Origin: Polyangiales bacterium
Lineage (GTDB): Bacteria > Myxococcota_A > Polyangia > Polyangiales > Ga0077539
Length of the DNA: 64,000 nt
Direction of reading: 5' to 3'
Assembly: GCA_044229975.1 (NCBI GenBank)
Contig: JBGARZ010000002.1
Location: 576,001 to 640,000, forward strand
Shown: positions 1 to 64,000 of the stretch, piece after piece
Numbering within the stretch: position 1 is the first letter of the stretch
Layout: the number at the start of each line of letters is the position of its first letter
Position numbers and translations under genes: made by a program
The notes under the pieces: model-generated
Seen by the model: only the letters and a program-made list of their open reading frames with translations
Databases searched by the model: none
What the model was told of the DNA's origin: nothing

Positions 1-1641
1 GAAATTCTCCAGCGGCATCGGCTGACCGTCGATGAGCACCGTGGGCAGGAGCACGTCGGCCATGTGCAGCTCTGCGACGTCGCTCGGCGGCTGGAAACCC
101 ACGAGCGACCCACGGAGGAACTTCACTCCCCGGTAGATCAGATAGTCGCGCCAGGGGTCGAACCACGCGACGGAGGTCGGGCCGTTGAGCGTCGCGTCGG
201 TGATGGTGCGCCCGGCGAGCTGGTCGATGAGGAGCTGCGTCACGCAGTTGCCCTGGGTGCGCGTCTCGCTCTCGCTCGCGGTCATCGCGCCGAGCACCTC
301 GGGGCCGAGCTCCATGTGCCTCCGGCACGTCTTGGTGAAGCGCTCGCCCTCGATGAAGTCCCACCAGGTGAGGTCTTCGAACTCCGCCGCCCGCCGCTCG
401 GTCGACGAGGTCATGTACTGGAAGAGCTTGGTGCTGATGCGGGAGACGTCCTGCGCGCTGTACCCGAGCTCGCGCACGAAGCTCTCCAGCAGCTTCAGCG
501 TCTGCTGGATCGACCGCGGCGGCCGACGCGGGAAGCTCACGAGCCGCTGCCGGGTGGCCTTGCCGTCGCCGCTCGCCGCGATGGGCTCGGGCGCATCGTC
601 GTCGTCGTCCTCGCGCGGCTCGTCCTCGCCCTCGTCGCGACCGCTCGGGGCAGCCTTCGGCGCCGGGGCGGCCTCCTTGTCGTCGCCGTCCTTGTCGGTC
701 GACACCGCAAGCCACGTGGCCTCGGTCGACACCAGGTTGTCGAACACGGTTCGCACCGCCGGGCCGAAGCGATCGACGCCGGGCTGGAGAATCGGCGTAC
801 GGCGCATCGTATCGAAGAGGTGTCGATAGAAGCCCGGGAAGTATCGGAAGCCGTGCTCACCCGGCACGACGCCCCGACCCTTCACTCGCACCTCGACGCG
901 GAAGGTCTCCAGCGTCTCGACCCAGAGGATGTCTTCCTCCCGTGTTGCGTCGGCCCACCTGGCGTAGGCGTCCTCGGCTGCGTCCTTCCCACGCAGTTGG
1001 CGCTCCTCACCGATGGCAACGTTGAGCCGTCGCTTGATCTCATCGCGCACGTCCTCCGCGTCCTTGCGGATGCTCGCAGCGGCGCCCGCGGTATCGGCAA
1101 GGTCCGAGTGCTTCATCGGCCCTAGGAGCACAACCGACAGCGCCTGATAGCCGGCACCCCGCGTCGCTTCGCCCACGCGCCGGACAAAGCCCGTGAGCTC
1201 GGCGACGATCGGCTCCCACAACTGCGGGACGGCTTCCGTCGAGGTGGGGCTCACCTTCGCGATCTCTTCGACCGTGAACTCGAACGACGGGTGGCGCACG
1301 AATGGCAGCGCCCGCGCGATGCGCCCCTCGTCCTCCGGTGGCGTGGGCTTCGGCTTGCCCGCCTGCTTCGCCTCCTCCGCCGCCCGCGCCTCGCCCGCCT
1401 TCCGCGCGTCGGCCCTCTCCCGCGCCTCCCGCTCGGTCTCGCCGGTCGGGATGTACGCCCACTGCGTGCGCGCCAATCCCCCCACCGCAGGCAGGTCGTC
1501 GTCCCAGGAGTCCTCCGCGGGCTCGACCAGGTACACCTCGTACCCGCGCTCGATGCACTCGTGCGCGACCGACAAGCCAGTGATGCCGCCGCCGAAGACC
1601 CAGACCACCGAGGTCGAGTTCCGTCTCGTCTCTTCGCTCAT
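1..1641 (-). CDS. FAD/NAD(P)-dependent oxidoreductase, HpnE/phytoene-desaturase-like (amine oxidase superfamily); partial, runs off the left edge
   Basis: Not in the ORF track because there is no stop in the window. Hand translation from ATG 1641 gives MSEETRRNSTSVVWVFGGGITGLSVAHECIERGYEVYLVE (Rossmann GxGxxG), then GGLART, PGEHGFRYFPGFYRHLFDTMRRTP and LNGPTSVAWFDPW. The frame is open to base 1. Start overlaps the upstream stop (ATGA). Confidence 0.85.
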   Translation of the reverse strand, partial: MSEETRRNSTSVVWVFGGGITGLSVAHECIERGYEVYLVEPAEDSWDDDLPAVGGLARTQWAYIPTGETEREARERADARKAGEARAAEEAKQAGKPKPTPPEDEGRIARALPFVRHPSFEFTVEEIAKVSPTSTEAVPQLWEPIVAELTGFVRRVGEATRGAGYQALSVVLLGPMKHSDLADTAGAAASIRKDAEDVRDEIKRRLNVAIGEERQLRGKDAAEDAYARWADATREEDILWVETLETFRVEVRVKGRGVVPGEHGFRYFPGFYRHLFDTMRRTPILQPGVDRFGPAVRTVFDNLVSTEATWLAVSTDKDGDDKEAAPAPKAAPSGRDEGEDEPREDDDDDAPEPIAASGDGKATRQRLVSFPRRPPRSIQQTLKLLESFVRELGYSAQDVSRISTKLFQYMTSSTERRAAEFEDLTWWDFIEGERFTKTCRRHMELGPEVLGAMTASESETRTQGNCVTQLLIDQLAGRTITDATLNGPTSVAWFDPWRDYLIYRGVKFLRGSLVGFQPPSDVAELHMADVLLPTVLIDGQPMPLENF

Positions 1642-2078
1642 CGCCCCGCTGCCTCCCTTTCCGCGCTCGTAGATACAACGTCCCCGCGAAACGCGTCCAT
1701 CATCCAAGGAAACGAAGGGCTCCGAACCGCCCCGCGCAGAAACTCCAGCAGCCCGTCGTGGAAGGCCGCGAGGTCGGCCACGCGCCCGCGCAGCACCGTC
1801 TGCCCGAGCACCACGGACGTGACGAGCGAGCGCTCGGCATCGACCAACGCGACGATCTCGCGCCGCGTCGTGGTCAGCGTCACCGCGGGTGCGACGGGCT
1901 CGTCTCGCAGCCACACCCGCGCGCCGTCGCTCTGCACCGCGGTCACCTCGCCGTCGACGGTGATGGTCACCTCGCGCACCCCGAGCGCCGCCGCCATGCG
2001 CGCGTGCGCCCACGGCAGTTCTGCCAGGAGCGTGCGCAGTCCACGGTCGACCCACTCCCGAAACGGCGCCCTCGTCAT
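1638..2078 (-). CDS. SCP2 sterol/lipid-binding domain protein
   Basis: 146 aa. AVTLTTTRREIVALVDAERSLVTSVVLGQTVLRGRVADL matches the SCP2 pattern. Sits in an operon. Confidence 0.65.
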   Translation of the reverse strand: MTRAPFREWVDRGLRTLLAELPWAHARMAAALGVREVTITVDGEVTAVQSDGARVWLRDEPVAPAVTLTTTRREIVALVDAERSLVTSVVLGQTVLRGRVADLAAFHDGLLEFLRGAVRSPSFPWMMDAFRGDVVSTSAEREAAGR

Positions 2079-2086
2079 CGCCCCGC

Positions 2087-3133
2087 CTACGCCCCCAGGA
2101 ACTCGAAGATCGCCCGGCCCCGCATCGCCACGTGCTCGCCCCGCACGCGCCCCTGCACGGTGACATCGCCGCTCACCTCGTGGATGACCGTCACGCCCGG
2201 GTCGTGGTCGTTGGGGATCACCACGGCCGCGACGTCCTCGGCGTCGAAGCGGAAGGTCACCTCATCGCCGTCTCCGCGCGCGGTCACCACCAGCGACTTC
2301 GGAACGTCGGTGACCGTCCCTGGCGTCACGAGCGCCATCGCCCGCGGCAGCTTGAAGACCCTCGACGCGCGCAGAAACCCGACGCGCTCCACGGTCACGT
2401 CCGCCGCCCGCATCACGCGATGCTGGAAGAGCCCGCGCCAGAGGAAGAGCGCCTGCATGTACGCCCGCGTATGGGCGCGATCGCTCAGCCGCACGAACAC
2501 CATGCTCCACGGGTTGTCCTCGCACGCCTCGGGCAGTCCGTAGCCCCACTCCCACGCGAAGTCCCTGCCCCACGCGAAGTGCCCCCAGTTGTGGTCGTGG
2601 TAGGCCCGCGCCCGGTCGATGCGCGTGACCCTCTCCCCGATGCGCACCTCGCCGCTCGCCACCATGCGCGGCAGCACCATCCAGTTGATGGGCGGCCCCG
2701 GGTCGAGGACGATGTTGTGCGCGAGCGAGGGCACACACCCCGGCTCCAGCCGCAGCGAGATGGCGATGGGGCGGTGGCGCAGCTTCACCTCGATGACGTA
2801 GCGGTCGTCCTCGAAGGCCACGCGGTTGCCGCCGAAGCCCATGTGCAGTCCACCGCCCGCGACCTCCACCTCCGCGGGCTCGAACAGCTCCACGTCGCCG
2901 TCCCACGTGTGGTCGCGCACGAGCACCACCACCCGCGCAAACTCCTGGCCTCCCGGCGCTCCGTCGCGCACGTCGTCGACGAGGCTGAAGTTGACCAGCA
3001 CGTCGAGGCCCGGGGCATACACGCAGAAGTGCCACCACTCCTTGTGACCCGAGGCGCCGCCTTGCGCGAAGGGCGAGCGACGCAGCCAGTCGGCGTCGGC
3101 GACCGCCTTCGACAGCAGCTTCAACGCAGCCAC
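2087..3133 (-). CDS. CrtC/AttH/tocopherol-cyclase-like beta-barrel enzyme (putative hydratase/cyclase)
   Basis: 348 aa. Contains KEWWHF, AYHDHNWG and FAWEWG motifs typical of the CrtC/tocopherol cyclase/AttH fold. Confidence 0.7.
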   Translation of the reverse strand: MAALKLLSKAVADADWLRRSPFAQGGASGHKEWWHFCVYAPGLDVLVNFSLVDDVRDGAPGGQEFARVVVLVRDHTWDGDVELFEPAEVEVAGGGLHMGFGGNRVAFEDDRYVIEVKLRHRPIAISLRLEPGCVPSLAHNIVLDPGPPINWMVLPRMVASGEVRIGERVTRIDRARAYHDHNWGHFAWGRDFAWEWGYGLPEACEDNPWSMVFVRLSDRAHTRAYMQALFLWRGLFQHRVMRAADVTVERVGFLRASRVFKLPRAMALVTPGTVTDVPKSLVVTARGDGDEVTFRFDAEDVAAVVIPNDHDPGVTVIHEVSGDVTVQGRVRGEHVAMRGRAIFEFLGA

Positions 3134-3438
3134 TCGGAGGTGCGGGCCCGCGACGTGACCGGCCCCGCCGGAGTGTCGGTGCGGGGGCGAGCGATGGCCT
3201 CCCCGAGGATTCGGCGCAGCGTGGCGCGCAACGAGGCGAGGCCCAGGACGAAGGCGATGAGCTCGGCGTCGCGCGGGCCGGGTTCGCTCGTCGATGGCGT
3301 CGCGTCGCGCGGGGCGAAGGCGTCGACGAGCGCGTCGAAGCGACGACCGTAGGACTCCAGACCCAGCAGGAGATGGAGCCAGGCGTTGCGGGTCACGAAC
3401 TCGTCGCCGTGGTGCTGGGTCTCGGTCGCGCGGTTCAC
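3121..3438 (-). CDS. small helical hypothetical protein
   Basis: 3' part of track ORF 3121..3591. GTG at 3438 overlaps the upstream stop (GTGA) and the stop overlaps the next gene. Confidence 0.6.
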   Translation of the reverse strand: MNRATETQHHGDEFVTRNAWLHLLLGLESYGRRFDALVDAFAPRDATPSTSEPGPRDAELIAFVLGLASLRATLRRILGEAIARPRTDTPAGPVTSRARTSEWLR

Positions 3439-3821
3439 GTCGCGTCGTCGTCGGGGTGGAGGCGGAAGAGGCGGGTCAGCATCGGTTCGAGGTCGGGCAC
3501 CGTGGCCGCCTTCGCGAGGGCGTCCATCAGCCTCGACGGGAGCGCCGTGGTGGGCTTCTCTTCCAGCACGTTGAGCGTGCCGACCTCCCACACGACACGC
3601 CCGCGCCGGATGAGCTCGGAGCCCGCGAGGCGGTCGCGGAGCGCGGCTCCGTCGGGCGTCTCCGCGAAGGCGCGACCCTCGGAGACCATCGCGGCGAAGA
3701 GGGCCTGCGCCGAGACCGGGTACCGCAGGATGAGCTGCTGGGCCTGACGCAACGCCGCGAAGAGGCCGTCCTCCTCGTGCACCTCGAACTCGATCACCTC
3801 GTCGGGGTCGGACGCAGACAC
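3435..3821 (-). CDS. hypothetical protein (128 aa)
   Basis: Normal globular composition, in a co-directional operon with a 4-nt gap on one side and a 4-nt overlap on the other. Confidence 0.7.
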   Translation of the reverse strand: MSASDPDEVIEFEVHEEDGLFAALRQAQQLILRYPVSAQALFAAMVSEGRAFAETPDGAALRDRLAGSELIRRGRVVWEVGTLNVLEEKPTTALPSRLMDALAKAATVPDLEPMLTRLFRLHPDDDAT

Positions 3822-3825
3822 CGGG

Positions 3826-4629
3826 TCAGCCGTCGAGGTCGAAGCGCAGCGCGACGCGGATCACCTTGCCGACCTCGCCGTTGCGCGTGGGCAGGCGATA
3901 CTCCCCCGTCGCCTCGGCCTGCGGATTCATGAGGGCGAGGGTCTCGGGCTTCCACGAGATGCGAAGCCGCAGCGGCAGCACTCCGCCTGGCGGGACCTTC
4001 ACCGGCTCGCGCAGCACCTCGACCCGCAGGAGGTCCTTGTCCACGCCGGGGCTCCCCGACCAGTCCATCTTGATGGTCTCGATCGCGAAGCGCTGCGTCG
4101 GCTCGGTCTCGCTCGGGGGTGGCAGCTCGGGCTTCGGCCATGCCTCGCGGGTGAGGTTCTTCGCGCGAAACTGCCGGATGACCTCGCAGCGGTCGGTGAG
4201 CGGCTTGTCCTCCGGGCGCTCCTTCCGGTCGGCCTCGACGGCCTTCACCGGAATGGTGAGCGACAGCACCTCGCCGCGGTTGCCCCGCACCGGAAACCCG
4301 AGGAGGTCACCGACGCGCTCCTCCAGGCGACCCATGTGGCGGCCGCGCATGTCGATGAGCGAGTCGAGGGTTCGCACCTGGAGGCGCGCGATGTCGAAGA
4401 AGAGGTCGCCCGCGCGTCGGAGGTCATCGAGCTTGGGGAGCAGTGACGTGACCCGGAGCTTGCGCTCGGACGACCCGCTGCCCGGCACCTCGTCGAGCGC
4501 ATCGGCCGCGCGCCGCACCGCCTCCTTCCCGTCGTGGATTCCCTTGAGGATATCCACCGCGGTCACGATGGACCGGCTCTTCACGGCGTTGAGAAACTCC
4601 GCCTGGGGATTGAGGTTCGTCGCGCTCAC
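3826..4629 (-). CDS. hypothetical protein, first gene of the operon (helical N-half, beta-rich C-half)
   Basis: 3' part of track ORF 3826..5424. GTG at 4629 follows a purine-rich AGGGAAGGGA. The upstream extension is antisense shadow of the S8 gene. Confidence 0.7.
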   Translation of the reverse strand: MSATNLNPQAEFLNAVKSRSIVTAVDILKGIHDGKEAVRRAADALDEVPGSGSSERKLRVTSLLPKLDDLRRAGDLFFDIARLQVRTLDSLIDMRGRHMGRLEERVGDLLGFPVRGNRGEVLSLTIPVKAVEADRKERPEDKPLTDRCEVIRQFRAKNLTREAWPKPELPPPSETEPTQRFAIETIKMDWSGSPGVDKDLLRVEVLREPVKVPPGGVLPLRLRISWKPETLALMNPQAEATGEYRLPTRNGEVGKVIRVALRFDLDG

Positions 4630-4728
4630 TGGTGGTCCCTTCCCTGGAGAGCCTGGAGATGTATCCCAGCGCACCGTGGCTGAGAAGCCCCGCGCGCACG
4701 ACCCTGGGAGTGTGGTACGCGACCCGCC

Positions 4729-7700
4729 ATGCGTGTGCCCAGACCAGGCTTGTTCGTCGTCACGGCCGCACTGGCCGCCACCCTCTTCACCCCGTCGGCG
4801 CGGGCCGTGTGGCCCCCGACGGCCGACATGACCGCGGACGACCTCTCGCGCCCCGAGAACTGGCCCAACGATCCGGGCTACGCCTACAACAGCCGCGGGG
4901 ATGGCCAGTGGCAGTGGTGGAGCTGGGTGCCGCAGGTCACCCGCATGGTCGCCAACTTCCGCGTCCAGGAGATCGCGATGGGCGCGGGCAACAACGTCGA
5001 CCGCGCGTGGGGCATCTCCATCGGCGACCCGCGGGTGCTCATCGCGGTGCTCGACTCGGGCATCAACTGGGACAGCGACGACCTCGTCAACAAGGTCGCC
5101 CTCAACACCGCCGAGCTCCCGATGCCGATGGGCGCCACCAGCCATGACGCCAACGGCGACGGCGTGGTCAGCCCGGCCGACTACCTCAACGACACGCGCA
5201 TCACCTGTGGCGTCGCGGGCATGCCCCGCAACCAGTTCTCGTGCCGCGGCTCCGACGGGATGCCCAACGACCCCAACGCCAACGGCATCCTCGATGGCGG
5301 CGACCTCATCCGGGTGTTTTCCGACAGCACCGATGCGGACAACAACGGCTACGTCGACGACATCGCCGGCTGGGACTTCATGCATGACGACAACGACCCG
5401 GCGGACGACACCCGCTTCGGTCACGGCACCGGCGAGGCCCGCGACTCCACCGCCGAGGGCAACAACATGCGCGGCGGCATCGGCGCCTGTCCGCGCTGCC
5501 GCTTCATTCCGACCCGGGTCGGCGACAGCTTCATCACGGACGTCCAGGACTTCGGCCAGGCCGTCGTGTACGCCGTCGACCGCGGCGCCAGCGTGGTGCA
5601 GGAGGCCCTCGGCACGCTCAACAACTCCCGCTTCTCACAGGCCGCCGTCGACTACGCGTACCGCAACAACGTGGTCGTGATGGCCAGCGCGGCGGACGAG
5701 AACTCGCGCCACCACAACATGCCGGGCACGCAGAACCACACCGTCTACGTGCACGCGGTGACCTTCGACTCGGCCAACATCAACGCCGCGACGACCTTCA
5801 TCAACTTCAACAACTGCACCAACTACGGCGCGCAGCTGGTGCTGTCGGTGGGCGGCGAGGGCTGCTCGTCGGCCGCCACGGGCTACTCGTCCGGCATGGC
5901 CGGGCTCATCTACTCCGCGGCGCTGGAGCGCAACCTCACCCCGGCCCTCTCGGCCGAAGAGGTCAAGCAGCTGCTCATCACCACCGCGGACGACATCAAC
6001 GTCCCGGAGAGCCAGCCCACGCACCCGATGTGGGACCGCACCAAGTACCCCACGGGCCCCGGCTGGGACCAGCGCTCGGGCTACGGCCGCACCAACGCCC
6101 GCCGGGCGCTGGAGCGCGTGCGCGCCGGACAGATTCCTCCCGAGGTCGACATCGTGTCGCCGCGGTGGTTCACGGTGTTCGACCCCGACCGCGCGCCGCA
6201 GCAGACGCTGCGCATCGAGGGCCGCATCGCCGCCCGCCGCGCGCCGCGCTTCGACTACACCATCGAGTACGCCACCGGGATCGAGCCCGCCGACACCGCC
6301 TGGGTCATGGTGCGCCGCGAGACCAACGTCACCGCCGCCGTCACCAACACCCTCGGTGAGATCGACCTCCGCACGCTCACCATCAACAACCCCGGTGAGA
6401 TCGAGAACCGCTACACCCTCACCGTCCGCATCCGCGTGACGGCCCACTACGACTCGCCCATCGGCGACGTGACGGGCGAGACGCGACGGGCGTTCTATGT
6501 GCACCGCGACCCGACGGTGCTCCCGGGCTTCCCCATCGACCTCGCGTCGGGCGGCGAGAGCTCTCCGCACCTCGTCGACCTCAACGGCGACGGCTCGCGC
6601 GAGATCATCTTCGCCACCGCCGACGGCGACGTGCACGCCTTCGGCGGCAACGGCGTCGACATCGCCGGCTGGCCCGCCCACACCGGCCGCGTGCAGGGCT
6701 ACGACCCCGCGCGCATGCCCAACTACCTCGGCGCGCGCGCGTTCCAGCCGGTCGCCGGCGGCCCGGCGCCGCTCGATGCGTCGCTCATCCGCGAGTCCAT
6801 CCTCGCCACGCCCGCCATCGCCGACCTCGACGGCGACATGCGCCCCGAGGTCATCGTCGGTACCTACGCCGGGACCATCCACGTCTTCCGCGCGGACGGC
6901 ACCGCCTACGGCCACGGCTTCCCGTACACCCTGCCCGACGTGCCGAGCTCGGCCACCTCGCCGGAGCGCATCCAGGCGCGCGGCATGTTCGGCGACCCGG
7001 TGATCGCCGACCTCAACAACGACATGCGCCCGGAGATCATCTTCGGCGCCTTCGACGGCAAGGTCTATGCGCTCGACGCGATGACCGGCGCCGTGCGCCC
7101 GGGCTTCCCGGTGGTGATCCACTTCCCCGAGGAGGGAACCAACTTCAACCGCGTCTTCGGCAGCGTCGGCATCGGCGACATGGACGGCGACGACCGCCCC
7201 GACATCGTCTCGGTGTCGAGCGAGGGCCTCCGCGGCGACAACAACCAGGGCGCGGTCTACGTCATCTACGGCGACGGCAACCTGCACGCGGGCGGACCCT
7301 TCCACCCCAACTGGCCGATCCCGTACCTGTCGTTCAACTTCTTCCCGCTCATTGGTGAGGGTGTCTCTTCGTCGCCCGCCATCGCCGACCTCGACAACGA
7401 CGGTCGTGATGAGCTCGCGCTCGTCGGCACCGGCAACGGCGTCATCACCCTCGCCCGCGGCGTCCAGCCTCCGCACGTCGCCCGCCCGGCGCCGCAGACC
7501 CTCGCGCAGGGCGTCTCGATCCGCAGCGCGATGCGCGGCCGCCTCACCAACGTCAACGGGTCGCTCGTGTCGTTCATCCCGGCGTTCTCGCTCGGAACCT
7601 TCGGCGACATGACCAACGACGGCGTGCCCGACTTCATCATCACGGGTGCGAGCCTCAACCTCGCGATCAACCTCGCGGGCGGCGGTCGCGCCTTCCCCAT

Positions 7701-8385
7701 CGACCACCTCGCCGGTGGCTTCGATGGCACCACGGGCAACGCCCTCCCCGGCTTCCCGCGGCTCCTCGAGGACTACACGTTCTTCTACAATCCCTCGATG
7801 GCGGACGTCGGCGGCGACGCCTACCCCGAGGCGCTCATCGGCACCGGCGGCTACTACCTCCACGGCTTCGACGGCTGCGGCCGCGAGCCCGACGCGTGGC
7901 CGAAGTTCACCGGCCAGTGGATCATCGCCAACCCCGCCGTCGGCAACATCCGTGCTGAAGGCCGAAACGACGTCGTCGCGGGCACACGCTCGGGCTTCCT
8001 CTGGGCGTGGAGCACCACGACGCAGGCCGCCACCGCCAGCGTGCAGTGGCCCTCGCACCGCCACGACCCGGCCAACACCGGCAACTGGGGCACCGCGCTC
8101 AACCAGGGCGTGCGCCGCGTTCCGGGGCTCGGTCCCCTCGACTGCCCGCTGCCCCCGATCGAAGACGCCGGGACTCCCACCGAAGACGTGGGCACCGTCG
8201 TCGCCGACGCGGGCACGGTCACCACCGACGCCGGGACGCCCGCCGCCGACGCTGCGACCACCACCCCGCCGACCATCGAAGGGGACGGCTGCGGATGCCG
8301 CACCAGCCCCACGGGCACGCCCCGCGCGGGCCTGATCGCCCTCGGTCTCGCGATGCTCGCCGTGCGCCGTCGCCGCCGCGGCTGA
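4729..8385 (+). CDS. S8 subtilisin-family serine peptidase with FG-GAP/VCBS repeats and MYXO-CTERM tail (paralog 1)
   Basis: Signal peptide; catalytic triad motifs IAVLDSG, GHGT and GCSSAATG; many DLDGDG-type repeats; C-terminal GCGCRT, hydrophobic helix and RRRRR. Confidence 0.9.
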   Translation: MRVPRPGLFVVTAALAATLFTPSARAVWPPTADMTADDLSRPENWPNDPGYAYNSRGDGQWQWWSWVPQVTRMVANFRVQEIAMGAGNNVDRAWGISIGDPRVLIAVLDSGINWDSDDLVNKVALNTAELPMPMGATSHDANGDGVVSPADYLNDTRITCGVAGMPRNQFSCRGSDGMPNDPNANGILDGGDLIRVFSDSTDADNNGYVDDIAGWDFMHDDNDPADDTRFGHGTGEARDSTAEGNNMRGGIGACPRCRFIPTRVGDSFITDVQDFGQAVVYAVDRGASVVQEALGTLNNSRFSQAAVDYAYRNNVVVMASAADENSRHHNMPGTQNHTVYVHAVTFDSANINAATTFINFNNCTNYGAQLVLSVGGEGCSSAATGYSSGMAGLIYSAALERNLTPALSAEEVKQLLITTADDINVPESQPTHPMWDRTKYPTGPGWDQRSGYGRTNARRALERVRAGQIPPEVDIVSPRWFTVFDPDRAPQQTLRIEGRIAARRAPRFDYTIEYATGIEPADTAWVMVRRETNVTAAVTNTLGEIDLRTLTINNPGEIENRYTLTVRIRVTAHYDSPIGDVTGETRRAFYVHRDPTVLPGFPIDLASGGESSPHLVDLNGDGSREIIFATADGDVHAFGGNGVDIAGWPAHTGRVQGYDPARMPNYLGARAFQPVAGGPAPLDASLIRESILATPAIADLDGDMRPEVIVGTYAGTIHVFRADGTAYGHGFPYTLPDVPSSATSPERIQARGMFGDPVIADLNNDMRPEIIFGAFDGKVYALDAMTGAVRPGFPVVIHFPEEGTNFNRVFGSVGIGDMDGDDRPDIVSVSSEGLRGDNNQGAVYVIYGDGNLHAGGPFHPNWPIPYLSFNFFPLIGEGVSSSPAIADLDNDGRDELALVGTGNGVITLARGVQPPHVARPAPQTLAQGVSIRSAMRGRLTNVNGSLVSFIPAFSLGTFGDMTNDGVPDFIITGASLNLAINLAGGGRAFPIDHLAGGFDGTTGNALPGFPRLLEDYTFFYNPSMADVGGDAYPEALIGTGGYYLHGFDGCGREPDAWPKFTGQWIIANPAVGNIRAEGRNDVVAGTRSGFLWAWSTTTQAATASVQWPSHRHDPANTGNWGTALNQGVRRVPGLGPLDCPLPPIEDAGTPTEDVGTVVADAGTVTTDAGTPAADAATTTPPTIEGDGCGCRTSPTGTPRAGLIALGLAMLAVRRRRRG

Positions 8386-8464
8386 TCGCCTCGTCTCCCT
8401 CCTACCGACTCTCGTTCAACTCCCCCTCGCGCCTCGCGCAAACCTTCCGGTAGCATCCGCCGCG

Positions 8465-11400
8465 ATGCGCCCCTATCGCCGTTGGTTGTCTCGTGGGCTG
8501 GGCCTCGCGCTCGGCCTCGGGACCTTGCTCGCCACGCAACGAAACGCGGAGGCCGTCTGGCCGCCGCGCCCGGAGATGACCGCCGCCGACCTGTCGATGA
8601 TGGCCAACTGGCCCAACGACCCCGGCTACGCGGGGCAGTGGGAGCACTGGTCGTGGGTGCCTGGAGCGAACCTCACCTTCCCGAACTTCCGCACCGCGGA
8701 GGCGACGATGGGGACGGGCAACAACACCGACCGCGCGTGGGCCATCTCGGTGGGAGATCCGCGGGTGCTCATCGCGGTGCTCGACTCGGGCATCAACTGG
8801 GACAACGACGACATCGTCAACAAGATCGCCCTCAACACCGCCGAGCTCCCGATGCCCGAAGGGGCGACGAGCTACGACAGCAACGCCGACGGCGTGGTGA
8901 ACATCCTCGACTACCTCCGCGACTCGCGCGTGACCTGCGGGACGGGCGCCGTCGCGATGCGCAACCCGCGTCAGTGCCGCGGCACCGACGGGATGCCCAA
9001 CGACCCCAACGCCAACGGCGTGCTCGACCCGGGCGACCTCATCCGGGTGTTCTCCGACCGCACCGACGCGGACAACAACGGCTACGTCGACGACATCGCG
9101 GGCTGGGACTTCTTCCAGGACGACAACGACCCGGCCGACGCCACGCGCTTCGGCCACGGCACCGGCGAGATGCGCTGGAGCGCCGCGGAGACCAACAACG
9201 GCATCGGCGACGCCGGCGACTGTCCGCGCTGCATGCTCGTCCCCATCCGCGCGGCCGACAGCTTCATCGGCGAGGTCGACGACTTCGCGCAGGGCGTCGT
9301 GTACGCCGTCGACCGCGGCGCGCGCGTGGTGCAGGAGGCGCTCGGCACGCTCGACAACAGCACCTTCGCGCGCCGCGCCATCGACTACGCGTACGCCCAC
9401 AACGTGCCCGTCATCGCGAGCGCGGCGGACGAGAACTCCCGGCACCACAACGTGCCCAGCACCAACAACCACACGCTGGTGGTGCACGCCATTCGCTACG
9501 ACGGAGAAAACGTCCAGCGCAGCACGACCTTCCTCAACTTCAACAACTGCACCAACTACGGCGCGCAGCTGATGCTGTCGGTGTCGGGCACCGGATGCTC
9601 GTCCGAGGCGACGGGCCACACCGCGGGCCACGCCGGGCTGCTGCACTCGTACGCGTTGGAGCACAGCCTCACGCCCGCGCTCTCGGCCGAGGAGATCTAC
9701 CAGCTCCTGCGCACGACCACCGACGACATCAACGTGCCGGAGAGCCAACCCACGCACCCGATGTACGACAACAGCAAGTACCCGTCGCTGCCGGGGTGGG
9801 ACCAGCGCTTCGGCTACGGTCGTACCAACGCGCGGCGCGCGATGGAGTCGCTGCGCGACGGGAAGATCCCCCCCGAGGTCGACATCGTCTCGCCGCAGTG
9901 GTTCACCAACTTCGACCCCGACCGCGCGCCCCAGCAGACGCTGCGCATCGAGGGCCGCATCGCCGCCCGCCGCGCGCCGCGCTTCGACTACACCGTCGAG
10001 TACGCAACCGGCGTCGAGCCCGCTGACACCGCCTGGGTGATGGTGCGCCGCGAGACCAACGTCACCGCCGCCGTCACCAACACCCTCGGCGAGATCGACC
10101 TCCGCACGCTCACCATCAACAACCCCGGCGAGCGGTCCGATCGGTACACGCTCTCGGTGCGCATCCGCGCCGTGGCCCACTACGACTCGCCCATCGGTGA
10201 CGTACTGGGCGAGACGCGGCGTGCGTTCTTCGTGCACCGCGACAACACCGTGGTGCCGGGCTTCCCGATCGACGTGGGCGGCTCGGGCGAGAGCTCGGCC
10301 AAGGTGGTCGACCTCAACGGCGACGGCTCGCGCGAGATCATCTACGGGACGGCCGACGGCGAGCTGCACGCCATCCGCGGCGACGGCACCGAGCTCGCGG
10401 GCTTCCCGGCGCACACGGTGCCGCTCTACGGCATGAACAGCGCGCACGCGACCAACTACCTCGCCAGCGCGGCGTACTCGGGCACCACGCCCGCCATCGA
10501 CCCGGCGACGATCTACGACCCCATCGTGGCCACGCCCGCGGTCGCCGACCTCGACGGCGACGGCACCGTCGAGATCGTGGTGTCGACCTATCACGGCACC
10601 GTTCACGTCTTCAATCACGACGGCACGGCGTACGGCCACGGGTTTCCCTACGCGCTGCCCGACGTGACGAGCGCGATGACGGCGCCGGACCGCATCCTCC
10701 AGCGCGGTCTCTTCTCGTCGCCGGTGCTCGCCGACCTCGACAACGATAGCCGCCTCGACATCGTGTTCGGCGCGATGGACGGGCACGTCTACGCGCTCAA
10801 CGGGATGACCGCCGCGGTGAAGCCGGGCTTCCCGGTGGAGATCCACTTCCCCGAGGCGAACACCGAGTACAACCGCATCTTCGGCAACGTCGGCATCGGC
10901 AACTTCAACGGCGACAACATCCCGGACATCGTCGCGGTCTCCAGCGAGAAGCTGCGCGGCGACAACAACACCGGTGCCATCTACATCGTGCACGGCGACG
11001 GCAACCTGCACGCGGGCGGACCGTTCCACCCCAACTGGCCCATCGCGATGACGTCGTTCAACTTCTTCCCGCTGGTGGGAGAGGGCATCTCCGGCGCGCC
11101 GCCCATCGCGGACATCGACGGCGACGGCCGCGACGAGCTGGTGCTCACCGGCAACGCGCTCCCGACCATCGCCTTCGCGCGCGGGGTGCAGGCGCCCCAC
11201 GAGCGGCGCCCGGCGCTCAACACCCTCGCGGTGCAGGCCCTCGCGCAGACCTCGCGCCGCGGCCCGCTCACCAACAACACCACGCAGATCGTGTCCTTCG
11301 CCAACGTGTTCAGCATGGGCGCGTGGGGCGACATGGACGGCGACCAGAGCCCCGACTACGTGATCTCCGGCGCCGAGCTCAACCTCGCCATCAACCTCGG

Positions 11401-12121
11401 CGGCGGCGGTCGGGCGCGCCCCTTCTTCCACCTCGTGGGCGCCTTCCGCGGCCGCGACGGAACCGTCCTCCCCGGCTTCCCGCAGCTCATCGAGGACTAC
11501 ACGTTCTTCATGAACCCCGCGATCGCGTCGGTGAACGGCGACCCGTACCCCGAGCTCATCCTCGGCACGGGCGGCTACTACCTCGAAGCCTTCGACGCCT
11601 GCGGCCGCGTGCCGAGCGGTTGGCCGAAGTTCACCGGCGGCTGGATGATCCCCTCGCCCGCCCTCGGCGACCTCAACGGCGACCACACCGTGGAGGTCGT
11701 GAGCGGCACGCGCTCGGGTCAGCTCTGGGCCTGGCGCACCGAGGCCGACGACCGCACCGCCAACGTGCAGTGGGAGAGCTTCCGCCACGACAACCGCAAC
11801 ACCGGCAACTACGGCTCGCCGCTGTCCCTCGGCGTGCGCGGCGTCGGCGACGCCGGCGTGGTGCAGTGCCCGATCCCGGTGACGCCGGACGCGGGCACCG
11901 AGGAGGAAGACGCCGGCGTGGTGGCGCAGGACGTCGCCGTGGTGGCGACCGACGCGGGTACGACGACCGCCGACGCGGGCAGCGCGCCGACCCCGGCGAC
12001 CTCGGGCGGCGGCTGCGGCTGCCGTACGACGGGCACGGCCCCGACCGGTCGTGGTCTGACCGCGCTCCTCGGGCTCGGCCTTGTCGCCGCGCTCCGTCGC
12101 CGCCGTCGCCGCGCGGACTGA
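8465..12121 (+). CDS. S8 subtilisin-family serine peptidase with FG-GAP/VCBS repeats and MYXO-CTERM tail (paralog 2)
   Basis: Same architecture and length (1218 aa) as paralog 1: IAVLDSG, GHGT, GCSSEATG and a GCGCRT...RRRRRR tail. Confidence 0.9.
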   Translation: MRPYRRWLSRGLGLALGLGTLLATQRNAEAVWPPRPEMTAADLSMMANWPNDPGYAGQWEHWSWVPGANLTFPNFRTAEATMGTGNNTDRAWAISVGDPRVLIAVLDSGINWDNDDIVNKIALNTAELPMPEGATSYDSNADGVVNILDYLRDSRVTCGTGAVAMRNPRQCRGTDGMPNDPNANGVLDPGDLIRVFSDRTDADNNGYVDDIAGWDFFQDDNDPADATRFGHGTGEMRWSAAETNNGIGDAGDCPRCMLVPIRAADSFIGEVDDFAQGVVYAVDRGARVVQEALGTLDNSTFARRAIDYAYAHNVPVIASAADENSRHHNVPSTNNHTLVVHAIRYDGENVQRSTTFLNFNNCTNYGAQLMLSVSGTGCSSEATGHTAGHAGLLHSYALEHSLTPALSAEEIYQLLRTTTDDINVPESQPTHPMYDNSKYPSLPGWDQRFGYGRTNARRAMESLRDGKIPPEVDIVSPQWFTNFDPDRAPQQTLRIEGRIAARRAPRFDYTVEYATGVEPADTAWVMVRRETNVTAAVTNTLGEIDLRTLTINNPGERSDRYTLSVRIRAVAHYDSPIGDVLGETRRAFFVHRDNTVVPGFPIDVGGSGESSAKVVDLNGDGSREIIYGTADGELHAIRGDGTELAGFPAHTVPLYGMNSAHATNYLASAAYSGTTPAIDPATIYDPIVATPAVADLDGDGTVEIVVSTYHGTVHVFNHDGTAYGHGFPYALPDVTSAMTAPDRILQRGLFSSPVLADLDNDSRLDIVFGAMDGHVYALNGMTAAVKPGFPVEIHFPEANTEYNRIFGNVGIGNFNGDNIPDIVAVSSEKLRGDNNTGAIYIVHGDGNLHAGGPFHPNWPIAMTSFNFFPLVGEGISGAPPIADIDGDGRDELVLTGNALPTIAFARGVQAPHERRPALNTLAVQALAQTSRRGPLTNNTTQIVSFANVFSMGAWGDMDGDQSPDYVISGAELNLAINLGGGGRARPFFHLVGAFRGRDGTVLPGFPQLIEDYTFFMNPAIASVNGDPYPELILGTGGYYLEAFDACGRVPSGWPKFTGGWMIPSPALGDLNGDHTVEVVSGTRSGQLWAWRTEADDRTANVQWESFRHDNRNTGNYGSPLSLGVRGVGDAGVVQCPIPVTPDAGTEEEDAGVVAQDVAVVATDAGTTTADAGSAPTPATSGGGCGCRTTGTAPTGRGLTALLGLGLVAALRRRRRRAD

Positions 12122-12150
12122 ACGCTCCTCCCTCTCCCTTCCCTCTCCCG

Positions 12151-12951
12151 TTGTTCGTCCTCGACAAGCCCGTCGGCCCCACCGCGGCGCAGGCCCTCAC
12201 TGCGCTGCGGTCGGTCGACCCTTCCCTCGCGGGCGTGAAGCTCGGTCACGCGGGTCGCCTCGACCCGATGGCCGAGGGGCTGCTCACGGTGCTCGTCGGC
12301 GACGAGACCCGCGACGTCCACGCCCATCGTGCGCAGCCGAAGACCTACGAGATCGACGTGCTCTTCGGCGTCGCGACGGACTCCTTCGATGAGCTCGGGC
12401 TGGTCACCGCGCTCGCGCCCGCAGCGATCTATGGTGGCGTGATCGAGCGTGCATGCGCGGACTTCGTGGGGCCGTACGCGCAGCGCTACCCGCCGTTCTC
12501 CCAGGCGCGGGTCGAGGGGCGTTCGCTCATCGCGCTCAGCCGCGCCGGGGTCGTCGTCGAGCGGCCGACGGCGGCGCGAGAGCTGTACGAGGTCGCGCTC
12601 CTCGCAGTGCAGAGCGTGGACGGCGCTGCGGTGAGCGAGCGGGCGCAACGCAGAGTGGCGCTCGTGCGCGGCGACTTCCGACAGCAGGCCATCGCGGACC
12701 GTTGGGTCGCGGCGATGGAGGAGCACCGGGCGTCGCGCTTCACCGTCGCCTCGCTGCGGGTGCACTGCTCGGCCGGGACGTACATGCGCGCGTTGGCCGA
12801 CGACCTTGGCGCGGTGATGGGTGCGCACGCGATCGCGTCACGCATCCGGCGAACCCGCGCGGGTGATCTCACGCTCGACGGAGCGCGGACCTTGGAATGC
12901 GCCGCGCTTGGGGACGTTGACCCTCCAGGAAGAAGGAGGTGGTCCCCATGA
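12151..12951 (+). CDS. truB: TruB-family pseudouridine synthase (short form without PUA domain)
   Basis: LDKPVGPT, GHAGRLDPMAEGLL, KTYEIDVLFGVATDSFD and CSAGTYMRALADDLG motifs. Start uncertain (TTG 12151 or CTG 12118). Confidence 0.8.
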   Translation: MFVLDKPVGPTAAQALTALRSVDPSLAGVKLGHAGRLDPMAEGLLTVLVGDETRDVHAHRAQPKTYEIDVLFGVATDSFDELGLVTALAPAAIYGGVIERACADFVGPYAQRYPPFSQARVEGRSLIALSRAGVVVERPTAARELYEVALLAVQSVDGAAVSERAQRRVALVRGDFRQQAIADRWVAAMEEHRASRFTVASLRVHCSAGTYMRALADDLGAVMGAHAIASRIRRTRAGDLTLDGARTLECAALGDVDPPGRRRWSP

Positions 12952-13259
12952 ACCACGACACCCGACGAAGCTTCTCGATCATCGCTCTTGGCGCCGCGCT
13001 CCTGGTCCCCGCGGTGGCAGCGGCCGATCCGCCGCCCAACGGCGGGCCGCCCGGCGGTCGCGGCCACGGTCCTCCGCAGGCCGCGTTCGACGCGTGCGCC
13101 AATCGCACGGCGGGGGCTGCCTGCTCGGTGCAACTCCCCGATCGCACGCTCGAAGGGACGTGCGCGACCTTCGGCGACGGCAGGCTCGCGTGCCGACCCG
13201 ACGGCATGCCACCGCACGGCGGACCTCCGCCTGGCGGTGGAGCGTCACCGCAGCCGTGA
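12948..13259 (+). CDS. small exported Pro/Gly-rich protein with a 4-Cys domain
   Basis: AGGAGGT RBS at 12934-12940; signal peptide; core GPPQAAFDAC...AAC...GTC...LACRP. Confidence 0.7.
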   Translation: MNHDTRRSFSIIALGAALLVPAVAAADPPPNGGPPGGRGHGPPQAAFDACANRTAGAACSVQLPDRTLEGTCATFGDGRLACRPDGMPPHGGPPPGGGASPQP

Positions 13260-13338
13260 CCAGCGACTCCGTGGCGGGAGTCTGCGGTCGGCCGGAATGT
13301 GAGGGGGAAGAGAGAAGCGGGTGGGCGGCGCTGACAGG

Positions 13339-13596
13339 TCAGCGATTGGTCGACTTGATCGTGCTCTCGAGCATGCCGAACACGCTCGCGTAGGTCTCGC
13401 CGCGACCCGCCTCGCGAATGCGAACCGTGAGCGCCTGCTCCTTCTCGTTGAAGGACATGTCCGCGAACAGGTTGGCCGAGCGGAGCGTGCCGGTGTCGCT
13501 GTAGGGCGGCGAGAAGCCCTTCGACCGGAGGTTCTGGATCAGGAGCTCGAAGTCGGTGCGCTTGACCTTGTCCCACTGCTTGATGTTCGACGGCAT
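13339..13596 (-). CDS. small hypothetical protein (85 aa)
   Basis: Strong GAGGAGGA RBS before ATG 13596; protein-like composition MPSNIKQWDKVKRTDFELL... Confidence 0.7.
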   Translation of the reverse strand: MPSNIKQWDKVKRTDFELLIQNLRSKGFSPPYSDTGTLRSANLFADMSFNEKEQALTVRIREAGRGETYASVFGMLESTIKSTNR

Positions 13597-13689
13597 GTGA
13601 TGTCCTCCTCGGGCGGCCTTTGTAGCCGTCGCGGAAGCTATCACGGCCCCATCAACCGCTCCAAGGGCCAGCACTGCGGCATTTCGCGC

Positions 13690-14811
13690 TCACCCCCACA
13701 GAGCATCTTCGACGACCTCGGCTTGCGCCTCCCACCGCCACGCGAGCGCCCGCTCTCTCGCAGTCGCTACGCCGTCTGGGTGTTGCGCCCACGCGATCGC
13801 GACCGCCGCCGCGAGGCTCGCCCCCGACGCGTCGCCGTCAAGCACCACGCCCGCATCGCCGACCAGCCACCTCACGCCACCGCTCGCGGTCGCCACCACG
13901 GCGGCACCTGCACCCATCGCCTCCAGCAGCGCGACCGGCGCGCCCTCCCCGCGCCCACCCGCGACCTCGCCCGCGGTGTGTAGAAACACCCTCGCCCGAC
14001 GGAGCCACGCGTCTCGCTGCTCCGCGCCGACGGCCCCCTCGAAGCGCACGTCGACCCCGCGCGCCCTCGCCTGCGCCTCCAGCGAAGGCCGCTCTGGGCC
14101 GTCGCCGAGAACCACCCAAGGCAGCGACAGCCGCGCCATCGCGTCGAGCGCCCGCTCGTAGCGCTTCACGGGCACCAGGCGGCCGACGCTGAGCACCACG
14201 TCGCGCTCGACCGCGTCGCCCACCGCGGGCCAGAAGCCCATTGGGGCCACGACCGCAGGTCGCGCGAGGCGCACGCCTTCGGTGAGCGACATCATACCGG
14301 GCCAGGTAAGGCGCCACGCCGTCGCCTGCGCGAACACCGCCCGCCGCGCCGCCAGCGGCAGCCGTCCGAGGAGCCACCCGTCGGTCCCATGAACGATGGC
14401 CAGGTGCGGACGCCCGCCCCGCAGCGCGCCCGCGATGAGCGCCGACGGCAGCGCGAAGTGGCTCACCCAGCCGTCCACCGAAGAGGCGTGCCGCGCCGCC
14501 AGCGCCCCGAGCGCGGCAACCGTTCGACCGGCCCGCAACCACGCCACCGCGTCGGGCACTCGCCCGCCCAGCGAGAGGCGCTCCGGCGCACCGCCGCCCG
14601 CGAAGACACCACCCTCGCAGTCCTCCACCGACTCGACCCGCACGCCCCCCGCCCGCAGCGGCACCCGCCCGCGGGGAACGCTCCCCAGCAGCACCACCCG
14701 CACCCCGCGCGCGGTCAGCGCCGACGCCATCTCGCGCACGAAGGCTCCCGCCGACGGGTCTCCATCGTGGGGCAGGCTCGTCGTCAACATCGCGACGGTT
14801 CGCGCTCGCAT
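13690..14811 (-). CDS. glycosyltransferase family 4 (GT-B)
   Basis: VAMLTTSLP...AGAFV, VLSVGRLVPVK and EGAPVALLEAMGAG (E-x7-E). Start re-picked at MRARTVAM. Confidence 0.85.
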   Translation of the reverse strand: MRARTVAMLTTSLPHDGDPSAGAFVREMASALTARGVRVVLLGSVPRGRVPLRAGGVRVESVEDCEGGVFAGGGAPERLSLGGRVPDAVAWLRAGRTVAALGALAARHASSVDGWVSHFALPSALIAGALRGGRPHLAIVHGTDGWLLGRLPLAARRAVFAQATAWRLTWPGMMSLTEGVRLARPAVVAPMGFWPAVGDAVERDVVLSVGRLVPVKRYERALDAMARLSLPWVVLGDGPERPSLEAQARARGVDVRFEGAVGAEQRDAWLRRARVFLHTAGEVAGGRGEGAPVALLEAMGAGAAVVATASGGVRWLVGDAGVVLDGDASGASLAAAVAIAWAQHPDGVATARERALAWRWEAQAEVVEDALWG

Positions 14812-14884
14812 CGGGGTCGATGCGCTACCACGAGATCGCGCTCCCCCTCCCGGTGACCCCCGCGGTCGGTCTATAAACGCGTCC

Positions 14885-16252
14885 ATGTTCACCAAGGTCC
14901 TCATCGCCAACCGGGGCGAGATCGCCGCCCGCATCGCCCGCACCTGCCGCCGCCTCGGGGTCGCCACCGTGGGCATCCACTCCGAGGCCGACGCCGACGG
15001 ACTGCACCCCGCCGCCATGGACGAGAGCCACCTCGTGGGCCCCGCCCCGGTGCGCGAGAGCTACCTCAACGTCGCGGCCATCATCGACGTCGCGAAGCGC
15101 ACGGGCGCCCAGGCGGTGCACCCCGGCTACGGCCTCCTCAGCGAGAAGGCCCACTTTGCGCGCGCCGTCATCGACGCGGGCCTCGTCTGGATCGGCCCGT
15201 CGCCCGCCACGCTCGACGTGCTCGGCGACAAGATGAAGTCGCGCGCGACGGCCATCGGCGCCCACGTCTCGCCCGTGCCCGGCGCGGACGCACCGGTGGA
15301 GTCGGTCGAGGCGGCGGAGGCGGTGCTCGCGCGCATCGGGTTCCCGGCGCTGGTGAAGCCCGTCGGGGGCGGCGGTGGCATCGGGATGCAGGTGGTGCGC
15401 GACGGCGCTGGGGTCGAGCGCGCGATGAAGTCGGCGTCCGACCGGGCGCTGGCCTCCTTCGGCGACGCGCGGGTGTACGTCGAGCGCTTCGTCGAGCGGC
15501 CGCGGCACATCGAGGTGCAGATCTTCGGCGACTCGCACGGCGACGTGGTGGCGCTCGGAGAGCGCGAGTGCTCGCTCCAGCGGCGGCACCAGAAGATCGT
15601 CGAAGAGTCGCCCGCGCCGGCCTTCCACGGCGAGGAGGGCGCTCGCTATCGCGCGCAGATTCTCGATGCGGCGGTGCGCATCGGGCGAGCGGCGAGCTAC
15701 GTCGGCGCGGGGACCTGCGAGTTCATCTGGGACGAGTCGCGCAAGGAGTTCTACTTCCTCGAGGTGAACTGCCGCATCCAGGTGGAGCACGCGGTGACCG
15801 AGATGGTGACGGGCCTCGACCTCGTCGAACATCAGCTCCGCGTGGCGCTGGGCGAACGACTGCCCGAGGCGATGCGCAACGTGACGCTGAGCGGCCACGC
15901 GATCGAAGCGCGGCTCTACGCGGAGGACCCGGCGAAGGGCTTCATCCCGAAGCCGGGCGACGTCACGACGCTCACGTGGCCCGAGGGGATGGGCGAGAGC
16001 GTGCGCATCGACGCGGGTGTACGCGCGCCCGGGAAGGTGACGCCGTACTACGACCCGATGATCGCGAAGATCATCGCGCACGCACCGACGCGGGCCGAGG
16101 CCATCGCGAAGCTGGGCGAGGCGCTCGCGCAGGTGGAGGTCGCGCCGCTGGTGACGAACCTCACGTTCTTGAAGGCGGTGCTGAAGTCGGATGAATTCGC
16201 GGCGGGTGCCTACGACACGACGTTCGCGGAGATCTTCGCCAAGCGGAAGTGA
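14885..16252 (+). CDS. accC: biotin carboxylase (acetyl/propionyl-CoA carboxylase BC subunit, standalone)
   Basis: MFTKVLIANRGEIA, HPGYG, GGGGIGM, ERECSLQRRHQK, FLEVNCRIQVEH and YYDPMIAK motifs; no biotinyl domain. Confidence 0.9.
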   Translation: MFTKVLIANRGEIAARIARTCRRLGVATVGIHSEADADGLHPAAMDESHLVGPAPVRESYLNVAAIIDVAKRTGAQAVHPGYGLLSEKAHFARAVIDAGLVWIGPSPATLDVLGDKMKSRATAIGAHVSPVPGADAPVESVEAAEAVLARIGFPALVKPVGGGGGIGMQVVRDGAGVERAMKSASDRALASFGDARVYVERFVERPRHIEVQIFGDSHGDVVALGERECSLQRRHQKIVEESPAPAFHGEEGARYRAQILDAAVRIGRAASYVGAGTCEFIWDESRKEFYFLEVNCRIQVEHAVTEMVTGLDLVEHQLRVALGERLPEAMRNVTLSGHAIEARLYAEDPAKGFIPKPGDVTTLTWPEGMGESVRIDAGVRAPGKVTPYYDPMIAKIIAHAPTRAEAIAKLGEALAQVEVAPLVTNLTFLKAVLKSDEFAAGAYDTTFAEIFAKRK

Positions 16253-16455
16253 GCGGTGTTCGGGTGAGCCCTGACGACGAGTCGGCGCTCGAACGTCGGG
16301 TGGTCGCGGCCGCGACCGCCGCGCTTGAGGCGCGCAATGTCGTGACCGCCGTCGACGTGCTGGTGGACATCGGGTGGCTCGCCCAGAGTCGGGTCGACGA
16401 CTGGCGACGTCGCAAGCTCAAGGCGCCCGCGAAGGCTACGACGGAGGGGAGCTGA
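16249..16455 (+). pseudogene. probable truncated remnant of a DUF2293-type protein (N-terminal part only)
   Basis: LERRVVAAATAAL...VTAVDVLVDIGWL...VDDWRR resembles, from recall, the N-terminus of longer DUF2293-containing proteins; the frame ends after 68 aa. Confidence 0.45.
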
Positions 16456-16482
16456 TGCCCCGGAAGGTCTTCCGGTAGCTCC
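16448..16482. terminator. imperfect hairpin between convergent genes (possible bidirectional terminator)
   Basis: CCGGAAG-gt-CTTCCGG (16460-16475) nested within GGAGCT...AGCTCC. No U-tract. Confidence 0.3.
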
Positions 16483-16489
16483 GGGTGTC

Positions 16490-18193
16490 TCAGTGCTGCC
16501 CGGAGTGGGCGACGCTCTGGAGCGCCGGCGTGGCCAGCTCCTCGCAGCGCGCGTGGATCGGCGGAGTCGCTGCCGCCGTCGCGGTGAGCTCGCGCACGGT
16601 GTGGCCTTCGAGGTCGACGACCCTCACCGGACCAAAGGTCCGCAGCACCTCCTGCAACGGCTGATGCGCGCGCGGCGCCGCTCCGTCGGGCCGCGTCTGG
16701 CACGCCTGGATCTGCTGCGCGAAGGTCGCCTCCGGCGGGAGCTGCGCCGCGGCCGCGCAGGGCGGCCCCACGTCGACGGGCGCATCGGCGGTGCCCACGA
16801 CCACCACGAGCGCCTGCTCGGGGTGCACGTAGCGCCGCGCGGTGGCGAGCGCTGCGGCGGGGTCGACGGCCGCGATGCGCGTGCGGAGCGTGTCGTAGTA
16901 GTCGGCGGGCAGGCCGAAGATCCGCATGCTGGAGACGAGGTCGGCGACGTTGCCCGGCGTCTCGATGGAGAGCGCGAAGCTGTCGGTGAGGTACGAGCGC
17001 GTCATCGCCACTTCGGGGTCGGGCGCGGCCTCGGTGGTGACGCACTCGATGTGGCGGAAGAGCGCGTGCATCGCGTCGCCGGTCACCGCGGTGCGCACCT
17101 GGCCGCCCGCGAACCAGTTGCTCGTGCCGACGTTTTCTCCCATGCGGGAGTACACGCCGTAGGAGAGCGAGCGCAGCTCGCGCAGGTCCATGAAGAGGCG
17201 CGACGAGACGCCGCCGCCGAGCACCTGGTTGGCCACGGTGAAGGGCACCCAGTCGGGGTCGGCGCGGCGCAGTGAGCCGTTGCCGATGCGAATGACGCTC
17301 TGCGGAGACTCCGGCCGGTCGACCAGAACGATCTGGCGAGCGGTGCGCGGCTCGAGCTGGGGGATGGTCACCGCCGGGGCCGTGCCGCGGCGGAGCGTGC
17401 CGAGGGTGCGACCGAGCAGCGCGTCGAAGGCCGCGGGCTGCACATCGCCCACCGCCGTCAGGAACATGTTGCCCGCCACGAAGCGCGCGCGGTGGAAGTT
17501 CACGAGGTCGAGGCGCGTGAGGCGGCGGAGCACGTCGGCCGTCGTATCGATGCGACCGTAGGGGTGCGCCGCGCCGTACACACCTTCGTAAAACGCCCGG
17601 CGCGTGAGCCAGCCCGGATCGTTGCGCGACTGCTGGAGGCGATCGTTTTCACGACGCTTGAGCTTGTTGATCTCCACCTGCGGGAAGGTCGGGTGACCCA
17701 CCACGTCGGCGAGCAGCGAGAGCGCCGTCTCGGCGTGGTCACGCAACACCGACACCGAGAGGATGGTGACGTCCGCGGTGGTCGACACGCTGATCGAGCC
17801 GCCGACGAATTCGATGGTCTCGGCGATCTGCGCGCTGCTGCGGGTGGTGGTTCCTTCGCGGAGCATGTCGCCGGTGAACGACGCGAGGCCCGGGAGGTTG
17901 GCGGGGTCCGTGGCCGATCCGGCACCGACGACGAGTCGGAGGTGGAGCACCGGGAGCGTGTGGTACTCGACGAGCTGCACGGCGAGCCCGTTGGTGAGCG
18001 TGGTCGCGCGCACCGGCGGGAGGTGCACGTCACGCGCGGGGCCGGGGTTGGGCACCGCAACGCGCACGGGCGCAGCGGCAACGCCCGCATCGGCATCGGC
18101 CACGGGCTGGGTCGGCGCGGTGACGGGAGTGTTGGTCCTCGTGCTGCTGCACGCGGAGAGAACGAGGGCGAGGGCGAGGGTTGAGCGGCGCAT
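16490..18193 (-). CDS. M16B (pitrilysin-like) peptidase, non-catalytic subunit, lipoprotein
   Basis: Lipobox LSAC; TLTNGL; no HxxEH; LGGGVSSRLFMDLRE...SYG motif. Confidence 0.85.
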   Translation of the reverse strand: MRRSTLALALVLSACSSTRTNTPVTAPTQPVADADAGVAAAPVRVAVPNPGPARDVHLPPVRATTLTNGLAVQLVEYHTLPVLHLRLVVGAGSATDPANLPGLASFTGDMLREGTTTRSSAQIAETIEFVGGSISVSTTADVTILSVSVLRDHAETALSLLADVVGHPTFPQVEINKLKRRENDRLQQSRNDPGWLTRRAFYEGVYGAAHPYGRIDTTADVLRRLTRLDLVNFHRARFVAGNMFLTAVGDVQPAAFDALLGRTLGTLRRGTAPAVTIPQLEPRTARQIVLVDRPESPQSVIRIGNGSLRRADPDWVPFTVANQVLGGGVSSRLFMDLRELRSLSYGVYSRMGENVGTSNWFAGGQVRTAVTGDAMHALFRHIECVTTEAAPDPEVAMTRSYLTDSFALSIETPGNVADLVSSMRIFGLPADYYDTLRTRIAAVDPAAALATARRYVHPEQALVVVVGTADAPVDVGPPCAAAAQLPPEATFAQQIQACQTRPDGAAPRAHQPLQEVLRTFGPVRVVDLEGHTVRELTATAAATPPIHARCEELATPALQSVAHSGQH

Positions 18194-18212
18194 CGTTGGG
18201 TTCCTCGTTGGG

Positions 18213-19655
18213 TCAGCGGGCAGCGGGAGCGGTGGGGCGCGCGGGTGCGGCGGGACGAGCGGGCGCAGCGGGTCGCGCGGGTGCAGCGGCGGGACGTGCG
18301 GGCGCAGCGGCGGGAGCAGCAGCGGGTGCCGCGGCGCGCGGGATCACGTCGAGCACGGTGCGATTCTCGGGGCGGAAGTACTGAGCGGCGACGCGCTGCA
18401 CGTCGGCCGGGGTGACCGCGAGGTAGCGATCGAGCTCGGTGCGGAGCAGCGCGGCGTTGCCGTCGTACATCTCGAACTCGGCGAGGCGGCGCGCGCGGGC
18501 GAGGTTGCTCTGGATGCCGAACACGAACCCGCGGCGGTAGAGGTTGCGGGCCTTGTCGAGCTCGCGCGCCGTGATCCCGTGCGAGGCGATGTCGGCGATC
18601 TGGCGGTAGATGACCTCGCGCGCCTCGGCGGGCTGATGGCCGCTGGCGAGCACGCACCACACGGTGAGCACGTCAGGGCCGCGGCGGTCTTCGGTGTCGA
18701 CGGAGATCTCGCTGGCGATCTCGCGGGTCTTCACCAGCTCCTGATAGAGCCGCGAGCTCTCGCCGCTCGCGAGCACCGTCGCGAGGATGTCGAGGGGGTA
18801 GTGGTCGGGCGTCCGCCGCGGGGGGATGTGATACGAGAGGTGGAAGGCGGGCAGCGGGGCGAGGCGGTCTTCGATCGTTCCGGTGCGCTCCTCGGTCTGC
18901 GCGGTGAAGCCAGGGTCGGTCCACGCGGGGGCGTGGCGCGCGGGGATGGCGCCGAAGTGCTGGCGAACGAGCGCGAGCGCGGCCGCGGGCTCGAAGTCCC
19001 CGGAGAGCGCGATGACGGCGTTGTCGGGCGCGTAGTAGCGATCGTGGAAGGCGCGAACGTCTTCGAGCGACGCGCGCTGGAGGTCGGCCATGTCGCCGAT
19101 GACGCTGTGCTCGTAGGGCCAGTAGCCGCGAAACGCGAGCGTGTCGCGCTCGATGAACGACAGCGCGTAGGGGCGGTTTTCGTAGGACTGCCGTCGCTCT
19201 TCCATCACGGTCTGCCGCTGGTTTTCGAAGTTCTCGGCGGTGATGGCGAGCGAGCGCATGCGGTCGGCTTCGAGGAAGACCCCGACCTCCAGCGCGTTGC
19301 TCGGCAGCGTCTCGAAGTAGTTGGTGCGGTCTTCCGAGGTGGTGCCGTTGAGCGAGCCGCCCTGCGTGCTGATGAGGCGGAAGTGCTCGCCCTTGCCGAC
19401 GTTGGCGCTGCCCTCGAACATCATGTGCTCGAAGAGGTGCGCGAAGCCTGAGCGCCCGCGCTCCTCCACCCGCGCGCCGACGTCGTAGTAGACCGCGATG
19501 GCCACCGTCGGGGACGTGTGGTCGGGGCTCATCACCACCCGCAGCCCGTTGTCGAGGCGCTCGACCTGCACCGGAACGGGGAGTTCCTGCCCCTGGGCGA
19601 CGCCGGCGGAGGTGATGCACCCCGCGGCCAGCCACGTCGCGACCCTCGTGCCCAT
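18213..19655 (-). CDS. M16B zinc peptidase, catalytic subunit
   Basis: SGFAHLFEHMMF (HxxEH), NGTTSEDRTNYFE and EERRQ motifs; signal-like N-terminus; start re-picked. Confidence 0.9.
   Translation of the reverse strand: MGTRVATWLAAGCITSAGVAQGQELPVPVQVERLDNGLRVVMSPDHTSPTVAIAVYYDVGARVEERGRSGFAHLFEHMMFEGSANVGKGEHFRLISTQGGSLNGTTSEDRTNYFETLPSNALEVGVFLEADRMRSLAITAENFENQRQTVMEERRQSYENRPYALSFIERDTLAFRGYWPYEHSVIGDMADLQRASLEDVRAFHDRYYAPDNAVIALSGDFEPAAALALVRQHFGAIPARHAPAWTDPGFTAQTEERTGTIEDRLAPLPAFHLSYHIPPRRTPDHYPLDILATVLASGESSRLYQELVKTREIASEISVDTEDRRGPDVLTVWCVLASGHQPAEAREVIYRQIADIASHGITARELDKARNLYRRGFVFGIQSNLARARRLAEFEMYDGNAALLRTELDRYLAVTPADVQRVAAQYFRPENRTVLDVIPRAAAPAAAPAAAPARPAAAPARPAAPARPAAPARPTAPAAR
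18216..18340 (-). repeat. coding tandem repeat, (PAAPAR)-like C-terminal tail
   Basis: Encodes AAAPAAAPAAAPARPAAAPARPAAPARPAAPARPTAPAAR. Confidence 0.8.
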
Positions 19656-19937
19656 TCGACCTTTGACCACCGCGATCCTCCGTTCAACCGCGCCGGGCGC
19701 GCGGCGACGGCGGGAGTAGCACCGGCGAGAGACAACCTTCAAGCGCAGACGCCCCTCCGCCCACGCCTCGCCCCGACAGCTTTCCCGATCCTGAACAAAC
19801 CATGAACCTACCTGCGACCCGAAACCGGAATCGCGCCTCCAACGTAGGGATTCGAGACCTAGGCGGACCCTCGACACGGCGACCGCCGAGCTCAACACAG
19901 GACGTACGACCACAACCGCACGCGAGGAGAACATTCC

Positions 19938-20219
19938 ATGGCGAGCAACGAGACGACGACAGAACGTTCGGCCGGCAACGGGGGTTCGGGGGAATCAACA
20001 GGGGACACGACCGCGGCGGCACCGCGGAAGAAGCAGCGACGCGGCTTCGCGGCGATGGACCCATCGAAGCAGAAGGAGATCGCGAGCAAGGGAGGCAAGG
20101 CGTCCCACGCCCATGGCACCGGCCACGAGTGGAACGCCTCCAGCGCCCGCGACGCTGGCCGCAAGGGTGGCCTCGCCTCTCACGGCGGCCGCGGCAAGGA
20201 TCACCGCAACCCCGTCTGA
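19938..20219 (+). CDS. KGG-repeat general stress protein (YciG/Con-10-like)
   Basis: RRGFAAMDPSKQKEIASKGGKASH...AGRKGG; GAGGAG RBS. Confidence 0.9.
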   Translation: MASNETTTERSAGNGGSGESTGDTTAAAPRKKQRRGFAAMDPSKQKEIASKGGKASHAHGTGHEWNASSARDAGRKGGLASHGGRGKDHRNPV

Positions 20220-20227
20220 CCTGTCCG

Positions 20228-21280
20228 CTACGACTCCCCTTCCCGAGCTTCGATCGACTCGACGGCCCATGCCGCCATCCGTGATGACGCATCGCTGCCC
20301 CGCGCCGCGTGTTCGCGGAGCACGGGCAGATGGCGGCGTGTGCCGACGTTTCCGAGGACCATGGCGGCGTTGCGCGCCATCCGCTCCCAGCCGGGGCGCG
20401 CGAGCGGCGAGCCTTCGGCGAGGTCGCTCCATGCTTCGGCTGTCATCGTGAGAATCGCGGCCGGGTCGACGTCTCGCCAACGCGGGTCGGGCGCAAACGC
20501 GACCGTGCCCTCGCGAGGAGGTGGGGCCGTGCGGTTGAAGGGGCACACGTCCTGGCAGTCGTCGCAGCCGAAGATGCGATCGCCAACGCCCGCTCGCAGC
20601 GACGGATCGATGTCGCCGCCGTGCTCGATGGTGAGGTAGCTGATGCACCGACGCGCATCGAGCACCTGCGGCGCGACGAGGGCGGCCGTGGGACAGCCGT
20701 CGAGGCAGCGGGTGCAGGTTCCGCAGCGCTCTTCCATCGGTGCGTCGGGCGGCAGCGTGAGGTCGGTCACCACCTCGCCGAGCATCAGATAGCTTCCGAG
20801 TCCGGGCGCGATGATGCAGCCGTTGCGGCCGACGAAGCCGACCCCGGCGCGGCGAGCCCAGGCCCGTTCGAGCACCGGCGCGGTGTCCACCATCGGTCTC
20901 GCCTCTGCGCCGTACTCGCGTCGCAACCAGGCTGATAGCTTGCGGAGCTTCTTGCGGAAGAAGTTGTGGTAGTCGCCGCCGCGCGCGTACCGGGCGATGG
21001 TGGCGCCGGGCATGGGCGAGCGCTCGTCGCCGCGGTGGTAGGAGAGCGCGCAGACGATGACCGTGCGCGCGGTGTCCAGGATGCCTGGTCCGCGCACGTC
21101 GCGTCGGACGTCGGCGTTGTCGGCGAGCCAGGACATCTCGCCGTGATGTCCAGCGGCGATCCAGGCGAGGTAGCGGTCGTGGTCATCGACGAGGGCGCCG
21201 ACCTCCGCGAAGCCGACGCGGTGGAAGCCCAGCGACCTCGCGCGGGCCCGCACGGCGTCGCGACGATCGAAGTCGGTCAC
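20228..21280 (-). CDS. queG: tRNA epoxyqueuosine(34) reductase
   Basis: IARYARGGDYH, VDTAPVLER, CGTCTRCLDGCPT, RCISYLTIE and GCDDCQDVCPFN motifs. Confidence 0.95.
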   Translation of the reverse strand: MTDFDRRDAVRARARSLGFHRVGFAEVGALVDDHDRYLAWIAAGHHGEMSWLADNADVRRDVRGPGILDTARTVIVCALSYHRGDERSPMPGATIARYARGGDYHNFFRKKLRKLSAWLRREYGAEARPMVDTAPVLERAWARRAGVGFVGRNGCIIAPGLGSYLMLGEVVTDLTLPPDAPMEERCGTCTRCLDGCPTAALVAPQVLDARRCISYLTIEHGGDIDPSLRAGVGDRIFGCDDCQDVCPFNRTAPPPREGTVAFAPDPRWRDVDPAAILTMTAEAWSDLAEGSPLARPGWERMARNAAMVLGNVGTRRHLPVLREHAARGSDASSRMAAWAVESIEAREGES

Positions 21281-22359
21281 CTCGCGACGCGGGCCACGGC
21301 GCGCACCACCGTCGGCTCGTCGTCCTCGAAGACGGCGGCCCGCGGCGCGGCGAGCGAGGCAACTGAGGCGGAGGCACCGCGCGGGTCATCGGTGCCGTCA
21401 CGCACCAGCGACAGGGCGCCCGCGCTGGTGACGGTCTCGACCTCGTCCATGAACTGATCGACCCGCGCCGCGCCGAGCTGACCGGCTACGAGCAGCTCGT
21501 TTCGCAGGGCGGGGTTGCCCTTCACCATGCCCGCGAGCGCGCCAATGGAGTCGAAGGTGCGGTGCAGGTCATTGACCGCGCCGGCCATGCTGCGCTCCAT
21601 GCGGGACATGCGGCGGCGGAGGTCTTCGGTCTCGTTCTGGATGGCGGCGAGCTCGCTCGTGGTGCGCTCGACGTGGTGGATGAACGTGTCGCGCTCGCGC
21701 CGCAGGTCGAGCACCTCTCGCACGAGCACTTCGGGCGCCTGGGCGTCGGCCAGCGCCACCTGACGCGGCAGCCACACGACGAGCGTGCCGCCGACGAACA
21801 CCGCCGAGCCGCCGAGCTGCGACGCCTCCTGGCTCACCCACCGGCCCTCTTCCGCGAGCACTGCGGCGCTGGTCGCGTCGTCTTCCCACGGAAACTCCAG
21901 GCCCACGCGCTCGGCCTCGATGCGAACACCCAACGTCACCCAGCCGTCGGTCTGCACCGCCGCCGCCCGCTCGATGAGGAAGGCCATGATGCGCCGCAGA
22001 CCGCCGCCGTCGACGAGCACCACCGCCGAAGGCGCGCGGCACTCGATGCGCAACCGAACGGGGCCCTCGCCGTACTCGTCGGCGAGCTTCCACGCGAGCG
22101 CCACCACATCGATGGAGGTCGACTGCGCCGCGCTCCGTTGCAGCACGCCACCGTAGAGCGCGTGCAGGTGGAAGAGCGCCGTGTGCAGCGAGCGCACCGC
22201 GTCGCGCAGCGCACCGAAGCTCGGCCCGTGGTCTCCGCCCATCGCGCGCAGCTCGGAGGAGATGCGATCAGCCGCCCCGTGAGCCGCCGACAGCAGCGGC
22301 CGCGTCATCTGGACGCGCGCGTCGTCTCCGTCCCGATCGTCACTGTCATCGCGAGCCAT
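21277..22359 (-). CDS. degenerate histidine-kinase-like protein with coiled coil
   Basis: 3' part of track ORF 21277..23772. HATPase-like pattern VLVDGGGLRRIMAFLIERA...GWVTLGV...LGGS...VWLP; overlaps the queG start (GTGA). Confidence 0.6.
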   Translation of the reverse strand: MARDDSDDRDGDDARVQMTRPLLSAAHGAADRISSELRAMGGDHGPSFGALRDAVRSLHTALFHLHALYGGVLQRSAAQSTSIDVVALAWKLADEYGEGPVRLRIECRAPSAVVLVDGGGLRRIMAFLIERAAAVQTDGWVTLGVRIEAERVGLEFPWEDDATSAAVLAEEGRWVSQEASQLGGSAVFVGGTLVVWLPRQVALADAQAPEVLVREVLDLRRERDTFIHHVERTTSELAAIQNETEDLRRRMSRMERSMAGAVNDLHRTFDSIGALAGMVKGNPALRNELLVAGQLGAARVDQFMDEVETVTSAGALSLVRDGTDDPRGASASVASLAAPRAAVFEDDEPTVVRAVARVAR

Positions 22360-22380
22360 GAATTGCGCTCCAGTGCCGCT

Positions 22381-23889
22381 ATGATTCACGACTCGCACGC
22401 AAACGCCAAGACGTCGTTGACGCCAAATCTCACGAGGCTCCCGCTGACTCCGTTCTGTCCGCCCGCGCCGACACCGCTTCGCCTCGCGGTCATCGCCCTC
22501 CTGACGCTTCTTTGCGTGGTGACGGCGGCCTCGGCGCACCCCCTCGGGATGTCGTCGATCAACCGCTACGCCGGGGTGCGGTTGCACGCCGAGCACCTGG
22601 AGCTCGATTACCTCCTCGACTACGCCGAACTCCCTGCCTGGAGGGAGATCGAGACCCTCGACACCGACCACGACGAGCGCGTGACACCCGCCGAGCGCGA
22701 CCGCTACCTCGACCAGGTCGCGGCCCAGGTGCTGGCCTCCCTCACCCTCGTCGTCGACGGCGTGGCCGTGACCCCCACCGTCGCCGCCCGCAGCCTCGAC
22801 GCCCCGCCCGGCCAGAACGGTCTCAGCACCCTCCGCATCGCCCTCGAACTCCGCGCGCCCCTTCCCCCGATCGCGGGCGTGCGGAATACCAATGTTCGTA
22901 TTCACGACGACCTGTACGCGCGGCGCGACGGCTGGCGCGAGCTCGGCGCCCTCCCCTCTCCCACCGCCACGCTGCGCTCGTCCACCCTCCCCGCGTCGAC
23001 CACGGGCGCTGGTCCGCAGCTCGCGTACCCCGTCGACCCGCGCAACCCGACCGCCGTCCGCGCCGCGATGCCACGCCAGGACGACGCGACCTTCGTCTTC
23101 GAGCGCCACCCTCCCGACGACTCCGCGAGCGCTGCTACGGCGCGGCCGCGGATGCCCACCGGGGAAGGCGATCCGAGCGGTCGTCGCCTCGCGGGGCTGT
23201 TGCGATCCGTCGATCGTACCTGGGGCTTCGCGCTCTTCGCCCTCGCCCTCGCCTTCGGGTTGGGAGCGGGACACGCGCTCTCGCCAGGTCACGGCAAGAC
23301 GCTCGTCGCGGCGTGGATGGTGGGCGACCGCGGCCGACCGCGCGACGCCGTGGTGCTCGGCTTCACCATGGCGGCGACGCACACGCTGTCGGTGTTCGTG
23401 CTGGGGATGTTCGCGCTGCCCCTGGAGGCGCGCATCGGCAGCGACAAGCTGCTCCGCACGCTGGAGCTGGTCGCTGGAACGCTCGTCGTCGGCCTCGCCG
23501 TGACGCAGCTCCCTGCGCGTTGGCGACGGTGGCGAGCTGGTCCCGTGGAGGTCGCGCCCGGCGAGACGACAGCACCCGCGGTGCCCACCACACGATCGAT
23601 CGTGGCGATGGGCGTGAGCGGCGGGATCGTTCCGTGTCCAGGGGCGCTGGTGGTGCTGCTGACGGCGGTGGCGCTGCACCGGGTGGCCTTCGGCCTCGGG
23701 CTGCTGGTGGCGTTTTCGCTCGGGCTCGCTTCGGTGCTGACGGCCATCGGGCTGTCCATCGCCTACGCCCAACGTCGCGTGACGACGCGATGGCGCACCC
23801 CACGGCTGATGCTGCTGGTGCCCGTGCTGTCGTCGGTCGTGGTGCTCTCGCTGGGTGCGCTGCTCGCGGCGCGTGCGCTGGCGCGCTGA
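22381..23889 (+). CDS. RcnA/NicO-family nickel/cobalt transporter with N-terminal periplasmic domain
   Basis: Signal peptide ending ASA-HPLG; GAGHALSPGHGKT, THT and GGIVPCPGAL motifs. Start uncertain. Confidence 0.85.
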   Translation: MIHDSHANAKTSLTPNLTRLPLTPFCPPAPTPLRLAVIALLTLLCVVTAASAHPLGMSSINRYAGVRLHAEHLELDYLLDYAELPAWREIETLDTDHDERVTPAERDRYLDQVAAQVLASLTLVVDGVAVTPTVAARSLDAPPGQNGLSTLRIALELRAPLPPIAGVRNTNVRIHDDLYARRDGWRELGALPSPTATLRSSTLPASTTGAGPQLAYPVDPRNPTAVRAAMPRQDDATFVFERHPPDDSASAATARPRMPTGEGDPSGRRLAGLLRSVDRTWGFALFALALAFGLGAGHALSPGHGKTLVAAWMVGDRGRPRDAVVLGFTMAATHTLSVFVLGMFALPLEARIGSDKLLRTLELVAGTLVVGLAVTQLPARWRRWRAGPVEVAPGETTAPAVPTTRSIVAMGVSGGIVPCPGALVVLLTAVALHRVAFGLGLLVAFSLGLASVLTAIGLSIAYAQRRVTTRWRTPRLMLLVPVLSSVVVLSLGALLAARALAR

Positions 23890-23908
23890 CCTCTGCTATG
23901 GCGCCGCC

Positions 23909-24571
23909 ATGAGCCTTGCCCGCACGCTCGAACCCGAGGCGATGGACACCCCCGAGGAGACCGACGCCTACGACGCCATGGACCACGGCGCCGTCAACCG
24001 CGCCTTCGTCACCGACCTGCTCGCGGTGGCGCCCGCTCCCGTTCGCGTGCTCGACCTCGGCGCCGGCACCGCGCTCATCCCCATCACGCTCGCCCACGCT
24101 GCCCCGAGCGCTCGCATCACCGCGGTCGACCTCGCGGCCACCATGCTCCGCCGCGGTGCCGAGCACGTCGCGCGAGAGAAGCTCACCGCGCGCATCGGTC
24201 TCGTCGTCGCGAGCGCCACGGCCCTGCCCTACGCCCGCGGCGCCTTCGACGTGGTGGTGTCCAACAGCCTCGCGCACCACATCCCCGAACCCGCGCTCTT
24301 CTTCGCGGCGGTGGCCCACGTCGCTGGAGACGGCGCGGTGTTTGTTCGCGACCTCGCGCGGCCCGACTCGTCGGACGCTGTCGATGCGCTGGTCGAACGC
24401 TACGCCGCGGGCGAGACCGAGCCGGCACGCGAGCTCTTCCGCGCGTCGTTGCACGCGGCGCTCACCGTGGATGAAGTGCGTGTCATGGCCGACGCGGCCG
24501 GGCTCGCCGACGCGACGGTCGCCATGAGCAGCGACCGCCACTGGACGCTCTCGCGACCCGCCAGGGTCTAG
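23909..24571 (+). CDS. class I SAM-dependent methyltransferase
   Basis: RTLEPEAMD, VLDLGAGTA and FDVVVSNSLAHH motifs. Confidence 0.85.
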   Translation: MSLARTLEPEAMDTPEETDAYDAMDHGAVNRAFVTDLLAVAPAPVRVLDLGAGTALIPITLAHAAPSARITAVDLAATMLRRGAEHVAREKLTARIGLVVASATALPYARGAFDVVVSNSLAHHIPEPALFFAAVAHVAGDGAVFVRDLARPDSSDAVDALVERYAAGETEPARELFRASLHAALTVDEVRVMADAAGLADATVAMSSDRHWTLSRPARV

Positions 24572-27222
24572 GCTTCGGCGGCGGGCGGCGCGACGTCGCA
24601 GTCGACGATCTCGAAGAGACCATCGGCGAGGTCGGCCTTCGCGATGAGCGTGACGGCGGGCGCGCGCACCGAGATGGCGAGGTCAGCGAGCGCGGGCGCG
24701 AGGCGCGCGGCCGTGATGGGGCTCACCGCGACGGAGAGCCGCAGCACCATGCGACCGACGCTCGCACCGAGCTCGCTCTTGCGGCGGTTGATGGCGTTCA
24801 TGGCGGCGGTGGCGAGCGAGAGGAGCTCGGGGTCGGCCGGCGCTTCGACGTCGGCGAAGTCACGCGACGAGGGCCACGGCGCGCGGTGCACCGACGGGTG
24901 CCCGGTCTCCACCGCGAACACCCACGACCAGACCTCTTCGGTGATGTACGGCAGCACCGGCGCGAACAGACGCAGCAGCACGCTCAGGCCCAACCGCAGC
25001 GCCGCGACGGCCGACCCGCGCGCGGCGGCGTGTTCGTCGCCGTCGGTGCGGGCGCGGCCCTTGGCGAGCTCAAGGTACGAGTCGGTGAACCACTGCCAGA
25101 AGAAGGCTTCGGTGCGCTCCAGAGCGCGGGCGTAGTCGAGGTCGTCGAAGTCCGCCGAGGTGGCGCGCGCCAGCTCGCTCAACGCGTGCACGAATGCGCG
25201 ATCGAGCTCCGACGTGATCGGGTGCGCCTCGGCCTTCTGCGAGAGCACGTACTTGCCCGCGTTGTAGAGCTTGGTGACGAGGCGCCGGCCGACCTTGAAC
25301 ACCTTCTCGTCGAAGGCCGTGTCGGTCCCGAGTCGCGCGCACGCCGCCCAGTAGCGGACACCGTCGGCGCCGTACTGCTCCAACAGGTGCATCGGCGTGA
25401 CGACGTTGCCCTTGCTCTTGGACATCTTCTTGCGCTCGGAGTCGAGGATCCATCCCGAGATGGCGACGTGCTTCCACGGGATCGTCCCCTCGTGGAGCAT
25501 CGCCTTCGCGATCGTATAGAACGCCCACGTCCGGATGATCTCGTGGCTCTGCGGGCGCAGATCCGAAGGGAAGAGCCGCGCGTGGCGCTCGGCGTCGACG
25601 CCCCACTGCGATCCGATTTGCGGCGTGAGCGAGCTCGTGAACCACGTGTCGAACACGTCGGCCTCGGCGGTGAACCCGTTGGGTTGATCGCGCTGCGAGG
25701 CGCGGTAGCCCGCGGGCAGATCCACCGTCGGATCGACCGGGAGCTGCGCGCGCGGCGCGATGATGGGGCGCTCGTAGAGGGGCTGTCCCTGGGCATCGAG
25801 CGGGTACCACACCGGAAACTGCACCCCGAAGTAGCGCTGCCGTGAGACGCACCAGTCGAACTGGAGGTTCTCCGTCCAGTTGCGATAGCGGAGGCGCATG
25901 AACTCGGGGTGCCACTCGACCTTGTCACCGTACGCGAGCAGCTCTTCCTTCTTGTCCAGCAGCCGCACGAACCACTGCCGCGTGGTGATGAACTCCAGCG
26001 GCTGGTCGCCCTTCTCGAAGAACTTCACCGCGCGCTCGATGGGCTTCGGATCGCCCTCCAGCGGCGCGCCCATGCCCTCGCGAGCGGCGTGTTCGGGGCG
26101 TCGCAGCATCTCCACGACGACGGTGCGGGCCTGCTTCACACCGCGGCCGACGAGCGTCGCGTAGGCGGCGTTGGCGGCGGCCGGGTCGCGGCTCTCGAAG
26201 GTCGCGTCGCCGAAGGTGACGGGGATGAGCCGACCGTTGCGACCGATGATCTGACGGAGCGAGAGGCGCTGCTCACGCCACCACTGCACGTCGGTCTGAT
26301 CGCCGAAGGTGCACACCATCAAGATGCCAGTGCCCTTCTCGCGGTCGACGAGGGTGCTCGGGAAGATGGGGACCGGCGCGCGGAAGATGGGCGTGAGCGC
26401 CGTGCGGCCGAAGAGGTGTTGGAAGCGCGGGTCGTCGGGGTGCGCCGTGACGCCGACACACGCGGCGAGCAGCTCGGGGCGCGTGGTGGCGATGGTGAAG
26501 CGCTCGTCGCCGCCCTCCACCGCGAAGGTGATGTTGTGAAACGAGCCCTGGGTGGGGCGGTCTTCGAGCTCGGCCTGCGCGATGGCCGTCTGGAAGTCGA
26601 CGTCCCACATGGTCGGCGCCTCGGTCGAGTAGAGGTGGCCCTTGTCGTAGAGGTCGAGGAAGGAGATCTGCGCGACGAGACGGCTGTGGTCGTCGATGGT
26701 GGCGTACTCCTGACGCCAGTCGACCGAGAGGCCGAGGCGCGTCCACAGGGCCTTGAAGACCTTCTCGTCCTCGTGCGTGAGCGACTTGCAGAGCTCGATG
26801 AAGTTGGGGCGTGAGATCTCGCGCGGAGCGACCTTGTCCTTCTTGGAAGGCTCGGGGGCGGCCTCGACAACGAGGCCCGGCTCGTAGGGGACGTGGACGT
26901 TGGTGCGGACGTTGAAGTGGTTCTGCACGCGGCGCTCGGTGGGCAGGCCGTTGTCGTCCCAGCCCATCGGGTAGAAGACGTTGAGCCCGCGCATGCGCCG
27001 CTGCCGCGCGATGACGTCGGTGTGCGTGTAGCTGAACATGTGCCCCATGTGCAGCGAACCGGAGACGGTGGGCGGGGGCGTGTCGATGACGAAGGTCTCC
27101 TCGCGCGGTCGCGAGGGGTCGTAGTGGTAGACACGCTCGGCCTCCCAGCGGGCGGCGAGGCGGGTCTCTGCTTCGTTGGGTTCGAAGTGCTTGGGGAGAG
27201 CGTCGGGGTCGATGGTCTTCAT
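24568..27222 (-). CDS. valS: valine--tRNA ligase (short, archaeal/actinobacterial-like type)
   Basis: DTPPPTVSGSLHMGH, DWCVSRQRYFG, KMSKSKGN and RPQSHEIIRTW motifs; no C-terminal coiled-coil arm. Confidence 0.95.
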   Translation of the reverse strand: MKTIDPDALPKHFEPNEAETRLAARWEAERVYHYDPSRPREETFVIDTPPPTVSGSLHMGHMFSYTHTDVIARQRRMRGLNVFYPMGWDDNGLPTERRVQNHFNVRTNVHVPYEPGLVVEAAPEPSKKDKVAPREISRPNFIELCKSLTHEDEKVFKALWTRLGLSVDWRQEYATIDDHSRLVAQISFLDLYDKGHLYSTEAPTMWDVDFQTAIAQAELEDRPTQGSFHNITFAVEGGDERFTIATTRPELLAACVGVTAHPDDPRFQHLFGRTALTPIFRAPVPIFPSTLVDREKGTGILMVCTFGDQTDVQWWREQRLSLRQIIGRNGRLIPVTFGDATFESRDPAAANAAYATLVGRGVKQARTVVVEMLRRPEHAAREGMGAPLEGDPKPIERAVKFFEKGDQPLEFITTRQWFVRLLDKKEELLAYGDKVEWHPEFMRLRYRNWTENLQFDWCVSRQRYFGVQFPVWYPLDAQGQPLYERPIIAPRAQLPVDPTVDLPAGYRASQRDQPNGFTAEADVFDTWFTSSLTPQIGSQWGVDAERHARLFPSDLRPQSHEIIRTWAFYTIAKAMLHEGTIPWKHVAISGWILDSERKKMSKSKGNVVTPMHLLEQYGADGVRYWAACARLGTDTAFDEKVFKVGRRLVTKLYNAGKYVLSQKAEAHPITSELDRAFVHALSELARATSADFDDLDYARALERTEAFFWQWFTDSYLELAKGRARTDGDEHAAARGSAVAALRLGLSVLLRLFAPVLPYITEEVWSWVFAVETGHPSVHRAPWPSSRDFADVEAPADPELLSLATAAMNAINRRKSELGASVGRMVLRLSVAVSPITAARLAPALADLAISVRAPAVTLIAKADLADGLFEIVDCDVAPPAAEA

Positions 27223-27360
27223 GGTGTTCCGTGAGGGGCGCGGAAGTTATCACCGCGCGTCCGGTGGTGTGAGCGCGGCCACCGCCCGCCTGCGCCTCGC
27301 TTGCGAAGCCGTGCGCGAGCCGTCATCGTGCGCTCCGAATTGGAGTACGAGCGAGCAACG

Positions 27361-28347
27361 ATGCTTCCGACGAGATCCCTCCCCGGCTTGATGTTGCTGA
27401 TCGTTCTCGCAGGCTGCGCCACGCAGAGCGCCCAGGGGGACGACGGCCTCGGCAATGACGTTCCGACCAAGCCCGAAGACAGCGGCGAGCCCACCGTCGA
27501 CGTCACCGTCCCCGACATGGACTCTGGTCAACCGGACGACAGCGCGACCGACCCCGACACCGGCTCGAAGGAGGCCGACACCGGGACGCCCATCACCGAC
27601 CGGGGCGGCAACGTGACCGACACCCAGGTCGCGCGCGACGAGGGCTTGCCGACCGATCGCGGCACCGCCAACTGCGCCGCGCAGTCCAACTGCACCGCCT
27701 GCACGGCCTTTCCCTCGTGCGGCTGGTGTGCGGTCACCGGGCGCTGCGTCGACGGAACCGCCACCGGCCCCGTCGGCGGAACCTGCGCGATGGGCTGGGC
27801 GTGGATCGCCTCCGCCTGCACCTCGGTCGATCCGTGCGCGGCATCGACAACGTGCACCACCTGCGCGACCCAGGCGGGCTGCGGCTGGTGCGGCGCCACC
27901 GGCCGGTGCGTAACCGCCAACACCGCGGACACAGGACCCGCGACGGGCGTGTGCGCCTCCGCGTGGGCGGGCACCACCGCGGCGTGCACCGTTGCGCCGC
28001 CCGACCCGTGCAACGCCAACACCGACTGCTACTCGTGTGGCCAGGCGAGCGCTTGCGGCTGGTGTCGCGCGACCAACCGCTGCATGACGGGCACGTCCAC
28101 CGGCCCCAATCCCATCTACGGCGCGTGCACCAACTGGGCGTTTCTCTCCAGCCAGTGCACGCCCGCGGTGACCGACCCATGCCGCACCAGCAACGGCGAT
28201 TGCAGCAGCTGCGTGGGCCGGAGTCAGTGCGGGTTCTGCCGCGACACGAACACCTGCCACACCGGTAGCTCCGGCGGTCCGACCGACCGCGCCTGCCGCA
28301 GCGGGCGCTGGTACTGGGACCCGTTTCTCGGCATCTGCTTCTCGTAG
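27361..28347 (+). CDS. Cys-rich lipoprotein with four PSI (plexin)-like repeats
   Basis: Lipobox LAGC; acidic stalk; 4x C-x5/6-C-x2-C-x5-CG[WF]C-x5-C. Confidence 0.8.
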   Translation: MLPTRSLPGLMLLIVLAGCATQSAQGDDGLGNDVPTKPEDSGEPTVDVTVPDMDSGQPDDSATDPDTGSKEADTGTPITDRGGNVTDTQVARDEGLPTDRGTANCAAQSNCTACTAFPSCGWCAVTGRCVDGTATGPVGGTCAMGWAWIASACTSVDPCAASTTCTTCATQAGCGWCGATGRCVTANTADTGPATGVCASAWAGTTAACTVAPPDPCNANTDCYSCGQASACGWCRATNRCMTGTSTGPNPIYGACTNWAFLSSQCTPAVTDPCRTSNGDCSSCVGRSQCGFCRDTNTCHTGSSGGPTDRACRSGRWYWDPFLGICFS

Positions 28348-28408
28348 ACCCGACGCGCGACCCGCCCGTCTCCAGCGAACCCCAACCCCACCGCTGGAGG
28401 TCTCCCCG

Positions 28409-29830
28409 ATGGCTCGTCGCTCGACCTTTCTCCTCGTCCTCTCCCTCGTGGCGCCCGCGTGCGCCTCCACCGCCAACGCCCAGAACGCCACCCTCGTCAC
28501 CCGCACCGGCACCCTCGCCAACCACACCGCCGTCGCGGGCAGCACCGTGGAGTGGTTTCAGGGCGCGCCCGTGCGCTCGCGCGTCGTCGTCGGCGCCGAC
28601 GGTGAGACCTACGTCGGCCTCTGGATCGACGCGCCCACCGTCCAGACCGGGGCTCAGCGACTGCCGCTCGACGTCGCCCTCGTCGTCGACACGTCGGGCT
28701 CCATGAGCGGCGCGAAGATCAACTCGGCTCGCCTCGCGGCCGCGAGCTTCATCGACAACCTCGCCCAGGGCGACATCGTCTCGCTCTACTCGTTCTCCGA
28801 TGGCGTGCAGGAGCTCTCGCCTCCGGTGGTCGTCGACGACGCCACCCGCGCCGCGCTCCTCGCCCGCGTGCAGCGACTCTATGCGAGCGGCGGAACCAAC
28901 CTCTGGGGCGGCCTCCAGGCAGGTCAGGCCGCGACCGCGATGGCCCCTGCCTCGCACCCCGTGCGCCGTGTGGTGGTCATCTCCGACGGTCGCGCCAACG
29001 TTGGCCCGTCGTCGGCTGGTGAGTTCGGTGATCTCGCCGCGGGCTCCACGGAAAACGGCACCCAGATCACGGCCATCGGCGTCGGCCTCGACTACGACGA
29101 GAACACCCTCGGCGCCCTCGCCGTGCGCAGCGCCGGGCGCCTCTACCACCTCGAACAGCCCGAGCAGATGGCGATCATCCTCCAGGACGAGCTCCAGATG
29201 CTGTCGCGCACCGTCGCCACCAACGCGGTGATCGAGTTTGTCCCCGCCGAGGGCGTGGTGGTCGAACCCACCGATCAGCTCCGCGTCGACCGCTCGGGCG
29301 TTGGCATCCGCATCCCCGTCGGCAGCCTCTACTCCGCGCAGCATCGCGAGGTGCTCCTGCGCGCGCGGGTCGCTGGCGCCAACACGGGCACCCGCGACAT
29401 CGGCAACGCCCGGCTCGTCTACCGTAGCCCCGGCGCCTCGGCCGCACCGCAGCAGTCGCGCGTGGTGCCCATCTCGCTGGAGTTCGTTCGCAGTGATGCG
29501 GACTCGGCGCCGACGGCCAACGAGCGCGTGACGGCCATGGTGACCCGCTTCGAGGCCGCGCAGTCGCAGATGCGCGCCGCGCAGGCACTCGCCGAGGGCA
29601 ACGCCGCTCGCGCCGAGGCCGAGCTCCAGCGAGCCGAGGCGAACCTCCGCACGGCCGCGAGCGTTCACTTCAGCGACGAGCGCGTGCAGGGGCAACTGTT
29701 GCAGCAGGCCCAGGGGGTCTCCGCCGGTCGCGCCGCCGTCCGCCGCGCGCAGGCCGCGCCGTCGCCCTCCACCATGCGGGGCGCTTCGCTGCAAAACCGT
29801 TCGTCCGCGATGGACGCCTACGGCTACTGA
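28409..29830 (+). CDS. exported VWA-domain protein
   Basis: VVDTSGSM (MIDAS), GGTN, ISDGRAN and IGVGLDYDE motifs; GGAGG RBS. Confidence 0.9.
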   Translation: MARRSTFLLVLSLVAPACASTANAQNATLVTRTGTLANHTAVAGSTVEWFQGAPVRSRVVVGADGETYVGLWIDAPTVQTGAQRLPLDVALVVDTSGSMSGAKINSARLAAASFIDNLAQGDIVSLYSFSDGVQELSPPVVVDDATRAALLARVQRLYASGGTNLWGGLQAGQAATAMAPASHPVRRVVVISDGRANVGPSSAGEFGDLAAGSTENGTQITAIGVGLDYDENTLGALAVRSAGRLYHLEQPEQMAIILQDELQMLSRTVATNAVIEFVPAEGVVVEPTDQLRVDRSGVGIRIPVGSLYSAQHREVLLRARVAGANTGTRDIGNARLVYRSPGASAAPQQSRVVPISLEFVRSDADSAPTANERVTAMVTRFEAAQSQMRAAQALAEGNAARAEAELQRAEANLRTAASVHFSDERVQGQLLQQAQGVSAGRAAVRRAQAAPSPSTMRGASLQNRSSAMDAYGY

Positions 29831-29912
29831 GCGCTGACGCGGCGCGGTCGGTGCGAGGGCGTTCGGGCGAGGAGTTCCCTCGCGGTCCGCGTCGTGCCAC
29901 GCTCGGACGCCC

Positions 29913-31322
29913 ATGGGAGTCGCGAGGCAAGTAGTGGGGCTCCTTGCGATGACCGCGGCGCTGGTCGGCGGGTGCGCGGTCGGCAGCGACACCGGAGACA
30001 GCCCGCCCGACTCCGGCGCCGAAGAGGCCGCCGTCGAGTGGGACGCGAAGGATGAGCCCGTCGAACCAGAGGACGCGGGGATCGATGTGCCCAAGCCCAT
30101 CGACGTGCTCACCATCGACGACCGCGGCTTCGACGCGAGCGCGGATGGCGGCGGTCAGGGCGTCGACGTGCAGCCCGATGCAGTGTTCATCGACAGGCCG
30201 ATGGACATCCCCACCGACGCTGGTTTCGATGCGGGCTTCGACGTCAGGGAGGCCGCGGTCGACAGCGGCACCACCACCACCGATGCAGGTGGGCGACAGT
30301 GCCCCACCGGGATGTTCGTCACCGGGATCGCTACGGGCGGCGCGCTCGTCTGCTCCGACCTCGCCGATGCTGTACGGCGCTACGTCGATGGGAGCTGCCG
30401 GGTGCACCTCGGATGGCAGGACTCATGTAACGGCTGCTCGGGTCCTCCGACGAAGTGGGGATCGGTCGGCGCGTCGACGTGCGCGATCGGACGCGGGGCC
30501 GACAACTCGTGCATCGCCGCGCCGGCTGGCGCTGCGCCGGTGCAGCTCCTTGGCGTGAACCCCGACGGCGACCTCGACGACAACGACGTCCTCTACGCGG
30601 GCATCACGTGCTCGGCGCCCGCGGTCCCGGCGCGCTCCGGTGGTTGCCCGGCGGGGCAGTTTGCGACCGGCTTCGACGCGTCGGGACAGCCGCTCTGTGC
30701 CGCGCCCGACCCGGCCGCGCGCACCGCGATCGGGCGCGACTGCTTCCTCTACGGCGGCTGGAGGGACGAGTGCCCCGCGTGCACCGTCACGCCGCCCACC
30801 AAGTGGGACCGCGTGAACGACACGCGCTGCGACAACCTCGTGGGCCCCAACGGCGACACCTGCACGCTGCCATCACTCGGCGGCACCACGGTTCGCATGC
30901 TCGGGCTCGACTTCGACGGCGACGTGAACAACGACGACCAGATCTACATGGGCCTGCGCTGCGAGGCGTCGGGCGGCACGCAAGGGAGCGGCGCCGTCAC
31001 TGGCTGCCAGCGCGATGAAGCGGCCTATGGGATCGGTAGCAACGGCGCGCTGCTCTGCGCGCCCGTCGCTCCGGCGGTGCACACATACTTCGCGTCGAGC
31101 TGCTACCTGTACCTCGGCTGGCAGGACTCGTGCGGCGGCTGCACCCGGCCGCCGGTGAAGTGGGGGCGCGTGAGCCCGACGATGTGCTCCAACGGAGCGG
31201 GCGCCAACAACACCTGCACGACGCAGACGCTCGGGGGCACGTCGCTGCCGATGTTCGGCCTGAACTTCGACGGCGACGTCGATGACAACGACCTGCTCAA
31301 CCTCGGGATGCACTGTTTCTGA
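29913..31322 (+). CDS. Cys-rich lipoprotein with three ~115-aa repeats carrying DGDxxxxD motifs
   Basis: Lipobox VGGC; 3x [C..G(W/GW).D.C..C...P.KW..V....C...G(L/V)(N/D)(F/P)DGD(L/V)xxxD]. Confidence 0.8.
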   Translation: MGVARQVVGLLAMTAALVGGCAVGSDTGDSPPDSGAEEAAVEWDAKDEPVEPEDAGIDVPKPIDVLTIDDRGFDASADGGGQGVDVQPDAVFIDRPMDIPTDAGFDAGFDVREAAVDSGTTTTDAGGRQCPTGMFVTGIATGGALVCSDLADAVRRYVDGSCRVHLGWQDSCNGCSGPPTKWGSVGASTCAIGRGADNSCIAAPAGAAPVQLLGVNPDGDLDDNDVLYAGITCSAPAVPARSGGCPAGQFATGFDASGQPLCAAPDPAARTAIGRDCFLYGGWRDECPACTVTPPTKWDRVNDTRCDNLVGPNGDTCTLPSLGGTTVRMLGLDFDGDVNNDDQIYMGLRCEASGGTQGSGAVTGCQRDEAAYGIGSNGALLCAPVAPAVHTYFASSCYLYLGWQDSCGGCTRPPVKWGRVSPTMCSNGAGANNTCTTQTLGGTSLPMFGLNFDGDVDDNDLLNLGMHCF

Positions 31323-31396
31323 CCATCGACTGCGAGGCGCGTCGAATCAGCCGCTCACCGCGGATCGCATCATCGTCGTTCGGGTACCCTGGGCGC

Positions 31397-32266
31397 GTGG
31401 GTCCCGCTGCCTCCGCACGACGGCTGATGCTCGCCTTCGCCCTCGCGGTGATCGGGTGCGTACGCGACGACTGGACGACGGTGTCGCGTCGAGACGCGGG
31501 CTCGGACACCGTCACGAGCGCGACGCTCGACGTGCCGCCCGACGAAACAGGGAGCGGCTGCCGCTGCTGTCGAGGAGCATCGAGTTGCGGCGGCGCGTGT
31601 GTCGACGCCCTCGCACACCTGTACCGCGGCGAGGGCGACGCGTTCGATAGCGTCGGGTCAGAGCACGCGACGCGGAGCAACGCGGGCTTCGCGAGCGGTC
31701 ACGACGGGCAGGCGTTCACCTTCGGAGGTGGTTTCGCGCGGCCGCTGCAGTACGTGACCCTCCCGCCCGGGGTGCTCGACTTCGACGACGGAGATTTCAC
31801 GGTCTCGCTGTGGTTCAAGTCGACGCTCCACGGCGACCTGATCTCGAAGCGCGCCGCATGCTGGGGTGGTCTCCCGTTTACCGGGTTGGACCTCCGACTC
31901 GATAGCGCGGGTGAGGTCTTGATCGACGCCTGGACCCAGACCCACCGGTTCGAGCACCGCACCATGGCCGGGCTCAACGACGGGGTCTGGCACCACGTCG
32001 CGATTGTCCGCAGCGGCGCTGCCCTCAGTCTCCACGTCGACGGCGTGAGTGCCCTGACGGGACCGCTCCCCGGGTTGATGCGCGACCCCACCAACACGCC
32101 GGTGTACCTGGGCGTCGGTCGATGCGTCGCGGGAGCGCCGGGCGCGAACATCAACTCCGACGGCACGACCTGGCTCGACGGGAGCATCGACGAGGTCGCC
32201 GTTCTGCATCGGGCGATGTCGTCGGCCGAGCTGCTCGACGTCGCGCAGGGCCGCTGCTCGCCCTAA
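31397..32266 (+). CDS. LamG/concanavalin-like domain lipoprotein
   Basis: Lipobox-like VIGC; DFTVSLWFK, DGVWHHVAIVR, LHVDG and GSIDEVAV motifs. Confidence 0.85.
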   Translation: MGPAASARRLMLAFALAVIGCVRDDWTTVSRRDAGSDTVTSATLDVPPDETGSGCRCCRGASSCGGACVDALAHLYRGEGDAFDSVGSEHATRSNAGFASGHDGQAFTFGGGFARPLQYVTLPPGVLDFDDGDFTVSLWFKSTLHGDLISKRAACWGGLPFTGLDLRLDSAGEVLIDAWTQTHRFEHRTMAGLNDGVWHHVAIVRSGAALSLHVDGVSALTGPLPGLMRDPTNTPVYLGVGRCVAGAPGANINSDGTTWLDGSIDEVAVLHRAMSSAELLDVAQGRCSP

Positions 32267-33279
32267 CCGAAGGAGGCCACCACGGCCGCGTGATCGGACT
32301 CGACGTCCTCGCGCCCCTCGGCTCCGCCGTCCTTCAGCGTCTCGTTGAGCACCCGCGCCGAGCGAAACCTCCGCCACAGCGCGCGGCTCACCAGTATGTG
32401 ATCGAACTGCTGCCCTGCCCCGCGATGGACGATGGTGTACCGCTGCTCGGGCGGGACGCTCTTGGCGCAGTGCTGGAGAATCCCGCGCTCCAGCGAGGCG
32501 ATCTGTTCGAGGTCGGCGTGCCGACCGCGGGGCATCTCCGCGAGCTCACCGGCGACGGCGCGCACCACGGAGGCCTCGGGCGGGTCGTTGAAGTCACCGA
32601 GCACCGCGAGCTGCACGTTGGGCTCGCGCATCAATCGAGCGTCGACGCGGGAGCGCAGGTGCAGCGCTTCGGCGAGGCGCATCACCGTGGCGCGCGCAGC
32701 GCCTTCGGCCCAGGCGTAGTGACCGGCGTCGCCCGTGGGGTCACCCCCGGCGTCGACCTTCGGCACGGGCCGCGCCGACTTCAGGTGCACCACCATCAGC
32801 ACCATCGAGGTGTGGTCGGGCAGCGTGACGGTGACCTCCAGCACGCCGCGCTTGGACTGGATGCGAGACCCGAAGGGCCGCGCGTCGCCCTCCGCGAAGA
32901 CCGGGAAGGCGAGCTCGCCCGCGCCGTGGGTCTCCACCGACGTGATGGGGAAGCGCGAGAGCACGCCGCACGCGATGCCGCGGCTGTCGGCGACGCCCGC
33001 GACGGCCGGGAGGTAGCGCTTGTCGCCGAGGTGCGAGCGCAGCGCGTCGAGCACGTGGGCGCCTTCGACCTCCTGGAACGCGATGACGTCGGCGTCGGTG
33101 CGCGAGACCACCGAGGCGATGGCGTCGAGCTTGCGCTGGAAGAGCGTGCGCGCGCGGCGCTGCGCCCAGATGCCGAAGCCCTCGCGGTCGAGCTGACCGA
33201 TGACGTGGGGGACGGCGTCGTCGAAGAAGTCCCGGCAGTTGAACGTCGCGATGCGGAAGTCCACGCGCTCGTCTCCCAC
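32263..33279 (-). CDS. endonuclease/exonuclease/phosphatase family protein
   Basis: IATFN, AFQEVE, HLKS, LGDFND, DHILVS and SDH motifs. Confidence 0.9.
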   Translation of the reverse strand: MGDERVDFRIATFNCRDFFDDAVPHVIGQLDREGFGIWAQRRARTLFQRKLDAIASVVSRTDADVIAFQEVEGAHVLDALRSHLGDKRYLPAVAGVADSRGIACGVLSRFPITSVETHGAGELAFPVFAEGDARPFGSRIQSKRGVLEVTVTLPDHTSMVLMVVHLKSARPVPKVDAGGDPTGDAGHYAWAEGAARATVMRLAEALHLRSRVDARLMREPNVQLAVLGDFNDPPEASVVRAVAGELAEMPRGRHADLEQIASLERGILQHCAKSVPPEQRYTIVHRGAGQQFDHILVSRALWRRFRSARVLNETLKDGGAEGREDVESDHAAVVASFG

Positions 33280-33283
33280 GCGC

Positions 33284-34549
33284 TCAGGTCGCCCCGCGGA
33301 CCTGGCCCGCGCCGCGCACCACGAACTTCTCCGCCGTCAGCTCGCGCGCCGACATCGGACCGAAGGCGTGCATGCGGCTGGTCGAGATGCCGATCTCCGC
33401 GCCGAGCCCTAGCTCGCCGCCGTCGTTGAAGCGGGTGGACGCGTTGCGCAGCACGCACGACGCCGTCACCTCGCGCAGGAAGCGCTCGCCCGCCTCGTCG
33501 TCAGCAGTGACAATGGCGGCGCTGTGCTCGGTGCCGTGCACAGCGATGTGGGCGAGTGCCTCGTCGAGCCCGTCGACGCAGCGCACGGCGAGAACGAGGC
33601 CGAGGTACTCGGTGTTCCAGTCGTCGGGGGTCGCGGCGATGGAGGGGACGTCTGCGTGGGTGAGCACGGCGCGCGCGGCCTCGTCGGCGCGAATCTCCAC
33701 GCCCGCTACGCTGAGGCGACGACCGAGGTCGGGGAGGAAGCTCGCCGCGACGGCGCGGTGCACCAGCAGCGTCTCCATCGCGTTGCACACGCCGGGTCGC
33801 TGGACCTTCGCATTGAAGACGATGTCCGAGGCCATGGCGAGGTCGGCCGCGCCATCGACGTAGACGTGGCAGACGCCCGCGCCGTGGCGGATGACGGGCA
33901 CGCGGGCGTGGGCGTCGACGAAGGCCATGAGCGCCGCTCCGCCGCGAGGGATGGCGAGGTCGACGCGCCCGGTGGCCTGGAGGAGCTCGGTGACGAGCGC
34001 GCGGTCGGGGTCGGTGATGAGACAGACGGCGTCGGCGTCGAGGCCCGCGTCGGTGACGCCCGCGCGCACGGCCTCGGCGAGCGCGGTGTTGGAGCGGAGT
34101 GCCTCGCTGCCGCCGCGGAGCACCACGGCGTTGCCCGATCGGAGGGCGATGGCGGCGCTCTCGACGGTGACGTTGGGGCGCGCCTCGTAGATGACGGCGA
34201 CGACACCGAGGGGGATGCGTCGGCGTGAGACGCGCAGGCCGTTGGGGCGAGTGCCGAGCGAGCGCTCCTCGTCGAGGGGGTCGGGCATCGCGGCGATCTC
34301 GCGGACCGACGCGACGACGCCGTCGAGGCGCGAGGGCGTGAGGGCGAGGCGGTCGCGCATGGCGGCCGAGAGGTCGGTGGCGAGGCGGAGGTCTTCGGCG
34401 TTGGCCGCGAGGATGGCCTCACGCCGGGCTGGCGCGGCGAGGGCGCGGGCGATGGACTCCAGCGCGGCGGTGCGACGGTCGGCGGTGGTGCGTGCGAGGG
34501 CCCGTTGGGCGGCGCGCGCGCTGGCGAGGAGCGGATCGAGGGACGCCAT
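33284..34549 (-). CDS. proA: gamma-glutamyl phosphate reductase
   Basis: PLGVVAVIYEARPNVT, PRGG, CNAMETLLVH and NASTRFNDGGELGLGAEIGIST motifs. Start re-picked at MASLDP. Confidence 0.95.
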   Translation of the reverse strand: MASLDPLLASARAAQRALARTTADRRTAALESIARALAAPARREAILAANAEDLRLATDLSAAMRDRLALTPSRLDGVVASVREIAAMPDPLDEERSLGTRPNGLRVSRRRIPLGVVAVIYEARPNVTVESAAIALRSGNAVVLRGGSEALRSNTALAEAVRAGVTDAGLDADAVCLITDPDRALVTELLQATGRVDLAIPRGGAALMAFVDAHARVPVIRHGAGVCHVYVDGAADLAMASDIVFNAKVQRPGVCNAMETLLVHRAVAASFLPDLGRRLSVAGVEIRADEAARAVLTHADVPSIAATPDDWNTEYLGLVLAVRCVDGLDEALAHIAVHGTEHSAAIVTADDEAGERFLREVTASCVLRNASTRFNDGGELGLGAEIGISTSRMHAFGPMSARELTAEKFVVRGAGQVRGAT

Positions 34550-34604
34550 GGTCAAGGCACCGTACCACCAACGACCGCGGCGGCGTGCGGTACCATCCGC
34601 GGCC

Positions 34605-35321
34605 ATGAGCGACGAGACCGCGGCCACGACGACCCACCCGGACGAACCCTCCATCACCGTTCGGCGCATCCATCGGCGCGACCTCAACAAGTCGTGGGAG
34701 TTCTTGAAGCTGTGCTTCCGCCTCGTGAACCGCGAGACGCTGGAGTACCAGCGGCCCCGCTCGAAGCGACGCTTCCTGGAGGTGTACGAGGAGGAGGGGG
34801 TCGAGCAGCTCCTCTTCGAGGTGGCGGGGGCGGACGGGGCGGAGATCGTCGCGTACGCGGAGTGCGCCTTCGAGATCACCGGCTCGGACAACTGGATGAA
34901 CGAGAGCTTCTTCACGCGGCGCGACATGCGGCCGATGTTCGTCGAGGAGCTCGCCGTGCATCCCGGGTATCAGGGACGCGGCGTGGGCAGCTTCGCGCTC
35001 GAACAGCTCGAACACCTCGCGCGAGTACGGGGCTGCACGCACCTCGTGCTGGAGGTCGCCGAGAACAACAAGAACGCGCTGAAGTTCTATCGGGGCAGGC
35101 ACTTCCAGAAGCTGGACGCGGCGGTGTTCATGGCGAAGCGCGTGAACAGCGACGACGAGTTGCTGCCGCCGCGGCCGCTCAAGCACCGACAGGTGACCGA
35201 GAGCGTCAAGGTCACGAAGCCGACGAAGTCCGCGAAGCCGACGAAGGTGACGCCGAGCGCGAAGAAGCCGGGGCGCGCGACGAAGACGGTCGTCGTCGCC
35301 GTGTCGAAGAAGAAGGGCTGA
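34605..35321 (+). CDS. GNAT acetyltransferase with Lys-rich C-terminal tail
   Basis: LAVHPGYQGRGVG (motif A) and NKNALKFY. Confidence 0.85.
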   Translation: MSDETAATTTHPDEPSITVRRIHRRDLNKSWEFLKLCFRLVNRETLEYQRPRSKRRFLEVYEEEGVEQLLFEVAGADGAEIVAYAECAFEITGSDNWMNESFFTRRDMRPMFVEELAVHPGYQGRGVGSFALEQLEHLARVRGCTHLVLEVAENNKNALKFYRGRHFQKLDAAVFMAKRVNSDDELLPPRPLKHRQVTESVKVTKPTKSAKPTKVTPSAKKPGRATKTVVVAVSKKKG

Positions 35322-35324
35322 GGG

Positions 35325-35573
35325 TCAGAACGGGTCGCGGCGGACGGCCTGAACCACCGTCGGCGTGAACGATCGCCGCGGGTCGGCGGGCACGTACCGC
35401 GGCGCGCTGCGGGTGTGGATCCAGAAGTACGGGTGGGCGATCACGCCGTCGACGGGGATCACGGGCGCGTCGAAGCGGGAGCGTGGACGCGGTGCCGTGG
35501 CAGCGGGCGGGGTCTGCGCGAAGGAGAGGGTTGGGAAGAGGCAGAGGGCGGCGGCCAGTGCGAGGGTCTTCAT
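35325..35573 (-). CDS. small exported protein, CglF/GltF-like
   Basis: Signal peptide; IPVDGVIAHP...RRSFTPTVVQAVRRDPF resembles myxobacterial CglF-type small proteins (from recall). Confidence 0.5.
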   Translation of the reverse strand: MKTLALAAALCLFPTLSFAQTPPAATAPRPRSRFDAPVIPVDGVIAHPYFWIHTRSAPRYVPADPRRSFTPTVVQAVRRDPF

Positions 35574-35616
35574 GGGGCCATGAAGACGCGCGGCCTCCGT
35601 GGAGGATCTACGCGAT

Positions 35617-37782
35617 CTACAGGGTGTAGTGGACGGAGGTGCCGCGCTCGCCGACGGCCCAGATGTCCGTGGCCGACGAGCCCCAGATGCTGCGCAACGT
35701 CTCGGTGGTGCCCGACGGGACGGACGACCAGCGAGCGCCATCCCAGTGGAGGATGGTGCCGCCCTCGCCCACGGCCCACACGTCGTTGGCGGAGGTTCCC
35801 CACACGCCGTAGAGCGTCGACAGCGAGCCGGTGAGCACGTTCGACCACGCGGAGCCCGTCCAGTGGCGCGCGGCGCTGCGACCGACGAGCCAGATGTCGT
35901 TGGGCCCGGAGCCCCAGATGCCGAAGTAGGACGAGGTCCCGGCCGCGGTGTCGGCTGACCATGTGGTGCCGTTCCAGCGGTAGACGCCGGCGCCCACGGC
36001 GCGCACATCGGTCGGTGAGGCGCCCCACACGGCGTAGAGTTCCTGGTTGGTGGGGATGCCGGTGGAGATGTTGGACCAGCGGGTGCCGTCGAAGCGCGCC
36101 GCGGCGCCGACGCCGACCGCGAAGACGTTGTTGGTCGACTCGGCCCACAGCGCGACGAGCTCCAGCGTCGGCAGCGGCATCGACTGCGTGAACATCCCGG
36201 CGCCCTGGAGGAACACCCCGACGCCGCGCTTGCCCGACCCGTCCGTCGGAATCGTGAGTCCCGAGATGAACACCGTGGTCGCCGACCCGGTGATGCCACG
36301 CAGGATCAGCGGATACGCCGTCCTCGACCACGCCGAGCCGTTCCAGATGGCGAGCGTGCGGGCGGCCACCGCGCCGACGAGGTTGGGCGCCGCGCCCCAG
36401 ATGCCCGTAAAGGTCTCCGTCGATCCCGTCGGAACCGCCGTCCAGTGCCCCGGCACCATCGCGCCCGGCGGAACATCCGTCGGCACTCCGCCGTCCGTCG
36501 TCGTCGGCCCACCGGGGATCGGGTCGAAGCCGCGTACGCGACCCAGCGCCTGCCCCGTCGGCGGATTGCTGATCTCACCGCGCCCGAGCTGACCGTTGGC
36601 GTCGCCGCCCCAGCAGACGACCTCACCCGTTCCGCGCACGGCGCACGCGAAGTCCGCCCCGACGCTCAACTGAAACGCGTTGGCCAGACCCGTCACCGCC
36701 GCGGGCGTCGCGCGATCGCGCGCCATGCCGTCGCCGAGCTGCCCCGCCGTCCCCTGCCCCCAGCACTGCACCGCGCCCGATCGCTGCCGCGCGCAGGTCT
36801 CGCGCCCACCCGCGGCGACCTCCACCACGTTGGCCAGACCCGTCACAGCGACCGGCGCCGCGCGGTCGGCCATCGCGCCGTCGCCGAGCTGACCGAGCGT
36901 CCCGTTGCCCCAGCACGACACCTCGCCCGAGGCGCGCACCGCGCACGAGTGACCGATGCCTGCGCTCACGCCGACCGCGTCGACGAGCCCCGACACCACC
37001 ACCGGCGTCGCGCTGTTGCCCATGGTGCCGTTTCCGAGCTGGCCCTTCTCGTTGTAGCCCCAGCAGAGCACCGCGCCGTTGGCGCGCACCGCGCACGTGT
37101 GCTGCCTGCCCGCCGCGATGCTCGTCACGTCGTCGGCGCCGCTCACCAGGGTCGGGCGCGCGCGGTCGGACATCGTGGAGTCGCCCACCTGACCGACGGT
37201 GTTCTGTCCCCAGCAGGTGACCTGGCCCGAGCGGCGCAGCACGCAGGTGTGCGTCTCGCCGACGGCGACCTGCGTGGCGTCCTCGATCTGCACGACCTCG
37301 ACGGGCGCGAGGCGATCGAGCTGCGTGCCGTCGCCGAGCTGACCGTTGCGGTTGGTGCCCCAGCACATCACGCGACCGGTGGCGCGCACCGCGCACGCGT
37401 GAAAGCTGCTGATGGCGACCTGCACCGCGTCGCTGATGCCCGCCACGTTGACGGCCGCCGCGCGGGTCATGGTGGTGCCGTCGCCGAGCACGCCGCTGCG
37501 GTTGCTGCCCCAGCAGCGGATCGTTCCGTCAGGGCGGCGGGCGCAGGCCGAGGCGTTGCCCGCGGAGACCTGAACGCCACCACCGTCGGTTCGCATCGAG
37601 GTCGGTCCCGCGTCGCCGGGAGGGTTGGTGCTTCCGCGGTCGGTCATGGTCGAGACGCCGCCGTCGGTGCGGGTCACGGTGCCGTCATCGTTGGGCACCG
37701 TCATGAGCACCGGGTCACCCGGCGAACAGCTCATCATCGACAGCAGCGAGGCGCCCATCCAGCGAAGCGTTGAGGTCTTCAT
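35617..37782 (-). CDS. RCC1-repeat protein plus C-terminal WGxxxxDVWAVG beta-propeller, probable lipoprotein
   Basis: About 7 HxC...CWGxNxxGQLGDG repeats, followed by repeated IWGSxxxDIWAVG. Confidence 0.9.
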
Positions 37783-37882
37783 GATCGGTAGGGGCGCGAC
37801 CTTACCGCGCAGCACCAGCGCCCGGAAACGGTGGCCTGCCAAAAGGTGTCCCCGGAGTGATGCGCCCGCGTACGATGCCGCC

Positions 37883-38428
37883 GTGAGCGAAGACGCAAAG
37901 CAGGCCGCACCGATCCAAGTGACGATCTACACCGATGGTGGCGCGAAGCCGAACCCCGATGGGCCGGGCGGGTGGGGCGCGTTGTTCATCACCGGGACAC
38001 AGCGGCGGGAGATCTCGGGCGGTGAGCCGAGCACGACCAACAACCGCATGGAGCTGATGGCCGCCATCGCGGCGCTGGAGGAGCTGAAGAGGCCCTGCCT
38101 GGTGACGCTCTGGACGGACAGCCAGTACCTCAAGAACGGCATCACCGAGTGGATGCCCAACTGGGTCAAGCGCGGCTGGAAGACGGCCTCGAAGCAGCCC
38201 GTGAAGAACCAGGACCTCTGGCAGCGCCTGCACGCCGCCGCGCAGAAACACCAGATGACCTGGAAGTGGGTCAAGGCCCACAACGGTCATCCCCTCAACG
38301 AGCGGGTCGACCAGCTCGCCACCGAGGCGCGCGAGAAGATCGAGCGCGAGGGCGTGGGGTCCGTGGTGTCAAAGCACCGCGAGGTCGTCCCGATGGACGG
38401 CCTCTTCGCCGTGCGGCGCTCCGAGTAG
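37883..38428 (+). CDS. rnhA: ribonuclease HI
   Basis: [30 protein letters not shown] and WVKAH...NERVDQLA motifs. Confidence 0.95.
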
Positions 38429-39493
38429 CTCCGCCGCCTCGCGCGAGTTGCGCCCGCGGATGGCGCTGATCTCCGCGCTGGAGAAGGCGGTCAATCCCCG
38501 CGCGAAGGCCACACCATCGGCGCCCAGGAGGTCGACCGGGTCACCGCGGCGGAAGGTTCCGCGCACCTCGGTGACGCCCGATGGGAGGAGCGAGCGTCCG
38601 CCCTCCAGCACCGCCTTGCGCGCCCCCGCGTCGACGACGAGCGAGCCGCGCGCGCGGAGCGTGTGCGCGATCCAGTGGGAGCGCGCCGAGACCCGCTGCT
38701 CCATCGGGAGGAAGACCGTCCCCACGTCGTCGCCGCGCATCAGCGCCGCGAGCACGCCCGGCTTGCGACCCGGCGCGATGACGGCCGTCGCGCCGGAGCT
38801 CGTCGCCGCCCGCGCGGCCTTGAGCTTGGTCACCATGCCCCCTTTGCCACCGCCTGAAATGTCCTTGCGGACGAAGCGATCGACGCCCCGGTCGCCGCCC
38901 GCGACCACAGGGACGCGACGGTCGCCGTCGAGCAGACCGGGCGCGACGGAGAGCATCACGAGGAGCTCGGCGCCCACGAGGTTGGCCACCTGCGCGGAGA
39001 GCGAGTCGTTGTCGCCGAAGGCGATCTCCTCGACGCTGACGGTGTCGTTCTCGTTGATGACGGGGATGGCGCCGCGCGCGAGGAGGGCTTCGAGGGCGCC
39101 GCGGGCGTTGAGGTAGCGCTTGCGCTCGGCGAAGTCGGAGTGGGTCAGCAGCACCTGGGCCGCGACGCGCTTGCGACGCGCGAAGACCTCCGACCAGAGG
39201 CGGATGAGCAGGCCCTGACCCGCGGCGGCGCAGGCCTGGAGCTGGTCCATGCGACGCGGGCGGACGGAGAAGCCGAGCGCCTCGACGCCGAGCGCGATGG
39301 CGCCCGAGGAGACGAGCACCACGCGACGGCCGGGTGTCTCGGCGAGGTCGACGAGCTCGTTGGCGAGGCCGTCGAGCACGGCGCGGTCGATGGCGCCGCG
39401 CGGGTCGGTGAGCACGCCGGTGCCGATCTTGACGACGATGGTGCGGGCGCGGCGGAGGGGGGAGAGTCGATCGAGGCTGGCGTCGGGGTCCAT
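38369..39493 (-). CDS. proB: glutamate 5-kinase
   Basis: [29 protein letters not shown] and GGMVTKL motifs; C-terminal PUA domain. Confidence 0.95.
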
Positions 39494-39561
39494 GACAGCG
39501 CCGGACGGAGTACCAGATCGGGCGCCCGGTGGGGCCGCTGGTTTTGCTATACGAGCGGCCG

Positions 39562-42477
39562 ATGCCCGTCCCCCCCGATGCCCTTCAGCGATTGCTCGCC
39601 ACGGTTCGCAAGCGCAGCCCCTCGATGCGTCTCGCGCAGGCGACCGAACTCTCCCAGCCCGGCAACGTGCTGTGCGAGCGCGAGTCCGACGAGGAGGCCG
39701 TGCTGCTGGTGCAGGTCCCCGGCTGGTCGGTGTCTGCGACCGTGGTGCTTTACCCGACCGAGGGCGAGTGGGCGTGCGACTGCGGCGGCGCCGACCCCTG
39801 CGCGCACATCGTCGCGGGGGCCATCGCGCTCGACGCCGCCCGGCGCGCGGGCGTCGAGCTCCCGTCGGCCGCGCGGGTGCAATCGAAGCTGCGCCACGAG
39901 CTCTCGGTGGTCGGGCAGAGCCTCGCGGTCGCACGAACCATCGTCGGCGCCGACGGCGCGGAGACGCCCTGCACGCAGCCGTTGTCGCAGGTGACCACCC
40001 CGCTCGCGACCACCGAGGCCGACGTCGATGTCGACCGGCTCATCGACCCCGACCATGGCGGCACCGTCGCTCCGAAGGACGTCCCGGCGCTGCTCGCGGC
40101 GCTTGCGTTGTGTGAGGACGTTCGCCTCGCCGGGCGCGTGGTGCGGGTGTCTACCGACGCGGTGCTCCCACGAGCGACGCTCGACGACCACCCCAAGGGC
40201 TTCGCACTGCGCATCGAGCGCGACCCGTCGGTGAGCGCCGTGCTCGTCGCGGGCGTCGTGCGCTGTGGTGACACGGTGCGGCCGCTCGGCGCGACGGAGG
40301 TCACCGGACCGCGATTGGAGCGCCTGCCCATCCAGCGGGTGTTTGCCGAGAAGGATGTCGTCGAACTGGTGCTGAGGGCGCTGCCGGAGCTCAACGCGAA
40401 GGTGCCCGTCGCGGTGCGCTCGCGGTCGCTGCCGAGCATCGCGAAGGGCGTCCGCCCGCGCGTCGCCTTCGAGGTGACGATGCTGTCGCACGCGATGTCG
40501 GTGCTGCCGACGGTGGTCTACGGCGACCCGGCCATCGCGAAGGTGGAGGATGGTCGACTGGTGCACCTGAGTGGGGGTGTCCCGGTGCGCGACGAGGCCG
40601 CGGAGGTGCGCGAGGTGCACCGACTGCGCGACGAGCTCGGGTTGATGCCGGGCGTGCGGACGTCCTATCGCGGGAGCGACGCGGCGCGCTTCATCGCGAA
40701 GCTGCGAACGTGGTCGCCGTCGCCGCAGCACACCGCGTCGTCGCTCTTCGGTGATCGGGCCCTCACGCCGAAGCTCACGGTGCGTGATTCGGGCTTCGAT
40801 CTCTCCTTCGACCTTCCGGGCGAAGGCGAAGGCGCGCCCGTGCGGCAGGCCGATGCGGCGACGGTGATGCAGGCGTGGCGTGAGGGGCTGGAGGTCGCTC
40901 CGCTCAGCGACGGGACGTGGGCGCCGCTGCCCGCCGCGTGGCTACGAGAGCACGGTCATCGGGTCGCCGACCTGCTCGCGGCGCGCGATGACGAGGGAGA
41001 GGTTCCGCGAGCGGCGCTGCCTGCGCTGGCGCGGTTGTGTGAAGAGCTGGAGACGCCGGCGCCGCCGAAGCTGGCGGGGCTCAAGGCGCTGGTCGACGGC
41101 TTCGAGGCGATTCCCTCCGTGGCCTTGCCCGACGACCTCACGGCGACGCTGCGCCCCTACCAGCGGCGCGGCGTCGACTGGCTGTGCTTCCTGCGCGACG
41201 CGGGGATGGGCGCGGTGCTCGCCGACGACATGGGCCTCGGCAAGACGCTCCAGACGCTGTGCACCTTCCGCGGGCGGGTGCTCGTGGTGGCGCCGCGCAG
41301 CGTGCTGCACAACTGGAGCGACGAGGTGCGGCGCTTCCGGCCGGGGCTCTCGGTGTCCGTCTACCACGGCGCCGGTCGCTCGCTCGACGCGCGCGCGGAC
41401 GTCACGCTCACCACCTACGCCGTGCTCCGACTCGACGCGGGCGAGCTCACGAAGCAGCGCTGGGACATGGTCGTCCTCGACGAGGCACAGGCCATCAAGA
41501 ACCCCGACAGCCAGGCCGCCCGCGCGGCCTACCAGCTCCGCGCGGAGTCTCGCGTCGCGCTCTCCGGCACGCCCGTGGAGAACCGTCTCGAAGAACTCTG
41601 GAGCCTCGTTCACTTCACCAACCCGGGGCTGCTGGGCGGGCGCTCGGACTTCGACGAGCGCTACACGAAGCCCGCGTCCGACGGCGACGCCGAGGCCATG
41701 CGACGACTGCGCGAGCGGGTGGGGCCGTTCCTGCTGCGTAGGCTGAAGCGCGAGGTGGCGCCCGAGCTGCCGCCGCGCACGGAGGCGGTGCTGAAGTGCG
41801 ACCTCGACGAGCGCGAGCGGGCCGTCTACGACGCGGTGCGGGCGGCGTCGCAGAGCGAGGTGGTCGAGGCGTTGCGCGCGGGCGGCAACACGCTCGCGGC
41901 GCTCGAAGCGCTGCTGCGGTTGCGACAGGCGGCGTGTCACAGCGGGCTCGTCCCGGGGCAGCACGCCGACACCTCGTCGAAGGTGACGTGCCTCGTGGAG
42001 GCGCTGGAGTCCGCGGCGGCCGATGGTCACAAGGCGCTGGTGTTCTCGCAGTGGACGTCGCTGCTCGACCGGGTGGAGCCGCACCTGCGCGAGGCGGGCA
42101 TCGGGTTCAATCGCCTCGACGGGTCGACGCGCGATCGGGCCGAGGTGGTGACGGCGTTTCAGCGCGCGGATGGGCCGCCGGTGATGCTGGTGTCGCTCAA
42201 GGCGGGCGGCACGGGCATCAACCTCACCGCAGCCGACCACGTCTTCCTCCTCGACCCGTGGTGGAACCCCGCCGTCGAAGACCAGGCCGCCGACCGCGCG
42301 CACCGCATCGGTCAGCTACGGCCCGTGACGATCTACCGCATCGTCGCGAGCGAGACCGTCGAGGAGCGCATCGTCGAGCTCCAGGCCCGCAAGCGTGCCC
42401 TCGCCGAAGCGGCACTCTCCGGCGGCGACCCGTCGGCGTCGCTCACCCGCGACGACCTCCTCGCGCTGCTCGCCTAG
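39562..42477 (+). CDS. SWIM zinc finger-SNF2 family helicase
   Basis: CDC...[42 protein letters not shown] and [11 protein letters not shown] motifs. Confidence 0.95.
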
Positions 42478-43313
42478 ACCGCGCGGAGAAACGCCAGCAG
42501 ACGCCGCGCCGTCCCTTCGCAGTCGTCGACCTGCGGGCTGTGGCCGACGCCGGGCACCACCTCGATGCGCGCGTGCTCTGGCAGGTGCTCGCGGAAGAAC
42601 GCCAGCCCCGACGAAGGCAGCACCCGCTCCTCGGCGCCCCACAGCAGGAGCACCGGAGCGGTCACGGCGCGCACCTCTTCGACGGTGAGGTAGTTCTGCG
42701 GCCCAAGGCCGCCGAGGAGCTCGCGCATCGCGGGTCGACTGAAGCCGCGGCGCAGGCTCGCGGCGAAGAGCGGCCGCAGCCGTGTCCGACGCACCAGCAG
42801 CCGGTCGATGAAGGCCTCCGCCTCCGCGTGGCTCTGGAGCGTGAAGGTGCGCCGCAGCGCGAGGAGCTCGTCGTCGGAGAGGGGCGCGCCACCCGGAGCC
42901 ACGAGGGCGAGAGCCCGAACCCTGGCGGGGCGGTCGACCGTGTAGCGGAGCGCGAGGGCCGCGCCCATGGAGTTGCCGATGAGCACGGCGGGTTCGTCGA
43001 GGGCGCGGTCGAGGGCGTCGCGCGTCCCCTCGTAGACCTTGGCGCCGTCGAGCGGCGTGGGCGCCGAGCTGTATCCGTGGCCGGGGAGGTCGGGTGCGAT
43101 GAGCCGCCGCACATGGGGGCGCAGGGCCTGGAGGAGCGGCGCGTTGTACGACGCCGACGAGTTGAACCCGTGAAGGAGAACCGTCGTCGGTAGCGGACCG
43201 TCTCCGAGCGTCTCGACCCAGTGCATCGACCCGGTCGTGGTGGGCGCAGAGCGGCTGCGCCAACCACGGGCGCGGAGCGAGAGGCGGGCGAGGCGTTCGC
43301 TGAGGAGGGTCAT
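42474..43313 (-). CDS. alpha/beta hydrolase
   Basis: LLHGF, DLPGHG, GNSMG nucleophile elbow and GHSP. Confidence 0.9.
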
Positions 43314-43347
43314 CGGCGCGCGCCGACGATAGCAGCAAGCGTCGACG

Positions 43348-44280
43348 CTACGGGCGGACGGCGCTGACGGTCGTCGGCGGCATGGTGCTCGGGGCGGCCG
43401 CGCCCACCACGGTGCGCGGGGGGTTGGACGCGGGCGACACGACGATCTCCACGCGGCGGTTGTTGGCGCGACCCTCGGGGGTCTCGTTGGGCGCCACGGG
43501 GCGCGTCGGACCCATGCCCGCCGCCTCGATCTGCGACTCGGGGATGCCGCGCGAGATCAGGTAGCTGCGCACGGACTGGGCGCGCGCGAGCGAGAGCGCC
43601 TGGTTGTCGGCGGCCGAGCCGCGCGAGTCGGTGTGCCCCTCCACCACGAGGTGGCGTCCACCCTGATCGATCAGACCGCGCGCGACCTGGTCGAGCCGCT
43701 GCTGGGCGATGGGAAGGAGCGCCGACTGACCCGTCGCGAAGAGCACCTCGCCCGAGAGGGTGATGACGGTTCCGCGCTGCTCCTCGCGCACCGCGGCGAC
43801 GCGGCGGAGGCTCTCCAGCGCAGCGGCGGCCTGACGCTCGGCCTCGGCCCGACGCTGCTGCTCGGTGGCGAGCTGCTGCGCGGTCTGCGCCTGCGTCTCA
43901 CGGGACTGCTGAAGCGCGGTACGCGCCTGCGCGAGCTGCTCCCCCGTGAGCTGCTGCGCGGTCTGCTGCGCGCCCTGGCGCTCCTGCTCGGCCTGCATCG
44001 CCTCGCCGCGGGCCTCGACGGTCTGGGCGCGGCGCAGAGCCACGTAGGAGAGGTCGCGGGTCACATCGGAGCCGGGCTCGGCGGCGTAGCTGCGCTCGGC
44101 GCGGTCGAGGTCCTGCTGGGCGTTGTGCAGGTCGACGAGGGCGAGGCGGGCCGCGGGGCCGTTGCTCGCGCGGGTCATGGAGGCGCGCGCTTCGATGAGC
44201 TCACGCGGGGCCGCGGAGCTGGAGGCGCAGCCGTTGAGAGCGAGGACGCCGAGGGCGGTCGACAAGAGGATGTACTTCAT
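43348..44280 (-). CDS. DUF4398-OmpA family lipoprotein
   Basis: Lipobox LNGC; coiled coil; VEGHTDSRG, LSLARA and NRRVEI motifs. Confidence 0.9.
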   Translation of the reverse strand: MKYILLSTALGVLALNGCASSSAAPRELIEARASMTRASNGPAARLALVDLHNAQQDLDRAERSYAAEPGSDVTRDLSYVALRRAQTVEARGEAMQAEQERQGAQQTAQQLTGEQLAQARTALQQSRETQAQTAQQLATEQQRRAEAERQAAAALESLRRVAAVREEQRGTVITLSGEVLFATGQSALLPIAQQRLDQVARGLIDQGGRHLVVEGHTDSRGSAADNQALSLARAQSVRSYLISRGIPESQIEAAGMGPTRPVAPNETPEGRANNRRVEIVVSPASNPPRTVVGAAAPSTMPPTTVSAVRP

Positions 44281-44297
44281 GGTGCTGCTCCGTTGCT

Positions 44298-44657
44298 TCA
44301 CTGAACCGGGGACTGGGCCTGGACCTCACGCACCTGCGTGCTGGCCTGCATGGCGGCGGCCATCGCGGTGGTGCGACGCGAGAGCGCCAACGCGAGGTCG
44401 GCGTCGGCTTCGGCGCGCGCCAGGACACGCTCGGCGCGCTCGCCCTCACCGTCTCGCGAGAGGGTCTCCGCCTGCGCGAACTGCTCGCGGGCGTACTGGA
44501 GATGCAGCGCTGCGGTGGGGTTCTGCTCCGCGCCCACTTCGCGCGCCGCGCGGATGGCGGCCTGGGCCGAGCCCATGCGCGCCGACGAGGCGGTGGTGCC
44601 TGCGCAGGCGGCGAGGCCGAGCGCGGGAAGGATCAACCATCGAGGGAGTGTGTTCAT
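44298..44657 (-). CDS. DUF4398 lipoprotein
   Basis: Lipobox LAAC; AIRAAREVGA...RAEADADLA; typical partner upstream of OmpA; AGGAG RBS. Confidence 0.85.
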   Translation of the reverse strand: MNTLPRWLILPALGLAACAGTTASSARMGSAQAAIRAAREVGAEQNPTAALHLQYAREQFAQAETLSRDGEGERAERVLARAEADADLALALSRRTTAMAAAMQASTQVREVQAQSPVQ

Positions 44658-44940
44658 GTTGGATTGGCTCCTGTTGGGGTCTGCCCGCACCAATCCAAGG
44701 TCTGTGCCGCCCGCTCCGACGTGCGCGAATCACACTGGATACCCAGGGGCGATCGCGACGCTGCGCGCCGTGACGGAATGGTGGCGATCGTAGGCGCCGC
44801 CGCGCGTCCGCCACACGACCGTGACCCACGTGAGCGGATACGCCCCACGTCATGGGTCGGAGCCGCGAAGGTGGACTCTCGTCGCGTCGACGGTGATAGG
44901 GTCCGCGCCCCCGACCACTCCCACCGAAGACGGTGCCCCG

Positions 44941-47900
44941 ATGCGTCTCCTGCGTTCGTCCGTGATCGTGCTCCTCTCCCTCGCGGCCTGCTCCAGCGAC
45001 CCCCAACCGATCAACACACCCGACGGCGGCACCGCCACCGACGCGGGCACTGACGCGGGCACCGACGGCAGCAGCGCGCCCGACGTCGTCACCGGCGATC
45101 GCCCGCCGACGGGCGACGGCGGCGTCGTCACCCGCCCGGAACCCCGCATCACCACCTGTCCTGGCGCCTCGGCTCCGTCGCTCGCGTCGGGCACCTGCGC
45201 CGTCACCGCAGGCAGCGCCGCGCTCCTGATCACGGGCGACGTGCTCACGCCGGGTGAGGTGTTTCGCGGCGGCCAGGTGCTCGTCGACACCGCGGGCGTC
45301 ATCCGCTGCGTGGGCTGCGACTGCTCCACCTCCGAAGGCGCCGCGGGCGCGACCGCCGTGGTGTGCCCCGACGGCGTCGTGTCGCCCGGCCTCATCAACG
45401 CGCACGACCACCTCACCTTCGCGCAGAACCCGCCGTACAACCGCACCGCCGAGCGCTACGAGCACCGCCACGACTGGCGCCGTGGCGCGCGCGGCCACAC
45501 GCGCCTCTCGTCCGCGGGCAGCGCCAGCAACGATCAGGTCGCGTGGGGCGAGCTGCGCTTCGTCCTCGGCGGCGCCACCTCCGTCAACGGCTCGGGCGGC
45601 GTCGCGGGCTTCCTGCGCAACCTCGACCGCGCGACGCAGGACGGCCTCGGCCAGCCGGTGGTTCGCTACGAGACCTTCCCCCTCGGCGACTCCGGCGGCG
45701 AGACGCTGTCCATGGGCTGCGGCTACCCCTCCATCGACACCGCGATGGAGATCGCCAACGTCGACGCGTACACGCCCCACGTCGCCGAAGGGATCGGCGC
45801 CGAGGCGCGCAACGAGTTCACCTGCATCCGCATGGGGGCCAACGACCTGGTGGCGCCGCAGAGCGCCTTCGTCCACGGCGTCGGTCTGCTCCCGCCCGAC
45901 ATCGCCGAGATGGCCACGCAGGGCACCGCGCTCATCTGGTCGCCGCGCTCCAACGTGACCCTCTACGGCGACACCGCGCGCGTCACCGAGTACGCCCGCC
46001 TCGGGGTTCCCATCGCCCTCGGCTCCGACTGGCTCATCAGCGGCTCCATGAACATGCTCCGCGAGCTGCGCTGCGCCGACACCCTCGACACCAACTTCTT
46101 CGGCGACTTCTTCACCGACGAGGCGCTCTGGCTCATGGCCACCCGCGACGCCGCGGCCGCCCTCGCCGTCGACGACGCCGTCGGCATCATCGCCACCGGT
46201 CGCGTCGCCGACCTCGCCATCTTCAACGGCGCCACCCACCACGATCACCGCGCCGTCATCGACGCGGCGCCCGGCGACGTGGTGCTGGTGCTGCGCGGCG
46301 GCGCGGCCCTCTACGGCGACGCGCCCGTCGTCAGCGGCCTCGCGGGCGGTGCGATGTGCGACACGCTCGACGTGTGCGGCGTCGCCAAGCGCGTCTGCGT
46401 CTCGCGCGACCTCGGCGGGCGCACCCTCGCGGCGCTCACCAGCGCCAACTCCACGCGCTACCCCCTCTTCTTCTGCGGCGAGCCGATGAACGAGCCGTCG
46501 TGCCTCCCCGAGCGCAACGCCATGGGTTCGCTGCCCAACCCGGTGGTGGCGGGGTCGACCCGCTACACCGGCGTCTCCAGCGCCGACGACATGGACGGTG
46601 ACGGCGTGCTCAACGCGATGGACGACTGCCCGCGCGTCTTCAACCCGGTGCGCCCGGTCGACAACGGGACGCAGGGCGACGCCGACCGCGACGGCGTGGG
46701 CGACGCGTGCGACCCCTGCCCCCTCACCCCCGACTCGACGACCTGCGCCGCGCCCGACCCCAACGACCGCGACGGCGACGGCACCTCCAACGAGCGCGAC
46801 AACTGCCCCGACGCGCGCAACTCCGACCAGGCCGACCGTGACATGGACGGCCGCGGCGACGTCTGCGACCCCTGCCCCACGGCCGCCAACCCCAACGGCG
46901 CCGCCTGCCCCGCCAGCGTGTACGCCATCAAGACCGCCATGGTCGCGATGGGCTCGCGCGTGACCGTCACCGGCCCCGTGGTGACGGCCGTCTCGCGCAA
47001 CGGCTTCTACGCCCAGGTGGCGCCCGGCGACCCGCTCTACACGGCGCCCGAAAACTCCGGGATCTTCGTCTTCACGGGCACCGCCCCGATGGTCACCGTG
47101 GGCGACCGGGTCACCATCGGCAACGCGCTCATCGCCGACTTCTTCGGGCAGATCCAGCTCTCGGGCGCCACCGTCACGGCGACCTCGCGCGGCGTCACGC
47201 TGCCGCCTCCGGTCGCGGCGACGCCCGCGGAGGTCACCACCGGCGGAACGCGCGCGACGGCGCTCGAAGGCGTGCTCGTGCGCGTCAGCGACGTGACCGT
47301 CACCAACCCCACGCCCGCTCCCCTCGGCGGCGACACGGCGCCGACCAACGAGTTCGAGGTGAGCGGCGGCCTACGCGTCGACGATGGCCTCTACCTCACG
47401 GCCCCATTCCCGGTGATGGACGAGCGCTTCGCCTCCATTACGGGCGTGCTCTACCTCGCGCGCAGCAGCTCGAAGCTCAACCCGCGCTCGGCCGACGACC
47501 TCGTCGCGGGCGCCGCGCAGCTCGCGGCCTTCCCGACCACGACGGTGTTCGCCCGGGTCGGCGCGACGGCGGCTCCGACCTTCCCGACCGAACTCGCGGT
47601 GCAGCTCACGCGCGCCGTGGCCACTGCCAGCACCGTCACGGTGACGTCGAGCGACCCGGGCCTCGTGGTCGCCGACGTGGTGATCCCCGCCGGCATGACG
47701 CGCGTGGTGATTCCGGTGACGGGCGTCACGGCTTCGGCCACGGCGTACACGCTCACGGCGACGCTCGGCGCCTCCACGCGCACGGCGCAGGTGCGGGTGC
47801 TCGGGGCCACGGAGGTTCCGCGGCTCTCGTCGCTGACGCCCGCGATGAGCACGGCTTCGCTCGGCGCGACGACGACGCTCACCGTCACGCTCGACATTCC

Positions 47901-48639
47901 GGCGCCGCCCGGCGGCACCCCGGTGATGCTCGCCAGCACCGCCGGTGGAACGCTCCCCGCCATGGTGCTCGTCCCCGCTGGAGCGCTCACCGCGGACGTG
48001 GTGTTCACCGCCGGGTCTGCCGTCGCGACGGCGACCGTCACGGCGACCCTCGGCGCCGACACGCGCACCGCCATGGTGTCGGTGGTCGAGGCCCCATCGG
48101 GTGGCCTCGTCATCAACGAGGTCGACTACGACCAGGTCGGCACCGACAACGGCGAGTTCGTCGAGATCTTCAACGGCACCCTCGCGCCCATCGACCTCTC
48201 CACGGTGGTGCTGGTGCTGGTCAACGGATCCAACAGCCGCGAGTACGGCCGCGTCGCCCTCTCTGGAACGCTCGCTCCCGGTGCGTACGCGGTGGTGGCC
48301 AACGCGGGCGTGACCCTCCCCGCGGGCGTGGCGCGCTTCGCGATGGCCAACGACACCCTCCAGAACGGCGCGCCCGACGGCGTCGCGCTCATCAACACGG
48401 CGACGGCCGCGCTCATCGACGCGCTCTCCTACGAGGGCCCCATGAGCGCCGCGACCATCACCGGCGTCACCGGCACCGTGAGCCTCGTCGAAGGCACCGT
48501 GCTCGCGACGACCGTGGCCGACTCCAACACCGCCGTCGCCTCGCTGGCGCGGCTGCCCAACGGCGCCGACACCGACGACGCCGCGACCGACTGGCGCTTG
48601 TCCAACCGGCCGACGCCGGGCGCCGTCAACGCTCCTTGA
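44941..48639 (+). CDS. surface amidohydrolase lipoprotein with TSP3 repeats, OB-fold-like, Ig-like and lamin-tail domains
   Basis: Lipobox LAAC; PGLINAHDH, HVAEG, HG and ALGSDW motifs; DxDGDG/DNCP repeats; LVINEVDYD...EFVEIFN (LTD). Confidence 0.85.
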   Translation: MRLLRSSVIVLLSLAACSSDPQPINTPDGGTATDAGTDAGTDGSSAPDVVTGDRPPTGDGGVVTRPEPRITTCPGASAPSLASGTCAVTAGSAALLITGDVLTPGEVFRGGQVLVDTAGVIRCVGCDCSTSEGAAGATAVVCPDGVVSPGLINAHDHLTFAQNPPYNRTAERYEHRHDWRRGARGHTRLSSAGSASNDQVAWGELRFVLGGATSVNGSGGVAGFLRNLDRATQDGLGQPVVRYETFPLGDSGGETLSMGCGYPSIDTAMEIANVDAYTPHVAEGIGAEARNEFTCIRMGANDLVAPQSAFVHGVGLLPPDIAEMATQGTALIWSPRSNVTLYGDTARVTEYARLGVPIALGSDWLISGSMNMLRELRCADTLDTNFFGDFFTDEALWLMATRDAAAALAVDDAVGIIATGRVADLAIFNGATHHDHRAVIDAAPGDVVLVLRGGAALYGDAPVVSGLAGGAMCDTLDVCGVAKRVCVSRDLGGRTLAALTSANSTRYPLFFCGEPMNEPSCLPERNAMGSLPNPVVAGSTRYTGVSSADDMDGDGVLNAMDDCPRVFNPVRPVDNGTQGDADRDGVGDACDPCPLTPDSTTCAAPDPNDRDGDGTSNERDNCPDARNSDQADRDMDGRGDVCDPCPTAANPNGAACPASVYAIKTAMVAMGSRVTVTGPVVTAVSRNGFYAQVAPGDPLYTAPENSGIFVFTGTAPMVTVGDRVTIGNALIADFFGQIQLSGATVTATSRGVTLPPPVAATPAEVTTGGTRATALEGVLVRVSDVTVTNPTPAPLGGDTAPTNEFEVSGGLRVDDGLYLTAPFPVMDERFASITGVLYLARSSSKLNPRSADDLVAGAAQLAAFPTTTVFARVGATAAPTFPTELAVQLTRAVATASTVTVTSSDPGLVVADVVIPAGMTRVVIPVTGVTASATAYTLTATLGASTRTAQVRVLGATEVPRLSSLTPAMSTASLGATTTLTVTLDIPAPPGGTPVMLASTAGGTLPAMVLVPAGALTADVVFTAGSAVATATVTATLGADTRTAMVSVVEAPSGGLVINEVDYDQVGTDNGEFVEIFNGTLAPIDLSTVVLVLVNGSNSREYGRVALSGTLAPGAYAVVANAGVTLPAGVARFAMANDTLQNGAPDGVALINTATAALIDALSYEGPMSAATITGVTGTVSLVEGTVLATTVADSNTAVASLARLPNGADTDDAATDWRLSNRPTPGAVNAP

Positions 48640-48640
48640 T

Positions 48641-49108
48641 TCAGAACGTCGTGCGCACGCGGTTGGTCCCCTCGGGGACCGGTCGCGGCTCGTCGGCGCG
48701 GCGGTCTTCCTTCACCACCTCGGCGTCGGGCGTGCGGTGCCCGAGCGCCGCTTCGATCATGTCGCGCGCCTGCTCGGGCGTCTGGTCGGAAGCCTCCACG
48801 ATGATGCGCTTGAACTCGTCGTGCTGGAGCTCGATGACGAGGGCGTTGTTCTCGTCGTGGACGTCGCAGAACACGTTGCCCGAACCGTCGGCCATCAGCA
48901 GCGTGCCCGCCACGATGAGCCCGGTGTGGCGCACGCCGCGAAACTGCGACCCCACGGGCATGTACATCACCTTTGAGATGTCGGGCCGCGCGGTGACGCT
49001 GACGATGTGGGCCAGCGGGACGGTGATCGAGCTCCGCAGCGCGAACACCTTGTCGAGGCCCTCCATGTTCACGGTGAGCGCCTGATCCTTGATCGCGAGT
49101 GTTGCCAT
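48641..49108 (-). CDS. hypothetical protein, bacterial PH-like
   Basis: DKVFALRSSITVPLAHI...GLIVAGT...; GGAGG RBS. Confidence 0.7.
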   Translation of the reverse strand: MATLAIKDQALTVNMEGLDKVFALRSSITVPLAHIVSVTARPDISKVMYMPVGSQFRGVRHTGLIVAGTLLMADGSGNVFCDVHDENNALVIELQHDEFKRIIVEASDQTPEQARDMIEAALGHRTPDAEVVKEDRRADEPRPVPEGTNRVRTTF

Positions 49109-49207
49109 GAGCGGCCTCCGTGTCGGCGCTCCCATCGCTCCGCCAGGAGCTTGATGAGCGGCGCGCCTACGGGTCTGCCTGTTGCCACCCCGGCGTAGCG
49201 TCAAGGC

Positions 49208-50575
49208 TCACCCCAGGGGGCGCTGCCGCACGATCATTCGCATCCCGTGCTTGGGCACCAGCGTGACGCGCGGCTGCACCTCGACCGGGTGACCGGGCAC
49301 CAGCGACAGCCGATGCCGCTGCATCAGCACCGCCAACAGCAGCCTCGCCTCGACCATCGCAAACGAGCGCCCGATGCACGCCCGCGGACCCGCGCCGAAG
49401 GGCAGCCACGCGAGCTTCGGCAGCGCGGCCTCACCCTCCGGCGAGAAACGCTCGGGACGAAACGCCGCGTGGTCGGCGAACCATCTCGGGTCGCGATGGG
49501 TCATGTAGATCCACAGCACCACCTCGCTGCCCTTCGGAACAGCGTGCCCGCCGATCTCCGTGTCCTCGGCCGCCTGTCGCGCGACCATGTACACGGGCGG
49601 ATAGAGCCGCATCGACTCCTTGATGACCTGCTCGGTGTACGGCAGCGCATCGAGGTCGGCGAGCGTGGGCAGCCGGCCGCCCAGCACACCATCGAGCTCG
49701 GCGTGCAGCGCGCTCTCCGCGGATGGGTTCTGCGAGAGCAGGTACAGCGTCCAGGTGAGGGCGTGCGACGTGGTCTCATGCCCGGCGAGGAAGAGCGTCA
49801 CGAGCTGGTCGCGCATCTCCCGCAGCGAGAGCCCCTGTCCGTCGCCCTCGTCATCGCGGGCGTCGACGAGCATCTGGAGCAGGTCGCTGCGACCGCCAGC
49901 GCCCAAGCCCTCGGCGCGGCGGCGCTCGATCATTCCGTGGATGATGCGATCGAGCGTCGCGACGGCGCGGTCGAGCCTCCGTCGCCACGGCGACGGGACC
50001 CACTTCGGGAGGAAGTCAGGCACCGAGAGCGAGTCCTGAAACGCCGTCATCGCCCCCGCGACGTCGCCCACGTCGCCGCTCGCGTCGTGGCCGAAGAGCG
50101 TTCGTCCGACCACGCGCAACGTGAGGGCCATCATGTCCGTGGAGAGGTCGCGCTCCTCACCGTCGCGCCATTGCGCGGTGGTGCGGGCGGCCTCGTCGAC
50201 CATGGCCGCGGCGTAGCCCTCCATGCGAGCGCGAGCGAAGGCGGGCTGCACCATGCGCCGCTGCCGCTGCCACGTCGCGCCGTCGCTGGTGAGCAGTCCG
50301 TCCCCGAGCACCGTGGCGAGCTGCCGGAAGGCGCTGTGGGTCTTGGTGTACTTCGCCGCGTGGGTGACGAGAACGTCTCGCAGGTGGTCGGGGTGGCGCA
50401 GCACGAAGAGGTCGCCGCGGCGGGTGGTGACCCGGTAGAGGTCGCCGTAGCGGGCGAAGCGGCCGGCCACCACGCCCAGCGGGTCGAAGAGAAATCCCGC
50501 TTGCTGGAAGAGCGCCGTCCAGCGCCCTCCAGCGGTTGGTCCGAGGAGGGTTGGCGCAGTCGGTGTCGCGGTCAT
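49208..50575 (-). CDS. cytochrome P450
   Basis: FLAGHETT, ESMRLYPP, FRPERF and FGAGPRACIG motifs. Confidence 0.95.
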   Translation of the reverse strand: MTATPTAPTLLGPTAGGRWTALFQQAGFLFDPLGVVAGRFARYGDLYRVTTRRGDLFVLRHPDHLRDVLVTHAAKYTKTHSAFRQLATVLGDGLLTSDGATWQRQRRMVQPAFARARMEGYAAAMVDEAARTTAQWRDGEERDLSTDMMALTLRVVGRTLFGHDASGDVGDVAGAMTAFQDSLSVPDFLPKWVPSPWRRRLDRAVATLDRIIHGMIERRRAEGLGAGGRSDLLQMLVDARDDEGDGQGLSLREMRDQLVTLFLAGHETTSHALTWTLYLLSQNPSAESALHAELDGVLGGRLPTLADLDALPYTEQVIKESMRLYPPVYMVARQAAEDTEIGGHAVPKGSEVVLWIYMTHRDPRWFADHAAFRPERFSPEGEAALPKLAWLPFGAGPRACIGRSFAMVEARLLLAVLMQRHRLSLVPGHPVEVQPRVTLVPKHGMRMIVRQRPLG

Positions 50576-52188
50576 CGCGCGGAGGGTACGCGCGTCGGCT
50601 CGTCGGGTCGCGGGGGGTCGTCGGCCTCCGCACGGGAGATGGAGCCGTCACCATCGTCGTCGAGCGCCCGCAGGATTCCATCGACGAGCAGTGGCGATGG
50701 CACGCTGCCCGTGGTCTCCGCGAGGGCCTCCCGCAGCTCGGACTTCGACACCGCCTTGTCCTGGTTGGCGTCGACGCCCTCGAAGCGTCCGAGTTGTCGC
50801 CAGAGCGACATGGAGAAGGCGTCCACGACGATCATCTTCAGCTCGCGTCCGCTGTCGCGGGCTGGGATGCGCTCGGGGTGCTGCTCGGCGAAGAGGCGCA
50901 GCGGCTCGATGTGGTCCATCCCGTCGAAGAGCACCCGCACGGTCGCCACGCGGTAGTCGCGCGCGTCGTCCAGCGCCTTTCCCCCGATGGCGGTCACGGT
51001 GTCGCTCGCGTCGACCGTCACGCCGTCGTCCACCTGGAGGAAGCCCGGCGCCGGTCGCGGGGCCTTCGACCGCGACGCTGCCACGGCCTCGCGCAGCACG
51101 CGCCCCGGAACCGCCGCCACCACCACCTCGTTGGCGAAGGGCAGCTCGGACTCCAGGTCGCCGTAGGTGAACGCCTTGCTGTACTCGCGGTTGGCGCGGA
51201 TGCCGCCGCCGTTGATGAGGCACACGTCGGCGCCGAGCGCGTCGCGCACGCACGAGGCGATGAGCGTCCCGACGGAGGTCTGTCGGACGCGCGTTCCCAG
51301 GGAGGAGAGGGTCTGTCCTTCGGCGAGCGTGAGGAAGGTCGCGGCGTTGAGCGCCTTCACGGGCTGCATGTGCTGGTCGACGAGGGCGCGCAGCGAAGCG
51401 TCTTCGGGGTAGTCCGCCACGGGCACGAGGCGCACGGCGACGGTCGGCAGGTCGGGCTCGCCGACGGGTGCCACCTCGGGCCACGCGAGGTCGACCACCG
51501 CGGCATAGGCGGCATCGGCGCCCGCCTTGATGACCCACGCGCTGCCGACCTGCTCGATGTACGGCTCGTGCTCGTGCCCCGCCACCACCAGCGGAACCGG
51601 CGGGTCCCCCTGCTGCAACGCCAGCGCACGATCGCGGGCGAGCGACTGGTGCGTGAGCGCGATGACGCACGCGCAGCCCGACACGTCGGCGAGCGTCCGC
51701 GCGGTGCCGAGCACGGCGTCGTTGGCGGGCAGCATCGGCAGTCCCCCAAACGCCCCCGGGCGGTAGAGCGACGGGTCTTCGGTCACCACGCCCACGAGCC
51801 CCACGCGCACCGCGCGGGTCGCGGCGCCCTGCACCACGACGACCTCCGAGGCCGGGAGCGACGGCTCGTAGCCGGGGACGTTGGTGTTGAGCCACGTCCC
51901 ACGAAACTCCCTCACGCGCTTCGAGAGCGCCTCCGCGGGGACGTCCTGCTCGTGGTTGCCGAAGCAGGTGTGGGTGATGGGGATGGCGTTGAGGCAGTCG
52001 ATCATCCCGGCGCCTCGGTCGAGGCTCGACAGCAGGCTCGGCGCCACGAAGTCACCGGCCAGCGTGGTGAGGAGCCGGTCGGCCGGCGCCACCGTCGCCG
52101 CCTCGCGCACGAGGCTCTTCAAGCGCGGGAGGTGTTCGAGCGAATAGACGTCGTTGACGCAGACGAGGCGCAGCGTGGGTCCTGGCAT
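50572..52188 (-). CDS. bifunctional metallophosphatase/5'-nucleotidase with C-terminal EF-hands
   Basis: NDVY, AGDF, GNHE, TH, GHEH and INGGGIR motifs; EF loops DANQDKAVSKSE and DDDGDGSISRAE; no signal peptide. Confidence 0.85.
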   Translation of the reverse strand: MPGPTLRLVCVNDVYSLEHLPRLKSLVREAATVAPADRLLTTLAGDFVAPSLLSSLDRGAGMIDCLNAIPITHTCFGNHEQDVPAEALSKRVREFRGTWLNTNVPGYEPSLPASEVVVVQGAATRAVRVGLVGVVTEDPSLYRPGAFGGLPMLPANDAVLGTARTLADVSGCACVIALTHQSLARDRALALQQGDPPVPLVVAGHEHEPYIEQVGSAWVIKAGADAAYAAVVDLAWPEVAPVGEPDLPTVAVRLVPVADYPEDASLRALVDQHMQPVKALNAATFLTLAEGQTLSSLGTRVRQTSVGTLIASCVRDALGADVCLINGGGIRANREYSKAFTYGDLESELPFANEVVVAAVPGRVLREAVAASRSKAPRPAPGFLQVDDGVTVDASDTVTAIGGKALDDARDYRVATVRVLFDGMDHIEPLRLFAEQHPERIPARDSGRELKMIVVDAFSMSLWRQLGRFEGVDANQDKAVSKSELREALAETTGSVPSPLLVDGILRALDDDGDGSISRAEADDPPRPDEPTRVPSAR

Positions 52189-52280
52189 TGGGGGTGACGA
52201 GTGTCCGCCGTCCGTCACGCGGAGGCCAGCGCGGTGAAGGGCGTTGCGGTCGTGCGTCGCATGGGCGAGACAGCCCGACA

Positions 52281-54476
52281 GTGCTCCGCCGCTACACCCT
52301 GACGACGCTGCTCGGTTCGGCGCTGCTCTTCGCGGTGCAGCCCCTCGTCGCCCGCGCGCTCCTGCCCCTCACCGGCGGCGTCCCCGCCCTCTGGAACACC
52401 TGCGTCGTCTTCTTCCAGGTCGCCCTCCTCGCCGGCTACGGCTACGCCCACTTCGCGCCGTCGCGCCTCTCGCCGCGCGCCCACGCGGCGCTCCACGTCG
52501 CCCTCCTCGCCCTCGCGCTCGCGACGCTGCCCTTCGGCCTCTCCGCCCTCGGCCCCGCGCCCGATGGCGACCCGACGTGGTGGCTCCTGTCGGCGCTGCT
52601 CCGCCGCGTGGCGCCCGTCTTCGTCCTGCTCTCCACCGGCGCGCCACTATTGCAGCGCTGGTACGCAGGCGCCCCCGATGGCGACCTCCGACCGCTGCTC
52701 GCGGCCAGCAACGTCGGCAGCCTCGCGGCGCTGCTCGCCTACCCCCTCGTCGTCGAACCGCTGCTCCCGCTCGCCGCCCAGTCCCGCGCCTTCACCGCGG
52801 CGTACGCCGTCTACGTGGTGCTCGTCGCCGCATGCGCGTGGTCGGCGCCGCGCGGTCCGTCGGCGGAGCCCGCCGTCTTCGCTCCGACGCCCGTGCGCGT
52901 CTGGCTGCGCTTCGTCGCCCTCGCCTTCGTCCCGTCGAGCCTGATGATGGGCGTCACCACCCACCTCGCCACGGACGTCGGATCGTTTCCGCTGCTCTGG
53001 GTGGTGCCGCTCGCCATCTACCTCGCGAGCTTCGTCGTCGTGTTCGCGCGACCGCCCGCCGACGCGCCGTCACCGCGCGTCACGGCGCCGTACCTCGCGC
53101 TGCTGCTGCTGATGTTCTTGTTCACGGCCCCGCAGGTGGCCACGCGCCTGCCGCTCATCATCGGGCACCTCTGCCTCTTCACGGCGACCGCGCTCCTGCT
53201 GCACGGCGAGCTCGCCCGCACCCGCGCGCTCGCGGGCTCGGTCACCGCCTTCCAGCTCGCCATCGCCGTTGGTGGTGCGCTCGGCGGCGCCTTCAACGCG
53301 CTCGTCGCGCCGCGCCTCTTCGTGCGCGTCACCGAGTACCCGCTCGCCATGGCCCTCGCCATCCTGCTGGTCCCTGAGCCTCCGCCCCCAGCCGATCCGC
53401 GTGACCGCGAGGAAGCCTTCCTGCGCGCTATGGGCGCCGACCCGGTGGCCGTTCTCGGCGCACGACCGCCGCGTCCCGTTCGTCCGCGCTACACGGCCCG
53501 CGACCTCGTCGTTCCGCTCGCGGTGGGCGCCCTCGCGCTCCTGCTCTTCCGCGCGCCGGAGGTCACCCGCGCGGCCTCGCTCGTGCGCTACGGGTTGCCG
53601 CTGATGCTGCTGGTGCTCGCCTCCATCGGCCGTCGCGCGCGGCTCGCGGCGGGCCTCGTGGCGATCCTCCTCGCGGGTCGCTTCGACCGCGCCATGGTGC
53701 ACGCCTCGCGCACCTTCTACGGCGTGATGCGCGTCGAAGACGTCCACGGCGTCCGACGCTTTCTGCACGGCACGACCCTCCACGGCTTGCAGTACCTCTC
53801 GGCCAAGCAACGCCTCGAACCCGTTGCCTACTACGCCGGGCGCAGCCCCATCGGGCAGGTGATGGGCGCCCTCGGACCGTCGCTCGACGGTCGCACCGTC
53901 GGCGTGGTGGGCCTCGGCGTCGGGATGCTCCTCGCCCACGCGCGCCCCGCCCAGCGCTGGACCTTCTACGAGCTCGACCCCGAGGTCGACGCCATCGCGC
54001 GCCGTCACTTCACCTGGCTCCGCGACGCGCGCGCCCCGTGGAGCGTCCTCACCGGCGACGCGCGACGCACCCTCGCCCGCGACCGTCACGCGCGCCACGG
54101 GCTGCTCGTGCTCGATGCGTTCAGCTCCGACGCCATCCCGACGCACCTGCTCACCCGCGAGGCCCTCGCGCTCTACCTCGCGCGCACCGACGCCCGCGGC
54201 GTGCTCGCCTTCCACGTCACCAACCGTCACGTCGCGCTCGATGGCGTGCTCGCGGCCCTCGCGCGCGACGCCTCGCTCGTCGCCCTCCGCGGACGCGGGA
54301 CCTCCCTCGGCCCGGATGGTCCCATCACCACGACCTGGGTCCTCGTCGCCCGTCGCCGCGAAGACCTCCTCGGCCTCGACACCGACCCGCGCTGGCAACG
54401 CCTCGAAGCCCGCGCCGGCTCCGCCGCCTGGACCGACGACTTCTCCAACATCCTCGGCGTCATCCGCTGGCGCTGA
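52281..54476 (+). CDS. fused membrane domain/spermidine-synthase-like SAM-binding protein
   Basis: LLFAVQPL...WNTCVVFFQ; many TM helices; HGTTLHG, VGLGVG, ELDPEV, LDAFSSDAIPTHL and WTDDFSN motifs. Confidence 0.9.
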   Translation: MLRRYTLTTLLGSALLFAVQPLVARALLPLTGGVPALWNTCVVFFQVALLAGYGYAHFAPSRLSPRAHAALHVALLALALATLPFGLSALGPAPDGDPTWWLLSALLRRVAPVFVLLSTGAPLLQRWYAGAPDGDLRPLLAASNVGSLAALLAYPLVVEPLLPLAAQSRAFTAAYAVYVVLVAACAWSAPRGPSAEPAVFAPTPVRVWLRFVALAFVPSSLMMGVTTHLATDVGSFPLLWVVPLAIYLASFVVVFARPPADAPSPRVTAPYLALLLLMFLFTAPQVATRLPLIIGHLCLFTATALLLHGELARTRALAGSVTAFQLAIAVGGALGGAFNALVAPRLFVRVTEYPLAMALAILLVPEPPPPADPRDREEAFLRAMGADPVAVLGARPPRPVRPRYTARDLVVPLAVGALALLLFRAPEVTRAASLVRYGLPLMLLVLASIGRRARLAAGLVAILLAGRFDRAMVHASRTFYGVMRVEDVHGVRRFLHGTTLHGLQYLSAKQRLEPVAYYAGRSPIGQVMGALGPSLDGRTVGVVGLGVGMLLAHARPAQRWTFYELDPEVDAIARRHFTWLRDARAPWSVLTGDARRTLARDRHARHGLLVLDAFSSDAIPTHLLTREALALYLARTDARGVLAFHVTNRHVALDGVLAALARDASLVALRGRGTSLGPDGPITTTWVLVARRREDLLGLDTDPRWQRLEARAGSAAWTDDFSNILGVIRWR

Positions 54477-54614
54477 CATCAATGTCAGACAATGACCTCG
54501 CGCGGTCACCCGACCGATGTGGGCTTTCCCATCGCGGGCGCGTCAGCTACGACGGCCCTGCCGCGCGCCACCGTGATCGTTGCGGTGCCATCGTAGATCC
54601 CGAGGAAACGGTCC

Positions 54615-55778
54615 ATGCATTCGAGTGCTCGTTGGTTGGCAGCAGGTCTCCTGGTCTCCCTCTCCTTCGCCTGTAGCGCGCGCGGCGGCGGTGGTGGCTT
54701 CATCGACCCCGACGCTGCGACGGGCAGCGACGTCACCCCGTCACCGATGGACTCGGCGAGCCCGACCCCCGACACCGGGAAGACTCCCTCCGACGTGGGC
54801 TTCGCCAACGACCTCGCCACGCCGCCGACCGACAACGGCGGCCCGCCCGTCGACCTCGGGGTGCCCGCGCGGTGCGGTGATGGCCTGTGCACCAGCGGCG
54901 AGACGTGCACCTCGTGCCCGGGAGATTGCGGCGCGTGCCCGGCCCGCTGCGGCGACGGCGCCTGCCAGAGCAGCGAGAACTGCACCTCGTGTCCCGGCGA
55001 CTGCGGCGCCTGTCCGGCGAGCTGCGGCGACGGGAGCTGCGCGGGCGGCGAGACCTGCATGACGTGCACGCCCGACTGCGGGGCCTGCGCACCCCGCTGC
55101 GGCGATGGCACCTGCAACGGCTCCGACACCTGCACCAACTGCCCCGGCGACTGCGGCGCCTGCCCGCCCTCGTGCGGCAGCCTCGGCAACTGCGCGGCGT
55201 GCGCGGCCAATCCCGCGTGCGGGTGGTGCACCTTCCCGGGCCAGTGCGAGGCCGGCAATAGCTCGGGTCCGACCAACGGGAGCTCGTTCTGTCCGACCCT
55301 GGGCTCGTGGATTCGTTCGACGAGCGCGTGCTCGGCGCCCGACGCCGGCTTCGTCGACGCCGGGGCTCCCAACATCACCGCGGCCTGCGTGAGCACCAGC
55401 ACCGGGACGTCGGCCCAGTGCGGGTGGATCCTCGAACGCTCGATCACCTGTACGAGCGGCACCAGCGTGCTGGTCGGCTGCACACCTCCAGCGGGCGACG
55501 CGGGCACCGGGGTCGACCCCTGCCCCACTCCGCTCGGGTCTTCCCTGGGTGACCCGATGATCCGGGTCTGCGCGGGCTCTGGTCCCTGCTCCACGGGGCT
55601 CACGCTCGCTCCCACGGCATCCGCCGCGCCCGGGGCCAACGCCGCGGATGACGGGTGCGGGGTCGGTCCGCTCGGCCGCTTCACCTGCCCCGCGTCGGGC
55701 GTGGTGAGCGTGTACTGGCGCGCCTACGACAACGCCAACCGGGCCTCCACCCGCTGCACCCTCGGCCGCGGCAGCTGA
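54615..55778 (+). CDS. Cys-rich lipoprotein with four CGDGxC repeats and a PSI-like module
   Basis: Lipobox SFAC; 4x CGDGxC-x3-(E/D)xCxxCxxDCGAC; CGWC. Confidence 0.85.
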   Translation: MHSSARWLAAGLLVSLSFACSARGGGGGFIDPDAATGSDVTPSPMDSASPTPDTGKTPSDVGFANDLATPPTDNGGPPVDLGVPARCGDGLCTSGETCTSCPGDCGACPARCGDGACQSSENCTSCPGDCGACPASCGDGSCAGGETCMTCTPDCGACAPRCGDGTCNGSDTCTNCPGDCGACPPSCGSLGNCAACAANPACGWCTFPGQCEAGNSSGPTNGSSFCPTLGSWIRSTSACSAPDAGFVDAGAPNITAACVSTSTGTSAQCGWILERSITCTSGTSVLVGCTPPAGDAGTGVDPCPTPLGSSLGDPMIRVCAGSGPCSTGLTLAPTASAAPGANAADDGCGVGPLGRFTCPASGVVSVYWRAYDNANRASTRCTLGRGS

Positions 55779-55789
55779 GCGTCGAAACC

Positions 55790-56980
55790 TCACGCCTCCG
55801 CGGCGTGGGCGCGCCGATGGACGGACTCGCGCTCGTAGATGCGGAGCACCGCGAGGGCGAGCGCCATCAACACGGGCCCGAGCAGGAGCCCGATGATGCC
55901 GAAGGCTTCGACCCCTCCGAAGAGCGCGATGAATGTCAGCAGCGTGGGCATCGCGGTGCTTCCGCCGACCAGCCTCGGGCGGATCACGTAGTCCGACACG
56001 ACGACCACCACGAGCACCCCCCAGAGCAGCTCGGCGACGCCGCGCCCCGGGTGGTGCGTCAGAATGAGATAGAGCCCAGCGGGAACCCACACGACGAGCG
56101 TCCCGACGCCCGGGAGTAGCGACGCGACGGCCGTGAGCGCGCCCAGCAGCGCCGGCTCGGGAACGCCCGTGAGCGCGAAGCCGATGCCCGCGAGGAGGCC
56201 CTGCGCGAGGCCCGTGAGTACGGTGCCCGCGAGCACGCTGCGGCCCACGCGACGAAACTCGTCGAAGAGCGCGTGCGTGTGCCGCGGGTGCAGCGGGAGG
56301 ACGTTCTCGATGCGCTGCGTGAGCGCCGACCAGTGCACGAGCGTGAAGTGCAGCGTGATGAGCGCGAAGATCAGACCGAGGATCCAGTGAAACGCCGCGG
56401 CCGCCACGGCCGTCGCGACCGCGGTGGCGTGCGCGGCGACGGAGCCCGCGGACTCGCCGAGTCGGGCGCCGAGGTCACCGACGTGGAGGTGATAGCGGGA
56501 GGCGCTTCGCGCGACGACCTGGCTGAGCGCATCGAGCGGTCCACCGTGATCGAGCGCGCGCGGAATGGCCGCGGCCACCACGCCACCGCGATAGACGACG
56601 AGCCCGAAGAGGAGCGCCGCGGCGCCGACGACGGACACGCCCGCGAGGAGCGTGCACATGAGCGCCGACCAGTCGACGCGACCCCCGAAGCGCGCGCGCA
56701 GCCGACGGTGGAGCGGCTGCATCGTGAAGGCTCCGAGGGCTCCCACGAAGAGGCCGACGGCGACCGGGTGGGCGATCCAGAGCACGGCCGCCACGGCGAG
56801 GAAGGAGCACACCGAGAGGGCGCGGCTCTCGCGCGGGTTGTACAGCGGCGCGATCGCGCCCGGGATGGTGCGACGGTCCCCCGCGTCCTGCGGCAGAAGG
56901 TCGAACGAGGGCCGCGACTCGCGCGACACGGCGGTCAGTGACGGTCGATCGGGTGGGCCGATGCGCACGGCGGCGCTCAC
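55790..56980 (-). CDS. AI-2E family transporter
   Basis: GLAQG, LPGVGTLVVWVP, DYVIRPRL and GGVEAFGIIGLLLGP motifs. Start uncertain. Confidence 0.9.
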   Translation of the reverse strand: MSAAVRIGPPDRPSLTAVSRESRPSFDLLPQDAGDRRTIPGAIAPLYNPRESRALSVCSFLAVAAVLWIAHPVAVGLFVGALGAFTMQPLHRRLRARFGGRVDWSALMCTLLAGVSVVGAAALLFGLVVYRGGVVAAAIPRALDHGGPLDALSQVVARSASRYHLHVGDLGARLGESAGSVAAHATAVATAVAAAAFHWILGLIFALITLHFTLVHWSALTQRIENVLPLHPRHTHALFDEFRRVGRSVLAGTVLTGLAQGLLAGIGFALTGVPEPALLGALTAVASLLPGVGTLVVWVPAGLYLILTHHPGRGVAELLWGVLVVVVVSDYVIRPRLVGGSTAMPTLLTFIALFGGVEAFGIIGLLLGPVLMALALAVLRIYERESVHRRAHAAEA

Positions 56981-57065
56981 GGCTCTGACTCGCGGTGGTC
57001 AAAGCCATGGGGCGAAGGGTGTCGAGTCGGCGTCATGAGGGTCAGGCGTCTCCGAGCACCCCCTG

Positions 57066-57081
57066 AGCAGCCGACATGCCA
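57066..57081 (-). promoter_or_regulatory. putative sigma-54 (-24/-12) promoter upstream of the AI-2E gene
   Basis: TGGCATG-TCGG-CTGCT versus consensus TGGCACG-N4-TTGCW, with correct GG-N10-GC spacing. Confidence 0.45.
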
Positions 57082-57147
57082 CACGGGAAACGTCGTGCGA
57101 CGCGATCGCGGGGTGTGACGGATTGCCTCGACCTGTGGCGGGCGCGA

Positions 57148-57903
57148 CTAGCCCTTCTTCGCGCCCTTTCGCTTCGCCTTGCCCGGCGTGCGACGGAAGC
57201 GCTTGCGCTCCTCACGGTCGGCGCGCAGCGCGAACTTCCCCGCGGTGCAGAGCCGCGCGGCCGTGCGGTCGACGAGGGTCCAGGCGGCGTTGCGCAGCAG
57301 CGAGTGGCGCTTGTCGGCCTCGACGTCGGGCGCGCCCAGGTCGGGGAGACGGGCGGCGAGCAGGGCGACGTGGTCGAGCGCGAGCTTGGCCGCGACGAAG
57401 CGCGCGAGGACGGCGTCGTGCTCCGCCCAGAACGTCGTCAGCTTGCGCGCGTCGTCGTGCAGGTCGGCGACCCCGACGCCGAGCAGCACCTGCTCGCACC
57501 ACTCCAGCACCGTCTTGTCCCCGCGGTACGCGTGGCGGATCGCGTCGACGACGTTCTTCTGCGCGGCGCGCGCGGCGGCGTAGTCCTTGAGTTGCGTCGG
57601 CGTGAGGTTGCCGATCGCCTCCTGGCGGCGCTCGTACTCTTGCTGGAGGTCGGCGAGCCGGGCGACGGCGCGCTCGAAGTCGGCGATCTCGGCGGCGGTG
57701 ATGTCCGCCTCCGGGGTCATCGGCGTGGCGACGAGCGCGTCGCGGTGGTCGTTGGCCGCCGAGACGAGCAGGCGCGCCCAATCGAGGTACTCGCCCACGT
57801 CCGCGGAGGGTCGGCGAACCTCCTCGGCCAGCAGCGTCTCGGGCGGGACGATGGCGGTCTTCGCGGCGGTGCGGGTCGGCTTCTTCCTGGTGCGAGCAGT
57901 CAT
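57148..57903 (-). CDS. hypothetical helical protein with basic termini
   Basis: 251 aa; strong AAGGAGGAGG RBS. Confidence 0.75.
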   Translation of the reverse strand: MTARTRKKPTRTAAKTAIVPPETLLAEEVRRPSADVGEYLDWARLLVSAANDHRDALVATPMTPEADITAAEIADFERAVARLADLQQEYERRQEAIGNLTPTQLKDYAAARAAQKNVVDAIRHAYRGDKTVLEWCEQVLLGVGVADLHDDARKLTTFWAEHDAVLARFVAAKLALDHVALLAARLPDLGAPDVEADKRHSLLRNAAWTLVDRTAARLCTAGKFALRADREERKRFRRTPGKAKRKGAKKG

Positions 57904-57979
57904 CGGAAACCTCCTCCTTGGGGTCGTGGGCGACGGTACCAGCGCACCGCCGTCACCCCCAACAATCCCGAGGCCCCCT

Positions 57980-59247
57980 CTACGAGCGCGGCGTCGGCGC
58001 AGGCAGCAGCAACCCCGTCGCCCCCGCGAGCACCCCCAGCACCGCGATCACACGGAACACCGTGCCCATCTCCGACGCGAGGTGCACGCCCGCGCGGTGC
58101 AACACCACCGGGTCGACGCCGACGCCGTGGTCGGGCCCGAGCATCCGTCGCAGCAGCGCCTCCGGGACGTCGCCCGCCACGCGCGCCGCGAGCAACGCAC
58201 CGAGCGCGCCCACCGCCGCCGCCCCACCGATGGAGCGGAAGAACATCGTGCTCGCCGTCGCCACGCCGCGCGCCGCGAAGCCCGCCCGCTCCTGCACCGA
58301 CACCAGCAGCGCCGTGTTGGCGAAGCCCATGCCCGCGCCGAAGACCAGCATCGTCGCCCGCATCGCCGACGTCCCTGCGCCGGTCGCGAGCAGTCGCCAG
58401 AGCACGACCGTCGAGAGGCCGACCGTGATGAGCCCGCCGCGCACCAGCACGCGGTAGCTCACGCGCGAGAGCAGGCGACCGGCGACGGCGCTGGCGACGG
58501 GCCACCCGATGAGCATCGGAGCGACGGCGGCGCCTGCTTCGGTGGGCGTTCCGCGCAGCACCGATTGCACGTAGAGCGGGAGGTAGGTGAGCGAGGCGAT
58601 CATCACGGCGCCCATGAGCGCGCCGGCGGCGCTCGCGACGACCATGAGCCGGTCGCGCAGGAGCGAGAACGACGCCGCGGCCTCCTTCACGCGACGCTCT
58701 CCCTCGCGGTAGTACGCGACGAGCAGCGCCGCCGACAGCAGCCCGAACGGAACGTTGATGTAGAAGACCCACCGCCACCCGAGGGCGCGGACGATGAGCC
58801 CGCCGAGCAGCGGGCCGGAGATGCCCGCGAAGCCCCACACGGCGCCGAAGAGCCCCTGGATGCGACCGCGCTCTTCGACGGTGAAGAGGTCGCCGATGAT
58901 GGTGAGCGCCACCGGCTGCAACGCCCCCGCGCCGACCCCCTGCACCGCGCGAAATACGATGAGCTGCCACATGCTCCCCGCCGCGCCGGAGAGCACCGAG
59001 CCCACGAGGAAGAACGCCAGCCCGGCGAGCATCACCGGCCTCCGCCCGCGCACGTCGGCGAGCTTGCCCCACACGGGGATCGTGAAGGTGCTCGCCAGCA
59101 TGTAGATGGCCGTGACCCACCCGTAGAGCTCGATGCCGTGGAGGTCGGCCACCACCGTCGGCATGGCCGTCGCGATGACCGTCGCCTCCATCGCCGACAT
59201 GAACATCGACAACAGCACCGCCGCCACCACCGGCGCGCGTCGCACGC

Positions 59248-59251
<4 letters not shown>
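57980..59251 (-). CDS. MFS drug:H+ antiporter (DHA2-like), internally shortened
   Basis: MSAMEATVIATAMP, GKLADVRGRR, RAVQGVG and WRWVFYINVPFG motifs; GTG start overlaps the ABC-F stop. Confidence 0.85.
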
Positions 59252-61212
<1,961 letters not shown>

Positions 61213-61275
61213 GGCGGCACCCTTCGCACAGTCTCCGGGCGGGCGCGACCCGATATCGAAGCCGTGGGCGGGACG

Positions 61276-61785
61276 TCAGCGAGCGGCGACGTCGGCGCCG
61301 CGAGGGCGGACGGAGACGATGGTTCCTTCGACGGTGTCGGTGCCGAGGTGGGCGGCCGCGAGCACGGTGCGGAAGGCGCCGAGCACGGTGACCTCGCGCA
61401 GGCTCAGGGTGACCGTGCGCGCCGGGACGTCGTCGGAGAACACCACGTTGAAGCCGCCCATCTCCGCGAAGAGCCGCAGCGTGTCGGCGACGGGCGCCTC
61501 GCGGAGGTTCATCGCGTGGATGCGTCGCCGGCCGCGCGCGCCCATGGCCTCGGCGAGCGGGTCGCGCTCCACCTCCGGCGGGATGCGCACCGTCCCGCGC
61601 TGCCACGAGTCGGCGAAGAGCGTTCGCGTCGGCGCGGCTTCGGTCGCAGTCGCGGGATCAGCCGCGGGTTCGATCCAGCGCGGGAGCGCGGCGATGGAGG
61701 GCTCGGCGCACGACGCCACGGGGCGCGTGGTGGCGCAGGCGGTGGACAGGACGCACGCGGCGACGAGGCATGACAGTGGGCGCAT
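61276..61785 (-). CDS. standalone secretin N0/STN-domain exported protein
   Basis: MNLREAPVADTLRLFAEMGGFNVVFSDDV...VTLSLREV is PilQ N0-like; lipoprotein-like N-terminus. Confidence 0.7.
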   Translation of the reverse strand: MRPLSCLVAACVLSTACATTRPVASCAEPSIAALPRWIEPAADPATATEAAPTRTLFADSWQRGTVRIPPEVERDPLAEAMGARGRRRIHAMNLREAPVADTLRLFAEMGGFNVVFSDDVPARTVTLSLREVTVLGAFRTVLAAAHLGTDTVEGTIVSVRPRGADVAAR

Positions 61786-61855
61786 CGGGTTGAACCTCCG
61801 TGGGACGTGGACGACGCCCGATGATGCCAGCGAAGGCGGTGCGTCGGACAGTGGG

Positions 61856-63466
61856 TCAGCCCGGCGGAACCGGCGCGTCGAGCACCTCGCGCACCTTGGA
61901 GAGCAGGGCGCCCGGCGTCAGCGGCTTGGACAGAAACTGCGCCCCGGCCTCGGCGAGCCCCGGCGGAACCACCGATCCATCGGTGTACCCCGACATGAAC
62001 ACCACCCGCAGCCCCGGCCGGAGCGGGACGATGCGCGCCGCGAGCTGCCGCCCACCCATCCGCGGCATCACCACGTCGGTGAGCAGCAGGTGGATCTTCG
62101 CCGGGTACTGCTCGCACACGAGGAAGGCCTCGCCGCCGTTTTGCGCTTCGAGCACGTTGTAGCCCTGGCGTCGCAGCACCGTGCGGGCGACGGCGCGCAC
62201 CTGTTCGTCGTCGTCGACCAGGAGGATCGTCTCGCTCCCGCGGGCCCCTGCAATCGCGGGCGACCGCGGCGGCGCGGGGTCGGCGGGGCGATCGGCGCAC
62301 GGCAGGTAGATGCTGATCGAGGTGCCCTGCCGCGGCTCGCTCGTGACGGTGATGTGCCCGCCGCTCTGATGCACGACGCCGAAGACCACCGCGAGGCCGA
62401 GGCCGGTGCTGCGTCCGATGGGCTTGGTCGTGAAGAAGGGCTCGAAGATGCGGGCCTTCGTCTCGGCGTCCATCCCCACGCCGGTGTCGGTCACGGTGAG
62501 CATCACGTAGGAGCCGGGCGCGACGCCGAGGTGCTCCGCCGCGTACGCCTCGTCGAGGGTGACGTTGGTGGTCTCGACCGAGAGCTTGCCCCCGTGGGGC
62601 ATGGAGTCGCGCGCGTTGAGCACGACGTTGAGCAGCACCTGTTCGAGCTGACCCTGGTCGGCGAAGACGTGTCCGACCGAGCGACCCGCGATGAGCGACA
62701 GCTCGATGCCGTCGCCCAGCACGCGGCGGAGCATGCGCTCCATCCCGAGCACCGCGTGGCTGACGTCGACGGCGCGCTGCTGCACCGACTGCCGCTGGCT
62801 GAAGGTGAGGAGCTGCCGCGTGAGCTCGGCGCCGCGCTCGCTCGCCTTGCGCACCTCCAGGAGGTCGGAGTGGATGGAGTCGCCCGGCGTGGTCGTCTCC
62901 ACCAGCAGGCTCGTGTAGCCGATGATCACCGAAAGGAGGTTGTTGAAGTCGTGCGCGATGCCGCTCGCGAGGAGCCCGATGGCCTCCATCTTCTGCGCGT
63001 GGCGCGACTGGTCTTCGAGCCTTCGCTGCGACTCCATGGCGACGCGCCGCTCGGTGACGTCGCGCAGGCTGCCCACGATGGCGCCCACCGCCGGGTCGTC
63101 GAGGAGGTTGGTGCCCGTCGCGCTCACCCAGCGCGCGAGGCCGTCCTTGTGCATCGCGCGCGCCTCGATGCGCACGGCCGCGCCAGGCCGAGCCCGCACC
63201 ATGGCCATCGCCTCGGCGACGCTCGCCCGATCGTCGGGGTGGACCCACGACATGAAGCTCTGCCCGACCATCTCCTCGGCCGTGTAGCCCAGGAGCTCGA
63301 ACACCGACGGGCTCAGGTAGAGCACCAGCCCCTCGCGCGACGTCAACGCCGTGACATCCGTCGCGCGCTCGACCACCGCGCGAAAGCGAGCGTCGTTGCG
63401 CGCCTCCATCGCGGCGAGCCGCAGACGTAGCGAGTCCACCTCGCGCTGTAGCTCCGCCTCGCCCAT
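61856..63466 (-). CDS. PAS-domain hybrid sensor histidine kinase/response regulator
   Basis: PAS (VHPDD), IAHDFNN H-box, NARD, DTGVGM, FEPFFTTK and GLGL; REC domain LLVDD...TDVVMP...KP. Confidence 0.95.
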   Translation of the reverse strand: MGEAELQREVDSLRLRLAAMEARNDARFRAVVERATDVTALTSREGLVLYLSPSVFELLGYTAEEMVGQSFMSWVHPDDRASVAEAMAMVRARPGAAVRIEARAMHKDGLARWVSATGTNLLDDPAVGAIVGSLRDVTERRVAMESQRRLEDQSRHAQKMEAIGLLASGIAHDFNNLLSVIIGYTSLLVETTTPGDSIHSDLLEVRKASERGAELTRQLLTFSQRQSVQQRAVDVSHAVLGMERMLRRVLGDGIELSLIAGRSVGHVFADQGQLEQVLLNVVLNARDSMPHGGKLSVETTNVTLDEAYAAEHLGVAPGSYVMLTVTDTGVGMDAETKARIFEPFFTTKPIGRSTGLGLAVVFGVVHQSGGHITVTSEPRQGTSISIYLPCADRPADPAPPRSPAIAGARGSETILLVDDDEQVRAVARTVLRRQGYNVLEAQNGGEAFLVCEQYPAKIHLLLTDVVMPRMGGRQLAARIVPLRPGLRVVFMSGYTDGSVVPPGLAEAGAQFLSKPLTPGALLSKVREVLDAPVPPG

Positions 63467-63582
63467 CGCTCCGACGCACTCTACTCCACCTCCGCCTCCG
63501 CTGGGGAGGCTCATCGCGCGGTCGGTGGTGTGGACCCGTCGCCCTACCCTCGTCGGATGCGTTCGTGAAAACATCGGTCTTC

Positions 63583-64000
63583 ATGTTGAGCCGCCACGCC
63601 CTCCTCGCGCTGCCCGCCCTCGCCCTCGTCGCCTGTAGCGAGCCCGCCCCCGCCGACACGCCCGACGCGGCCGCCGACGTGACCGCAGCCGACGACCGCG
63701 GCTCCCCCATCGACACTCCGCCGGTCATCGATCGCCCCGCCGCGCTCGATGCGTTCGACGCCAACGTCACTCCAGACGTCGCGCCCGACACGGGCCCCGC
63801 GCGCTGCGCGTCGGACGGCGATTGTGTCGGCAACGCCGGCGGCCCCGCGTGCGACGCCACCTCGGGCCGCTGCGTGGCGTGCACCGCGACGTCCGACCGC
63901 TGCGCCGCCGGTCAGTACTGCGTCGCCGCCACCAACACCTGCGCCGCGGGCTGTCGCGACGACGCCGCGTGCAGCGCGGGCGCCGACGGCGGCGCGGCCT
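63583..64000 (+). CDS. Cys-rich lipoprotein, partial (runs off the right edge)
   Basis: Hand translation: MLSRHALLALPALALVAC, an acidic stalk, then CASDGDC...CDATSGRCVAC...; no stop in the window. Confidence 0.75.
   Translation, partial: MLSRHALLALPALALVACSEPAPADTPDAAADVTAADDRGSPIDTPPVIDRPAALDAFDANVTPDVAPDTGPARCASDGDCVGNAGGPACDATSGRCVACTATSDRCAAGQYCVAATNTCAAGCRDDAACSAGADGGAA

Follow-up and report, generated by a model that had tools for sequence, protein, structure and literature searches.

Which function is encoded by the six closely packed genes at the left edge of the window, that is, the whole 64,000-nt stretch of Polyangiales DNA analyzed here? These genes constitute most of a widespread, unstudied bacterial cassette. 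We assign to this cassette, with a probability of about 0.62, a dedicated terpenoid-lipid pathway that is likely wired to a neighboring STAND-type ATPase; the product and the chemistry of the pathway we infer from the features described below.

In this genome (G000), ORF calls on the window and on contig C38 delineate an operon of seven genes, G1 to G7 (Table 1). The six co-directional genes of the preliminary description were recovered with all five junctions exactly as given there, i.e., from G1 to G6, a 4-nt gap, a 4-nt overlap, a 13-nt overlap, an 8-nt gap and a 4-nt overlap. The operon was also described there as continuing past the left edge, which is indeed where the rest of G6 and, overlapping it by 23 nt, G7 are located. 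The GC content at the third codon position of the six window ORFs is 0.86–0.94. A scan of positions 4550–4850 detected no promoter or terminator, and no paralogs of G1–G7 were found in G000.

Table 1. The operon and associated genes; plain numbers are window positions, prefixed ones are given as genome (G000), contig and position.
Feature	Coordinates	Strand	Description
G1	3826..4629	-	267 aa; helical N-terminal part and beta-rich C-terminal part
G2	3435..3821	-	128 aa; helical sequence pattern; core gene
G3	3121..3438	-	105 aa; two hydrophobic LLGL-type segments
G4	2087..3133	-	348 aa; AttH/CrtC-fold double beta-barrel
G5	1638..2078	-	146 aa; SCP2-like lipid carrier
G6 (5' part)	1..1641	-	FAD-binding protein, 1017 aa; end at G000:C38:574588, past the left edge
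G7	G000:C38:574038-574610	-	190 aa; outside the window
Ser/Thr kinase + AAA_16 gene	G000:C38:570398-574051	+	1217 aa; convergent with G7, outside the window
GGPPS-like prenyltransferase	G000:C2:75742-76920	-	On a separate contig from the operon

Examination of gene neighborhoods across genomes bears out the expectation that the cassette genes co-occur, including in unrelated phyla. The core, which recurs in Myxococcota, mycobacteria, Pseudomonadota and other groups, consists of a prenyltransferase, two small helical proteins, the AttH/CrtC-fold protein, SCP2 and, usually, a flavoprotein. G2 is located near G4 in 72 of the 93 loci, and G3 is present in 71 of these 72, the loci being related, so that such counts represent non-independent events. 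The gene order G2-G3-G4-SCP2 is repeated in unrelated phyla, and therefore the operon is not a chance arrangement. The spread of the cassette is patchy (9 of the 301 genomes of the phylum sample, one of which carries three copies), its flanks vary among loci, and in other subtypes, the flavoprotein is replaced by a methyltransferase. Relatives of G4 outside the cassette account for 17 of the 93 loci, in methanogens and Gemmatimonadota. The neighbors of some cassettes include IspH (two loci) and, likewise in two loci, NUDIX proteins interpreted as IPP isomerase. No description of the cassette was found in the searched, largely open-access literature, as judged from titles and the beginnings of abstracts; the actinobacterial loci could figure in Supplementary Data 1 of PMC8346489.

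The prenyltransferase gene adjoins the cassette, on the upstream side, in 56 of 60 related loci. Thus, the polyprenyl synthetase predicted in the preliminary description is part of the system but does not lie just past the left edge, where the retrieved sequence contains none: in this genus, the gene has moved to another contig from its normal upstream place. Within the genus with the unlinked gene, five of nine genomes have both G4 and the prenyltransferase ortholog and four have neither; among 61 related genomes, all 16 that carry G4 also carry the ortholog. The relocated copy nests inside the operon-linked copies in the phylogenetic tree (SH-aLRT 98). In three genomes, a related prenyltransferase is present and a G4 match is absent. 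The protein belongs to PF00348; both of its Asp-rich motifs (DDxxD and DDxxN) are intact, the basic substrate-binding residues are present, and its closest relative is the Thermus GGPPS. A bulky residue five positions before the first Asp motif caps the product at C20, and Ala at this site permits longer chains. The residue is Ala here, compared with Trp in 1WMW and Tyr in 1WY0, i.e., the bulky cap is lacking from this site; judging by the sequence, Phe at the fourth position before the motif may still cap the chain.

The structure model of G4 (pLDDT 95) confirms the double-barrel fold implied by its earlier CrtC/AttH-like label: Foldseek retrieves AttH with E 2e-12 and CghA, Phm7, Fsa2, kievitone hydratase and 25-phosphosteroid lyase with E 1e-8 or better, and superposition on AttH-fold structures yields Z-scores of 24–28 over 272–295 aligned residues. 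All these proteins (AttH being NE1406) share the same double beta-barrel with G4 but only at 10–15% identity, and G4, which has no PF07143 or NCBIfam match, forms a family of its own that is tied to a prenyltransferase and corresponds to an Atlas cluster of 1154 hypothetical proteins. Its invariant residues are K31, E32, W33, H35, R67, W151, Y178, H179, D180, H181 and W183. According to PMC4717167, the catalytic residues of CrtC are His239, Trp241, Tyr266 and Asp268, and the Trp...Tyr-x-Asp arrangement of G4 is spaced similarly to W241, Y266 and D268. By this motif spacing, rather than by alignment with CrtC, the invariant W151, Y178 and D180 are candidate counterparts of these three residues, and the position of His239 would be occupied by Ile in G4 and by Ile, Leu, Met or Val across its relatives. 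G4 is likely an enzyme acting on a prenyl chain.

The identification of G5 as an SCP2 protein holds at the family level only: G5 of the window, searched by itself, does not match Pfam, whereas PF02036 is matched by 12 of 35 family members (best E 3.4e-5), the family profile matches solved SCP2 proteins in the PDB with E 0.005, and one member is named SCP-2 family in UniRef. G6 had been labeled HpnE-like. The fold of its family is indeed similar to that of phytoene desaturases, but the assignment to HpnE (TIGR03467) is loose: the cut-off is 283 bits, whereas G6 scores 14.7 and a compact member 37. In Pfam and NCBIfam, G6 itself has the Rossmann motif only; among flavoprotein family members, HpnE yields the best E-value of any NCBIfam family (2.7e-13), with 25 of 37 matching at E 0.001. 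For a model of a 720-aa member that is 35% identical to G6 (not of G6 itself), the top Foldseek match is 5MOG, the phytoene desaturase of rice (E 2.8e-15, target TM 0.71), followed by amine oxidases (5e-12). The flavoprotein contains a hypervariable insert, 14–471 aa across 117 measurable relatives, which is OmpA-like in 24 of these, with no OmpA-like insert detected in G6. Of 149 representatives in a library at 50% identity, six carry SCP2 and one carries a G4-like domain as a fusion with the flavoprotein. As the preliminary description anticipated of a fold search, both G4 and the flavoprotein share their folds with enzymes whose substrates are prenyl or polyene chains. The AttH fold, however, also includes Diels-Alderases, and amine oxidases follow closely behind the desaturase, so that the fold does not fix the function.

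Searches of Pfam, NCBIfam, PADLOC, PDB sequences and Atlas yielded no assignment for G1, G2, G3 or G7. G1, homologs of which are present within the same family, is a variable accessory gene and likely non-enzymatic. Helix plus beta-rich genes of this kind were recognized at 23 of 60 loci, and its N-terminal half is similar to one of the accessory families that occupy the same position elsewhere (hhalign, Probab 94) and likewise combine a helical with a beta-rich part. G2, with near-invariant residues G49, T55, G58, S68, W78 and P95, has no known family or solved relative. In G3, the linker that follows the two hydrophobic segments is variable; the C-terminal xLR is conserved and ends the protein in 46 of 54 homologs; L65, G66, L104 and R105 are near-invariant. 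From the alignment, G3 appears to be fused to G2 in proteins of the Ruegeria/Solirubrobacter type.

The verdict that this is a dedicated isoprenoid cassette, neither crt nor hpn, is supported by the folds, SCP2 and the prenyltransferase, and profile searches bore out neither HpnE nor CrtC membership. Similarly to HpnCDE, a phytoene-desaturase-like FAD protein is encoded beside isoprenoid genes, but G6 is much longer than HpnE, far below its cut-off and endowed with the variable insert, and Pfam and NCBIfam reveal no HpnC/HpnD-type, phytoene or squalene synthase among the seven operon genes. The combination of a GGPPS-like enzyme, a CrtC-fold protein and a desaturase-fold flavoprotein resembles crt clusters (CrtE, CrtC, CrtP/CrtI); the operon differs from these in lacking the phytoene synthase CrtB and in the features of G4, namely, the missing PF07143 match and, by motif spacing, the apparent absence of His at the position of His239. 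SCP2, G1–G3 and a STAND link are not known as features of crt clusters.

The pathway that we propose is based on gene content, conservation, co-occurrence, folds, fusions and linkage, and would likely yield a terpenoid lipid with no terpene or carotenoid synthase of a standard type involved. The GGPPS-like prenyltransferase would produce a polyprenyl diphosphate, C20 or somewhat longer. G4 would use its Tyr178/Asp180/His cluster for the acid-base chemistry that turns this compound into a neutral terpenoid; it would either remove the diphosphate, much as phosphate is lost in the reaction of the phosphosteroid lyase with this fold, or hydrate or cyclize a double bond. SCP2 might then pass the hydrophobic intermediate to the flavoprotein for desaturation or reductive dehydroxylation, with G1–G3 as putative non-catalytic holders or scaffolds and the neighboring kinase-AAA or AAA-GAF-cyclase protein controlling the pathway or sensing its product. 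Counted against this reading are the apparent His239 mismatch, the cassette-free G4 relatives, the three genomes with the prenyltransferase and no G4, the mixed kinase tree, the different actinobacterial STAND type and the relatedness of the loci.

The signaling component, a link missing from the preliminary description, is nearly constant. A STAND-type AAA gene bearing a kinase or cyclase is located within ~5 kb of 39 of 42 flavoprotein-type cassettes (33 of the 39 within 1.5 kb), as against none of the 12 cassettes that lack the flavoprotein; the background is 1.7%. In 18 of the 25 non-actinobacterial flavoprotein-type loci, the kinase has the same position and orientation as in G000; actinobacterial cassettes have another STAND type. 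In a poorly resolved tree, the neighboring kinases form no clean clade, and two unlinked G000 paralogs nest within them. The cassette is thus likely coupled to STAND signaling and, being almost always adjacent to a large signaling ATPase gene, might produce a lipid that is itself the signal. A bolder and distinctly tentative version is a terpenoid signaling circuit, in which G4 would be a new class of terpene synthase, the flavoprotein would mature the product, and the STAND kinase or adenylate cyclase would be the receptor, and this synthase-receptor pair would occur in myxobacteria and environmental mycobacteria and, in actinobacteria, would be enclosed in a new encapsulin-like shell.

Several other functions deserve consideration. 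ComQ prenylates the precursor ComX at a conserved Trp close to its C-terminus, and the last residues of the window G3 are Trp-Leu-Arg, within the conserved xLR terminus, so that the prenyltransferase could modify G3 into a peptide pheromone. We rejected ComX-like prenylation of G3 because the Trp is poorly conserved (position -3 in just 22 of 54 homologs); the prenyltransferase, moreover, retains the complete motif set of chain-elongating enzymes, and a pheromone system appears highly improbable. By analogy with phasin-like granule coating, G1–G3 could instead coat a storage body or compartment for a polyprenoid lipid, with an encapsulin-like shell in actinobacteria and the STAND gene involved in timing only. 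This is consistent with the amphipathic stretch of G1 (hydrophobic moment 0.67), the Ala that would allow longer chains under the rule given above, and a 260-aa gene upstream of 18 of 60 loci, all actinobacterial. Of 17 members of this gene family, one weakly matches Linocin_M18 (E 0.005); the matches to T. maritima encapsulin (E 1.2) and to phage major head families are weak as well. However, every shell match falls under the cut-off, PF04454 has no match in G000, G1-like genes were detected in only the 23 of 60 loci, and both the patchy, occasionally triplicated spread and the hypervariable insert fit poorly, so we regard storage as doubtful. The actinobacterial subtype, in which a prenyltransferase adjoins a possible HK97-type shell gene, resembles Family 2 encapsulin operons, whose cargo is a polyprenyl transferase or a terpene cyclase (PMC8346489), but the candidate shell has weak Family 1 or phage-head matches only and is missing from G000; in the main text of PMC8346489, neither the word SCP2 nor sterol occurs.

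The same patchy, multi-copy spread and hypervariable insert, together with the variable flanks and the STAND architecture, are compatible with an anti-phage or other conflict system, where a STAND sensor would trigger lipid remodeling. That G1–G7 and the prenyltransferase have no PADLOC match, that PADLOC matches of the kinase and cyclase are limited to generic domains, and that inspection of the recurrent neighbor clusters recognized no defense-island genes make such a role quite unlikely. Alternatively, the cassette might break down or recycle isoprenoids, e.g., those of prey; G4 would then be the hydratase or lyase, and the flavoprotein would serve as an oxidase. The fold common to G4, kievitone hydratase and the catabolic 25-phosphosteroid lyase (PMC8449060) is compatible with such a role. 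Yet the most constant partner in the cassette is a chain-building prenyltransferase, and inspection of the recurrent neighbor clusters recognized no CoA ligase or beta-oxidation genes; we deem breakdown very unlikely.

The terpenoid-lipid pathway that we favor would be overlooked by standard mining because it lacks both phytoene synthase and class I/II terpene cyclases, and it is directly testable since the cassette occurs in cultured strains that are easy to handle; one carrier is the environmental strain Mycolicibacterium chlorophenolicum DSM 43826 (KMO78133-KMO78138 region). Should G4 act on a prenyl diphosphate, it would represent a new terpene-synthase scaffold, and through the near-fixed STAND link, many orphan signaling ATPases would gain a candidate ligand or output in the form of a small molecule. 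Both kinase-AAA-GAF-cyclase genes elsewhere in G000 adjoin lipoxygenases; as in the cassette, lipid-modifying genes are found there next to a STAND-type transducer, but the chemistry is that of fatty acids rather than isoprenoids, and the link to STAND is putative there too.

A gene-neighbourhood comparison across genomes, suggested in the preliminary description, bears out the co-occurrence of G2, G3, the AttH-fold protein G4 and SCP2, which recur together among 93 scored loci. A G4 profile search of the genome collection gave at least 602 matching stretches, 314 of them confirmed; the scored loci comprise the best 80 of these 314, 15 loci from relatives and the window's own locus, minus three duplicates. 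Of the 93, 72 have a G2-like gene close to G4, and 71 of these 72 also have G3. Where G2-bearing loci hold enough sequence, SCP2 (68/68), prenyltransferase (56/60) and flavoprotein (51/65) are found, along with a G1-like gene in 23/60; a methyltransferase is present in 8/72. Four more loci combine prenyltransferase, G4 and SCP2 without a detected G2, and 17 of the 93 (methanogens, Gemmatimonadota) hold a distant G4 relative without any partner. Since the partner profiles were built largely from the very loci scored, 301 genomes sampled evenly across the phylum serve as the fresher check: nine are carriers, and the order prenyltransferase-G2-G3-G4-SCP2-flavoprotein is kept in five of the six non-duplicate loci fetched (eight fetched, two duplicates), the sixth being a rearranged three-gene form. 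Carriers among the best 80 of the 314 include Myxococcota, Mycobacteriaceae, Pseudomonadota, Chloroflexota, Acidobacteriota and Gemmatimonadota. Flanks differ between loci, and the unit thus moves as a cassette.

In the window, re-reading agrees exactly with the six minus-strand genes and five junctions described before. Beyond the left edge, the flavoprotein G6 extends to a full length of 1017 aa, and its end is overlapped by 23 nt by a seventh operon gene, G7 (190 aa); a convergent 1217-aa Ser/Thr kinase-AAA_16 gene sets the left limit. The polyprenyl synthetase predicted just past this edge is not there, G7 and the kinase-AAA_16 gene occupying the place. An orthologue lies on another contig (C2) and nests with operon-adjacent copies (SH-aLRT 98, quick tree). 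On the right, two tandem subtilase/FG-GAP-type paralogues are divergently oriented; the hydrophobic, basic C-terminal tail of both resembles a myxobacterial sorting signal.

Features in and beyond the window (contigs C38, C2, C32 and C19 belong to the Polyangiales genome G000; L-numbers are related loci)
Feature	Location	Strand	Remarks
Window	C38:576001-640000		
Tandem paralogue, 1218 aa	window 4729-8385	+	subtilase and FG-GAP domains
Tandem paralogue, 1218 aa	window 8465-12121	+	
Prenyltransferase orthologue	C2:75742-76920		66-68% identity to operon-adjacent copies of sister genera
HAD-family hydrolase gene	C2:76917-77561		directly upstream of relocated prenyltransferase in 5/5 genomes of the genus that carry prenyltransferase
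Kinase-AAA-GAF-cyclase locus L131	C32:481267-490058		beside two lipoxygenases
Kinase-AAA-GAF-cyclase locus L132	C19:443449-452705		beside lipoxygenase and weakly catalase-like gene
~260-aa gene upstream of prenyltransferase	L054-L077, e.g., L075:7353-8138		weak matches only

Among 61 related genomes surveyed, a prenyltransferase orthologue is present in all 16 that bear G4; in the window's genus, where the two are unlinked, five of nine genomes have both and four neither. Three genomes have a related prenyltransferase without a G4 match: one of them is a fragmented assembly, and in the other two the enzyme belongs to a sister subfamily. Prenyltransferase and G4 tree distances correlate over 52 loci (Spearman 0.88; 0.66 without actinobacteria), which shared ancestry alone can give; those of the flavoprotein correlate less (0.37-0.40). 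The enzyme (PF00348) is closest to the GGPP synthases of Thermus and Pyrococcus and has both Asp-rich motifs, with Ala five residues before the first one in place of their Trp or Tyr. Ala at this position may permit chains beyond C20. The adjacent HAD-family hydrolase could dephosphorylate prenyl diphosphates. In a sister cassette (L120, L121 and L122, in genomes G032, G030 and G020), a related prenyltransferase is accompanied by a different flavoprotein, by a small gene and by a large unassigned protein with a weak jacalin-like match at its end; two of the three loci also have an AAA gene, and none has G4.

The G4 model (pLDDT 95) is an AttH-type double barrel, matching AttH, kievitone hydratase, fungal Diels-Alderases and 25-phosphosteroid lyase at Z 24-28 each (next fold, Z 9); of the earlier CrtC/AttH-like label the fold therefore stands, and no CrtC profile match was obtained. 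K31, E32, W33, H35, R67, W151, Y178, H179, D180 and H181 are invariant in 100 homologues, the constancy of YHDHNWG in L033-L112 being by construction because this motif served as their search pattern. Named homologues mostly carry Myxococcaceae, Polyangiaceae or Sorangium labels. CrtC requires His239, Trp241, Tyr266 and Asp268 (PMC4717167); the Trp...Tyr-x-Asp of G4 is similarly spaced, and, judged by this spacing, the position of His239 is not His in G4. By analogy with the same-fold 25-phosphosteroid lyase, which eliminates phosphate from a sterol side chain (PMC8449060), the extra His, Lys and Arg of G4 could bind phosphate.

The SCP2-like label of G5 is upheld at the level of its family. 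The flavoprotein family (1359 representatives at E 1e-30) retains part of its HpnE-like label: the model of a compact member is closest to phytoene desaturase, with amine oxidases next, and the HpnE score is far below the cut-off; G6 itself matches only a Rossmann motif in Pfam/NCBIfam. Among 149 representatives, six have an N-terminal SCP2 fusion and one a fused G4-like domain. The 199-aa insert of G6 matches none of the other representatives compared; an OmpA-like domain is found in 24/117 inserts by iterated profile, and in P0207, P0219, P0230 and P0251 it lies inside the FAD-binding region. G1, G2, G3 and G7 match no known family; G3 ends in a conserved xLR preceded by a variable linker, and G2 and G3 are apparently fused in one subtype (L083, L084, L089-L092, L097). 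There, a SAM methyltransferase replaces the flavoprotein, several helix and beta-rich accessory genes occur, one Cys/His-rich, and no STAND neighbour is seen.

The cassette may be likened to a short version of the crt or hpn pathways, but it has neither phytoene nor squalene synthase, which together with the HpnE and CrtC results agrees with its earlier description as not a standard cluster of either kind. Mycobacterial and Sorangium members are named hypothetical proteins in databases, except prenyltransferase and SCP2, and the literature searched, mostly at abstract level, yielded no description of the cassette.

An AAA_16 gene with kinase or GAF-cyclase (STAND-type) accompanies 39 of the 42 flavoprotein-type loci (of 57) that hold at least 17 kb (23/25 non-actinobacterial, 16/17 actinobacterial); these linkages are not independent events because the loci are related. 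It lies within 1.5 kb of the cassette in 33 and within 5 kb in all 39, mostly convergent in Myxococcota, upstream and co-directional in mycobacteria. Equally long cassettes without flavoprotein have none (0/12); of 20-kb stretches drawn at random from G000, 1.7% contain such a gene. The neighbour kinases form no clean clade and two STAND types are in use, suggesting repeated pairing rather than a single frozen linkage.

The most likely reading (probability about 0.6) is a dedicated terpenoid pathway with a STAND protein controlling it or sensing its result. We infer each chemical step from fold and context: the prenyltransferase would supply a prenyl diphosphate, G4 would convert it to a neutral terpenoid, SCP2 would transfer this, and the flavoprotein would perform redox tailoring, whose place methylation would take in other subtypes. 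G1-G3 are putative non-catalytic helpers. That this constitutes a new terpenoid synthase-receptor circuit is a tentative and rather doubtful proposal.

A storage granule or shell is improbable. Polyprenyl transferases do occur in Family 2 encapsulin operons (PMC8346489), and 18 of 60 G2-bearing loci with enough sequence have a possible shell gene, but this ~260-aa candidate gives only weak matches and is confined to actinobacteria among the scored loci; in mycobacteria it is a possible unrecognised encapsulin-like HK97-fold family. A conflict system built around the STAND-type neighbours has still poorer odds, catabolism by the same enzymes slightly poorer again, and prenylation of peptides by the prenyltransferase is very improbable.

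Caspase-family peptidase genes adjoin three cassettes (L046, L048, L081). The distant G4 relatives without cassette (L094-L112) are from Methanosarcinales and Gemmatimonadota, the latter adjoining ABC-transporter-like genes. Both kinase-AAA-GAF-cyclase genes of G000 adjoin lipoxygenases, so that the cassette is not alone in pairing genes of this kind with enzymes that modify lipids; L131 and L132 are possibly oxylipin signalling loci.
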